A program made the position numbers and the translations under genes. The notes beneath the pieces were generated by a model, which ran no database searches, had not been told where the DNA came from, and worked only from the letters and a program-made list of their open reading frames with translations. Below are positions 1-64,000 of a DNA stretch of 64,000 nucleotides, piece after piece. Numbering within the stretch: the first letter of the stretch is position 1; each line of letters starts with the position of its first letter. The stretch covers positions 24,994,750 to 25,058,749 of the forward strand of contig NC_057719.1 of NCBI RefSeq assembly GCF_004010195.1, read 5' to 3'. The stretch comes from Chiloscyllium plagiosum. Taxonomy: Eukaryota.

Positions 1-480
1 AGATGTGCTGCCATTTGAGGGGCTCCAAAGAATGATCCCAGGAATAAAGGGCTTATGTAAGGAACGGTTGAAGACTCTGGGTCTGTACTTGGAGTTTAGA
101 AGAATAAGGAGGGATCTTTTTGAAGCTTAAAGAATACTGAGATAACTGTTTAGAGTTAATGTGAAGATGTTTCCACTAGTAGAAGAGACTAGGGTCTAAG
201 GACACAGCCTTGGAGTGAAGGGATGACCCTTTAGAACTAAGATGAGGATGAATTTATTCAGCCAGTGAGTAGTGAATCTGTGGAACTCATTGCTACAGAT
301 TTATGGAGGCCAATTCATTGAGTGCATTTAGAACAGAGGTAGATTTTTGATTAGTAAGAGGGTTGAGAGTTATGGAGAGAAGGCAGGAGAATAGCGTGAG
401 AAACACATCAGCCATGATACAATGGTAGAATCAACTTGATGGGCTGAATTGACTAATTCTGCTCCTATATGTTGTGGTTT
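1..480 (+). mobile_element. CR1-type LINE, degraded 3' end
   Basis: Decayed reading of the CR1 ORF2 C-terminus (MIPGIKGL..ERLKTLGLY..EFRR.RGDL, TRV.GHSL.VKG) followed by a CR1-like 3' tail. Confidence 0.8.
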
Positions 481-893
481 TATGGAATTGGATAAATACT
501 TAAAAAAGGTCAAAAGTTAGAGAACAATGGAAAAGGCAGGTGTGTAGGACAACGTTCTCAAAGTTTTATAGTATGCATGACCAGTTTTTCAGTGTGTAAT
601 ACCTTTTAATTTTTGTTGGTCAATGAATATGGGGAACAAATCCAACACTCTGCAGATGATTGCATATGGCAATTTAGCAGAAAATATTAGAGTGGAACGA
701 ATGAATAACACTTTTAAAGAGCCACAAACTTCGTGGTCCAAATGGCTTCCTGCGCTCATCACATTCTGTTTCTCTCAGGCAGTAATTCAAAACAATTTTG
801 TGTATAACTTTTTGGGTAGCAGCACCTTTTATTCAGAAGGATAATATGCATTTCTGTTGTAATCAAAATAATATTTAGATTATATTTTTACAG

Positions 894-1102
894 GTTGTGA
901 AGATATTGTGATGGAGAGCATCTCCTTGGACACCTTGATTTCTATTCTGAAATGGAGTTCACAGCCTTATGGTTCTAAATGGGTTTATCGCCAGGCACTT
1001 AACTTCCTATGTGAGGAGTTCACTTCTGTCATGGTCTCAGATGTGTTCTTTGAACTCGGCAAGGACCATTTGCCTTCTGTCCTTCAGTCAGACTATTTGC
1101 AG
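894..1102 (+). CDS. BTBD7: BTBD7 internal coding exon (BACK-domain region)
   Basis: ttttacag|GT..CAG|gtattg; 209 nt, phase 1 to 0; encodes GCEDIVMESISLDTLISILKWSSQPYGSKWVYRQAL...SDYLQ, matching vertebrate BTBD7 as recalled. Confidence 0.96.
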
Positions 1103-1147
1103 GTATTGGGTCTTTTACAGTAAAATATTCAGTAAATTTATAATTTG

Positions 1148-1302
1148 GAGATGCCGGTGTTGGACAGTGGTGTACAAAGTTAAAAATCTCAACACCAGGG
1201 TATAGTCCAACAGGTTTAATTGGAAGCACCAGCTTTCAAAGCACTGCTCCTTCAGCTGGTTGATGATGAAGGAGCAACGCTCCGAAAGCTAGTGCTTCCA
1301 AG
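1148..1302. mobile_element. PLE terminal-repeat fragment with inverted arms and degenerate HHR
   Basis: Same family as the 3' end of the PLE at 42840-42965. The + arm reads ATGATGA-A-GGAG-caacg-CTCC-GAAAG-CTA (C3 lost). Confidence 0.75.
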
Positions 1303-1338
1303 TAAGTTTATAGTTTGACAAAGCTAGTTACCTAAATA

Positions 1339-1406
1339 GCTGAAAATGTGTTGCTGGAAAAGCACAGCAGGTCAGGCAGCATCCAAGGAGCAGGAGAATC
1401 GACGTT
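1339..1406 (-). mobile_element. 68-bp truncated HHR mini-element (family A) with 12-bp TSD
   Basis: GTTACCTAAATA at 1327-1338 and 1407-1418 flanks a fragment of the family seen intact at 35523. Confidence 0.85.
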
Positions 1407-1952
1407 GTTACCTAAATATGCAAACTCAGATTTCTTAGAGTGAGTCCACTGTGCTTGACCACCTGTGATTTGACAATCTTGAGTGAGAATGGTGCTATTA
1501 TAGGAAATGGAAAACTGGCTGCTTGTTTGTGCCAAACATTAAACTGAATTTTATTTTTTAGGTTGCTCTTCCTCATCGCGAACAAAACAATTCCCCTAAA
1601 ACTAACTTAAAAACCAGTTCAAAACATTTTCAGGAATGTTTGTTACTTAACAAGTGGGAGGCTGCCTTTAAATAGAGAAAATGTTAGACCTTGTTTAAAC
1701 ATTAACTGATAGAGTTGCTGTAAACTGATAAAGTATCTTCCTTTTGCAAAAATGGCAAATGCCATTTAGAATTTCCTTTCCGTTTAATTTAAATTTTCTT
1801 GGATTCCAAAGTAAAAGAATATTGAAAGATTTGCTTGAATTTCAATTTATTCATTATGTAGCTTTCTGTAAACATAAAAGGAGTACTGTTTACATAAAGC
1901 CCATCCCTAAAGCATGCAATGTAACTTCACACAGGCTGTATTCAATTATTGC

Positions 1953-2150
1953 TTAAAAATGTGTTGCTGGAAAAGTGCAGCAGGTCAGGCAGCATCAAAG
2001 GAGAAGGAGAATCGACGTTTCGGGCACAAGCCCTTCAGGAATTATGCAACGTCGATTCTCCTGCTCCTTTGATGCTGCCTGACCTGCTGCGCTTTTCCAG
2101 CAGCACATTTCTAAGCTCTGATCCCCAGCATCTGCAGTCCTCACTTTCTC
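1953..2150. mobile_element. Family A PLE mini-element, inverted arms plus 34-nt tail
   Basis: Direct repeat CTGTATTCAATTATTGC at 1936-1952 and 2151-2167; arms are reverse complements; unpaired tail 2117-2150. Confidence 0.88.
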
Positions 2151-2243
2151 CTGTATTCAATTATTGCAAGGGATGAGAGTTAGAGATGACTGAAGCCTTT
2201 GTTCTGACTGCATTGAATGTGTCACTTGGCATTAGAATTGCAT

Positions 2244-2411
2244 GCTGAAAGTGTTGCTGGAAAAGCGCAGCAGGTCAGGCAGCATCCAGGGAACAGGAGA
2301 ATCGACGTTTCGGGCATAAGCCCTTCTTGATGCTGCCTGACCTGCTGTGCTTTTCCAGCAACACATTTTCAGCTCTGATCTCCAGCATCTGCAGACCTCA
2401 CTTTCTTCTCG
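2244..2411. mobile_element. Family A PLE mini-element, inverted arms
   Basis: TSD TAGAATTGCAT at 2233-2243 and 2412-2422; inverted arms; partial HHR (stem II-GAAAC-GTC) on the - strand. Confidence 0.88.
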
Positions 2412-2959
2412 TAGAATTGCATAACATTTCAAAATAAAGCATAAATAATTTTTAGTCATTAAATTTAAGAGTCTGAGAAATGCTAATTGTTCCATATATT
2501 AAAAAGACTTCAAATCAATTTGTCTATGTAATGACTTGATGATCCATGAGATTAATGCAAACTACAAGTTAGGATAGTGATTTTATAGAAGGAAATTCAT
2601 TTAATCTACAGCAAATCCAAGGAAGTTCTTCATAGCGCAACATACCACTAACAGTGAGAATCAAATCTAAGTTTGATACTCCACTTCTTGAGAAAGATAG
2701 CATTTTCTTGCCTGAGTTGTACTGGTTCAGAATTGCAGTTTAACCTATTCCTGACCTATTTCTTATTCCTCTTTTTATCCTTCCCTTTTTTTATTTAAAA
2801 TAAAACTTCCTTTAGGGAGCCCTTCAGTGTTGTTACAGGACTTTGGTGTATTTTGTTCCCTCATCATGAAAATGACACATTATTTAAAATTCTATTAAAA
2901 TATTAATCTTCACAATCAATGTACGGATATAAGTTTCGATATCAGACATTTAACTAAGT

Positions 2960-3700
2960 GCCTCTGCCACTTCCACACTTTCGCCTAGCTCAGTGAAAGC
3001 TCTTCTGTAATAATCACCCACCCATCATTATGCTAGCTTTGAACTTGTACCTTTGAGTTTCTCTTCTACCTCCACTCATGTTCTTCATGTCCATGAGCCC
3101 ATGTCCTGCTTTCTGAATCTTATTCCCACTAAATCACTACCTAACCTTTGTTCCTACTTGCATATTAACTGGTATTATTGACATGTTTGTCTGCTCAAGT
3201 TATAGCCCTATCTCCTACAAATCTCTTGTTGTCAATGCTCTCTATTATCAACCAATCTTCAAACTCCTTTTTCTTAAGTCCTCGAACCTGGATGTTACCT
3301 CAAGTTCAATCCCATTTTTCCTGTAATGATGCGTCATCTCCTCCAATTGGATTTCTATTCCTGCTATAATGCTGAGACTGCTCTTTGTAATACTAACAAA
3401 ACCAGACTATGTTGCCCTCCTTTTCAACGTCTGTGCAGTTCTTGACAGTTAGTCATGCCATCCACTTCAACCTATGTGCTCTTAATTCTCATCTACATGT
3501 TGCTTGTCAGTGACCTAATATGAAAACATAATTTCAGTTCCAATATGTACACTGCTGTTACCCATCACCCTTCTCAACTTTACGCTGTCTCTAAATTGTC
3601 AAAGTGCTTATCAAACATCCAAAATTGGATGAGCAGAAATTTCATTCAGATAACGAGTAGGAAGATTGAAGCCATTACTTTCAGTTCCCAATGCATTCTG
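2960..3700 (+). mobile_element. Highly degraded L2/CR1-group LINE RT fragment
   Basis: Residual motifs AETAL, LFNVCAVLD (like LDLSAAFD) and CLSNIQNWMSRNFIQI..RKIEAI; many indels. Confidence 0.55.
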
Positions 3701-3711
3701 CTATCTTACTG

Positions 3712-3920
3712 AAAGTTAGCTCAGTTGGCTGGATGGCTGGTTTGTGATACAAAGTGATGCCAACTGATTATGTTCAAATCCCATACTTGCTGAGATTACC
3801 ATGACGGAATTGCTTTTCCAACCTCTTTCCTTTTGTAAGGCATGGTGACCCTTAGGTTAAACCATCACCAGTCATCTCTCTGTAATGAGAAAGCAGACCT
3901 ATGACCTGGTAAGACTTGAT
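3712..3920 (+). mobile_element. tRNA-derived SINE (family not named)
   Basis: Pol III A-box-like TAGCTCAGTTGG and B-box-like GTTCAAATCCC at the 5' end; no cloverleaf. Confidence 0.6.
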
Positions 3921-4139
3921 GCCTTTATTAGTGATATTATGACACTAGTGGTTTCATGACACCATTATTAGTACTAGCTTTATGTTCCATGTAGATGAAT
4001 TGATCAGATTCCCCCAGCTCCCATGGTTGGATTTGAACTAGTGTTTCAGAGCATTAAGCTGAGTATTTGGATTTCTAGTCCAGTGATATCACTGTTAAGA
4101 CATGGCCTCTCTCTTCCAGTTAAGTAGCACATGGATTTT

Positions 4140-4680
4140 TTTATCGTTGTTCCCAAATCCCTCCATTGTCCCTCAGAAAACCATGCTGAATTTTCCTCAT
4201 TACCTCGAGTTTTTCTATGAAGTTATGCCTAGCCACAATTGATTCGAACACTTTCCCACAACACACCCTGAAGAACATTTTGTTTGCTATTTTTCAGCCT
4301 GATAGAACCTTTTCTGAATCTAGTGCGTTTTGAAAAATTAACACCAGTGCATCTACTACTTCATTAGCCATCTCGAGACTCCTAGGATGAAGTTCATCAA
4401 GACCTGGGGATGTCTCGATCTTTGCCTCCATCAGTTTGCTCAGTACTGTCTCCCTGATTTCACCAGACTCCTCCCTTTCATTTTCTGATTTATTGCTTAA
4501 ATTTTTTTCTTTGCCTCCTCTTTACTGAAGACAGATGAAAAATAAATTATTCATTTCATCTGCTGTTTCTTTGCTGTCGACTGTTAACTCCCCATTCTCA
4601 TACTGTGGAAGATTAACACATTTTTTTTAAACAAGATACCCATAGGAACTCTTCCAGTCTGTTGTTACATTTATTCCAAG
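4140..4680 (-). mobile_element. CR1 LINE ORF2 fragment, degraded
   Basis: Minus strand gives SPGLDELHPR..EVVDALVLIFQ, typical of CR1 ORF2 upstream of the RT. Confidence 0.6.
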
Positions 4681-5064
4681 TAATGACTTAGTGCTAAGTC
4701 ATCCTTCTGATTGATTAATTAAGAATGTTGATTGCTGATTATGCTATGAATGCATCTAAAGTATATACAATTTTTAATGGGTTTCTAATTGATATATTGG
4801 AGATCAACATTTATGAAAGATTTTTTGGCATAACTTCAAGCTTCAAATTATACTTTATAGTTTTGCCTATTGCCCTTTTATGGGGGCACTAAAGTGTTAT
4901 CAATGATTTAGGTATAAGCAGTTGCCAAATGTGCGTTCTATCAAAGCAATTCATGGTAATAATTACGTCCTGAACATCTTGTATCCTGTCACTTTCTCTT
5001 CACATGATTCTAGATATTTTGTAAGAAAATTTAAGAAATTAACAATACTTGCATTTTATTTAAG

Positions 5065-5140
5065 GCTAGTGAACAAGACATCCTAAAATACATAAGTAAG
5101 TGGGGAGAGCACCAACTCATGAAACAAATGGCAGAAAGAG
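5065..5140 (+). CDS. BTBD7: BTBD7 coding exon
   Basis: tttaag|GCT..AGAG|gtgaga; 76 nt; ASEQDILKYISKWGEHQLMKQMAER. Confidence 0.95.
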
Positions 5141-6814
5141 GTGAGAATTTGTTTATAAATTTTAAATCATTTTCTGAATCTCTGGTTAACCAGAATATGC
5201 AAGTAGAGTTGTAGAAATCATTGTGCGAAACCAGGAACTTTTAAAGACAAATACAAAATAAAAACTTTCTTGACACTCAATTACTCCAAAGCATCCATAC
5301 TTGTTTTGAGATGGTATTATTACTGAAGTAAATTTTATTCAGTGTCCAACTTTTAAATTTCCTTAATTTATGTATGTTACTTACACAAGTAAAACTGATC
5401 TAGATTAAATTCAAATCAACTTGTTTTCTCTAGATTTAAATTTGTGTTGTTTGAATTGAAACTATACCACCCTGGATGATTTTTAAAACAAAAAACATGG
5501 TTCAGAATATGGTTTAAAGAAGTATGTATTCTTAGATTTAAATACATAAGTTTCAGTTCTGTAATGTGTCTTTGGAAAAAGTAAACTGCAAGGTTATTTT
5601 TAAATAGAAATAAATAATGTTATGCATGGTGTTGCATTTGTTACATATAAACTTGGCATTATAATTCTAGGATTGCTTTCAACAAATTGAATTCTTAATT
5701 TGTGATTGTTCCGTTTTTTAAAACTGAACAATCTCAAACTTAAATACATAAGATATGGAAGAATTGGAGATTTTTATTTAAAAATATACTAATAATGAAA
5801 GTTATAGATTGGGTGAGTCTTTGTTTCAATTTAGTCCTTATTTTGAAAACTAATCACACTTAAAGGAGTTTGAAGCATGAAGGAAGTCCATTAACACACT
5901 GTTGCAGTAACGTTTTTTTGGATTGAGATCAATGTACCTGAAATCTCTTGTTAATTTGAAATTGACCCAGTTCTCTTTCAGTACTTGAATGAACTAAACT
6001 TTATGCAGCATTAGTTTCTGGTCTGTTGTGCAAGGTAACCGCAAGTGTGCAGAGGCAATTCCTTAGTTCAATTTTGTTGTGTAATCAGTTTCTCTAATCC
6101 TAGCCTTGCATAAAATGTCTGTCTCCAAATTTTCTATAAGGTCCCTTCACTTAAAAGTTAAAAGTTTTTCTACACTCTTTCACCTTCAGCGAATCTTCCT
6201 TCGTACAGAACTTTCAACCTCTTGTGGTAACTTTAAGTGCAGTGGTTAAGGATTATGAATTGGGATGGACTAATGAATTTTCTCACATAGCATTTAGTTA
6301 ATGACTGGTGTGCATTTTAAATAAATAATATTCAACTTGTTAAAACTAGCCCTTTTGAATAATGAACAAAATCTAAATAAACTTGACCCATCCAAACAAG
6401 TCTGTTACCTGGATTCTAGAGCACCTAGTCTGTTTTTGCAATACTGCTGTATTCCTATGACCTATGTTAGCTCCTGGTTTGATGTCTTGATTTTCCAATT
6501 CTCTCATTTTTTTGTTCAAATCATGTTATAACGTCATCTCCAATCTCTGTAAACCCCGTCAAATCTGTTTAAAACTCTGTACTCCAACCCTAGCCTCTTG
6601 CACATTCTCTTTCTTTCTTGATCATCTGATCTAATATCTCTGTGGCTGAGTGTCAAATATTGCTTGGCATTGCTGTTAATTGTCCTGGGGTGTTTTTACC
6701 ATATTCAAGATGCTTTATAAATGCAATTTATTGATATTTATGTTTTCTTTTGTTTTCCATTCTTTGGAATGAAAAATTGTGATGATTGCTATTAATGCTC
6801 TGTTTTTGGTTTAG

Positions 6815-6975
6815 AGCCAAACCTGCTGAGTGGAACTGCACACAGTGTCAACAAGAGAGGTGTAAAGCGACGTGATCTTGACCCAGAGGAACTGAAAGAG
6901 ATCTTGTCCCCACTGCTGTCTCATATTCGCATAGATCATATTCTGCCCCAGAACAGCGAAGTTCTTAATGATGCT
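6815..6975 (+). CDS. BTBD7: BTBD7 coding exon
   Basis: ttttggtttag|AG..GCT|gtgggt; 161 nt; EPNLLSGTAHSVNKRGVKRRDLD...SEVLNDA. Confidence 0.95.
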
Positions 6976-7609
6976 GTGGGTTTTACAGTTTGTTTATTTT
7001 TAAAAGAAAACTATTTTGTTTGACTTTAGAAGGTTACTCTGTCCCTTAATTGTGTAGCTCATTTTATGATCCATCTAATTCTTGGATTCAACATGAGTGA
7101 TTAAGGAAACCTCTTTCCCAGTACCCTTATCTGTGGTTCATTGTAACAGCCTGCTGTGACATAGATGTGGGTCAGTGGCCATTTGTAGGACTCTGTACTT
7201 CAGTTATATGCTTCTTCTTGCTTCTCTTACTGTTGTGTTCTCATGCTTTGCTTCACAATATTACTGTTTGCCAATACTAAACTGATTAATGGCAGCTGGA
7301 CTATAAATGGGGAATGAATCTGTTTTTGGTTAGAGCTGTTGTAATCAATAAATAGCAGTTGTGTAAATTATGGTGATTAGTGCCAAGGCCATAATGACTT
7401 TTAATCTGGCTGGGGGAAATTTTGGGTATTTTTGCATCACTCTATGAAATAGAGCTATACTTGCTATACATTCTCAGGGAGCACTGTAGATGCAAGAGGA
7501 CAACATAATCACATATCACGTTCCATTTGGTGGGGTTTATATAGCAAAATCAGGAGTGGTATATCAATTGAAATGCTGATGCCATTGCAATACCATTTTT
7601 GCTCTTTAG

Positions 7610-7753
7610 ATAAAGAGAGGACTGATTAGCACGCCACCATCAGATATGCTGCCAACAGCAGAAAGCGGAAAATCTCATGCTTGGATACGTCAGAAGAATG
7701 CTGGGATATATGTGAAACCTCGTTTATTTGCACCATATGTGGAGGAGGCAAAG
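7610..7753 (+). CDS. BTBD7: BTBD7 coding exon
   Basis: ctctttag|ATA..AAG|gtatag; 144 nt; IKRGLISTPPSDMLPT...PRLFAPYVEEAK. Confidence 0.95.
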
Positions 7754-8407
7754 GTATAGTTTATTTTTTTTAAAATAAATGTAAATCATATTCCAAAACG
7801 GAAAGCTGTCCATTAAACATATACTTTACAATTTAATATCTTCAATATGAACTAAAATAGATAAATGTAAACTATTTTCTGTTTTATTCCTTGTATTTAA
7901 ATGAGGTATTGTAATCTCTTCATAATCATAGGCTGTAGTAAATTTAGAATACCCTCCACAAGGAGTGCAATAACTTGCTTGGTCTTTGATGACTTTTATA
8001 GCTCCCATTTGGCACTGTGCCATATGCTCTGTCTGTTCAATTGGATGATGTTTCGCAGTTAGAATTGCTGGGTCCTGTGTTTTGTACAAGACAGCTTATT
8101 AGATTAAGTGTTTGTGAGATCTGGCAGGGGTACAGTAATGTGTCCTGAGTGAGCTTGGAACATGTCTTAACACTTGAAATAACACACGTTTTAGGTTTGA
8201 AGTTAAATTTTAACAGAGCAGTTTAGTTTTTAATTTTGATTATGTTAATTTTCATTGTAAACTTCTGATTTATAATACTGACATTTTCATTTATCTCACT
8301 CTTTAAAAATGAGAACTCCGAAATAAGTGGCAGTAAAAATAAGTATGCAACTAGGTAAAGACTTGGGCCTATATTTGAATAAAATGTTATTGCATTCTAA
8401 GCATTTA

Positions 8408-9041
8408 CATGGGAACCTCGTTTATGTGAACAAGATGGGTGGGCACTATTTCGTTCGGATAATTGATTATTCGTTTAATCGATTCGGTGCCTTTCTTCTG
8501 GGGCTCTGAGTTTTCTATTAAGTCTGCTCCCCGTTCAGGAGACTAGCAGCAGCACAGCGTGCGTGAGCCCCCGCCCCCAGCATCGCCCACTGCAAGCCCC
8601 ATCCAACACAGTTTCCCGCCTGCCCCCCAACACTGCCCCCCCACGGTGCGACTCCGTCCGCCTCCACATCCACCCCCCTCTCCAGGGCAGCCGGACTGGA
8701 CACCAACAACAAGACTGTTGCTGCTGCTACTGCCTTTTGGCGAGTGAGTCTTCAAGTGGCACGCACACAACTTTTTACTGTAACTTTTAAGGTATATGCC
8801 TGTGTAGAACTCCAGGGAAAGTGTGGGAAGAGAGAAAGAGAGGATGGGAGGTCAGTCATTTAGTGTCTACGCTCCCATCAGTCCAGGACTGTTCTTGGCA
8901 GCACTTTTAATCATTGTAAACAAAAGACGCGATCAGTGTTGGACACACCTCTTTGATGTAATGGTTCTGTCGGGACCTCAAGATCTCCTTTGGATAATCC
9001 GATTTTTGAATAATTGATATTCTGATAAGTGAGGTTCCCTG
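8408..9041. mobile_element. Non-autonomous Tc1/mariner-pogo (Tigger-like) DNA transposon / MITE
   Basis: TA at both ends (8406-7, 9042-3); imperfect TIRs CATGGGAACCTCGTTTAT and revcomp CAGGGAACCTCACTTAT; subterminal GGATAAT repeats. Confidence 0.75.
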
Positions 9042-9419
9042 TAATTACAATCTCTTTCAGTTTGGCATAAATGTCAATTAATACTTTGATATTCTGTTTC
9101 CTTTATTAGATTTGAATTCTTAAATTCCATCTTGTCAGTTAGATTTTCTGTATATACTTTTATGCAGTTCAGTTGACTCCATCTGTCTACAGTTTGTTTA
9201 CGATTGTTCATTGATATTAATTTGGACACATTAAGCTGTTTGTCTCTAACTGTTACTGTACACAGTTTTATTTTGTCTGATCTGTAACATTTTCTCTGAC
9301 TATAGTGGGTCATTTTAATTTTGCAGAATAAAGATATAAGTAAGACAGTTACCCTATGTAGAATGTTACCTTTCAGAAATATGCTTGTATAAATACTTAA
9401 GGTATGTGCTGCACTTTAT

Positions 9420-10900
9420 TTTATTTAGTCATACAGCTTGGAAACAGATCCTTCGGTCTAATCATGTTTCCAAACTAAAGCAGTCCCAGTTGACTGTGTT
9501 TAGCTCATATAATTCCAAATTTTTCCTATTCATGAACTTATCCATGTGCTTTTTAAATATTGTAACCATACCTGCATCCACCACTTCCTATGGCAGTTCA
9601 TTCCACACACTGAAAAAGTTGCCTGTTGTCCTTTTCAAGTTTTTCTCCTCTCACCTTAAAAATATGGTTCCTAGTTTTGAACGAACTCACCCTAGGGAAA
9701 AGACCCTTGTTATTCACCTTATCTACATCCCTCATGATTTTTTAAACCTCTATTAGGTCACCCCTCAACCTTCCTAGTTCCAGTGGAAAAAGTCCCAGCT
9801 TATTTATATAACTCATCTTCCATTCCTGGCAACACTTTGGTAATTTTTTTTAACCCTCTCCAATTTAATAATATCCTTCCTATAGCAGGGCGACCAGACT
9901 GTGTGTACACAGAAGAGGCCTCACCAACATCCTGTACAACCTCAACATGATATCCCAACTACTATAATCAAAGGTCTAAGCAATAAAGGCAAACTTGTTA
10001 AACTGCTCCTTAACCACACTGACAGACATTTTGAAGAATTATGTACCTGAACATCTAGGTCTCTGTGTTCTATAACTTTAGATACATTAGAGACATTTAA
10101 GCGACTCTTGGATAGGCACATAGAAAGTAGCACAATGAAGGGTATGTAGGTTAGTCCGATCTTAGAGAAGGATAAAAGGTCAGCAAAACATTGAGGGCTG
10201 AAGGGCAGGTATTGTGCTGTACTCTTCTTCTCTCTTACTCAGAGCCCTACCATTAATTTAATAATGTTTGTTTGTTTACTAAAATGCAATATCCCGCATT
10301 TATTCAAATTAAACTCCATCTGCCACTCCTCAGCTCATTGACCCAATTGATCAAAATCTTTTTATAATCTTCACTGTCCAGTGTACCACCAATTTTGGTG
10401 ACATCCGTAAACTTATTACCCATGGCTCCTCAATTCTCATCCACATCATTTATATAAATGACAAGTGGACCCAGTACCAATCCCTTGTGGAATACCACTG
10501 ATCACTGGCATCCCAATCCTCAAAACAATCCTCCTCCAGCACTCTGTTTTCTAGCATCAAGCCAATTTTGAATCCAATTGGCAAGCTCACCCTGAATCCC
10601 ATGTGATCTAACTTTACTAATTAGTCAACCATGTGGAACTTTGTTTATTGCAAGGTTTGTGAAGGTTTGTAGCTCAGCTTGAGGGTTAGGTTGTAGCTTT
10701 GCTTGCTGAGCAAACCTACAGCTCAGCGAGCAAAGCTACACCCTAAACTTTGTTTATGTGGACTTTAGTAACATCGTTACCACCTCAAAAAACTCAATCA
10801 AGTTTGAGAGACAGCGATTTCCCTTTGTGCAAAGCCATGCTTAATCAGTCCTTCCCTCTCCAAATGCATGTAAGTCCTATTTTTCAGAATTGCCTCTAAT
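9420..10900 (-). mobile_element. CR1 LINE 3' portion, degraded and with nested inserts
   Basis: CR1 3' tail at ~9430 and RT-region remnants (GIPQGIGTGSTC-like, FTDVTKIGGTLDSE) on the - strand. Confidence 0.75.
10649..10745. mobile_element. Short PLE terminal fragment (family E) with 12-bp TSD, nested in CR1
   Basis: AACTTTGTTTAT at 10637-10648 and 10746-10757; sequence matches the ends of the element at 12820-13375. Confidence 0.7.
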
Positions 10901-11323
10901 AACACACCACCACAGTTTGTGTATGCCTGGTAGCATGTGTAATGAAGTGAAGGTTCTGACAAGTGTAATTCATTGATTAATACTAGCTGCTTTCTTTAAA
11001 TATTGACACTAATACATAGTCAACATGTATTAACTTATCCTTGATGTTCAATGAGTAATGCAATGGATTTTGAAGAAAGTAATTTGAATAATTTAAATCC
11101 TAATAGACAATTCTCAGGGATTGCATCAGTTTATCATGAGAGCTGTGGAAGTTGAGTCGTTGAATATATTCAGGGCTGAGCTGATCAGATTTTCAATTTA
11201 CTAGGTAATCTATGGATATGGGGGAGCAGCTGGAAAACTGGTGTTAAGGCTACTGTCAATTCAGCTGCAGCCTTTTGAATGGCAGAGACGTATTTAGTGG
11301 GCTGAATGGTCCAGCACCGCTAT

Positions 11324-11648
11324 TTAGATTAGATTAGATTACTTACAGCATGGAAACAGGCCCTTCGGCCCAACAAGTCCACACCGACCCTCCGAAGAGC
11401 AACCCACCCAGACCCATTCCCCTACATTTACCCTTCACCTAACACTACGAGCAATTTTTTGCATGGCCAATTCACCTAACCTGCACATTTTTGGACTGTG
11501 GGAGGAAACCGGAGCACCCGGAGGAAACCCACGCAGACACGAGGAGAAATGTGCAAACTCTACACAGACAGTTGCCTGAGGCGTGAATTGAACCCAGGTC
11601 TCTGGCGCTGTGAGGCAGCAGTGCTAACTACTGTGCCACCGTGCCGTC
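11324..11648 (-). mobile_element. HE1-type V-SINE, full length
   Basis: tRNA-like head (GGCACGGTGGCACAGTAGTTAGC..GGGTTCAATTC), V-domain (GTGTAGAGTTTGCACATTTCTCC), CR1-derived tail and (AATCT)n end. Confidence 0.88.
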
Positions 11649-11668
11649 TCATTCTTACAATCTTACCT

Positions 11669-11868
11669 GAAAACAACAAATGCTGGAGGTCACAGCGGGT
11701 CAGACAATATCCATGGTGAGAGAGCAAGCTAACATTTCGAGATGACTTTTCATCTAGATTCGAAATGTTAGCTTGCTCACACTCCGTGCATGCTATCTGA
11801 CCCGCTGTGATCTCCAGCATTTGTTGTTTTCAGTGCAGATTCCAGCATTTGCTGTAATTTGCTCCTCC
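11669..11868. mobile_element. PLE mini-element (family B), inverted arms with degenerate HHR and ~34-nt tail
   Basis: 11669-11740 is the near reverse complement of 11760-11831; centre contains GATGAAAAGTCATC/CGAAATGTTA remnants. Confidence 0.75.
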
Positions 11869-12419
11869 TATTCGATTTTAAATTGCTCTGGCTTGTAATG
11901 GTTGCATGAACATTTGTGTTGCAAATTTTTCATATGCTATCAATTTGTTCTAACAGCAAGCAAAACTGAGGGCATAAGCAATACTTCAATTCAGATAGGA
12001 AATTTAAATAGTTCCCTGTTTGCTTTTCTGGCAGTGTTGGTAAAAACTGCTTGTTCCCCTCAAATAAAAAGTGGTTTGTGGCAGGAGGGGCTTGGATTTT
12101 GATAGACAGTAAAATGTTACTCATTGTCTCAGCAGCTTTTAGTGTTAAATTGATTAACTTCATAATGAAGTATTAAGATTAGTCCTGCTTTTCAGCAAAG
12201 CTATTAATTATAAACTTGTCTAAAAACAAATGAATTGCCCACTCTTGCATTAAATTACCAAACTAGAACATATAATCGAAAGATGGTAAAACTTGCAACA
12301 CATCACCACTTCCACTTTACAAGTTTAGCAACTTTTCAAGAAGTACATTTTTTAAAAAAAAAGGTTAATAGACAATTATTGATCACGTGATGGATTGTTA
12401 CATGAAATTTTGTTCTCAG

Positions 12420-12606
12420 GCTGTTTTGGATGAAATGATGGTAGAGCAGACTGACCTTGTGCGACTGCGCATGGTTCGCATGTCGAATGTACCAGACACC
12501 CTGTACATGGTGAACAGTGCAGTACCACAGTGTTGTCATTTAATCAGTCACCAGCCGATAGGTACACCATCCAATCCTCCTACGATCATTGCCAATGAAA
12601 TACCTG
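12420..12606 (+). CDS. BTBD7: BTBD7 coding exon
   Basis: ttctcag|GCT..CCTG|gtgagt; 187 nt; AVLDEMMVEQTDLVRLRMVRMSNVPDTLYMVN...ANEIP. Confidence 0.96.
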
Positions 12607-12819
12607 GTGAGTGGTGCATGTTTTGTGGTTTAATGTTTTGACTTGATGTTGACTTTCATGGCAGTAATTGGTTTCCCCTCTTTCTCTTAACACCACCCTC
12701 CCCCTCTCCAACCAGTCCCGACCCCCTTGAAATAACCTGTACACTTTCACAACAGTTGAGAAATCTGGAATATTTATAATCAGTTGGCCTCTGCATACGA
12801 TTACATATATTTTCATTTT

Positions 12820-13375
12820 TATATAGGTTTGCTTGCTGAGCTGGAAAGTTCGTTTTCAGAAGTTTCATTACCATACTAGGTAACATTATCAGTGAGCCTC
12901 CGGATGAAACACTGGTGACATGGCCCACTTTGTTTGTGTTTAGGTTTCCTTGGGTTGGTGATGTCACTTCTTGTGGTGATGCCATTTCCTCACTAGTATC
13001 CTAACATACAGATGAGGAAGGACACCACTTCAACTGGGACAACGCATCCATCCTAGGACAAGCCGAACAGACATGCTTGAGAATTCCTAGAAGCATGGCA
13101 TTCCAACCAGAACTCTATCAACAAACACATTGACTTGGATTCCATTTACCACCCCTGAGAAAAAGAACAGGAAATAACATCACCACAGGAAATGATGTCA
13201 CCAACCCAAGGAAACCTAAACACAAATCGAAAGCAGGCCATGCTACCAGTGCTTCATCCGGAAGCTCACTGATGATGTTACCTAGTCTGGTGATGAAACG
13301 TCTGAAAACTAACCTTCCAGCGAGCAAACCTACATCCAGAACCTCAACCTGAGCTACAAATCTTAAAACTCGCTA
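12820..13375 (+). mobile_element. PLE 3' end (family E): endonuclease C-terminal remnant plus pLTR, with inverted pLTR in front
   Basis: HTDEEGHHFNWDNASILGQA..EFLEAWHSNQNSINKHIDL (end of a GIY-YIG domain); inverted arm 12824-12990; TSD ATATTTTCATTTT at 12807-12819 and 13376-13388. Confidence 0.85.
13266..13305 (+). ncRNA. Minimal type I hammerhead ribozyme motif (near intact)
   Basis: TCA-CTGATGA-T-GTTACC-tagtct-GGTGAT-GAAAC-GTC-TGA; stem I TCA/TGA; G10.1-U11.1 wobble replaces G-C. Confidence 0.7.
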
Positions 13376-14180
13376 ATATTTTCATTTTCTAATTTCATCT
13401 TCGTGCCATTTATGACCCAACCAATCAGCATCCAGTTTTCATGTTATATAAATTGGTGTCCCTTTCTCAAATTTGTTTCTTGTTCCTAGTCCTGATGAAT
13501 GAAAACTGAAAAGCTTTAACTTTGTATCCAGTTTTGACAATGTTTAAGTTTTAGTTTCATTTTAATAAAGATCATTTTCGGATACTCGCCTCCAGCATAA
13601 TTCAGGAATGCACTGAAGGTAAAATCTTTGGGTTGCGTTGGCCCATTGGATTATATGTGTTGTACATCTTTTGTTTGTACCCCGGAAGACCGTTTTTTTT
13701 CAAATTGTATAATAACATTCTTAAATAATACACATTTCTAAGTTTGAAATTTTAGTTTTATGGAAGTGATTCAAGTAAACTGGCTTTTTTTCTTGGGTTT
13801 TTCTTTTGACTCTATAACAATTCAGCTCGCATATCCAGTTTGGATCACAAGGTTTCATGAAAATTCTACTGTCTTATGAGTGGATTTAAAGAAATGAGAG
13901 ACAACTCTGAGTAAGAGAGAAGCTGATACCATTAAATTAATAAAGGTATCTGTTAGACCCAAGTCTATAAGAGTTGTATAGCCTCTCAACATCTTCCGTA
14001 CTGTGGTTGATATGTAAATGGTAACCATTTGGGTGAGGCATTGCTGTAGAATTTGGGGGCAAAGTACATCTTGACATTTTAAGAATGTTTGCTACCCATG
14101 TTTCTGTTCCTGTATGGAATGTCTATAAACACAGAAATTGTTTCAAAGTATTTACTAAATAAATGAATATTACTTTACAG

Positions 14181-14359
14181 TCCCTCCATTGAATATGGTA
14201 AAAGATATGATCAGACGTCTACAGGAACTGAGACACACTGATCAGGTCCAGCGTGCATATGCATTGAATTGTGGAGAAGGAGCAACTGTTAGCTACGAAA
14301 TTCAGATTCGTGTGTTGAGGGAATTTAACCTCCCCGATGCTGCTGTTGAGCTGCTTCAG
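14181..14359 (+). CDS. BTBD7: BTBD7 coding exon
   Basis: ctttacag|TC..CAG|gtatgt; 179 nt; KDMIRRLQELRHTDQVQRAYALNCGEGATVSYEIQIRVLREF...ELLQ. Confidence 0.96.
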
Positions 14360-14724
14360 GTATGTGAAATGTTACTGGCCCTAGAAATGTAATTGATAAG
14401 TGGAGACTAAAACTGATTTAAGATTCTACTTTATATTTCACAAGCTACAAATAAGCTTTCAGAAAACTATTAAGCAATATCTTGCATAGTTTCTGTTTTG
14501 ACCAAAGCAGTTTGCTGCAATATATCTAGCTAGGCAAAATTTACTAAATTGTTTAGGCTGCACTTAAAATTATTAATCTGCAGCGTAGAGATTTTTCTGT
14601 TAATACTCCCTACAGTTTTTTATATATAAGCAGTAGATGTTTGTATAGTATTCTACATAGACCTTTTAATAAATATAGGTATGGAAGGAAAGCTCTGATA
14701 ATGAATTATGTTTACTTCCCATAG

Positions 14725-15108
14725 AATCCTCATAAATTCTTTCCTCATGAACGATTTGGTGATGAGAGTCCACTGCTGGGTCTTCGGCAGCACAACCATT
14801 GTAGAATAAACAGCTCATCAGCTGTAGAATATGGTGATATTGAACCCTGTGCAGCATTCCATCCAACGTTACCACCACCTCCGCCACCATATCACCCTCC
14901 TGCTCCCCCAGTTCATGAAAAGCACAAAGTAGACTGGAGGCAGAGACTGCCAGGCCAGTTGTCATCTCGCTCCTTGTCATACCCTTGTAACCGTTCTCTG
15001 CTATACCCTATGCTAGCTTCGAGGCCTGTTTATCCATCTGGTGGTAAAGGAATGCCTCCTGATTGCACCAATTCTTCTGGATTGGTTCGGATAGCACCAG
15101 AGCCGACG
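14725..15108 (+). CDS. BTBD7: BTBD7 penultimate coding exon (Pro-rich)
   Basis: ttcccatag|AAT..ACG|gtaagt; 384 nt; NPHKFFPHERFGDESPLL...LPPPPPPYHPP...PPDCT. Confidence 0.95.
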
Positions 15109-16194
15109 GTAAGTTCTGACTTCCAAATATTAGATCAGTAATAAAATATGTAAGAGTTTATGCCTTTCCTTACAATTTTTGGCCTAGATCTTGGAATCTA
15201 AAATGGGGTATTAATATATTTCTAATGAGAGTTCATTTTAATCTGAGTTATTGACGAACAGCCAATGACCTCAGTGCTTTTCTTTCCTCCTTGAGACTTC
15301 CATAGCAGATAGTTAATTGATGCTGTTGTTGTTCAATAAATCAAGTATTTATTTCCAACTAGGCAAAACCAGCCTAATTTGTTTCCTAAGGTTACATTTA
15401 GCAGTGCTACAAAAGCATTAATTTTTCATGATTCAAATAAACAGTGAACTTGAGACTGATTTTTGAATATTCTGGGTCCCAATGCGAGTGTTTTTGAATA
15501 TTCTGGGTCCCATTTTTATACCAATACTACAGATTTCTGTAAATTCAGTAGTATTGCAGAGTGAATTTACAGACTTGTGAATGGATTGTTCAAACTGTGC
15601 TTCCATGAAGTGAAGCTACATGCTAGATGCCACATCCTGTTTGATCACCTGATTTTAATTTTAATTTTTCTTGTGTTCTTATGCTGTGGTCAAAGAAAAT
15701 TGTTCCAGTGCCTTTGAGAAAATGTATTAAGACGTTAACATGACCTGTAGGCAAGGTCCCTACTTTAATAATGAAACATTCTCAACTCTGCAGAATTGGC
15801 TGTAACTGATCTCTTTTCAAAACATGTATTTTTTTTTTAAAACAAGAATTCAGTTGTTTTATTGCAAATGACTATTTGCCTTGAGAGAATTGTTTCTCTT
15901 ATTGGATTGAGAACATTAATGTGATCTCAGTCCAGACATCAGTTTTGATTGTAAGAGTAGGAAAACATGAGAATGTTGTCCAGGGAACTCTGCTAATGAT
16001 TAGCTGAGAATGTTTAGTTTCCATTGTTGTATTAAAACTTTTCCATAAAAGTTTTAATAAGATTTTATATTTAATCTAATTTTTAAAAAGTATTTTGCAT
16101 GCTGGTAAGTATCTGACAAATTATGTTAAACAGTCTGGTTTATAAAGCTGTGGATCTGGAAACTTTATAAATGTCTTTCTTTAAATTCTCCTAG

Positions 16195-17010
16195 AATACT
16201 GAAGGTACATTAAATGAACTAATGCCAGACATTGCAATGGGTGTGACATCCTTAAGTAATCTATCACTGAAGGATAGAAGGTTTCCAGAACTGAGTCTGA
16301 ATGCTGAAATAAACCAAATGGTTTCAGATTCGGCATCATTTCCACGTCCTGCTCCGTATATACACAATAGACATACACACAGTACGAGGAGGAAACCTGA
16401 GCTGAAACTGGAATCTCGGGAAGGCCTTCCGGAGTATCCAGATCTGTATGACTTCTCTTCCAGTACAGCTTACCGATCATACACTCCAGGAACCAGTAGG
16501 CGTACACCAGCTTCTGCACAAGGAACATTTTTGGGTCCAGACTTGTACAGTCACAATAGGCTAGCAGCAGCAAGTTTCAAAATGACCTCACTTTGCAACG
16601 TAACCTCGAGTAAACCAGAAGAACCAAGGAGAGAATACTTGCTGCCTCCTGAAGTTCATCAGCCACGACCTAGTGACCCACCGTACTTTGATTTCTTGGA
16701 GCAACCTCCACACAGATTGGACTTGGCTCTGTTACAAGAGTCTAGTGGAGGATCTCTGCATACTAGAAGTAGAGGTTTAATGGAGACAGATCTGACTTGT
16801 GGCCTAACAGCAAGTCGAGCTTTGCATGTGCCTTGCAGTTCTGAGAATCATGAGGCCAGCTGCAATAGAAGGTCAGCTGATGGTGGTATGCTGGAGCCAG
16901 GAGTCAGTATCCAGCCTTACAGAAATATTCAGCATAGAGAAGATACATTAAGCCGAGAAAGGAGATCACCAAGCAGACCTGACCTTCCATACAAAAAATC
17001 TGCTCTTTAA
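16195..17010 (+). CDS. BTBD7: BTBD7 last coding exon
   Basis: ttctcctag|AAT; in frame with ORF 16222-17010; LNELMPDIAMGV...EYPDLYDFS...GPDLYSHN...RRSPSRPDLPYKKSAL*. Confidence 0.96.
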   Translation, partial: NTEGTLNELMPDIAMGVTSLSNLSLKDRRFPELSLNAEINQMVSDSASFPRPAPYIHNRHTHSTRRKPELKLESREGLPEYPDLYDFSSSTAYRSYTPGTSRRTPASAQGTFLGPDLYSHNRLAAASFKMTSLCNVTSSKPEEPRREYLLPPEVHQPRPSDPPYFDFLEQPPHRLDLALLQESSGGSLHTRSRGLMETDLTCGLTASRALHVPCSSENHEASCNRRSADGGMLEPGVSIQPYRNIQHREDTLSRERRSPSRPDLPYKKSAL

Positions 17011-18559
17011 TGACGACTGTAATCTAGTCTGTTTTCTTCAGCGATGACTCCATTATTAACTTTGCTTTCATAAAGTTTTGTATATATAACATTTCTACCT
17101 TGATCTGAACTATTTCTAGATGGTTTTCTATGACTTTTGTGATATCTTGGAAGACCATGTCTTGCACCAGTATTTTCATTCTTTCTAATGTTTAAATAGT
17201 CTGCTTAATCGAGTTTACCATTTTGAGAAAAAAAATGCTTGATCTGTTACCTCCTTTTTACAGGTTTGTTTAAAAATGTGTATTTTGCGTATTGAATTAA
17301 GGTTGTGTGATATTTAATGGTGAGCTGTATGTCTGATACCAGTTGATGTATTTTCTCATTTTTGAGAAAGTTTATAGTCTTATTTAGAATGGATGGTATT
17401 CTTTTAAAGTATATTCTAGGCATTGGAATACACTTAAAGGGAAGATTATCTGTATTCCATTGGTCCACTGCCTGTATTGAGAGAGAGCACAGATCCTAGT
17501 CAATCTGAATCCGTTGTCTTAATCTTGGGACAATCAGATTGCTGTGACAATCGGTTTATAAGATTAATGTTTTAATATTTGGAGAGAAGCTGAATCCCAA
17601 AGGCAGAAATCCTAGCAACATAGATAAAGTAGCTAGAGTTCCATCCAAAACTGCTGCCATATCTTTTGCCTCATGTTGATCAGTGGCAGGATATGTGAAA
17701 CCTCTTTGGCCTTTCTCCTCCTCATTTGATTAGGCAGCTGCTTCTGAAAGTTTTGGATGTTGGTCTCTAAAATAGTGTACTTTGAAGTATTTGAATCAAT
17801 CAACTAATTGGAGGGAAAAGTTAGAATCTGAGATCTATGTTATGATTTTAAAATTATTATATTTCCCCTTGCTGCATCCAGGTAGACTTTGCATATTGCA
17901 CACATTTGGGCAATATGCACTCCCTTGTTGAGGGACTTTTCTGTTGCCCAGCATGTGGTCAGCTTCAGGTCTCAATTCCCAAGTGAGTCACATCCAGCGT
18001 TTTTCTCAGTTTTCACAGGGTTCTAATCTGTTTGAAGGGGAAAGTGTTATGCTAACCCTAGAGACAAGAAAGTATGTAGGGAGTTAAAATTATTCATTTT
18101 AGTTGTAGAAAATCTATGGATTCAAAGAAAAATTGCATATGGAAACTTTAAGTAGCCAACAAGCTCCATAGAACTATTGTTTTAGAACAAGTGGATTGTG
18201 GTAGGTTTTAAACTTTTTTATTTATAGTATAAAACTGGATTGACAGTTGTGCATGTTTATTTTTCACTTTTTTATGTTCTTACTGTTCAGTATTTGTATT
18301 TTTGTTTGCATGGATGATCAGGATTAGAAGTAAAATGAGAGGAGATAGGTTAGTGTGAATGAATGAATAACTGCCAGTTTCCAGTGCAAAGCATGAGTGA
18401 TAGAAAAACTGATCTCTTCACTGCTACTATGCAATCTAATCATCTGTCTTTAGTGGTACTGCAATCAAAATGATAGATTTAAAATATAATCATGAAGGTT
18501 CGTTCCTGATGAGCAACTTTAAATGAATTTCAGCTTTTGCAGAACTCCCTGCTCTGAGC

Positions 18560-18897
18560 TATCAAGTCGTAAGATTCGCTTTTCACTCCAGAGACGAGCA
18601 TAAAATTGAGGAGCTCTGGGTGAGGTATTAGAGAGGCCTTGCTTGATTTCTCAGGTGGAGATAAAAGATCCTAAGGTACTATTTTGAAGAGCAGCAGGGG
18701 AATTCTCCCTAGTATCCTGACCAATATTTATTCCCAATTCAACATCACAAAATAAATTCTTCAGATAACATTGCGTTGTTCCTTGTGGAGCCTTGCTGAA
18801 TGCAAATTGACTGCTGTAATTCCTACATTACAGCAATGGCTGCACTTCAAAAGTACTTCATTAGCTTAGGGATGTCCTGAGGTTATGAAAGGCACAA
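18560..18897 (+). mobile_element. Deu-domain SINE (SacSINE1/AmnSINE-like), old
   Basis: Deu-core-like AAAAGATCC..TACTATTTTGAAGAGCAG..GGGAATTCTCC..TCCTGACCAATATTTA and TGCAAATTGACTGCTG..CCTACATTACAGC, recognised from memory of the family. Confidence 0.65.
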
Positions 18898-19796
18898 CAG
18901 AATTTTATTTTTGTTCCCCAAGGTGCATGGAGATATTGCTTTCAGGGAAAGGGGTAAAATAATCTGGTCTGTCTCATTACACTAGGCAGGTGTATTGTTT
19001 CCAGATGTACCTGAACTTGAAATGAGATTTTACTGGATTAAGCAAATGCTTGAAAAATTTGAGCAAAACTAAACTCTTTACAAGAAATTGTTGCTTCTGC
19101 TCAGCAATTTTTCAAATGATTGTTCAAAATTGTAAAATTGTTATATGCCTGGAATCTGTCTCATTCTTTTTAAATGTAGGATAATCTGTGTAACTGTCCC
19201 AGTATACAGCACAGTATCTCAAAGCTGCCTGACTTGCTGCTACTTTTTTATATTGTTCTGATGAGCTGTATATCATCTTTGCTTTCCCCACTCCCCAACA
19301 AATGCATGCTCTTAAATTGCAGTGATTTACCAATTTAACTTTGGTTGAATGTTAGACCTGTACAAAATCTTGGAATCTGTTTAAAGATGAGGTTCTGGTG
19401 TTTGATAGCAAAAGATTTCAAAAACTTGCATTGTTAGTGTTAATCCTTTCATAATTTGTTTTTGATTCTTCTGATCGAAGCTGTTACTGGGATACAGTGA
19501 AGTGCCTTCCATCCTAAAGGCTCAAGTATCAGTAATGTTGATCAAATGTCCTATGCAAGTGTTTTCTACAAACTGCATAACCATCTTTGTAGATTCTACT
19601 ATGCTTCAGTGTATATAATGTTTTTAAAGAGACTATTTTTATTTTAGCATCTTAGTAAGATTCTTATTGCTTAATAAGATGCATCTCCCTATCAAGTACC
19701 ATGGTAGTTGTACAGAATCTGATCTATTTTTCTACTATTCTGGGAGGGGAAGAAAAAGCATGTAACAAATTCTACATTGCCATAAGTGGTGTTTCA

Positions 19797-19802
19797 AATA
19801 AA
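19797..19802 (+). promoter_or_regulatory. Candidate BTBD7 polyadenylation signal AATAAA
   Basis: AATAAA 2.8 kb after the stop codon. Another lies at ~18751; usage unknown. Confidence 0.3.
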
Positions 19803-21497
19803 TGGTCTATAGAATGTTTCACTCATTTTTAAATTGTAAAACTGGTATATAATATGCAACTTCCAGTTTTAAATTAATGTGCTGCAGAGTGGTTTACCAC
19901 GAGAATCAAAAATTACACTGATTCCTTGAAATCATAATCACTCAAGTCCCATGGATGCCTAGTGATATGCATAAAAGTCTAACCAAGATCTATTGTGCAA
20001 CCCAAAGCACATATCACCATTAAACTTCCACCTTAAAACTAATGCCGATATTCAGCTGTACATAAAGTTCAGCTCAAATGATCACTTTAGCTTCCATAAA
20101 GTTAGTGTGCTTAAGTATCTCCCCCATCTAAACACCCTCCATTAACGTTCCCCTTTCAGCTCAGCTCTGTCTTAATGTCTGTTTACTCTTATTTGTATTT
20201 GCAAGGTAGAATTTCTTCTAAAAACGAACCATTCTTCAAATTCCCCTCCTCATTTTTCTTGTACCTTGTTCAGACATATACATTTCTCCCCAAATGCCAA
20301 ACAGTCCTTTTAAAAAGTGTTACTCAGGGCTTTCTCGAAATCCAGCATTCAGGAATGACACAAGTAATTCAGGTATTAAAATGATAGAATTGGGTTTCAT
20401 AATAATCAGTTAATTTGTAAAGTAACCAAATTTTATTGGCTTATCTGTTCTCATAGCAAATATTTAAAGATTAATTACAAAATAGATCAGCTATGATCTT
20501 TCAGTCAACTTTACAGATTTGAAGTTGTAGAAGCTGCATTAGAGTTTAAACAGTGTATATTGATGCAAAGCAATTTAAACAATGCAAAAGCCAAATCCAT
20601 GTTTCAATTATAACCTGTACAGATAATGGAAACAAAATGCATTTAAACTAAGCACTTGTTATAGCTTAAATACAAAGTTGTTCAGGTGAAGACCAAACAA
20701 GATCCAGGATTTCCACTTGACATCCATGTTGGTTTTCAGTCTCTACAGGTAGGTAATAGTATATCTAGATTCTCCTTTATAACTTGATAAAGCACATACA
20801 AAATGGGATGTTGGCATCTAGTTTATTTTAAAAGCCAAAATGAAACAAACATTTTCTGAACCAGAAGGATTTAGTGGTTGGTTCATAACAGCAGGAAACA
20901 ATCTTTTGATTGCTGGATTTGCTTGCACCACCACCATACTCAAAAGGATTCTATCCAATATTAACAAGTCTTTTGTAAATAATACACATCAATTTTAGCC
21001 TGCTGAATTATCCCTCTCAGCAACAGTTAAGTAAACCTTTAGACAAAATTAGATAAGTTGAGGTTTGCATATCATTTCATATTCAACATCTACCATGCTG
21101 CAGCTGTCAAAGCTTACAAAGGAGCTATCCAGATAAGCTATGCTTTGGGCAGGAGTACAGAGATAACCCAAGGAATGGGTCCAGTCATGTTAACTGGTCA
21201 TGTTCTAATTGTCATGTTTATTATGGGCAACACTGTTTAAAAAGTTTAAAATACATTGTAGAAGCCATTAATTTCAATTATGCAGTCCAGTTATGCATAG
21301 CTGGATATTGTTCCTCTCTACAAAATGTGCACCAGTACCTGCATTAAATTCTCTAACGCTGCTGCATATTGAACAAATTTCTCTGCTGCCTTTGTGAACT
21401 TCATATGAAACACTGGCAAAAGAAAAAAAATGGGGTCAACTAATTTTAATTGTTATTGAAAAATCATTTTAGATCTGAGCAATTAATGTTTTCAGCT

Positions 21498-21590
21498 TTA
21501 ACTGCAAAAGTACTGCATTCCATCCACCCGCCGTCGCTTCTTTGACTGGAGCTCTTCAAAGAAGTGCTGTATATCTTCACTTGTGACCAC
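21498..21590 (-). CDS. UBR7: UBR7 exon 11 (last coding)
   Basis: caatag|GTG..TAA; VVTSEDIQHFFEELQSKKRRRVDGMQYFCS*. Confidence 0.97.
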   Translation of the reverse strand: MVTSEDIQHFFEELQSKKRRRVDGMQYFCS

Positions 21591-22254
21591 CTATTGGATG
21601 TAAAATAGGACTGATTTAAAATTAAACTCGAAACAAAGTTGTCAGCTTTTGAAGTTAGGACAGCATTAATATTTTTAGTTTGACAATTGTTTCTCCACTA
21701 TGAGACTAATCATGTTTAGATGCTTTTCCAGTTGTGTTATGCAGCAACTCAGACTTTCTCTGCAGCCTAGGACTGCTTCAAAACATCGTGGCACTTTGCA
21801 ATTCTGATTTGTAACTTCGAGGTTTCCCATTGAAAAATATGGATCAGAAGAGGGGTTCAAAACTGAAAACAAAATTGAAGCTAAATTGTAATTTCCAGCA
21901 AATTGAGAAGGTACTACCTCCAGCTTGGTTAGTTTCAGTAAAAGTATGAATTGTGCCCTTAAGTGACTTAAACCTACCCCTGTCACAAAGCAAACATGTT
22001 GGTCCAGCAAATACTGTTTACTCGAATCCTCTTGTAGTGAGGTGTAGCTTTGGCTACACCTGAAATAGTGTTGTGATCCAAGAAGGAAACACTCAAACAT
22101 TCACCAGACACATTCTACAAGGAGAGTAGAAGAGACTGTGCCCTAGAATAGTGGTTCCCAACCTTTCTAGTACTGAGGCACACTTTAACATTTTAAAAAA
22201 ATTAGTGGGGGGGACTGGATGTGGGTTGCTCTGCCAAAGATTATTCTGGCTTCA

Positions 22255-22464
22255 ACATTCCCACCTCAGGCAAATGACTGTGTGGAGTTTGCACATTCTC
22301 CCCGTGTCTGTGTCGGTTTCCTCCCACAGTCCAAAAATGTGCAGGTTAGGTGAATTGACCATGCTAAATTGCCCATAGTGTCAGGGGCAGGGGTAAATGT
22401 AGGGGAATGGATCTGGGTGGACTCGTTGGGCCAAAGGGCCTGTTTCCACACTAATCTAATCTAA
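22255..22464 (+). mobile_element. HE1-type V-SINE, 5'-truncated
   Basis: V-domain, CR1-like tail and AATCT repeats as in 11324-11648. Confidence 0.8.
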
Positions 22465-22622
22465 AAAAAACATGAACAGGCTGCAGAGTAATAATAGCAT
22501 CTTGGTGGAAGTTATTTATTAGAACTTAAGGGGTATTAAAATAACTTTTTCTTTACACTAAACAGGAACTACATTTGCAAACAATGAACTGACACTGAAG
22601 TTTCTAGTGTAACTGCCACAGT

Positions 22623-23250
22623 AGTTAAAAATCACAACACCAAGTTATAGTCCAACAGGTTTATTTGGAAGTGCTAGCTTTCAAAGTGCTGTTCACCAGG
22701 TCGTTGTGGAGCAGAATCATAAGACAAGATTTATAACAACAGGACTGCAGTGTCATGGAATGTAATACTAAACAAATTTAAATTGTCTTTCATCTTTTAG
22801 AATGATCATGTTAGTTTGTTCTTTCAGATGTAAATCCTAGATTTTTTTTTAAAAAACTTACATTCTCAAGCTTTACCAGTAGGTTAAAGTGCAAGTACTT
22901 TGACATGAGCTCATGGCTCGGAACTGTGTCTAAATATTTATTGTGCCAAATGATGGAGGTGAAGTTAAAAATCACAGGTTATAGTCCAACAGGTTTCTTT
23001 GGAAGCATTCTCTTTCAAAGTACTGCTTCTTCAGGTGATTGCGAAGCAGAATCATGAGGATTTTTAGCAACTGGGTTGCAGTGTCATGGAATATAATTTA
23101 GATTGTCTTTAGAATTATCTTGTTAGCTTCTGTTCCTTATGTAAATCCCAAAAGTTTGTTTTTAAAAAGTTACATTCTCAAGATAGCTTTAATAGGTGCC
23201 ATCTCAGCTCAGATAATGCATTGAAGGTGTGAGGTTAAACTCTGTCTCAA
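22623..23250 (-). mobile_element. Two tandem PLE pLTR fragments (family D)
   Basis: 22623-22880 and 22962-23250 both start AGTTAAAAATCACA and match the reverse complement of 42600-42930. Confidence 0.75.
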
Positions 23251-23279
23251 CCGGGACCTTGGGTTCATGTCACACCACA

Positions 23280-23545
23280 GATACACATACACACAGACTC
23301 AAACTGGTCTGTGCTGACCAAAATGTCCATCCGTGCTAACCCCACTTCCCTGCATCTGCGCCAGATCCTTCTAAACCGTTCCTATCCATGTATTTGCCCA
23401 AATGCCTTTTTAGACCTTATTAATGACCCCACCACAACCACTTCTGCTGGCAGCTCATTCCATATGCATATCAACTGGTGTAGTTTTAAAAAAAAGTTGA
23501 TCCTCTGGTTCCATTTTATTCTTTCCCCTCTAACCTTAAAAATAT
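23280..23545 (-). mobile_element. CR1 3' end fragment
   Basis: FKVRGERIKWNQRINFF..WNELPAEVV..KKAFG on the - strand. Confidence 0.75.
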
Positions 23546-24419
23546 CATTTAAAATTTGAGGCATTTGAAGAACCGGCCACTAAATGAATAGGTCACAGCA
23601 GGACATCAATCAAGCAAGCAGAAATCAGTTTAGGATAAAGTTACAAGGAGCCAAGTTTTGGATTTAATAAAGGTAGGAGTCAAAAAGAAACTGACAGAGA
23701 AAGAAATTTGAAAGAGGGAATCTTTGGGAAGTTTTTAAAGTTCAAAGCCAAAGTAGTACAATGAGGGTGAGCAGTATGAAGTTGCTTCAGCCTTAACAAC
23801 CCTGGTGTGCAAGGAATGGTGATATTTTCTGTTATTTCATTTATGTCTTGCATTTATACTCATGTAAAAATGCAACCAGTTGCGAGTTGGAGTAATGTCC
23901 ACTGAGTGGTAGGGCGATGAAGCTATTGATGGTTTCAGTCAGAATTATTTTTCCATCATTATTGGCTTCATGCTGGGTAGAGGCCTCTAGACTATCCTTG
24001 GGCAATCAGGATTGAGGGGGGTCAGACAGGAAAGGCTCAGTGGGACAGCACAGGGCCTGATTTCAGAATGGTAAAGACCAAGGACTAGACTAGAATAACC
24101 TTTTAAAACAAAGGGATACACATTAAATGTATCATGGTATGTCATTGAGGCAGTCACCAACTAGCAGACAGTATCTATGGCAACAAATACACAATAGCCT
24201 CTTGAATGTATGAATAGCTTTCTTCCTGCCTTACCAGGAGATACAGAAATCTCATCCATTACTGGTGTGAACTTAGAGATACCCCACCTCTAATAGCAGG
24301 ATCTGATCACTTATAGGTGGTCATGTAGCCACGGTGAAATTGATAACCCGATTTCAGACATCACCTTTTATTGCCAAGAATTCAGGGAGGAAAAAAAAAC
24401 CCACCTTGAGGATCTGAGC

Positions 24420-24816
24420 TGCAGGGAGAGGCTGAGGGGTGACCTTATAGAGGTTTACAAAATTGAGGGGCATGGATAGGATAAATAGACAAAGTCTTTT
24501 CCCTGGGGTCGGGGAGTCCAGAACTTGAGGGCATAGGTTTAGGGTGAGGGGGGGAAGATATAAGAGAGACCTAAGGGATAACTTTGTCATGCAGAGGATG
24601 GTACATGTATGGAATGAGCTGCCAGAGGATGTGGTGGAGGCTGGTACAATTGCAACATTTAAGAGGCATTTGGATGGGTATATGAATAGGAAGGGTTTGG
24701 AGGGATATGGGCCGGGTGCTGGCAGGTGGGACTAGATTGGGTTGGGATATCTGGTCGGCATGGACGGGTTGGACCGAAGGGTCTGTTTCTATGCTATACA
24801 TCTCTATGACTCTATG
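24420..24816 (+). mobile_element. Young CR1 LINE 3' end
   Basis: RLRGDLIEVYKI..RYKRDLRDNFVMQRMVHVWNELPEDVVEAGTIATFKRHLDGYMN; tail shared with HE1 SINEs; ends in CTCTATGA repeats. Confidence 0.9.
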
Positions 24817-25489
24817 ACCTCTTTGCTGCAGCCAGATGTGGTTGGTCACGGCAAAACCTTTGGAGAATTCAATATCTTTCCCCTCAGAAAATCTATTCCA
24901 CACCAGGCATACAGCCTAAGTAATAAGACTATTACAATGGCAGAGCATGGAACATGTTGAATTTTCTTGCAAACGGGATTAATATTTAAATCAAAAGTTT
25001 CTTAGTTACATTTTCAAATGAATGACGTATTTTGGTGGGGCAAAGATGTGGAATATTTACCAAGTGACCACTTGGTAACAAGGGCTTATATGCAGGGTCT
25101 GACTAAACAACTGGTGTTGCAAGTACGTACTATTGCTTGGGTAGTTAGTAAAGGGTTACTGCAAAGTGGAAATTTAATTTGTGTTAATACCGAAGATACA
25201 GGATAAGGACCTTAAAAAGGTACTGAGATAGTTTAAGAATCTTGCGGATTACAAATGAAATCAGTAAAGGCAGGACTTGATGGTTTGGAGTCTCCTAACA
25301 TTTTAAGTAGAATAAATTACAGGTCATCAAGATGGAACATCAGATTAGCATTCTAACAATACAAAATGTAGTTGACAGTGGAAATTACAGTCAAACGTCA
25401 CAACAGATAGATCGAAGGTGATCCCATGGCTGTAGAAGATATCTTGAAAGGCCAGGGATGGTAGTGTGGATAAAGGGACGCCAAAAGGG

Positions 25490-26000
25490 GAGGCAATGGT
25501 TCAGTGGTATTATCACTGGATTGTTAATAGAGAGATCCAGGTAATGTTCTGAGGACAAAAACAGGTTGCTGGAAAACCTCAGCAGGTTTGAAGCAACTGT
25601 TAAAAGAAATCAAAGTTAATGTTTCAGGTCTGATGACCCTTTCTTAGAACTAAAGGAAGGGTCACCAGACCTAAAATGTTAACTTTGATTTCTCTGAGCA
25701 GATACCACCAGCCCTGCTGAGCTTGTCCTGCAACCTCTATTTTTGTTTGATTTACAGCATCCACAGTTTTTTTCAGTTTTTACTGTTCTGTTTTGAATCC
25801 TGCCATGGAGGAGTTTGGATTCCATACAAATCTGGGATTAAGTGTCTAATGACAACTGTAACATTGTTGGAAAAACCTGTCCTTTAAATGTTCTTTGGGG
25901 AAGGAAACTGCCATACTTACCTAGTATGGCCTATGAGATTCCAGATCCACAACAATATGGTTGACTCTTAACTGCTCTCTGGGCAATTTGAGATTGGCGA
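25490..26000 (+). mobile_element. tRNA-derived SINE interrupted by an inverted-arm PLE mini-element (~25555-25780)
   Basis: SINE body similar to 35925-36250 and to the reverse complement of 59700-60410; TGTTCTG on both sides of the insert; insert centre is a palindrome of degenerate HHR (GGTCTGATGACCCTT/AAGGGTCACCAGACC). Confidence 0.65.
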
Positions 26001-26774
26001 CGCCCTTGTCTTGTAATTTTTTTTAGAAAACACATCTTTCCAGATATCAGGGTAAAAAGGCCAAGGTGGTTAGAAGTAATGAGTGGAGATGTTTTCGTTC
26101 CAGTTGAAACCAAGCAACAACTCTTTCTCCTTTGTCAAGCTCAGGAGAAAGGTAGCAGGAGTCTGGCCTTGTGATCATGGCTCCAGAGAAGCCAAGATGG
26201 AACATAGCAGAACTGTCAGGGAATGGATTATTACATAAAGAGCTAAACTCGTGACTTGAATTGGATCACATCCATGGTCTTACACAAGATCTGGAATTTG
26301 GCAGGAATCTGATGTACTTCTCCTTAACTAACCTCAGTGTTTTTGTTCCTTCTTTGTACATCTTACTGACGGATGGTTTCCAAAAAAAAAAGTTAGCCTT
26401 GTTAGCCCTCAAAGCGCTAACATATCCAATATCCATCTTTTCACAAATGTTCCTTCAGCTCCGTGTTCAAGGCAAAGTTGTCACAGGCAATCATTCATTC
26501 CTCAGACCCAAACATGAACGCATGCACACACTTTCCAATCAAAGAATTTTATGGCATACAGTGGGGTGGTAGGCCAATTTTCCTTTCCAACTGTCCAACC
26601 CCTACCTCCACCACTGTACTATAACCAAATGTGTCCCCATTGATGTGAATAGGGTAGCAACAAGTGCAGCACAGAATTTGGCTTCGTTCCACTAGGTATG
26701 TATTTCATTTTAACCTTTAAATTCTGATTGCTGTAAAACAAATTTCAGAGGCTAAAACAGTGAATAATCCTTAC

Positions 26775-26836
26775 CTTTCCCTCATCTGCAAACCTTTTCA
26801 GATAATCTTTCAGTTCAGACTTTAAATCGTTGTATT
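26775..26836 (-). CDS. UBR7: UBR7 exon 10
   Basis: gtctag|AA..AAG|gtaagg; 62 nt; EYNDLKSELKDYLKRFADEGK. Confidence 0.96.
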
Positions 26837-26944
26837 CTAGACAAGAAAAGAAACCACAAAGTGAATGTAATGACTTAATTCTGTGGTCCGGCATTTCTAT
26901 CCAGTATGGAAAATAAGTTTACTGGAGACAAGCAGCACTTCGTA

Positions 26945-27655
26945 AAAACTAGGAGCAGGAGGCGGCCATCTGGCCATTCGAGCTTGCTCGCCATTCAATA
27001 TGATCATAACTGTTCTTTTTGTGGCATCAGCTCCTTACCCACCCTCTCACCAAAACCCTTAATTCCTTTACTGTTTAAAAAATCTTAGCTTTAAAAACAT
27101 TCAATGACGAAGCCTCAACTACTTTGCTATTCTACAGATTCACAACACTTTGTGTGAAGAAGTTACTCCTCAATTCAGTCCTAATTTTGAGGTTTGCCCT
27201 CTTGTTCTAAATTCACCCACCAGTGGAAACAACCTCCCTGCTTCTATATTATCTATTCTCCTCTTAATTTTATATTTTTCTGGGATTTCATTCCTCCCCC
27301 CCCCCCCCACCATTCTAAATTCCAATGAATATAATCTCTGTCTAATCAGTCTCTCCTCATCAGCCAAACCCCTCAAACTCTGAAAACAATCTAGGTGAAC
27401 CTCCTCTACCCACCACCCCCCACCCCAAATCTAGTGCCAGTACATCCTTTCTCAAGTAAGGAGACCAAAACAGCAATGGTATTCCAGGTGTGGTGTAGCC
27501 TCACCAGCACCCTATACAGCTTCAACATACCCTCCCTGCTTTTAAATTCAACCCCTTTAGCAATGATGGACTAAATTCCATTTGTCTTCTTAAGTACCTG
27601 TTGCTCCTGCAAACCACCTTCTGCAATTCATGCAGAAGGACACCCAGGTCCCTTA
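26945..27655 (-). mobile_element. CR1 3' portion
   Basis: RGLADEERLIRQRLYSLEFRM..NIEAGRLFPLVGEFRTRG on the - strand, plus tail. Confidence 0.8.
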
Positions 27656-28265
27656 GCACATGGCTTCGCGTGTGCTGACAGTTTAATTATGGAAACCAGA
27701 GAATCAGAAGCTGTAGATTTCATAGCATTTCCACCATACACTATTTTTTTTAATGGATACCCTTAACAACTCATTATTTAGTGACAATTTTCAGACATTT
27801 TCACTTTCAAAGGAAAATCCTCTTGGAGAAGCCATTGCTCACAAGGTTTTAGTAAACCTCCCATAAGGGGTAAAGAGAGAAGCTTTGAGATCTAGTATTA
27901 AAAATTAGCAATATTGAAAATCCTCTATCCCAACACTACACTCTAGATCCTAAATCCTGAACATATATTCTAGAACAAATGAAAAACCTAAAAGGTGAGC
28001 AGAATCTGATATTATTCCATCTACTGTCTTTCAAAAAAGTTTGTATATAAGTGCAGAACTTAATTTCACAAAAACTGACAAAAGATTGAGCACATTACTC
28101 TGGAAACCCATCTCATAACCTAACTTCACAGGGCTTGATCTCTCGACCACATTGCAAAAGAAGACTTGGAAAAAAAATCAGGTGACCCAGCAGCTAAGGA
28201 TCAAACTAAAATGCTTTGGAAAATCTCTATTCAATTATCACCAGAGAAGAAAAGGACTGGTTTAC

Positions 28266-28434
28266 CATAAATGAGTTCAACTTGTTGGATTCTATTCATG
28301 TTGCTCAGAGCTGTCATCAATGGATCACATTTTTCTCGTTCAGTCTCTTCAACTGTTTTGCCTTTATTTTCATAAGCCAGCACGGTATCAAATTCATCCA
28401 ACAGGAAGGAGATTTCTAGTTCGTTATACAGGTT
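28266..28434 (-). CDS. UBR7: UBR7 exon 9
   Basis: ttttcag|AAC..TATG|gtaaac; 169 nt; NLYNELEISFLLDEFDTVLAYENKGK...DPLMTALSNMNRIQQVELIY. Confidence 0.96.
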
Positions 28435-29149
28435 CTGAAAAGAAAGACCAACTCTTACGTGTGAATACAAACTGACCAAGTCGCAATGAGAAAGACTTTA
28501 CTTCCCTCAACACCCTGTCAATGAACACCTCATTTTTAAAAAAAGAATTGAAAAGTTTTGTTTTCAATCACTGACTTGAACAAAACTTGAGACAATTGTG
28601 GAAGTAGAAAGGAATTTCTTCTAACTAAAACCGCTAAATTATCAACATACATCAGTATTTCATTCACAGAATGTGTAAAATGTAAATCAGTATTTAGTCT
28701 TCATTTCACCATTTAAAATAAAATCATTTAGATACATTAGAATTTCCTTTGTTAAGCAGGTTTCTTCACTCGTCTTGCAGAAGCACAGCCTGTCACTTGT
28801 ATTTTCAGTTGCAAGACCAACCACTACTACTTGTCCAGAGATACACTTGAAAGCATCCCCAACTAATGGATACAGTATTGTGTGTACAGGAATGTGACAG
28901 TTATCAGCAATCCAAGCACAAACGTTATAGTTATACTGCTTTCACGGGGGGGAGAGGGGAGGAATACTGCCATTTTCCTTTCTCTTCCCAAAACTCAGCT
29001 TTGCACCAACATTCCCAAACACAAAATTAAATATACATATACAAACAGCCCCTGGATTGCATACAGGTTCCATTCACAAGTCAATTTGTACACGTCAGAT
29101 CACAATTCAGGACAACATTAAGAAGCTGATCATAACTACAAGAAATGTC

Positions 29150-32100
29150 TATATATTTCAGGTCTTTAAAATTACACCCCTGTATCAGATCACCTTTAAT
29201 GTCTGACCATCACGCTCATTACCCTAATCCCACCATCCCACATATCCCTCAATCCCTTTAGCCACAAGAGCTACATTCACCTTCTTCTTAAAAACACTGT
29301 TTTGGCCTCAACCACTTTCTTTGTTAGTGAATTATATTGGCTCACTATTCTCTGGGTGAAGACATTTCCCCTCATCTCAATCCAAAAGGTTTACCACTTA
29401 TCCTTAAGCTATGACTTCTATTTCTGGACTCCCCCACTATTAGGAACAGCCTTCTGCCTAGTTCTGTTAGAATTTTATAGGTTTCTACGAGATCCCACAT
29501 CCCACCTCCTCCTCCTTTCTCCCCCCCCCCCCATTCTTCCAAACTGCAGTGAATACAATCCTAACTGACACAAACTCTCCTTATCAAAGTCCTGCCACCT
29601 CAGGAATAAATTTAGTAAACCTTCACTATACCTCTATAGCAAGAACGTCTTCTGCAGGCAAGGAGACCAAAACAGCACACAGTATTCCAAGTGCAGCCTC
29701 AAAAATGCCCTGTATGATCACCGCAAGACATCTTTGTTCCTGTACTCGAATCTTCTCATTCTCACCTGTGTGGCTACTTTCAGTGACTGGTTCTTAAGGA
29801 CACCCAGGTTTCATTGAACATTCACCTTTCTCAATTTACAACTATGCAAATAATAATCTGCCTTCGTGTTTTTGCTACCAGTGGATAACCTCACATTTAT
29901 CCACATTATGCTGCATTTGCCCACTCACTCAGTCTATTCAAACCAGACTGCAACATCTCTGTATCCTCACAACTCACCCTACATCATTAACACAATGTGA
30001 ATAGCAGGGGTCCCCATACCAATCCCACTAGTCATTGCCTGCCATTCAGAAAAAGACCATTTATTCCTATTCTCATTCCCTGTCTGCTAACCAGCTTTCT
30101 TTCCATCTTAATATATCAGCCATAATCCCGTGTAGTTTAATTTTACACATTAATCTCTTATGTGGGGCTATGTCAAAAGCCTCCTGAACATCCAAATAAA
30201 TCACATCCACTAAACACCCCCATCAACTCTATTAGTGACATCTCTGAAGAATTCCAGGAGATTTAACAAGCATGATTTCCCTTTTGTAAATCCATGCTGA
30301 CTGCGCCTGATTCTATGACTGTTTCTAAGTGCTCTGCTGTAAAATCCTGGATAATGGACTCTGGCATCATCCCACTATTGATCTCTCATTCATTGGTCTG
30401 TAATTCCCCATTTCCTCTCCAATTCCCTTTTTAAATAGGGAGATTACATTAGTTACCCTCCAATCTGTAGGAACTATTCCAGAATCGAAAGATGACCACC
30501 AATGCAACCATTATTTCTATGGCCTCTTCCTCAAGTACTTTGGGATGTCGTTTATCAGGCTTTGAGGATTTATCTACCTTCAATCCCATCAATTTCTTCA
30601 ATACAATTTCTCTACTAATACAAATTCGCTTCAGTTCCTCTCTCTCACTAAACTCTGTGTTCCCCTTCATTTCTGGTATTAGTGTAACCTCCTTTGAGGT
30701 GACAGAAGCAAAGCACGAACATAAATGTTCATCTTGCTTTATGCATCTCCTGTGCAGCATTACTTGTATGTCTCAATCTAAGCACCCTATGATCTGTGTA
30801 CATTCTTGTTTGTTATGATCTGCCTGTACTGCTTGCAAAAGAAAGCAATACAATAAATCAAACCAAAATTTAGTTTGTCAGTCATTTTTGTTTCCCATTA
30901 TAAATTAATGTAAAGGATTATAAATTAGTTTTCACTGATCTTTTTTTCTTCACATACTAATAGAAATTTCCACAGTCAGTTCTTATATTCCCCACAAGCT
31001 TACTCTATTTTCCCCTTCTTAAATCACTTGGTCCTCCTTTGCTGAGTTCTAAACTATTCCCAATCCTTTGCTCACTTATTTTTTTCTTGCTAATTTATGC
31101 TTATACTAACTTCCATAGTCAAAAATCACACAACACCAGGTTATAGTCCAACAGGTTTATTTGGAAGCACTAGCTTTCAGAACACTGCTTCTTCATCAAG
31201 TAAAGGAGCAGTGCTCCAAAAGCTAGTGCTTCTAAATAAGCCTGTTGGGACTATAACCTGGTGTGTTATTTTTAGCTTTGTACACCCCAATCCAACACCA
31301 GCATCTCCAAATCATGACTAATTTCCATGGTTTGACCACTCTTCTATCTGGAGTCTTAACGTCTGTAGTTTAAAGACTCTTACAAATACTCTTTCTAGGC
31401 ATCAGTCCTGGTGCTGCTCACGTAACCTGCCCAGTTTATATCAGTACCACTGTTCCCCAGAACTAGTCCCAATGCCCCAGGAAACTGATACCCTCAGGGT
31501 CCCACCATCTCTTTAGCCACATGTTCATCTGCTATATCCTACAATTTCCATTCTGGCTAGCACGTGGCACTGGTAGTAATCCTGAGATCACCAACTTGAA
31601 GGTTCTACTTTTCAGCTCGCTTCTTAATATTATCCTTTTTAAGGCCTTATCCCTTTTTTCTTAAAAAAAAGAAAATAATTATTATTAGTATGAATACATT
31701 CCACAACCACTGGCTATTCGCATTCTCTCTGCCCTCCCTCCCCAGGCTGTCCTTTAGCTGCTCAGAGATATCCTTGATACTTGCACCAGGGAGGTAACAT
31801 ACCATCCTAGAGTCTTGATTGAGCCACAGAAATGTCTGTCTATTCCTCTTACAGTTGAATCCCTGATGTCTACTGAATTTCCACACTTTTTGCTCCTCTG
31901 TTGTGCAACTGAGCCAACCATGGCACCACAAATTTGAGTCAATGATGATTTTCCCAGAGAAGTCATTCCCCTCAACTGTATCCAAAGCAGTCTGTCTATC
32001 AGGGAATGGCCACAGGGAGTTCCTGCACTGCCAGCCTAATCTTCTTACACTGCCTGGTGGTCCCCCATTCCCTCTCTGCCTATTGAGTCTTAGCTGCGGT

Positions 32101-32335
32101 GTAACCACCTCTCTGTCCATGCTACGCACAATTCTCTCAGCTTCCTGGATGCTCCAGTGTGTCCTGAGCTGTCACTCCAGTTCCAAAATCCAAGGGCTTC
32201 CAGGAGTGCAGCTGGAGACACTTCCTGCACACATTCCAGGCCCCCACACTGGAAATGTGCTCAGCTTCCCACAAAGCTGGAGAAGCAAACCCAGCTTTGA
32301 GCCCTCTTGCCATCACTTACCCGGCTAAATTAAAG
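29150..32335 (-). mobile_element. Long degraded CR1 LINE including ORF1 esterase-like region
   Basis: ORF2 remnants (ISREIVLKKLMGLKVDKSSKPDKRHPKVLEE) and ORF1 remnants (DSTVRGIDRHFCG; SRMVCYLPGASIKDISEQL); many frameshifts. Confidence 0.8.
31117..31316. mobile_element. Family D PLE inverted-arm insertion nested in CR1
   Basis: Inverted arms around degenerate HHRs; near-TSD ACTAA(C/T)TTCCAT at 31105-31116 and 31317-31328. Confidence 0.8.
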
Positions 32336-32726
32336 TTTTTAGAAGATGCTTAATATCAAATATCAACTTCTCTAGGGCCCTTCTGTAGTAACAAGGAACA
32401 GGGAAAAAAAAATACAGGCCTTAAACTATAAACCACAAAAGGACCCTACAAACCATAAGCACTAATCATTGTAAATATTTAACTAATCTTTCTTACTACT
32501 TAAAAATCGGCTCTCTCCCTTGAAGCCTCTAGTCCAGTTTTATTCCATTCTAACCACTCCAAACTTCCTGTGACGTCTTTGTTTCCTCCTGTTATGGACC
32601 AGGCCAGACCCCCTCAAAACATTTCAAGAAAGCGGCTCAGGCCCTAACTTTGCCATTTGTTTTAAGCAGGTGTAACACGGTTATTCCAGGACTGGTCAAA
32701 CTACTTAGTTTTAAACAAAACAGAAT

Positions 32727-33016
32727 TTAGATTAGATTAGATTAGATTACTTACAGTGTGGAAACAGGCCCTTCGGCCCAACAAGTCCACACCGCCCCGC
32801 CGAAGCGCAACCCACCCATACCCCTACATTTACCCCTTACCTAACACTACGGACAATTTAGCATGGCCAATTCACTTGAGCTGCACATCTTTGGACTGTG
32901 GGAGGAAACCGGAGCACCCGGAGGAAACCCACACAGACACGGGGAGAACGTGCAAACTCCACACAGTCAGTCGCCTGAGGCGGGAACTGAACCCGGGTCT
33001 CTGGCGCTGTGAGGCA
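32727..33016 (-). mobile_element. HE1-type V-SINE, young
   Basis: CpG-rich copy with V-domain and (TTAGA)n tail; lacks the first ~30 nt of the head. Confidence 0.88.
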
Positions 33017-33765
33017 ATTTATTTACAACATTACCAAATGAAACATAAACAAAAAGAACAGAATACCAAATAACTTAACCTGAGAACTCAACAGTTCATC
33101 CCAACTTAATGACGCTGACTGAGAGGACACTTCCCAGAGTGCTTCACCATGTCACAGACTGTGTGGCCAGCCTTCCCAGAGTGCTTCACTGTGACACTGT
33201 TCCTAAATTTATTTCCAAGTCAGACATTTGCAAATTGGGGAGTCCCTGTAATAGTGCTTTGGAAGTGAACATCAAATTGTACTTTGGATATCTATCTGCT
33301 TATGTCCTTTCATTTGTGGACGTTCTATCAGCTTTAGATGAATAAGCAATTATATTGGTGTTTGCAGATGGCTCCCTTTGCAATTTGGATTGTAACTGAT
33401 GGCCACGTTTTGGTTTCCAAAATAGAACTCGCAAAAAAGTGCAAGTGCTGGAAAAACAATAAACCAGAACAGTTAGAAGAAACAGCAACTGTAGGAGACA
33501 AGTTTCAGAGTTTCAGTGAAGAACTAGAGATTGAATGTTGATTAGCTGCAACTTCATGTAATTAGGGATGTAGAACATCTCTGACATTACTAGTTTCAAA
33601 AATGTTACAAGAAAGATTTGTGGTGCTGGTTTAACCAAAACTTGGAATTTTTGTATCTTTTAGTTTAAAAAAAAAGATAAAGTAAACAAGTACGATTCAA
33701 ATCAAAATCATTTTAAAAACTGGGGTGGTGACAGGGAGAAAAGTCATGGGAGAAGACAAACATAC

Positions 33766-33924
33766 CATGCAAGACTGGCAGGTACACAGCTTATTACGCC
33801 AGTTATGAGGCCAGTAGGTGGCACAGTCTCTCTGCAATTCACCCTTTTTCTTCACCTGCTGCAGTTTGCAACCTGTGACATTCTCCTCCTTCACGCTGCA
33901 ACTTGCATCGTCACCACTGGCTCC
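33766..33924 (-). CDS. UBR7: UBR7 exon 8
   Basis: gtattccag|GGA..ATG|gtatgt; 159 nt; GCKLQQVKKK..ATYWPHNWRNKLCTCQSCM. Confidence 0.95.
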
Positions 33925-35522
33925 CTGGAATACAAAATGGAACAACCTTTTTAACAAATGTAGCTGTTCGAGAGGATATATTTTAGGATTGTAACTTCTG
34001 ATTTCTAATTTTCTGGGTCTGGAGTATGGGGTTTTTGTGGGACAATGAGAGAGAGCTCAGTCTGGATAGCTTATGAAATAGGCTTGGAGTTGCATAATAA
34101 ACAGTGAGAAGTCCTCTCGTGTTGCAACTAGGATTGTAATGGCAGCTCTCAGTATCTGAAGGTGGCAGGTTTCTAGGCAACTGAGGAGAGGGCTTGAAGC
34201 GAAGGTATAAAATCGGGAGTGGAGTTAAATTATTTATGTAATTTTACAAAATCCAAAGAAAGGATTGAAGATAGTTTGCAAATTGCCATGCACTTTCAGA
34301 TTAAAAAGCAGTTTAAAGACAAGTATTTTTATCTAAAGACCAGCTGTGTCACTTTGGACATAAGGAGGGGGAAGGTTCTTGACTATGAAATTGGAGATTT
34401 TGGAACAGTCTGTAAGGCAGTGTGCCTGTCAGCAGTGTGGAGAAGACAGGCTGAGTCTGCCAGGTGCTCTCGAAAAGTGCAATAGAAGCACAGAGCTCTG
34501 ACTGTATGCAGGGACTATAAGCGTGACCGATGCTGCAAAAAAAACAAACATGCAGATTCATGGAAATTAAGATCTGCCTAGTGAAGCTATATGGATGAAA
34601 TTGGCAGTGAATTTCTCAAAGAGAAAAAATTTTGGGAGCAATTATCAGATTGCGAGTTTGAGTGAATTCCTGGGAGCTGTGACAAACAGAGGTTTGGCTC
34701 CAGAATGGAATATCCCTCAGGAAGTTGTAGTGGGTAAAAATGGATTTGTGGTTGAAATTGAAAAGTAGAACAGGGGGTGTTCTGTTTGGGATTTTGGTTC
34801 AAGGCATAAGTACTTACAAGGGATGTATTTGTTTCTCTTTAAATAATAGCAGTAGATTTTTTTCCCTTTGGGAAAAAAAAGGAAAAAACTCATTGCGTGG
34901 CCATTTCAGTTAGTAACTGAGGTTGAATTTCTACTTAAAAATCACCGGTCTCTGAGATGATAAGTTATTTTTTAAACAAATACAACACCAGGTGTGAAAC
35001 ATCTCAATTGAAAGAGCATACTTAAACTTACGACATTCTAGTAACTTGTTAAAAGAAAAACTACAATGGGCATCAGTGAGTAACTGATTGCCTATCAGGG
35101 ATTAGCCAAACTATGGAATTGAAACCCAAGTTACTTCACATAAACTTTGAATTATAGGGATGTCCATAGCCAATGAGATGACCCGTAAGCTCCATACAGT
35201 CCTTCAAAGATTACAATTTATTCACAGATTCACAAAAGTAAAATGAATAATAAAATACAAAACCTGGAGGTAACTGTAATTGAAGAGAAACAAATAAGCA
35301 TTTGGGTCACAGTTGATGGGAGTTTTGACAATTGAACTGAAAAGTTTAAAACCCAAAAGATCAACACTGCTACAAGCATACATATAAAGAAACTGTTGTG
35401 TTTGATTTACAGCACATCACAAGGCAGAGAGTCTATCGCTTGCTTTATACACTCCAAAATATTTAAATGGAAGACTGAAGTGGCAGAGTCTGGTCTTACT
35501 GGCTTTATACCAGTACTGTACT

Positions 35523-35560
35523 GATTCCTGAAGAAGGGCCTGTGCCCGAAACGTCGAATC
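35523..35560 (+). ncRNA. Minimal type I hammerhead ribozyme, intact core
   Basis: GATTC-CTGAAGA-A-GGGC-ctgt-GCCC-GAAAC-GTC^GAATC: 5-bp stem I, 4-bp stem II, palindromic ACGU stem III, predicted cleavage after 35555. Confidence 0.85.
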
Positions 35561-35651
35561 TCCTGTTCCCTGGATGCTGCCTGACCTGCTGTGCTGTTCC
35601 AGCAATAAAGTTTCAACTTTGATCTCCAGCATCTGCAGACCTCACTTTCTC
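35523..35651 (+). mobile_element. Family A HHR mini-element, monomer, intact
   Basis: TSD CTGTACT at 35516-35522 and 35652-35658; identical to the reverse complement of 59802-59930. Confidence 0.9.
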
Positions 35652-35924
35652 CTGTACTATGGCAATACTCAAAAGCTTTTATTAGGCCAGGCAGTAAAGC
35701 AGATCAAAAGCAAAAATCAGAGCACATCAAGTCACAGCACACAGGCCACTCAGCTGTACTGATTAATACCAGTATTATTGATCCACATGGATTCAGTGGC
35801 CTAGTAGTCACTTGGTTAGTAATCCAATACAGTGACTCAAATCTCACTATCAGGTGGTGAAATTTGAATTCAATAAAATCTGGCATTTAAATAAAAAATG
35901 TGTAATCACTATGAATTATTTTAG

Positions 35925-36250
35925 TGAGTGATAGTCTCGCAACAATACCACTAAAATATTAATCCAGAGACACGGGTAATGTTTTGGGAACATGGGTTCA
36001 AATGCTGCCATGGCAGACAGTAGAGTTGGAATTCAATAAAAATCTGGAATTAATGATGATCATTGTTGATGGTCAGAAAAACTCAACTTGTTCACTAATG
36101 TCTTTCAGAAAATGAAATCTGCCATCCTTACTGTCTGGAGTGCATGTGACTTGAAATCTGCACCAATGTGTTTATCTCTTAACTGCCCTCTGGGTTATCA
36201 GGGACACATAGTAAATGCTGGACTGGCCACTAATGCCCACACCCCCAGAG
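35925..36250 (+). mobile_element. tRNA-derived SINE, old
   Basis: B-box-like GGGTTCAAATGC; body similar to 25490-26000. Confidence 0.55.
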
Positions 36251-36930
36251 TGCATTTTTAAAAACACAAGCCTCCTTCCAAACCCATCAACAATGCTCAT
36301 TCCAAGGTTATGTATCAAGCTTCCTCATAAATTTATCAACACTCTTTTTTCAACTACTCCTTGCTGTACAGATTTCCATTTTGGATTTATTAGACAGTTT
36401 GGCCCCATTATTAAATCTTCTAAAAGTGGAAAATCTTTATGTCTATCCCATCAAATCTCATCATTTAAAAAAATAATCAGAACAACTCTTGTCTTTCTCC
36501 AAGAGAGGGAAACAAATCCCAACTTGCCCCATCTTCATAGATAATATTGGAATGGAAATCATTCTTGTAAACTTTTTTTAAAGAAAACTTGTATTCCTTG
36601 TGCCTGTATATAACGTTATTTTTAAAAATCAGACTGATCATTACAATTCACAGATTTACAGAATTCAAAATGTAGAGTAATTAGTTTAGACTACAAAGTT
36701 TACTAATGTCTTTTCTGCTTTTCAATTCTATCCATCTGGAAATTGTGAATATTTCGTGATTGTAATTTTTTTGTAATGTGGCCAGATTAAACAGTCAGTA
36801 TTTTGTCATTTGTGTATTAGCCCTAGATTCTTCTACTCCTGTGGCATTTAGACTCATTATTAAAGCAATAAGCGGCCTCCTTGTTCTTCCCAGCAAAACA
36901 CGCCACTTCACACCTCACCTTTGTGCCAAT

Positions 36931-37628
36931 TAATGAGAGGCTGAACAGGCTGTGGCTGTTTTCCCTGGAGCGTCAGAGGCTGAGGGGTGACCTTATAGAG
37001 GTTTACAAAATTATGAGGGGCATGGATAGGATAAATAGGCAAAGTCTTTTCCCTGGGGTCGGACAGTCCAGATCTAGAGGGCATAGGTTTAGGGTGAGAG
37101 GGGAAAGATATAAAAGAGACCCAAGGGGCAACTTTTTCACGCAGAGGGTGGTANNNNNNNNNNNNNNNNNNNNNNNNNNNNNNNNNNNNNNNNNNNNNNN
37201 NNNNNNNNNNNNNNNNNNNNNNNNNNNNNNNNNNNNNNNNNNNNNNNNNNNNNNNNNNNNNNNNNNNNNNNNNNNNNNNNNNNNNNNNNNNNNNNNNNNN
37301 NNNNNNNNNNNNNNNNNNNNNNNNNNNNNNNNNNNNNNNNNNNNNNNNNNNNNNNNNNNNNNNNNNNNNNNNNNNNNNNNNNNNNNNNNNNNNNNNNNNN
37401 NNNNNNNNNNNNNNNNNNNNNNNNNNNNNNNNNNNNNNNNNNNNNNNNNNNNNNNNNNNNNNNNNNNNNNNNNNNNNNNNNNNTGGATGGGTATATGAAT
37501 AGGAAGGGTTTGGAGGGATATGGGCCGGGTGCTGGCAGGTGGGACTAGATTGGATTGGGATATCTGGTCGGCATGGACGGGTTGGACCGAAGGGTCTGTT
37601 TCCATGCTGTACATCTCTATGACACTAT
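36931..37628 (+). mobile_element. Young CR1 3' end spanning an assembly gap
   Basis: ERLNRLWLFSLERQRLRGDLIEVYKIMRGMDRINRQSLFPG; near-identical to the 24420 and 61702 copies. Confidence 0.9.
37154..37483. other. Assembly gap (330 N)
   Basis: Run of N. Confidence 1.
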
Positions 37629-37940
37629 AACCAATGATTTGGAAAGAATTAGAAGATGGAACTGATGGCTAGATCAACCCGAGAACCAACAAGTACACAT
37701 TGGACTGAAGGGTTTCCTGTGCTGTAAATGCCCCCAAATCTTCATTCACTTGAGAATAAAGCACTCAACCCTGATTTATTTCATGGGAGAAAGCAATCCA
37801 ATAACATGAAGCACAAGTTGTGGATTTTTAGAAACCATGCACACAGACACTGATTCAATCTTCAATTAGAGGAAGATGGAAAATCAACTTGGTTCACTCA
37901 AAGTAAACAGTGTACATTTTAGTGAAAAAATCAATGTCAC

Positions 37941-38134
37941 CTCAGATTTCTCTTCGACTTTATAGCTTGTGGAAGGCTCGTTGTGTTTGGCTGCAGTTTC
38001 GTCAGATTTCGTTTCAATAGTCATTGCATTCTGATTATGTACATCTCCATTTTCCCGTATTGAGCACACGTCAACAGTACCATCCTCTACTTTGGTCAGT
38101 GGTCCACTGTTTTCAACGTCTGATGCTTTAGTCA
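37941..38134 (-). CDS. UBR7: UBR7 exon 7 (variable acidic linker)
   Basis: cttcgcccag|TG..GAG|gtgaca; 194 nt; phases fit neighbours; VTKASDVENSG...VEEKSE. Confidence 0.88.
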
Positions 38135-39468
38135 CTGGGCGAAGTATACAAAAGCAAGTTTTAATAAAGCAAGATATCAGACTCTTTCCCACACTCCCAC
38201 CATGATGGAAGTCAACAGGGTACTCAAACACCTCTGGATGGGCTACTTTCCATTCATATTCTTTCTTGTCGATCGAGATAAAATAGCTATAAAAAAAAAC
38301 ATTTGCCTACTCTCCCCATCCCATATTCAATTCCACCCACCAATATTATCAATTCACAACACGCTAAAACACAATGACCCATCCAAATAATACCAGTCTT
38401 CAAGAAATGCATTATCAAGTACATGACAAAATCACAATTTGCTACTTTAGATGCAAAATGTGCTGGAGAATGCAACAGACCTAGTAGCTCCTGGGGAGAG
38501 AGAGTGAAAACAAGAGAGTTTCTTGTTGAGAAGCAAGAGTTCACATTTCAATTCTATTACAACTCTTCTTCAGAACTCAGTTTGGTATTTTGTCATTCCT
38601 CAATGAAAACATCTGGAGCTTTTTTTAATACAGGATTAAATCACAAAAACAAGGATTAAAAATAAACTTTAAAATTGAAATCAGTCAAAGCTAAGCAATC
38701 TTCTTAAGGGGGGATAATCTCCAGCAGGCTATATGCAATATTAGTTTGGCTTTCAATGGACTGAAGCCAATCTAAAACAACATTTGCTTAGAGTTATGGC
38801 GGCTTTCCTCACATCAATCTCTTGGTAAGGAAAGGAGAGGTTTTTTTGTTAATCGCGAAGGTGGTAAATGTTTACTGCTATGATGGGTCGCAGTCAAATT
38901 TATACAATAAATGACAGATTTTGCCTGGTTAGCCACCAACCTCACAGAAGATGAGCAGTTCATGCAGCAAGTTAGTCTGGCTGATGGGCACATTAGACAG
39001 TCAGGCGCTTGGACATTAGCTCATCTACTTGTCCTTGAGGGTTAGGCAGCTGAGACTCTCTTGGACTCATGTGTTCAGAGGAGCTTGGTTTTGAAGAAAG
39101 GTCCTTGCGTTGAAACTTTTAAACTGTTTCTCTCTCCATGGATCTGCTGAGTTCTCTGGAATTGTGTTTATTTTAGTATCAGAGTTACACTGAACCCTAA
39201 CATATTTTACCAGGTTCAGTGAAAACAGATCAAAAAAACCAGACAAGGTAAAAAATATGGCTCCTCTATATTTGTTCTTTTTAAAAGCAGTTAACTTTAC
39301 ATAGCAGTGCTGGGTCTGACAGTGGTTATACGGTCTTAACATCACTGGACAGTGACAGGGTTGACTGCTATGTTTAACCAGCTGCTGATAACTAGCGATT
39401 TTACTAAACTTAGCAGGGCTCAAAACAGATAATATCCTGAACTGAAGCTGAACCAAGATACTTCCTAC

Positions 39469-39574
39469 CTGCCACATGCGTTGCATAGGCCCAAAGAAAT
39501 GAACATCTCTTCATGCAGCTCCGACAGACCATTTCCTGATACTCCTCATTATCTGGCAGAGTGGCACCAAGGTG
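39469..39574 (-). CDS. UBR7: UBR7 exon 6 (end of PHD finger)
   Basis: tttttag|CAC..GCAG|gtagga; 106 nt; HLGATLPDNEEYQEMVCRSCMKRCSFLWAYA. Confidence 0.96.
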
Positions 39575-40956
39575 CTAAAAATCAATCAACAGTCACAAGT
39601 TGATTAGCATTTAATCATTTAAAACTGTGAATATGGTAAGAATAGAAGGTGAACTCAGTCTTATTATGACACACACTTTAACAAAATAATTGCGAGAAGC
39701 TGCTATGAACATGCTTTGGTAACCGATGTCGGAAAGCCAGTTCAATCTGTCTGTCTTAACACTGGTGATTCTGATGCATGTGCCAATGCCAGTCGTGAGT
39801 ACTGATGGGAAACAAAACTCTTTGTGGTAAACAGCAGCTTCAAAATTAAAACCGTTGCAGGATTCATACACCTGATTATATATAGAATATGATCGGTGAT
39901 AAACAGACCACTGCTTAAAATGTTGTTTGAAGCAAATTCAATAGTAACCTTCAAGAATGGAGTTTTAAAGTTTCAAAACAAAAAGGGAACTGGATGCGTA
40001 GTAACGAAAGGGTTGCCATGGTAGGTTAACTAAGTTGTGCATTGAAAGATTTTAAGCACAAAAAGGAGGGCTCCTTGTGTACAGTGGATCCCAAAAGAAC
40101 CTCTAGTTAATTCTGAGAATGACAGCTCAGTTGCACAGAGCACCTGCTACACTACACTTTCAACAAGGAGAAAATAAAATGGGAAATGAGGCATTTTCAC
40201 TAGTTGCAGATTTGTGCGTCCACTAGACAGGATAAGAGATTCAAACAGCAGGTTCTAGGGCCCTCACAATGTTCTAACCATTATTTTCACTTCTAAAGTG
40301 CAGAGATCTCAATTCTGAAACACTGCTCCAAAACGTATCGAGCTGCTTCAACCTGGAAATGATTACAGGGTGATATAAAACAGTTTAAATTAAGAATGGC
40401 CCAGCTGTAAAAACCAAAGGGGACATGACAACTTAAACAAAACTAATTAGACTCATTTAAACATCAATTCAGGACAAAGGATGAACTTTAAAAAGGATTA
40501 CCAGGGTCTCATTCTCCCACTACCATCATTTACAACAGAAACAAGAGCATGCCATCAAGATTGTTCCAATTTTCAGACAGAGATCATGGCGCACCTAAAA
40601 CCTAAATCTGTATACCCGCCTTTACCACATTGCTCAGTTCCTTTGCTCAACAAAAATCTCAGATTTAAAACTAATGATTACTCTCGCATCGATTACCAAT
40701 TGCAGAAATAAATTCCAAATCTCATCCAGTGTGTTAGAAGTCTTCCCCAACTTCACTCCTAAAAAGTTCTTTAGACTATGTTTTCTAAATGCTATCTCCC
40801 ACCTAGCACAAATAAATAGTTCTCTTTGTCAACCCCTTCTGATTTCCTTTAATATCCTGAAAACTTGAATCAAACGATGCGTTATCTTTCCAAATTCAGA
40901 TTATGCAACCCTAGTTTGTGTAATCTCATTGTAATTTAAACCCTGTAGTACCAAGT

Positions 40957-42965
40957 AAAAAAATCACAGCACCACGACATTACAGATTTCTTATAGAAAC
41001 TCAGCACTCATGGACCAGTCGAACCGTGAACATTCTTCCTTACAATGGACATGTCAGCACTCTATACCAGCATCCTCTACAACGACGACATTTTGGCAAC
41101 AGATTCAGTACTCAACACCAACAACTGCCAATCTCTAAGCACCATCCTACAATTCATCTGCTTCGTCCTTGACCACAATGTTTTCACCTTTGACCACAGG
41201 TTCTTCATCATGACCCATGGAATGGCCATGGGGACCAAACTTGCAACCCAATATGCCAACATTTTCATGCACAAGTTCGAACAAGACTTCTTTTCTGCAC
41301 AGGACCTCCAACCAACACTATCCACCAGGTATATTGACGACATTTTCAATATGGCAAGGAGTCACTGAAATAACTACACAATGATATCAACGGGTTTCAT
41401 CCCAGCATCAGACTTAACATGGACTACTCTTTAGTATCTGTCTCATTCTTGGACACATGCATCTCTATCAAGGATGGGCAATCCCACAGATAACCTCACA
41501 ATGTTACACTTCTCCAACTTCCACCCAAAACATATTAAAACAGCTATCCCTTATGGACAAGCCCTACACATTCACAGGATCTGTTTAGATGAGGAGGAAC
41601 GTGACTGGCACTTGATGGCTCAAGGATGCCCTCAAAAGAACAGGTATGATGCCCAACCAATCAACTGACAGTTCCGACATGCCACAGCAAGAAGCCATAA
41701 TGACCTCCTGGTTGGACAGACACAGTACCCTTCCTTGTCCAGTACTTGGTGAGTCAGAGTACGTCGCCAAGACCTTCCCCCATGCCTCCACTTCTTGTTT
41801 TTGAACAACCAAACCTTAAACAGATCGTTGTTCACAGCAAACTGCCCATCCTTCAGGACAACATCGACCACAACACTGTACAACCCTGTCACAGCTGATG
41901 CTGCAAGACGTGTCAGAGTGTCGACACGGATACCACCATTACGCATGGGAACACTACCCACCATGTACGGGGCAGGTACTCATGCGACTCGGCCTATTTT
42001 GTCTATCTTATACATTGCAGGCAAGGACACCCTGAGGCATAGTACATCGGCGAGACCAAACAGACACTATGACAACGGATGAATGGACACTACGCAACAA
42101 TCACCAGGCAGGACTGTTCCTTCCAGTCGGGGAACACTTCAGCGGTCCAGGCCATTTGGCCTCAGACCTTTGGGTGATCATCCTCCGAGGCGGACTTCGG
42201 GATAAGCAACAATGCAAAGTGGCCGAGCAGAAGCTGACAGCAAAGTTCGATAACCATGGGAATGGTCTCAACTATGCCCTGGGTTCATGTCGTACTACAG
42301 GTGACTCCATTGCACTATACACACACTCTCACACAAAAACGGCTACATATTCTCACACCCACGCAGACACACACACACAACCCCTCCCACATATGCGTAT
42401 ACCCCATCACACTCACACTTAACCAAGCCTAAATATACTCGCACACACTCACTGTCTCTTCGACACACACACACAAGTTTATGGGGTGAATTTGGTTTTG
42501 CAGAATTACATTTTATTTCGCTCAAAAACTGCATGAATCCATGTAAAACTCTAAATCCCACTTTAGACGTAGAACCAGTCTAACTCAACATTGGAACACA
42601 GACCCCACAACTTAATGCATTGTCAGAGTGGAGATGGTATCTATTGTTTGAAAAGCTAGACCTTTCTTGAGAATGTAAGTTAAAGGAAGTTCTGGGATCT
42701 ACAGATCAAAGAACAGAAACCAACACATCCCATTCTAAAAGATGAAAGACTTGATCTAAAGTTGTTTAATGTATCAGCACATCTCTATGACACTGTACTC
42801 ATTTGGCTATAAATTCTGTGCCTCATGATCTTATTTTTCACAACCACCTGGAGGAAGGAGCAGCGCTTTGAAAGCTAGTGTTTCCAAATAAACCTGTTGG
42901 ACTACAACCTGGTGTTGTGTGATTTTTAAACTTTGTCCACCTCAGTCCAACACCGGCACCTCCAA
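40957..42965 (+). mobile_element. Penelope-like retroelement relic (RT + GIY-YIG endonuclease + pLTR), 5'-truncated, inactivated
   Basis: RT motifs MDMSALYTSI, HGMAMGT, RYIDDIF; thumb LHFSNFHPKHIKTAIPYGQA; Cys-rich C..CCKTC..C linker; VYLIHC..YIGETKQTL*QRMNGH; stops and frameshifts; 3' pLTR with degenerate HHR at 42844-42880. Confidence 0.9.
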
Positions 42966-43383
42966 GTCTTGTAATCCAAATCTTGTAAATCAATATTGCA
43001 TTCTCTCCAAAACCAATATATTCTACCCAAAGTTCTGATATCTGGAACTGCTGACAGTACTCACTCTCTTACAATTATATTCTTATAAACCACTTCAATA
43101 CTCTTTAATTGTTCGGTTCATGGCATTTTTAAATGATTCATGTGCAGGTCTCTGAAACTCCTTTATTTCTAGCTTTCCATCATTTAAAAAAAAAACTAAT
43201 TTTGTCCTTTTTGGGTGCAAAATGGCTGACTTCACATTTGCCTGTACTAAACGCTATTTCTCACAGCTTTCCACATTCACATAACTATTCGTATCTCTTT
43301 GCAAATTCGAATATCTATTATCCAGAACTCCATCCCCTGACACTTATCCTATTTTCTAACCAAATCAATAATTTGCCTTCAAC

Positions 43384-43570
43384 TTATTTGGAAACACTGG
43401 CTTTCAAAGCGCTGCTCCTTCCTCAGGTGGTTGTGGAGAATAAGATCATAAGGCACAGAATTTATAGCCAAATGAATAGTTTCATGAAGAGGTGATGATA
43501 CATTAAGCAATTTTAGATCAAGTCTTTCATCATTTAGAAAGGGATATGTTGGTTTCTGTTCTTTGAAATG
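43384..43570 (-). mobile_element. Inverted copy of the family D pLTR
   Basis: Reverse complement of ~42700-42892. Confidence 0.8.
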
Positions 43571-44859
43571 CCTTCAAAAAAGTACATTTTAAATAAACAT
43601 GCAGAGACAACACCCTAGTCCACTACTTTAGTCACATCTTTAGAAGTTCAATTCGTCAGGCAAATTCATACTGGCTCTCTCCCTCTGACTAGCTGCAAGC
43701 TTTCAGTGTTCAGCAAATCTATTTTTAATTACTGTTCAGTAACTTTCAACAGATGTTAGGCCAGTTAGTGTATAAATGTCTGGTTTCAGTCTGCAATTTA
43801 TCTGAAATACGGAATGTAAAAAATCAATTTAGAATCAATGATACTTTTGAAAATTACAGTTTCAGCATCAGCAATGCTCTCATCTAATTCTTTGAAATCT
43901 TAGCATTGAAACTATCTGATCTTGGGAAATTTGAGCTCTTTCATGCCCCAATTTGATTGTTGTTCTGTTGCTGATGTTAATTTTGCTGAGCTTTTGCCCT
44001 TGATCCAATGTTTTGGCAGTGTGACCTCTTTCGTGTAAAATTGATGCAACATAATTATCAAAATGCCTGCCAATTCCCAATTTTTATTGAAAATGACATC
44101 ATTATCCGTTTAAGCCGCCCACATTATCCTGACCACTATTTCCGAATACGAAAATGTAAACAGGTTTGCATTGATGGCCAAAAAATAACTTGATAAGTAA
44201 TTGATTTATTGGAGTTTGAGTAAATTAATCCATTTGCCTACGTAGTCAGTTTTGCTTGAATAAAAATCAAAAAGAGTTTTACTAAATATTTAATGATTCT
44301 TCAATGAAAAAGAATGGCCTTCCACCCATAAACTTCTCTACTCATATTCATTGTTTTCATACACAGCCAATGGCTATTACTGATCCAACTGCCAATAAAA
44401 CCACCTTGTTAATCAAGTGGTTTTAAAGCACTATTAAAGCTTTCCAAAAGGGTAAACTGTTAGAAAGTTAAGTCTTACAAAACAAGTCAAGTTCCAAAAG
44501 GACAGATTGAGCCCACAGATTTAAGCAGTCCAATTAGTTCAACAGTTAAGCTCAACACAAAATGTGCAGTTTGGCACAATAAAATATCTATAAAAAGAGA
44601 GTGTGACCTAACATAAAACAGAGTTACACAGAATTTACAGCACAAATGGATCTTTGTACTGATGTTTATGCTGTGCATGATGCTCCTCTCACCCTACTTA
44701 CAATACTGATGAGTGTGTGTATAAGGAATAAATAGATCCATGCTGTTTATCTTGATTTTGTCATGTCTCACAGACTAACAGCAATGTGTTAACATTGCCT
44801 GAAAAAAAAGAGGCATTTTCATCTCATCCTTTTGAGTAATTGGACCACCTTACTCTGTT

Positions 44860-45024
44860 CTGGATTAGTGGTGCTGGAAAAGCACAGCAGCTCAGGCAGC
44901 ATCCGAGGAGCAGTAAAATCGACGTTTTGAGCAAAAGCTCCTCGGATGCTGCCTGAACTGCTGTGCTTTTCCAGCACCACTAATCCAGAATCTGGTTTCC
45001 AGCATCTGCAGTCATTGTTTTTAC
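44860..45024. mobile_element. Family A-related inverted-arm mini-element with 15-bp TSD
   Basis: CCACCTTACTCTGTT at 44845-44859 and 45025-45039; near-perfect inverted arms; 34-nt tail 44991-45024. Confidence 0.88.
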
Positions 45025-45319
45025 CCACCTTACTCTGTTGTCCTTCCTTAATTCCATCCTTACATACTCCAACACAGCCAGGCCACGTTTAGCAATAACA
45101 TTCCTTTCCACCACTTCATTACATCCAAAGTCACAAAAGAGTCTGTCCCTCATTTACTGCCCCTGTCCTGACATTATCTTGGAGTAAGCTTCTACATGCC
45201 TGCTGCTGATACCCAAATGTTTAGCCGCCCACTGCCACTGTATTGTTAGACTGTGTCTAGGCTTCAATAAGGCAGTTTATTATCAGCCATGGTATCACTC
45301 CTTCATTTTTACCAAGGGA

Positions 45320-45630
45320 TCAAATTTCACACCAGAGTCAAAAAAAAAGTCGAAACTACCACTCCAATGTAGTACTGAAGTACCATCTTTTGGTAAAGAC
45401 ATTAAGTCAGGGGCCTGTCTCAGAATATTCTACAGCACCACACCATGAGGACAGGGAATTAAACCTCGAGTCCTGTACACATTTATCTCACAATCAAAAT
45501 CACCAAGCAAAACAGAGAATGCCGTCATTATCACATCGCCATTTGTGGATACTTACTTGCAAATTCGTTGTTGTATTTCTTACAAAAGATTAAACTTCAA
45601 AAAGCACTTACTGGCTGCGAAGTGTGGATG
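45320..45630 (+). mobile_element. Deu-domain SINE remnant
   Basis: Similar to 18560-18897 (TGCAAATT..CTTCAAAAAGCACTTACTGGCTG). Confidence 0.5.
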
Positions 45631-46539
45631 CAAATGGAATGCATTAATAACAAAATGTGAAAAATTGGGATTTTGGTGAAAGTGGAAATTCTGATAATTT
45701 TTATTTCAATGCAGAATTTAAAAAATTGGTAAAAATGAATGAAGTGGGTAAATGGAAACTGCCTGTTGGTTTCAGTTAACCACCAATAAACAGTAACGAC
45801 CCTCTAAATAGAAGCCAATTACTGTCAGCAAGGAACAGTGTGTTTGCAACTTGCGTCAGGTCTTGCAGCAAAGTGGTAGTGTCCTTACCTCTGAGCCAGG
45901 AGGCCTAGTTTTAAGTCCTACTTTCACCAAGGGCATTATAACAACATATGTGAACTGGATGATTAGAAAATAATCAGGAAACAGTATTTGCAACTTATAT
46001 TGGGTCATGGTACAATGGTGGCATCCTGAACTCTGACCTTCGGGCCCACAGGTAAAGTCCCATTTGATCTAGACATGTCTTAACAAGTGGAGTAAAATCA
46101 CTCAAGCACACACACTACAGGTGTAAGGGTAGTCACAAATGGGTAAATCATAAACTTAGAAGAATGGAAAAAATGGAATTTTGAGAGAGTGAGAATGCTG
46201 CTTTTTGCCTCCAATTCTTTTGGTGGCTCATTTAAGTTTCAATCAATACATTATTATTTACTGATTTAATGCTAAAGGCCAGTGAGGGCAAGAAAAGGAA
46301 AACTGAAATCGGAAACTAAGAAAAACATAAATAATCAAGACTAAGACAGGACAGAGTGTCTGACTGCAGAATATTAAGAGTTTGCGATTGCTGGGACTAT
46401 CCTGAACAAATCCACATGCAGATTGGTCTTGAATCTCTGGTATTTATAGCCATTGAGCTAGGAGTGCGATTTAAAGATATACTGTCATAGAAAGGCAAGC
46501 AGAGCAGCATCTGGACAGTTTGCTCCAGGGTTTGGTCTC

Positions 46540-47150
46540 ATCTTAGAATAAGACAAGGATAATGTGACTGATCATGTACACAGCACAGGGAACCCAAGGT
46601 GAGCTGGAAAACTAGGACCGCAGAAAGTACTATAGTCAGATCAGATACCCTCTTGCTCCAAAGTGCCATGATCTAGCTGAAAGAAAGAGAGGAGGGAAAA
46701 ATGTAAGGAGTAAATATATTGAGGATGCACCACATCCTTTGTCACCAGGATTGGCAGTCCCACATGATACATTGCCTATCCCAGGGTGAGTGACATCTCT
46801 AATTGCTTAAAAACAGCATATCAGAGAGAGGATCTCTGTATTGGGACCAACACCATATGACAAGGCTAAAGAGGTCCAGTTAGAGTGCACCAGACACACA
46901 AAAGCTAAATTTAAAAGAAGAGGACAGAACTTGAATTGACCTACATCCAAATTATTACTGGAGTTGAACGCAAACTAGCGCAGTGTTAAGTACATGAAGA
47001 AGGGGAACATGTGACTGAGGGAGTGCTATAAGAAAGACAAATTCAATTTCATGGGACAGCGGTAGACATAGGAAAATGTGCAACAAAGATAACCTCCGCC
47101 AGAACTGTGCTATCCCAGAGAAAAATAGGATTTTAAAAGAGCAGTCAGAA
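46540..47150 (+). mobile_element. CR1 ORF1 (esterase-like) remnant
   Basis: SHMIHCL..RVSDIS, IGTN and FNFMG remnants. Confidence 0.45.
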
Positions 47151-47934
47151 TGTCTTCCAAAACCTAAAATGAAATGGGTGTGGTGGTCAGTGTGAAGAAA
47201 TTGATATAAATAATAGTTTTAAAACTAAACAAAAAAGGAATAGAGTGGACTAATAGTCCAGTATATTAAACACAAGATGTTGAGGTAAAAAGAAATAAAA
47301 GGTTATGGAGCAGTTATACCAAGAGAGCTAAGTGACAGTGTAAACATTTCAACCGAAGGAACAGAAGAAACTGGAGCAGGAGTTGGCCTATCGTCCCATC
47401 AAGCTTGTCCTCTATTTAATCAAATAATGGCTGATCTGCACCAGGCCTCAAGTCCTGATTCAGTCCAACTCCTCATGGCCCTCAACTCCCGATCTATCTC
47501 TCTCTCTCTCTCTCTCTCTTCCCCCCCCCCCCCCCCATTACTTTGCCATTTAACTACTTGCTGTAGCTGCATGCTATCCTTCATGTTTCATGCACAAGAA
47601 CACATAGATCCTTCTGTTCTGTGCGGTACAGCTTTGGAGTATCTCACTCTCTAAATAATAATCTGACTTACGATCCTTCCTACAAAAGTACAAGCTCCAA
47701 CAACCCAGTTTTTTGACCATTCACTTATCAATATCTCCTTGCAATTCCTTTTGTCCACATAACATGCCCTCCCACCTATTTTTAGTCAGACCCTTCCTCC
47801 AAGTCAGTAATAGTAAATAATTGAGTCCCCTGGACAGATCCATATGGCACTTTATTAATTAAGTCTATCCATCCTCAAAGAGACCCATTAATTCAAGCTG
47901 TCTCTAGCTAATATACGTTAAATGACTAGACTGC

Positions 47935-48270
47935 TATACCAGACGACAAGCAACATGAATTTGACTGGGACAACACTACCATTATAGGGCAAGCCAAACA
48001 AAGAACAGCCAGGGAATTCCTAGAAGCATGGTACTCTTCCACAAACTCCATCAACAAACACATCGACCTGGACCCAATATACCGGCCACTACAGCGGACA
48101 GCTGAAACTGACAACCGGAAGCGGCAGGTACAGGCCACTATAAATGCCGGAGGAAACACTACTGAAGCGCTTCACAGGAGGCTCCCAAGCACTGATGATG
48201 TCACCGAGACAGGGGACGAAACGTTTCCAACAAAAACTTCCAGTTCGGCGAACAGAACCACAGCAACAAT
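47935..48270 (+). mobile_element. PLE 3' end (endonuclease C-terminus + pLTR with HHR remnant)
   Basis: DDKQHEFDWDNTTIIGQAKQRTAREFLEAWYSSTNSINKHIDLDPIYRPL; CTGATGA at 48192-48198 ... GGGGAC-GAAAC-GTT. Confidence 0.85.
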
Positions 48271-48644
48271 TCTAATTGTTTGATAGGGAAGTTTTTCATA
48301 TTGGAAGTCAATATCTACTGTATATTGAAAAAGAGGGAATGCAATTATTTTACAAAGATTAAACTGTACTAATACCCCAAAGTACCACTAGATAATATCT
48401 TGGGACCAACACTGCCCTAATATCAATATTCTACCGCCAGCAGGCTACTTTTCAGAAATTACTAGATTTATACATAATCAACTGCTAAAGCTCATGTAAG
48501 GTCACTAAATACTAACAAATAGTGTCATTAATAACATCCAGGCTGTTTATAGCCTATAAATTTGAACAAACTCCAAGTCTCTAAGCAGCAAAATAAATTC
48601 ATCTGAACATTAACATATTCCCTAATTCCAAAATTAACCAATAA

Positions 48645-48980
48645 TAGAGTCATAGGGATATACAGCGTGGAAACAGACCCTTCAGTCTAACTCAATCAGA
48701 TATCCCAACCCAATCCAGTCCCATTTGCCAGCACTTGGCCCATATCTCTCTAAACCTTTCCTCTTCATATACCCATCCAGATGCCTTTTAAATGCTGTAA
48801 TTGTACCAGCCTCCAGCACTTCCTCTGGCAGCTCATTCCATATACGCATCACCCTCTCAGTGTGAAAAAGTCACCTCTTTAGGTCCCTTTTATATCTTTC
48901 CCCTTTCATCCTAAACCTTTGCCTTCTAGTTCTGGTCTCCCCCACCTCAGGGAAAAAGACCTTATCTATTTATCCTATCT
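48645..48980 (-). mobile_element. CR1 3' end
   Basis: Reverse complement of the 24420/61702 family. Confidence 0.85.
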
Positions 48981-50258
48981 ATTTTCTAGTCATTCCATTA
49001 ACTTGAATACCTGCCCTGTGCCAAAGAAGGAAACAGTATGTACATGGGTGTGTGGGTGTGTGTAAGTAATGCATATGCCCTGCAGTGTCAAAAAGTAGAT
49101 AATAACAGAAATCATATCTTTGGACTGTGACAAAATTGAAAAAAGAAATAGGAGGGAAGAGATTCCATAAAAATTACACCCATTTTAACAGAACTCACCC
49201 AGTGAAAAATGCAGAAATGGGACTAATACTTATTACCCAGTTTGCACTCCCATTGCAGCCTACATGCTGCAGAAATTGTTCACTAACAGTGAAACGGATC
49301 TGTGCATGTGTTCTGGGGGAGGACTGGGGATGCAGAAGACAACATGTCAGCAACCAGCTGCATACCCCATTCCACTTTAAACAATTACCTCGCCACTCCC
49401 TTTAACTCTACGATGTGAATCGCAGGGATGCAAATGGAATCCAATGAGATGTCAGGGGAGCCAGTGCCCCCCAGAATCTTAGCATTTAGGGAGAGGCAGC
49501 TCCACAGGGACCTGAAAGTACCTCCCCCTCCCACAAACATCTCCACAAAAAAAAAAAAACCCTGGGGTTCAGCAACACATTGTGAACATCACCAATAATT
49601 AGAAGTCTCCACTCTCTGCTCCACACACCCACAATGACACAAACATAGATAGCCCCCTCAATGATGACCTTTTCCACCGCCAATGGAGGCAGCTTGGAGT
49701 TGGAGGGGGGAGCTGTCTGACACCAGGAAACCCCTGGGCTCGCTCTCCTGGGCCAGCAGGGCCTCCTTTACCTGAACTTTCTCCATTGCTCTTTTTTTCC
49801 AGCCACAGTGCTCGGGTTCAGCCACAGACCTTTGCTAACATACCTGCTACCACCACCTCCACTGGCAGTGTGTTCCAGGCACCCACCACTCTCTGAGAAA
49901 CATTTTCCCTGCATTTCTCCCTAAAACTTACCCTCTCTCACCTTGAACCTGTGCCGTTAGGTTGATTGCTTTCTCTTTTCTCCCTTGAGCTCAGTTAACA
50001 ATAACAGGATAGCTATCTTTTAAGAATATGCATTTTCAAAGCTAACTTGAACTGTTCATATTTTGAACCACCAAAGCATTTTACTTTCTCCATGAAGAGC
50101 TGATGGAATATGGAATGTTTTGTCACAAGTTATGGTTAAAATATAGAAATTATTACATTTTTAAAAAGGAAACGTGGATAAACGTTAGAAGCTGATGATA
50201 CAAGGTGACAGGGAATAGGTCAGTAGAATTGCTTTTGGGACAAAAAGCGACGAGCTAT

Positions 50259-50910
50259 TAGCAAGTTGAGGAGATTTGTAGCTCAGGTTGAGGTACTGGA
50301 TGTAGGTTTGCTCACTGAGCTGGAAGGTTCATTGTCAGACGTTTTGTCACCAAACTAGGTAACATCTTCAGTGAGCCTCCGGACAAAGCACTGCTGATGA
50401 TTCCTGCTTTCTATTTATTTGTTTGGGTTTCTTTAGATTGGTGATGTCATTTCCTATGGTGATGTCATTTCCTGTTCTTTTTCTCAGGGGGTAGTAAATG
50501 GGGTCCAACTCAACGGTGTTTGTTGATAGAGTTCTGGTTGGATTGCCATGCTTCTAGGAATTCTTACAGATAAGGAAGGACACCACTTCGACTGGGACAA
50601 CACATCCATCCTAGGACAAGCCAAATAGAGACACACACACAAGAATTCCTAAAGCATGGCATTCCAACCAGAACTCTATCAACAAACACATTGAGTTGGA
50701 TCCCATTTATCACCCCGCCGAGAAAAAGAACAGGAAATGACATCACCGTAGGAAATGACATCACCAACCCAAATAAACCCAAACATAAATAGAAAGCAGG
50801 AATCATCAGCAATTCTTCGTTTGGAGGCTCACTGAAGATGTTACCTAGTATGGTGACAAAACGTCTGAAACTGAACCTTCCAACTCAGCGAACAAACCTA
50901 CACCCAGAAC
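50259..50910. mobile_element. Family E PLE: long inverted pLTR pair
   Basis: 50303-50565 is the near reverse complement of 50641-50900; HHR remnants at 50335-50374 (-) and 50829-50868 (+). Confidence 0.88.
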
Positions 50911-51206
50911 AATGAGCTAAGTTCTACAAATCTCACGGTTTCCAAAACAATAGATTATTAGGAACTTTAAAATTAAAAAAGGGCAAGTCCATCATAAACA
51001 TGTATGTTGAGATCCAAATAGACCATTATTGCAGGACCATATTAATAATAAAAAAAACCTACTTTCTCAAATTTTGAAACCAGTTAGAAGATTCACCCCC
51101 TTTGGGAACCATATGTATTATATGCCAAAGACTAATTTAAGGTATAATGAACCATATTAGTTATAATGGACTTCCATTGTATATAATTTGTGAACAGTTT
51201 TCTTAC

Positions 51207-51260
51207 CCTTCCATGAAACCAGTCTTCACACACGACACACTGAATCATTTCATCGGGGGT
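51207..51260 (-). CDS. UBR7: UBR7 exon 5 (PHD finger)
   Basis: tctctag|ACC..AGG|gtaaga; 54 nt; TPDEMIQCVVCEDWFHGR. Confidence 0.97.
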
Positions 51261-51355
51261 CTAGAGAAATAAGGACACAGTCTCCATAAGATACTGAGCT
51301 TGCCTTATTACCAAAACTATGCAGCACTACTAAGGCCAGTATCTGAATATCTTAC

Positions 51356-51451
51356 CTCATCCTCAGGATCTGGGTAAGGCCTCTTGCAGACACAGTACAG
51401 TCCAAAGAAATTATCATTATATTTATTGCCATAGTTTGCTTTCTCTTTTTC
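51356..51451 (-). CDS. UBR7: UBR7 exon 4
   Basis: aaacag|GAA..GAG|gtaaga; 96 nt; EKEKANYGNKYNDNFFGLYCVCKRPYPDPEDE. Confidence 0.97.
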
Positions 51452-51610
51452 CTGTTTAAAACAAAAAGCCACAGAAAATCAGATGCTGACATAACCACAG
51501 GCAGTAAACTGAACTCCCATTCCATTAACATAAAAGTCAAACACATTTTTTGTATCTCAAATGACATTTTCTGATGGGTATCACGCTCACTGTGATACTA
51601 AATAAAAGGA

Positions 51611-51764
51611 GAAAGTGAGGTCTGCAGATGCTGGAAATCAGAGCTGAAAATGTGTTTCCTGAAACTGAGGTTTCCTGAAGAAGGGCTTATGCCCGAAACG
51701 TCGATTCTCCTGTTCCCTGGATGCTGCCTGACCTGCTGCGCTTTTCCAGCAACACATTTTCAGC
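51611..51764. mobile_element. Family A inverted-arm mini-element with intact HHR core on +
   Basis: TSD TACTAAATAAAAGGA at 51596-51610 and 51765-51779; CTGAAGA(51675)-A-GGGC-ttat-GCCC-GAAAC-GTC; stem I only ~2 bp. Confidence 0.88.
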
Positions 51765-53341
51765 TACTAAATAAAAGGAAGATACAAACAGAACATGAAA
51801 TAGTCAAGAGTTCAAAGTAAAAGCTTTGAGATTATGCAACTGGAAAAAGAACAACAGAGAGAGAAAAAAAAGGACTGATGAATCGTCAATTCCCTCTCCA
51901 TGGCAGCACATTGTAAATGCAGTGTATACTCTGGCATGTAGACCAGTCCAAAATGCAATATTCTAGATTGAGGCAAAAAACAAAAGCCCAAAATGAAATT
52001 AACATGCCAAAAAGCCTCAACATTGAATGATGTCTCTGTCTCATACCTTCTTCCTGAATTCGCTTTATCATTCAGGTTCTCCTACCTTGTCATTCTTCTA
52101 GCTCTCAATCAATCCTATTGTTTCTTTACTTTTTCCCTTATTGCCCTCTCCCAATACACAGTGATCAGCAGTAAGTTCTTGGGCTCAGATCTAGCACCTC
52201 CAATCCAGAAAGGAACATCTTACTCAATTCCTTTGCTGTGCGACATAGTAGCTACTGTCTTCATCTAAGGAATTCTCCTTTCTTCCCTCCTGCCATCCCC
52301 CACAACCCAAAGGTTCAATTTGCTTCTCTCAAGAGAACACAAAGCTGTGGAAGGAGGAGATGGACAAGCAGCATCTTGTCATGATACTCCAGTCACTGTA
52401 AAGACAAGCTTGCACGTCTTTCTAACCTGTCAATTTTGTATGTTTATGTTTATGCCAGAGAATTGCTTCTAGGCCAAGCACTTTCAATAGGTTCCTCCTT
52501 AACCAACAACCCCCCTCCCCCGCCCCTTACTGAATCATGGTGGTCTCTTTATGCTTAAATTTAGATTTGATTCTATAAACATTACTGCATGTGAATGGAC
52601 AGCCACTCTGATCATTGTTAACTAAAAAGTTAAACCAATTTTCAAATGATCTTTATTTACATTACATTGGATAATAGTTTCAACCTTTAACCTTTCAATA
52701 TTTGGAGTTTGGCCTCTATCTAATGCCTGTGGAAACAAAATCATTGTTTTCATCAATTATTCTTATTCTATGCTAGTGACTTAATGCATGCAATTGTAAT
52801 GTTAACTTTCAGGAGTTGGATCCTTTCTAAAGGTGCAGAGAGATCATAGGATTTTCATAATTAGATCCCCTTTTGTGATGTAGTCAATCACTAAAAGGAC
52901 AATTACGACATGAGAAATTGTTTTGATGAAAGTACACAGGTTGAAGCATCAACTTTGCTTTACTTTCCACAGATGTTACTTGACCAGCTAAATCTGTCCA
53001 ACATTCTCTGTTTTTAGTTCATTTCTCCAAAGCAGAATGCTGGCCTAAAAGCAATTGAGATGGGAAGGAGCAGGTAGAGTCAATTGAAAACCAATACTTA
53101 CAATTAGCATGGAAAAGGACTCACAGGTGGAGTTTGACGCATTGGCACACATAGCATGTACTTCACATTGAAAGCTAACCATGAAATGGTCAACATACAT
53201 ATTAAAATACTAGAATCGCTCATGGTTCTTACTGCTTACATCTTGCTGCATCAAGACAGCACCTACAGCGCTACTATTAAAGCACACATGGAAAATAAAC
53301 TCCAATTAAAACTATTAATGACAACAGCAAGAGAAACTTAC

Positions 53342-53402
53342 CGAAAAAAACTTGCACTGCAGGTTGTTAAATTTGCTGTTTCCACAATCACAACGGAAGT
53401 TT
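53342..53402 (-). CDS. UBR7: UBR7 exon 3 (UBR-box end)
   Basis: attctag|A..TCG|gtaagt; 61 nt; NFRCDCGNSKFNNLQCKFFS. Confidence 0.97.
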
Positions 53403-54226
53403 CTAGAATACAAGGCATATTTTAGTGATAAGAAATTACCCTGCAAAACTAGGAGTTTTTAAAATAATTTAACTACTGCTCTGTTGAAAGTTTTTTTTAA
53501 AACATACTTTCTTTGACAAGCTAATATCAAGCAGTTATTAAATATTACTGAATTATAGCTAATGTTCCACTTATAAAATATTTAAAATACCTATCATTTC
53601 CTACTGCTGAAAAAAATTACGGTTTTTGTTTAAGCATATATTTTTGCATTAGAACCTGCAACAGATTTCATCTCACATTTTACGTGAACCTTGAACAACT
53701 AAATGTTCCACTATTTGATTTGACTCTTCCAGAGCATAGTCATTTGAGACGGCTCAGTGGGATGCAGCACACTGGTACCACAAGCAGTTTCGGGGTGGGG
53801 GGGGGTGTGGTGGTGGCAGAGAATGTATAAAGTTTTAATTTAAAAATTTCTGCTTATATTATCTTGGTCGCAGATACCAGCAAATCCTGACTGCAGATTT
53901 ATCTGCTGATTAGACAATAGCACTAAGTTTCCAACTTGCAGTATCCCAAATGGAAAGAAAGTCAGTAAAATTCATGGGCAGGTTACCAGAGTTCTACGTG
54001 GTACAGATTGCAATTTGAAAATGTCACTCTTCTCCAATGTTGTGAGTAATAAACCCAGCATTCCTGGCCTCAACCAACCTTCCACTACATCATGTCCTCA
54101 CAACTGAGGCTGTACTCTCTCAAGTCAATGCCATAGTGCATTATATAATTCTTCTGGATTTCCCTTCACTGTCCAATTTAGTGCCTTAACTCTCAGTTTG
54201 AAGTGTGATGGTGAGCAACACTGTAC

Positions 54227-54360
54227 CTTTTAGTATACAATTCAAACAGCTCATGGCCTTCATGACACTTGTAGCTACAAGCCAGACAAATGCCAGCAGG
54301 CTGTCCTCCCTTTGGTGTACAAGTATTACAAGCATACAATGCCTGTCTCTTCACATAGCC
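54227..54360 (-). CDS. UBR7: UBR7 exon 2 (UBR-box)
   Basis: ccttgcag|GGC..AG|gtacag; 134 nt; GYVKRQALYACNTCTPKGGQPAGICLACSYKCHEGHELFELYTK. Confidence 0.97.
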
Positions 54361-54671
54361 CTGCAAGGAAAACAGCAGTTAGAAAGGAAGGGATTCCAAA
54401 GTGCAGCTGCAACAACTTCTGACCATTAATGCAACTACTGCGGAAGCAAATCCAGCAGAGGTTAATTGCAAAATTAAATGAACTGTGGAGGGGGTCAAAA
54501 CCAAAGGTTGTCAAGCACACAATCTAACTGGAGCATACAGTACTGTTGTTCCATCTATTGAAATACATTCTAGATCAATATGGAACAGTGGGGAGGGATT
54601 ACAGTTTTGACTTTGGGCAGGATGGTTCTAAATTAACTAACCACAATTTAAGTATCAAAGTCAAGCGCTTA

Positions 54672-54790
54672 AGGGTTCTTGTGGTGCAGGAGTAGTGTCC
54701 CAACCTCTGAGCCAGAATGCCAGGGTTCAAGTCTCACCTGCTCCAGAAGTATGTACTAACGTCTCTGAACATGTGATTGGAAAATGTCTC
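54672..54790 (+). mobile_element. Short (~120 bp) tRNA-derived SINE; relatives at ~45858-45970 and ~46000-46100
   Basis: A-box-like TGGTGCAGGAG and B-box GGTTCAAGTC; shared CCTCTGAGCCAG and TGAAC..GATT.GAAAAT end. Confidence 0.6.
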
Positions 54791-55107
54791 AAAGTCAGGA
54801 GCTTCTTGAGTTATATAAAAGTAAATTGGTTTTTCTACACCAGAACTCAATAGGCTAATAGCTTTCAAGGTGGTCTTATGCAAGAGACTTCCCACAAATA
54901 TTGAAGTACTCCAGAGGGCCAGAGCGTAACCTGAAAGAAACTGTTAACCACCTAAAAAGAAAAAGCTGGACAAAACAGAAAATCAAAGAGGTTTCTTTCT
55001 TTCCGACCTACAACTGCAAGAAACATTTTTGCTGCACACAACAGAAATATCTTGCTATTAACTTGAATAGAGAAGTGTGACCCTCCAAATCCTGACTGGT
55101 TTCCCCC

Positions 55108-55400
55108 AGGGCTGCACAGTGGTTAGCACTGCTGCCACACAGTGCCAGGGACCTGGGTTGAATTCCCATGTCGGGCAACTGTCTGTGTGGAGTTTGCACA
55201 TTCTCCCTGTTTCTGCGTGGGTTTCCTCTGGGTGTTCCAGTTTCCTCCCACAGTCCAAAGATGTGCAGGTTAAGTGAATTGGCCTTGCTAAATTGCCCGT
55301 AGTAGGGGAATGGGTCTGGGTGGGTTGCTCTTCGGAGGGTCGGTATGGACTTGTTGGGCCGAAAGGCCTGTTTCTACACTGTAGGGAATCTAATAATCTA
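55108..55400 (+). mobile_element. HE1-type V-SINE
   Basis: tRNA-like head, V-domain, CR1 tail, AATCT end. Confidence 0.85.
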
Positions 55401-55419
55401 ATATTCCATACTTTGAAAC

Positions 55420-55870
55420 TAGAGCTCACACAACATCTGCTACCCTGACCTAACCTGCATCCAACCCAGAGCTCGATGAACTACACTGACTCCCAAACAA
55501 GTGATGCCTCGATTTTAAAAATCGCAATCTGATTTTCAAATTCCCCCCCCCGACATGGCTCCTCTCCGTAATTCCAAAACCCTCCAGGCCATCTACGCAC
55601 ATTTAACTCTGACCTCTTGAACATCCCTGATTCTTACCACTCCATAGGTGGCTGAAAGCATTGTCCTCAAAGTTCTAAGCTCTGAAACATCCTCCTTAAA
55701 TCTCTACATCTCCTTCTTCCTTCAAATTGACATCACTTCAAATTGACCTCTTTGCCCAACCTATTCAGTTTTCACCATGGCATTTCCACATGTGGCTGGT
55801 CTCAGAGTTTGTAACATTCTTGTGAGGCACTCTCCTTCACTTTACTACATTAAAGGGGCTGCATTAACGT
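55420..55870 (+). mobile_element. L2-like LINE 3' end remnant (similar remnant at ~6300-6730)
   Basis: LH*LP..CLDFKNRNLIFK-like remnant and 3' tail ..TACTACATTAAAGGGGCTGCATTAA. Confidence 0.5.
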
Positions 55871-56761
55871 TAGCTATTGACATACTCCCCAGGTAATAGA
55901 TGAAGCAGCATCTCAGTGACAGTGCAAGTACAATGGACAGCATAAGCTCAGTTGGGACTGCTGCAGCTTGCTACTGCTTAGGGAGATCTGATTCACGGTG
56001 TGGGGTCATACAAAAAGTCACAAATCAAATGGAGCACAGAATGGAGTCCCTGAAGCCAGGAGGTGCAGAATACAAAGTCTGTCCTAGAGTCCTACAGATC
56101 AAGTGCTCACCAACCCCCCTCCACTTCACCCCACCAAGAATCCCATTCCTCATCTTCCACCAGTCCCTGGCCCCATCCCTGTATAAGTATCAACATTCCA
56201 AACTGTAACCAATCCTCTGCGCTCTGGCCAATCACCAAGGTTGAAAAGGTATGACAAGAAAAAGGCGCCAGATGGAAGGGCGGTGGGGGTTGGTGGACAT
56301 TGAGATGTAATTAACACGGCTTGTGGCTGCTACTGAATCTACAGGGACCCACCAATCTGCAACAACTGCACCCTCAAACCACGGGCTTAAAAAAATAAAC
56401 TTACTCCTTCCATCAAGGATGTTCATTTTACATCTGCAGTCAGTTGGAATCGGGTGGCTCCTGTCTTGTTGTGGGTTTATGATTGTTTTTGGGGAAGGGG
56501 AGGAGCGCACATACACATCCGTACACACAGCTTAAAAATAAAACCCCACTTCTTCTGAACATCCCTGTCCGCCTGTGAACCGAGGTTCCCCGGTTCAGGA
56601 CCTCGACCCTAACCCCGGGGGGGGGTCGGGCTGGGATTTGGGGAAGGGGGCGCGATGCCGAGGAGCTGCGCGCAGACAAAGGACACACACTCCCGCTTTG
56701 GGTGGGAGAGAGGAGAAACCCAGCACGCCGCCCAAAACAAAAATACAAAATAAAACCTCAC

Positions 56762-56914
56762 GTCCGAGTAGGAGCATTTGTCGGAGTCGCTGCCGCCTAA
56801 GACGGCGCAGGCTTCGTTCTCCAGCTGCTCGTCCTCTTCCAGGACATCGGCGAGGGAGACGATGGGATCCTCCTCTTCCAGCGGCCGCTTGTGATTCCCT
56901 TCGTTTGCCGCCAT
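56762..56914 (-). CDS. UBR7: UBR7 exon 1; E3 ubiquitin ligase UBR7 (UBR-box + PHD), 426 aa over 11 exons
   Basis: gagATGG start; MAANEG..DPIVSLADVLEEDEQLENEACAVLGGSDSDKCSYSD|gtgagg; all 11 exons join in one open frame. Confidence 0.97.
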
Positions 56915-57269
56915 CTCGAAATGTACAAAGACTTCCGGGTTGGGGGCAATTTAAAGCTGCATGTGGCAACCTCCCCCTTCCCTCCCTTCGCCACCGCCTC
57001 TCTCTCTCTCTCTCTCTCTGTGTCTCTGTCTAACCCAGTTTCACTAAATACACCGCCCGCTGTGAGTGAGAGGCTGTGCCTTGGTGAGGTCTCTCTCTTA
57101 TTGTTACGTGCGTTTACCGAGAAGCTGGGTCCTCTTGTCATCTTCCTCTCTCCTGCCGCTGCCTATTGACTCGTTTGCTCTCTTCCGATAGTCAGAGGGC
57201 GGGCCCTGCGTCCGTCCCGTCCCGTCCCCCCGCCCCGGGCTGGACGGTAGCCGCTGCAGTCGGTCGGAC

Positions 57270-57495
57270 ATGTGCACCCCGGCCCCTGAGTGCGAGCTGT
57301 GCGGGGAGCTGAGTCCCCGGAGCGGCGAGCGCCGCCGCTTCGCTGTCCGCACCGCCTGCACCGTCCCCGGCGTGCTGAGCGGAGTCCGCCTCCTGCAGCA
57401 GCAACTCCAGGTAGCTCTCAGCGAGCTCGTCCTGCAGGAGAAGCGACAGCAGCAAGGGCAGAGCTGCCCGGAAAGCCCGGCCTCCAGCACAGCCG
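57270..57495 (+). CDS. GON7: GON7 (C14orf142; KEOPS/EKC subunit) exon 1
   Basis: ELCGELSPRSGERRRFAV...GVLSGVRLLQQQLQVALSELVLQE resembles recalled human MELLGEYVGQEGKPQKLRV...GLLSGVAQMKDMVTELFDPLVQGE; strong donor G|gtgagt at 57496; head-to-head with UBR7 as in mammals. Confidence 0.82.
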
Positions 57496-57550
57496 GTGAG
57501 TCTTGGGGAGAGGAGGGAGGGGGAAGAAATGTGTTAAAATATCAGGCCTC

Positions 57551-57628
57551 TTTCCTGATGAAGGGTTTTTGCCCGAAACGGCGATTCTCCTGCTCCTCGG
57601 ATGCTGCCCGACCTGTTGTACTTTTCCT
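57551..57628 (+). mobile_element. Family A fragment with HHR whose cleavage triplet is mutated
   Basis: CTGATGA(57555)-A-GGGT-tttt-GCCC-GAAAC-GGC. Confidence 0.8.
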
Positions 57629-58037
57629 ATACCAAAGCCATCCCACTACAGTGACCTTGTTCACACATCCAAGACCTTGAGATGGATTCCAGGAAGATGC
57701 TCCCTCCTGTTGTGGAGACTAGAAGTAGGGGAGATGGTTGTGGAGAATTCTTTTTCTCTGAAGGTGTACAGAATGGAAGTGGTGATAAATTTTAGCCAGA
57801 TTAGCTTTTTTTTAATTGGCCAGGGAGTTGTGTGGTACAAACAGGACAGTTTGGATGAGACCACAATCAAAACTGCCATGATAAGTGAACCAGGAAGGCC
57901 TTCTCTTGCTCCTATGTCAAACGTGCCCATCTCCTGTCCTCCTACAATAAGTCGAGTTAATTCTTGATGTTGCTATATTTTTTAATTCTCTATTCCACCC
58001 TCCCCATAATAGAAAGAATCCTAATGTCATGGTGGGT

Positions 58038-58633
58038 TGGAAGGTATAGGGTTAAAATTGTGCAGAATAAGGGAACAGGTGTTGCTTCTACAAAAGCTTA
58101 CATTATAAAATTAGGCTGCGCATGCCAATACTAAACAGAAGAAGCGAAAACAGGTAGAATTATTAATGACTAGTAGGGCAGAGCAACCGTGTAGCGGGAT
58201 GTACCAGTAACAGGAGAATAGTGTGCCAGTCGCAGGAGGGATGTGGCCATCGGATGGAATTTAGTTTGGCAGGATGATCGCACGAAGACAGCAAACTATG
58301 ACAGGATAGTCACATATAAGGAATGAGATAAATAAGAATAAGGGGCGACAGGCTTAGAGTAATGGGAGAAGTAAACAGAGGCGGAGAGAAGCTAGACAAA
58401 GGTGGAGTGAAGCTAGAGCTTGTGACAGGCTACGCGCTACAGAAAAAGTAACCAATGGGGTGAAAGGGGAGGACCGAGAGATGCAGCTGAACAGCATAAA
58501 TCAGAATGTAACCCTCAGATCGGGGTGCTTACCTGTTAGGCACCCGTTCTTGCAAGTACATATCAATAAAATTTGCTGCTTCAGAATTTGACTCAGATTG
58601 AAATTTATTAATTTGTGAGTTCTATTTCTAACA
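58038..58633 (+). mobile_element. Solo LTR (596 bp)
   Basis: TG...CA termini; 5-bp TSD TGGGT (58033-37, 58634-38); CCAAT 58452, CATAAA 58495, AATAAA 58565 in U3-R-U5 order. Confidence 0.78.
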
Positions 58634-59801
58634 TGGGTGTTGCTGTTTTTTTTCCATGCATTGTAGTTTGAGGGAGGGATTGACTAAACCTTGGGTCGAA
58701 CGTTGGGAGTATAATAGGAAGCGTGGATGAACATGTCCTGACCTGTTCTCTCCTGGACAACAGTTTGAGTCTATTTCCTCTTCCTCTGCCCAGCACCACA
58801 TTGCATTCCTTCCTGTCCCATCACCTCTGTGTTCTCCCCTCCCTAATTAGGAAATAGCTTACATTTGTATGACAGTGAAAAGGGGCAAACTGTTGATGGA
58901 AGAGTTGAGAATAAGGGAAAAACCGAGTTGACGTTAATTGGCAAAAGAAGAAATGAAAACATCGGGGAAAAACCTCTTTATGCAGCCAGTTGGGTTCAGG
59001 TCTAGAGTGTACTCCAAGTATGGGGAGGCAGGTTCAATTGAGGAAATCGAGAACAAATTAAATGATCACAATTATTAAACCTGCAGAAGGAGGCCATTTG
59101 GCTGCACTGCTGTCCAAACAAATAATTAAGTGCTGTTCTCCAGCCCACTCCTTATAACCCTGCACATTCTTCCTTCTCAGATAGCAGTCTAATTCCCTTT
59201 TGAATGCTTCATGTGAACCTGCTTCCAGTACACAGTCGGGCAGTGCTTTTTCACGTTTCACCCTTTTATTTGAAAAGGGAGAAGGCAGAGAAGTTGCCAT
59301 TTGGTATATTGTTCCTTCAGAGAGCCAGGGTAGATGTGAGGGCCAAATGGTCGTCTCCTGTGCTTGTGACCATTTTGTGGTTCTGTATGGTAGCTTTCCT
59401 AACCTTTGAATGCTCCAAGATTCTTCCCTATCGCAGCAAATGTTTTATGAAGTGTAGTGATTCTTGTAATGTCACCAAATAATGGAGTCATTTTTTGTGC
59501 AGCAAGCTACCACAAAAAATGTGAATGAGATAAATGACACACACTTATTTTGGGTGTTTGTTGAGTGATCAGTGTTGGCCATGACCTCTGAACTCGCCAT
59601 GTCTTCTAAAGTAAATCTTTTAGATTGATCATTGTTTAATACCTCATTCAAAAATGTTACCTCCTGACAATGTAATGCTTCTATAGCACTGCATCCTTTT
59701 CATTATCTTCTCATGAGATTTGGGCATTACTGGCACAGCCAGCATTTGTTGCCCATCCCTAATTGCCCTTGAACGGAGGACTGAGGGCAGTTAAGAATTG
59801 A

Positions 59802-59930
59802 GGAGAAAGTGAGGTCTGCAGATGCTGGAGATCAAAGTTGAAACTTTATTGCTGGAACAGCACAGCAGGTCAGGCAGCATCCAGGGAACAGGAGATTCGA
59901 CGTTTCGGGCACAGGCCCTTCTTCAGGAAT
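59802..59930 (-). mobile_element. Family A HHR mini-element, monomer, intact core (59894-59930)
   Basis: GAATTGA repeated at 59795-59801 and 59927-59933; identical to 35524-35652 in reverse. Confidence 0.9.
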
Positions 59931-60121
59931 TGACCACGTTGCTTTGAATCTGGAGTCATGTAAGCAGACCAGGATAGGATGACAAGATTTCCTTTCCTGA
60001 GGAAATTAGTGAACCAGATCTGCCTTTATGACCATTGCCAATTGCTACATTTCATCCAGTTTTAATTAAAGATTTTTATTTACTTCAGACTTTGCTATCT
60101 GTGATGCTGGGATCAAACCCA

Positions 60122-60331
60122 GTTAGAAAGTGAGGACTGCAGATGTTGGAGATCAAAGTCAAGAATGTGGTGCTGGAAAAGCACAGCAGGTCAGGCAGCA
60201 TCCAAGGAGCTGGAGAATCAACGTTTCGAGCATAAGTCCTTCATCAGGAATCTGATGCCCGAAACGTCGATTCTCCTGCTCCTTGGATGCTGCCTGACCT
60301 GCTGTGCTTTTCCAACGCCCACAGTCTTGAT
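60122..60331. mobile_element. Family A inverted-arm mini-element
   Basis: TCAAACCCA at 60113-60121 and 60332-60340; - arm has CTGATGA..GAAAC-GTT with mismatched stem II; + arm lacks the 5' half of stem II. Confidence 0.85.
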
Positions 60332-61331
60332 TCAAACCCAAGAGCCCAGAATATTAACCTGAATTTTTGGACGACGAGTCCAGTGACATTAACAGTACCT
60401 CCCATCTCTCCCTATTGGTGATATGAATACACAGTAGACACTGAAGATTTTGAATTTGGAGTCACATCCTTCTGACTCTGGGGAAAGAGCATTACCACTG
60501 ACCCAAGGCAAACAACTTGAAGCACCTTCTTTTCCCTTTCCCTCCAACCCTTTCCCTTAATGCCTTGGGCACTGCTCTCCAATTCAACTGCTCCAGCTAT
60601 TTCCCTTTACATCCTCTCTCCCTTCAACTCTATATCCATTCTTTAAAAGTTAAAATCAAATTGTCTTCATGATCTATCCTAGATAGAAATTCAGAATCAT
60701 GAGTGAGAAAACAAAATGTCTTTTTCTTTATAAACCCTTCCTTTAGGACAGGAATGATGTGGAGAGGGATAGGAATTGTGGGGAAGGGAATGGACTTGAT
60801 ATCAAAAAGGCAGGGAAGAGAAAGAAGCAAAATGTAATATAACAACAAAGGACAGAGGAGAGTTTTTTTTTTAATGAAAGAGAAGTGGTTGTTGTGGGAA
60901 AACTACGTCAGTGGTGGTAGTTGAGGCTGCAGATGCCCCCATTTTGTGCTGTTGGCATTATGTGAATATTACCACTTGGAAGGAGGAATACACTGGTACT
61001 CAAGTCCCACTTCTCCATGGGATGTCCTGAAAGTGTAAATGTCCAACTGAATCACCAAAGTATTTAAGTTCCTTTACTTTTACGGATATCTGGGACAAAA
61101 AAAAACTTCCAACTAAATGTATTTATTATGAATAAACTTAATCTTAAAAGTGGGAAATGGGTTATTAACTACTACGAGGTAAACTTTGAACTTTAAACAC
61201 AAACGTGCATACATGAAGAGGACAGGGCAGTTCGGAGTTATTATAGCTGGAGGAAAAAATTGGCAAAAAAAGAAAATCTCGTGTGTCAAGAGTCCAAACC
61301 TCAAGGACAAAATTGGAGTTCAGCAAGAGAA

Positions 61332-61459
61332 GGAGAAAGTGAGGACTGCAGATGCTGGAGATCAGAATCAAAAAGTGTGGGGCTGGAAAAGCACAGCAGG
61401 TCAGGCAGCATCCGAGGAGCAGGAGAGTCCCTGTTTCAGGCATAAGCTCTTCATCAGTG
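61332..61459 (-). mobile_element. Family A monomer, degenerate HHR
   Basis: Same body; - strand CTGATGA-A-GAGC-ttat-GCCT-GAAAC-AGG. Confidence 0.82.
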
Positions 61460-61701
61460 AGAGAAATAGGGTTTACCATTAGGGTGAATGGAGTCAAGAT
61501 TAGTCTTGTCACTAAACATGTGCCTTATGAAAATGTAGTACTAACAACAGTCATTTTACTGTATCATGTAAAATATCCATTTGGGCATTCATCATAACTA
61601 TATAGTCATATTCAATATATTTCCCAAAGTGTATTCTGGTCAAAAAAATCCCAAGATACTTGGTGCCAGGCAGAAAACATGAGCTGCTTGCCATTAAACA
61701 A

Positions 61702-62178
61702 GGATTTACAAGAATGTTGCCAGGGTTGGAGGATTTGAGCTATAGGGAGAGGCTAAACAGACTGGAGCTGTTTTCCCTGGAGCATCAGAGGCTGAGGGGT
61801 GACCTTATAGAGGTTTACAAAATTATGAGGGGCATAGATAGGATAAATAGACAAAGTCTTTTCCCTGGGGCCGGGGAGACCAGAACTAGAGGGCATAGGT
61901 TTAGGGTGAGAGGGGAAAGATATAAAAGAGACCTACGGGGCAACTTTTTCACGGAGGGTGGTACATGTATGGAATGAGCTGCCAGAGGATATGGTGGAGG
62001 CTTGTACAATTGCAACATTTAAAAGGCATTTGGATGGGTATACGAATAGAAAAGATTTGGAGGGATATGGGATGGGTGCTGCCAGGTGGAACTAGATTGG
62101 GTTGGGATATCTGGTCGGCATGGACGGGTTGGACCGAAGGGTCTGTTTCCATGCTGTACATCTCTGACTCTATGACTC
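61702..62178 (+). mobile_element. Young CR1 3' end
   Basis: FTRMLPGLEDLSYRERLNRLELFSLEHQRLRGDLIEVYKIMRGIDRINRQSLFPG plus tail. Confidence 0.92.
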
Positions 62179-64000
62179 TAAACAACAATGACCTATTTGC
62201 AGTTAATTTTAAACAATACATAATCTGATTTATGTGAAGAATTCTGTTTAAAGCCTTTTGAAGTTTCCATTGAATACTGTTCCTGAATCTTTCTTTAGGG
62301 CTTCTTATGATCGATCAAGACAAGACTAATTGTTTGGGAGCCATCTTTTCCCTCCCAATTTGAAAGTCGCAAGTTGTACAAATCATGGTGGATTTATTCT
62401 TGATTATATTTTTGATATTGATCTTGATTGAAGTTGTATTTTTCTCAGTTTTTTTCTTTGAGGTGTTTTTAACCCGTACCATCACAATTCTGCCAATAGC
62501 ACTTTGCAACTGTTTAAAACACCAAGAGAACAATCTGGGATGATTCCATCTCATTGCTGTATTCTTGCATTTCTCTCCCAATGGGGGAATGCTCCTGGTT
62601 TCTGCTTGCTTCACCATATTGTATACTTCAGATTTGATGCGCAAATAAGAACAATGTTAAAGATGAACGATTGTTGTTCCTTTCCCCCTCGAATGAAAGA
62701 TTGAAATGTATTCTTGGTATTTATAACAATGTGTTTTTGTGGAAATCATTACTTTTTTAAAAGTAACTTGGAATTGTACTTTGTATTTTACATTGTTTTA
62801 ATTATTAACATGAAGGTCCCTTCCTTTTCATAGTTGCTGGAGGAAGTATTTAAGTGCATGTTGTTAGGCTTCCTAGTGAAGACAGAATTCTTGACAAGTA
62901 TACTTGCTGCTACCAATAATACAATGTGAAGTATATGTTGTTATTTGATTATCATTTTAAAATTAATATGCGGAGCAGAGGCTGGTGGATTTACAGTACT
63001 GTATATCAGAAATGGCTTTTCAGTTCTGTCAGGTACTGCCTGGAAGCATGATTCATTTAAGCTAATAACTCTGCAGTACATTCAGAAATGAAGCTAGAAA
63101 ACGGGTCAGCCTTTGTCTGTGCAAGAAAAAAATAATGACTGAAAATTAGTTTGTTCAGTTAAAATGTTTGTTTGTTCTTTTTCATGATATGGAATCCATA
63201 ATTACCTTTCGTATCTTCCAGGAAATCGTCTTTTTCATGTAAAAGAAAATCTTGATTGTTTTTCTTGACTGAAAAGGACATTTGCACATTTCAGTAAAAT
63301 AACGAACCATCAGAAATGCTGGAAATCTGAAATAAAATAGAAAATTCAGGAAGTATACAGCTGGCCTATTACACTTGTCAAGATACAGAATTAATTGGTT
63401 TCCCAATTTATTTCCTGCTAATTGGTCTGGATTTTAAAAACTGATTGGCGTTTCCCATGAGATTTACATAGCTTTGGGTGGATGAGAAGGTGATAATATT
63501 GTGATGCCTACAACTGTGTGGGACTATCTAGGTGGACTGGTTTTATTTTTCAATTTTGTCTATTTTTAAGTGTCTAAGCCTTCACTTAACAAAGTGCATT
63601 TTTTAGCAAGTTTGGTTTTTAAATTTCAGATTTTTTGTACCAAAGGTTTTTGGTCAGTTTGCAAGCAATTACTGTAATTCAAGTTTTCATAATAAATTAT
63701 TCCTTTCCTATTCTTGTTAGAGTCTTTGCTGTCGTTGTTCGATCAATTCAGATTATGTTATGTGCCATTTTTAAACCATTTCCCTCCCCACCCACCCTCA
63801 CAATCACTAAAATGCCCAAGGCTGAGCTTTAAACTTTATGGTTTTGTGCAGGGAAGCTTCACTAATGTACAATTACTGGAAGCAATAACTGAACAGATGC
63901 GAACAAGAATTTACACTAAGGCAAATGTACTGGTGTCTGTAATGTGATCACGATTGACAAAGAAAATGTTATCCATGCCAAATGATGCATATTATTGTGG

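What the first reader, a model, noticed from the sequence alone, without database searches (positions are those of the whole stretch)
35523..35652. Recently mobile 129-bp hammerhead-ribozyme mini-retroelement: two identical copies 24 kb apart
Seen: 35524-35652 and the reverse complement of 59802-59930 are identical over 129 nt, CpGs included, and each has its own 7-nt flanking duplication, so they are independent insertions. The first 38 nt fold as a type I hammerhead (stem I GATTC/GAATC, CUGAAGA, extra A, stem II GGGC/GCCC, GAAAC-GUC^). Known: Penelope-like pLTRs carry minimal hammerheads whose palindromic stem III (here ACGU) is completed by dimerisation. Inference: this is a non-coding, non-autonomous, retrozyme-like unit (ribozyme + ~55 nt + 34-nt tail) still or recently mobilised by a PLE RT/endonuclease. 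It is the best candidate here for an under-described system.
Basis: partly seen in the sequence, partly recalled or inferred. Interest (0 to 1): 0.75.

Follow-up and report, generated by a model that had tools for sequence, protein, structure and literature searches.

The report
Young Penelope end-stub, still polymorphic
The two identical 129-base insertions are recent copies of the end piece of a Penelope-type jumping gene, present thousands of times in this shark-like genome and absent at this spot in other individuals; most copies start at one fixed point just before a hammerhead-ribozyme motif rather than at its predicted cut site, likely because copying runs off the start of the parent RNA, so they are probably by-products and not a separate ribozyme-driven element.

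Summary
In detail: the two copies are identical over 130 nt. Copy 1 is polymorphic; its empty site occurs in 3 of 4 other runs. The unit is the terminal repeat (pLTR) of a young Neptune-type Penelope-like element. It follows a 649-codon RT + GIY-YIG frame, lies behind the ORF end in 30 of 30 loci, and has 5,699 exact 92-nt copies. Its ends are not random: 55 of 100 copies start within 9 nt just before the hammerhead, and only 2 near the predicted cut. The 3' ends fall at two sites 35 nt apart, and 24 of 24 head-to-head pairs use one of each. Copies joined to ORF sequence seldom stop at that start (1 of 24). Best reading: reverse transcription primes inside the 5' leader of the element's RNA and runs off its start; ribozyme cleavage is not used. 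No RNA start or cleavage was shown. The scan noted the same pattern before in this and other shark genomes. A new member of a known kind.

The parts
35523..35651 (+). Copy 1: 129-nt insertion, the pLTR end piece of a young Neptune-type PLE (long, tail-bearing form); polymorphic
35516..35522 (+). Left target-site duplication of copy 1 (7 nt)
   Evidence: sequence; empty site in 3 of 4 runs
35652..35658 (+). Right target-site duplication of copy 1; its first two bases also match the element end
35523..35523 (+). One extra G, neither target nor parent sequence; makes the fifth stem I pair by chance
35524..35530 (+). Preferred 5' start of the family (mode at unit positions 2-3); inferred RNA start; initiator-like context in the parent (consensus recalled)
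35524..35559 (+). Minimal type I hammerhead motif: stem I 35524-27/35556-59, core 35528-34, extra A 35535, stem II 35536-39/35544-47, GAAAC-GUC 35548-55; predicted cut after 35555; activity untested
   Evidence: sequence; features as in PMC4209133
35604..35609 (+). AATAAA of the young subfamily; possible polyadenylation signal (lead only)
   Evidence: sequence; 33 reads with a poly(A)-like loose end just after unit position 96 in one run
35618..35653 (+). Optional tail of about 35 nt between the two 3' end sites (unit 95-96 and 130-132); inferred two RT start sites
   Evidence: PMC11167929
59801..59930 (-). Copy 2, identical to copy 1 over 130 nt
59927..59933 (-). Upstream 7-nt duplication of copy 2; 4 nt overlap the element start (microhomology)
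59795..59801 (-). Downstream 7-nt duplication of copy 2
51607..51765 (.). Older head-to-head insertion of the same family (tail-bearing arm minus, tail-less arm plus, 90-93% identical to the unit)
1953..2409 (.). Two older head-to-head insertions of the same family (83-93%)
60125..60314 (.). Older head-to-head insertion of the same family beside copy 2 (84-93%)

Best explanation
The 129-nt unit is the terminal repeat of a young Neptune-type Penelope-like retrotransposon, inserted on its own, likely because the element's protein starts reverse transcription inside the 5' leader of its own RNA and runs off that RNA's start. Shown: the unit ends RT + GIY-YIG copies; copies have one preferred 5' end and two 3' ends; head-to-head insertions pair one long with one short arm inside a 12-17 nt duplication; copy 1 is polymorphic. 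Inferred: transcription starts at unit position 2-3. The protein binds just downstream of the tail, where the ORF likely begins (ATG at unit position 168). It nicks the target and primes at position ~131 or ~96, as the Anolis element does in vitro. Copying ends at the RNA start and gives 129- or 94-nt inserts; priming from both nicked strands, one site each, gives the palindromes. Read-through RNA from tandem loci gives the longer, randomly truncated copies. The hammerhead is carried along uncut; any cleavage would need a dimer or protein help and does not set the ends.
For: Parent: 30 of 30 loci found with the ORF end carry the unit right behind it. L181 has a 649-codon open frame, RVT_1 E 1e-8 plus GIY-YIG E 3e-4, with the unit about 150 nt after the stop; best homologues are shark proteins at 70-84% identity. 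Ends, in the first 100 listed copies picked only by unit positions 72-95: 55 start at 0-8, 17 extend upstream, 28 start at 9-72, 2 at 33-36; 41 short and 59 long 3' ends. Solo copies: 21 of 31 reaching the spot stop there, p 4e-23 against the downstream hazard. Template-dependence: where a pLTR arm is joined head-to-head to ORF-region sequence, 1 of 24 arms that reach the spot stop there; 1 of 14 after removing selected and repeated junctions, p 2e-4 against solos. This argues against a built-in block. Pairs: 24 of 24 long + short, p 2e-8; 61 of 64 over all loci. 8 of 100 copies run 4-9 nt past the tail into the element's continuation, so their template was not a solo copy with its flank. The frame after the tail aligns to residues 1-26 of a full-length 909-aa relative (38%, pairwise E 1e-4). 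Papers: two internal RT starts bound the tail, uncleaved RNA is the main substrate, and sequence beyond the start site is required (PMC11167929); Penelope has an internal promoter with a defined start (PMC2377424).
Against: No RNA start was seen: one raw RNA run gave 520 reads on both strands with no pile of starts or ends; it is a poly(A) single-cell library and probably no test. A cap-derived extra G is not enriched: 3 of 12 solo copies starting at position 2 have G before them. No complete pLTR-ORF-pLTR copy was recovered; the element was followed in overlapping pieces, and the stretch between the leader and the N-terminal domain was never bridged. The tail-to-ORF-start link rests on the best of 120 homologues (E 0.066 in that set); a second homologue gave no N-terminal alignment. 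In vitro the Anolis protein showed no strand difference in start site. PMC3846280 explains head-to-head repeats by self-priming on an antisense template instead. No duplication was found in 22 of 43 solos, microhomology blurs ends by several bases, and the end sample is the first 18 Mb of one contig. 3 of 64 pairs are long + long.
Confidence: 0.65

Rival explanations
1. A short non-coding master locus (a solo copy or a deleted derivative with the same internal promoter) is the main template. The 129-nt unit would then behave as a true SINE-like non-autonomous family driven in trans.
For: Short copies vastly outnumber ORF-bearing ones (83 of 100 lack upstream sequence). Deleted derivatives exist and have been re-copied: 26 of 30 loci found with the tail continuation show the same 320-bp unit-to-unit spacing, and a composite with captured host DNA recurs at 6 loci.
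Against: The tail-followed unit of the 320-bp derivative carries a T variant in 23 of 26 loci, but only 2 of 59 long copies carry it, so that unit is not their main source. No variant unique to short copies was found. Copies running past the tail read element sequence, not flank. The Anolis protein needs RNA beyond the start site.
Confidence: 0.2
2. All copies come from the 3' pLTR of read-through RNA. The 5' peak arises from an RT block at the hammerhead, from endonuclease nicking at the ATT of the pLTR, or from end-joining at this AT microhomology.
For: The Anolis protein cuts ATT near its ORF-pLTR junction. In 5 of 12 solos starting at position 2 the duplication overlaps the first 2-4 bases. 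The start region is partly self-complementary, which favours fold-back joints.
Against: Arms on ORF-containing insertions pass the spot (1 of 24 stop). The peak lies at the far (5') edge of stem I, which RT reaches after opening the stem (inference). Other AT-rich spots in the unit show no such peak.
Confidence: 0.11
3. One reading: a retrozyme whose ribozyme-cut (possibly circular) monomer RNA is reverse transcribed and inserted.
For: The core is intact in nearly all 182 young copies, and stem I has 4 pairs in young copies against a T-T mismatch in most older ones. 320-bp dimers with two whole motifs exist elsewhere (L062, L071).
Against: Ends are not at the cut site (2 of 100), and the motif is whole rather than permuted. 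The window copies are solo. The motif is the minimal PLE type, reported inactive as a monomer and weak as a dimer. No covariation across older copies.
Confidence: 0.04

Closest known systems
EN+ Penelope-like elements, Neptune/Nematis type: 5'-truncated copies, solo pLTRs, inverted pLTR with a one-sided 30-40 bp tail (PMC8557442 and PMC3846280, passages)
   Same: RT + C-terminal GIY-YIG with linker Zn-finger motif; pLTR; head-to-head copies; tail on one end only; variable duplications of 7-17 nt.
   Different: The passages read describe truncation and solo pLTRs without a fixed 5' end (solo pLTRs put down to recombination or deletion). Here over half of the copies start at one spot, and the one-tail rule is near strict (24 of 24; 61 of 64).
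Poseidon element of Anolis carolinensis, in vitro mechanism (PMC11167929, parts 1-2 of 4 read)
   Same: Two internal RT start sites bounding the tail; hammerhead in the pLTR; uncleaved RNA used for insertion; both strands nicked and extended.
   Different: Other clade. Its ORF starts inside the hammerhead, whereas here the likely ATG lies 37 nt past the tail. It showed no strand bias of start site in vitro, and the parts read do not address a fixed 5' end.
Minimal hammerheads of metazoan PLEs (PMC4209133, parts 1-2 of 4 read)
   Same: Short stem I, extra base before stem II, G-C closing pair, palindromic 15.2-16.2, thousands of dispersed single motifs from truncated PLEs.
   Different: Stem II is 4 bp rather than 7-8 bp as in the Schistosoma motif; this family is nearly invariant because it is very young.
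Non-LTR retrozymes of animals (PMC7229834, passages; bioRxiv 10.64898/2026.07.22.740005, parts 1-3 of 5)
   Same: Non-coding, hammerhead-bearing, derived from PLE pLTRs; the 320-bp dimers found elsewhere in this genome fall in their size range.
   Different: Retrozymes are tandem repeats, mostly with canonical hammerheads, expressed as cut monomers and circles. The window copies are solo, minimal-type, and not bounded by the cut site.

Membership tests
EN+ Penelope-like element | Single ORF with RT and C-terminal GIY-YIG endonuclease | tested here: met
   L181, 649 codons: RVT_1 35.3 bits (cut-off 29.6); GIY-YIG 21.5 bits, just under the 22.6 cut-off; L136 GIY-YIG 22.6
EN+ Penelope-like element | [quoted passage not shown] | tested here: met
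   read by eye in the translation; definition
EN+ Penelope-like element | pLTR after the ORF, with inverted truncated copy and one-sided tail | tested here: met
EN+ Penelope-like element | Complete pLTR-ORF-pLTR partial tandem | tested here: inconclusive
   pieces only; many loci hold assembly gaps
Neptune clade | CX2-5CxxC motif in the RT-EN linker (shared with Nematis, absent in Poseidon) | tested here: met
   C-x4-C-x2-C in L181 and L182; definition
Neptune clade | RT phylogeny with named Neptune elements | not tested
   no named reference set in hand; the label rests on the linker motif
Minimal PLE hammerhead | Conserved core, extra base before stem II, G10.1-C11.1, palindromic 15.2-16.2 | tested here: met
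   sequence 35524-35559; features; fold
Minimal PLE hammerhead | Compensatory changes in the stems | tested here: inconclusive
   83 older copies vary mostly at CpG and in the loop; no compensatory pairs of note
Minimal PLE hammerhead | Self-cleavage as dimer or with protein | not testable with these tools
   needs an assay
Rfam hammerhead families | Covariance-model hit | tested here: not met
   no hammerhead family at E <= 1 or E <= 10 on 221 nt
Non-LTR retrozyme | Tandem repeat with two or more hammerhead units | tested here: not met
   window copies are solo; met only by the 320-bp dimers elsewhere
Non-LTR retrozyme | Unit ends set by ribozyme cleavage | tested here: not met
   2 of 100 copies start at unit positions 33-36
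Non-LTR retrozyme | Monomeric linear and circular RNA | not testable with these tools
   only a poly(A) single-cell library and guessed-RNA contigs were available

The most novel reading that the evidence does not exclude
Penelope-like elements write a fixed-length, promoter- and ribozyme-bearing copy of their own RNA's 5' leader as their main product. A protein dimer primes both nicked strands at once, always one strand at the outer and one at the inner start site. This one mechanism would explain solo pLTRs, the one-sided tail and head-to-head palindromes, and this shark family, with about 19,000 young copies and open polymorphisms, is a live system in which to test it.
Probability: 0.4. Interest if true: 0.6.

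Novelty: new member of a known kind. Interest (0 to 1): 0.33.

Why it matters
The element kind and its shapes are known, so as a 'new system' the finding is ordinary. Its value is as a large, very young, still segregating natural data set on an open question: how PLEs integrate. The fixed 5' end, its absence on ORF-containing templates, and the near-strict long/short pairing give sharp predictions for the existing in vitro PLE assay. They also argue that ribozyme cleavage does not shape inserted copies. The polymorphic insertions could serve as population markers.

Tried and rejected
One search used coordinates on the wrong strand and hit an unrelated LINE-like repeat; L031-L060 were not used for end statistics but are in the pool. 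Rfam gave only weak unrelated hits. The cap-G idea for G35523 was tested and not supported (3 of 12; that script stopped on an error after printing these rows). A first test of template-dependence (0 of 11 partner arms stop at the peak) was weakened when 7 of the 11 turned out to come from one re-copied composite source; one search replaced it. No RNA holder was listed as on record for the stretch. Run X22 laid no reads and run X10 did not bridge the site. A splice acceptor at the start point was considered and dropped: no AG precedes it in the parent. A full-length element was sought in five walking searches and not found whole. A look-up of earlier findings by sequence was empty. Eight literature searches listed no paper on this shark family, on a fixed 5' end of solo pLTRs, or on twin priming in PLEs; Repbase, Dfam, most subscription papers and all supplements were not seen.

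Full report
Observation. Bases 35524-35653 equal the reverse complement of 59801-59930 over 130 nt. Copy 1 is a 129-nt insert (35523-35651) between two copies of CTGTACT. Contigs from 3 of 4 other runs, in three studies, carry the empty site: a joint skipping 136 bases with 7 that fit both sides; the fourth run did not bridge the site. The insertion is therefore polymorphic. Copy 2 has a 7-nt duplication that overlaps the element at both ends. The hammerhead-like core is as described, but the family's stem I has 4 pairs: G35523 is an extra base of this insertion, and the parent has C. The fold is not exceptional by energy (z -1.63) and Rfam finds no hammerhead; it matches the published minimal PLE motif by eye. 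About a dozen older, 79-93% identical pieces of the family lie in the window, several head to head.

Copy number. A 92-nt core has 5,699 exact matches and a 24-nt diagnostic word 19,334 in a 3.56-Gb assembly; reversed controls give 0. About 270 windows should hold two exact copies by chance, so the pair has no special link beyond a recent burst.

Parent. Some copies extend upstream into shared sequence that encodes the end of a GIY-YIG domain. All 30 loci fetched with that ORF end carry the unit right behind it, with variable upstream truncation. Walking upstream gave RT thumb, RT core and N-terminal motifs. L181 and L182 hold open frames of 649 and 673 codons (the first few dozen residues are flank or rearranged) that end about 150 nt before the unit. 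Pfam gives RVT_1 above cut-off and GIY-YIG at or just under it. The linker has C-x4-C-x2-C, the Neptune/Nematis mark. Best homologues are shark proteins at 70-84% identity, and full-length relatives are about 900 aa, so the host is likely a carpet-shark-like elasmobranch (inference). Downstream of the unit, the element continues to an ATG at unit position 168, whose frame resembles the first 26 residues of one full-length relative (pairwise E 1e-4; picked as one of the best of 120; not seen with another). No whole element was recovered.

Ends. I took the first 100 listed matches of the 24-nt word (unit positions 72-95), a sample not chosen for its 5' end. 55 start at positions 0-8 (mode 2-3), 17 extend upstream, 28 start at 9-72, and 2 fall at 33-36, where the ribozyme would cut. 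Among solo copies, 21 of 31 that reach the spot stop there, against 3.8% expected from the downstream rate. The 3' ends cluster at 95-97 and 130-133, the PLE tail. All 24 head-to-head pairs join one long and one short arm (p 2e-8), 19 of them inside a 12-17 nt duplication; over all loci it is 61 of 64, with 3 long + long. Duplications of 7 nt or more were found in 18 of 43 solos against 22 of 838 shuffled pairings.

What sets the 5' end. A built-in block should also act on ORF-containing templates. Where a pLTR arm is joined head to head to ORF-region sequence, 1 of 24 arms that reach the spot stop there. Removing 3 loci selected for an ORF end joined to the pLTR and 7 repeated junctions leaves 1 of 14 (p 2e-4 against solos). 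Loci of the composite family were dropped before this count. The stop therefore depends on the template, as expected of an RNA 5' end. The parent context at that point fits an initiator consensus (recalled, not tested), and D. virilis Penelope has an internal promoter (passages). Against: no cap-G excess (3 of 12), and no pile of read starts in the one raw RNA run that gave reads (520 reads, both strands, 92% running on into unlike sequence), a library unlikely to show starts.

Mechanism. Shown: identity with the pLTR, fixed start, two 3' ends, long/short pairing, polymorphism. Taken from the Anolis element: internal priming at two sites bounding the tail, a need for RNA beyond them, nicking and extension of both strands, and use of uncut RNA. 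Inferred: priming in the 5' leader with run-off at the RNA start gives 129- and 94-nt copies; priming on both strands gives the palindromes; read-through RNA gives long truncated copies. I put this at 0.65, a non-coding master with the same start at 0.2, a block or nick at 0.11, and a cleavage-driven retrozyme at 0.04.

Non-autonomous derivatives. 26 of 30 loci found with the tail continuation show a 320-bp spacing (unit, about 125 nt of continuation, about 65 nt of upstream repeat, unit); 20 of the 30 have an assembly gap just upstream. These are the retrozyme-like objects of this family, but their tail-followed unit has a variant (23 of 26) that is rare in long copies (2 of 59). They are not shown to be the source of the window copies, which lack the variant.

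Known and new. Minimal hammerheads in pLTRs, dispersed single motifs, inverted copies, a one-sided tail and solo pLTRs are all in print. A 2026 preprint derives animal retrozymes from pLTRs. Eight searches listed no paper on a fixed 5' end or twin priming in PLEs; Repbase, Dfam and supplements were not seen and may already hold this family. Earlier notes of this scan reach the same reading in this and other shark genomes. My reading was noted before I saw them, and they are not independent support. Added here: the empty allele, the template-dependence test and the variant test. Verdict: real, recent, a new member of a known kind; interest 0.33.

Noticed in passing
L061-L090 (e.g. L062, L071; G000 C13, C11 and others): A 320-bp partial-tandem derivative with two hammerhead units, re-copied many times (26 of 30 loci); the best retrozyme candidate of this family, often next to assembly gaps.
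   Followed up: partly
L242, L011, L302, L328, L301, L338 (G000 C1): One composite source (captured host DNA + inverted arm + direct arm) has been re-copied with variable 5' truncation and several different central junctions: 5' transduction by this PLE.
   Followed up: partly
L071:1656 (unit position 96; window 35604-35618): 33 reads of one RNA run carry a poly(A)-like loose end just after the short 3' end, about 10 nt past the AATAAA of the young subfamily; may come from a single locus.
   Followed up: no
L223, L135, L349, L337, L086, L084: The same internal inversion junction (unit -160 joined to -912) recurs at six loci, another re-copied rearranged source.
   Followed up: no
window 12821-13321 and 50293-50910: A second PLE-like family with GIY-YIG-like coding remnants, inverted ends and its own hammerhead-like core at 13269.
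   Followed up: no
window 1178-1249, 22623-22694, 22957-23028, 31119-31190: A further dispersed repeat family (D7) that looks like a third pLTR type (recalled resemblance, untested).
   Followed up: no
window 11324-11643, 32732-33016, 55107-55394: SINE-like repeat with a TTAGA-type tail; resembles the shark HE1 SINE (name recalled, untested).
   Followed up: no
unit position 36 (window 35558): Young copies have A (182 of 182), restoring a stem I pair that is a T-T mismatch in most older copies (66 of 83 T); possibly selection on the ribozyme, possibly drift.
   Followed up: no
window about 37154-37483: Assembly gap of 330 N.
   Followed up: no
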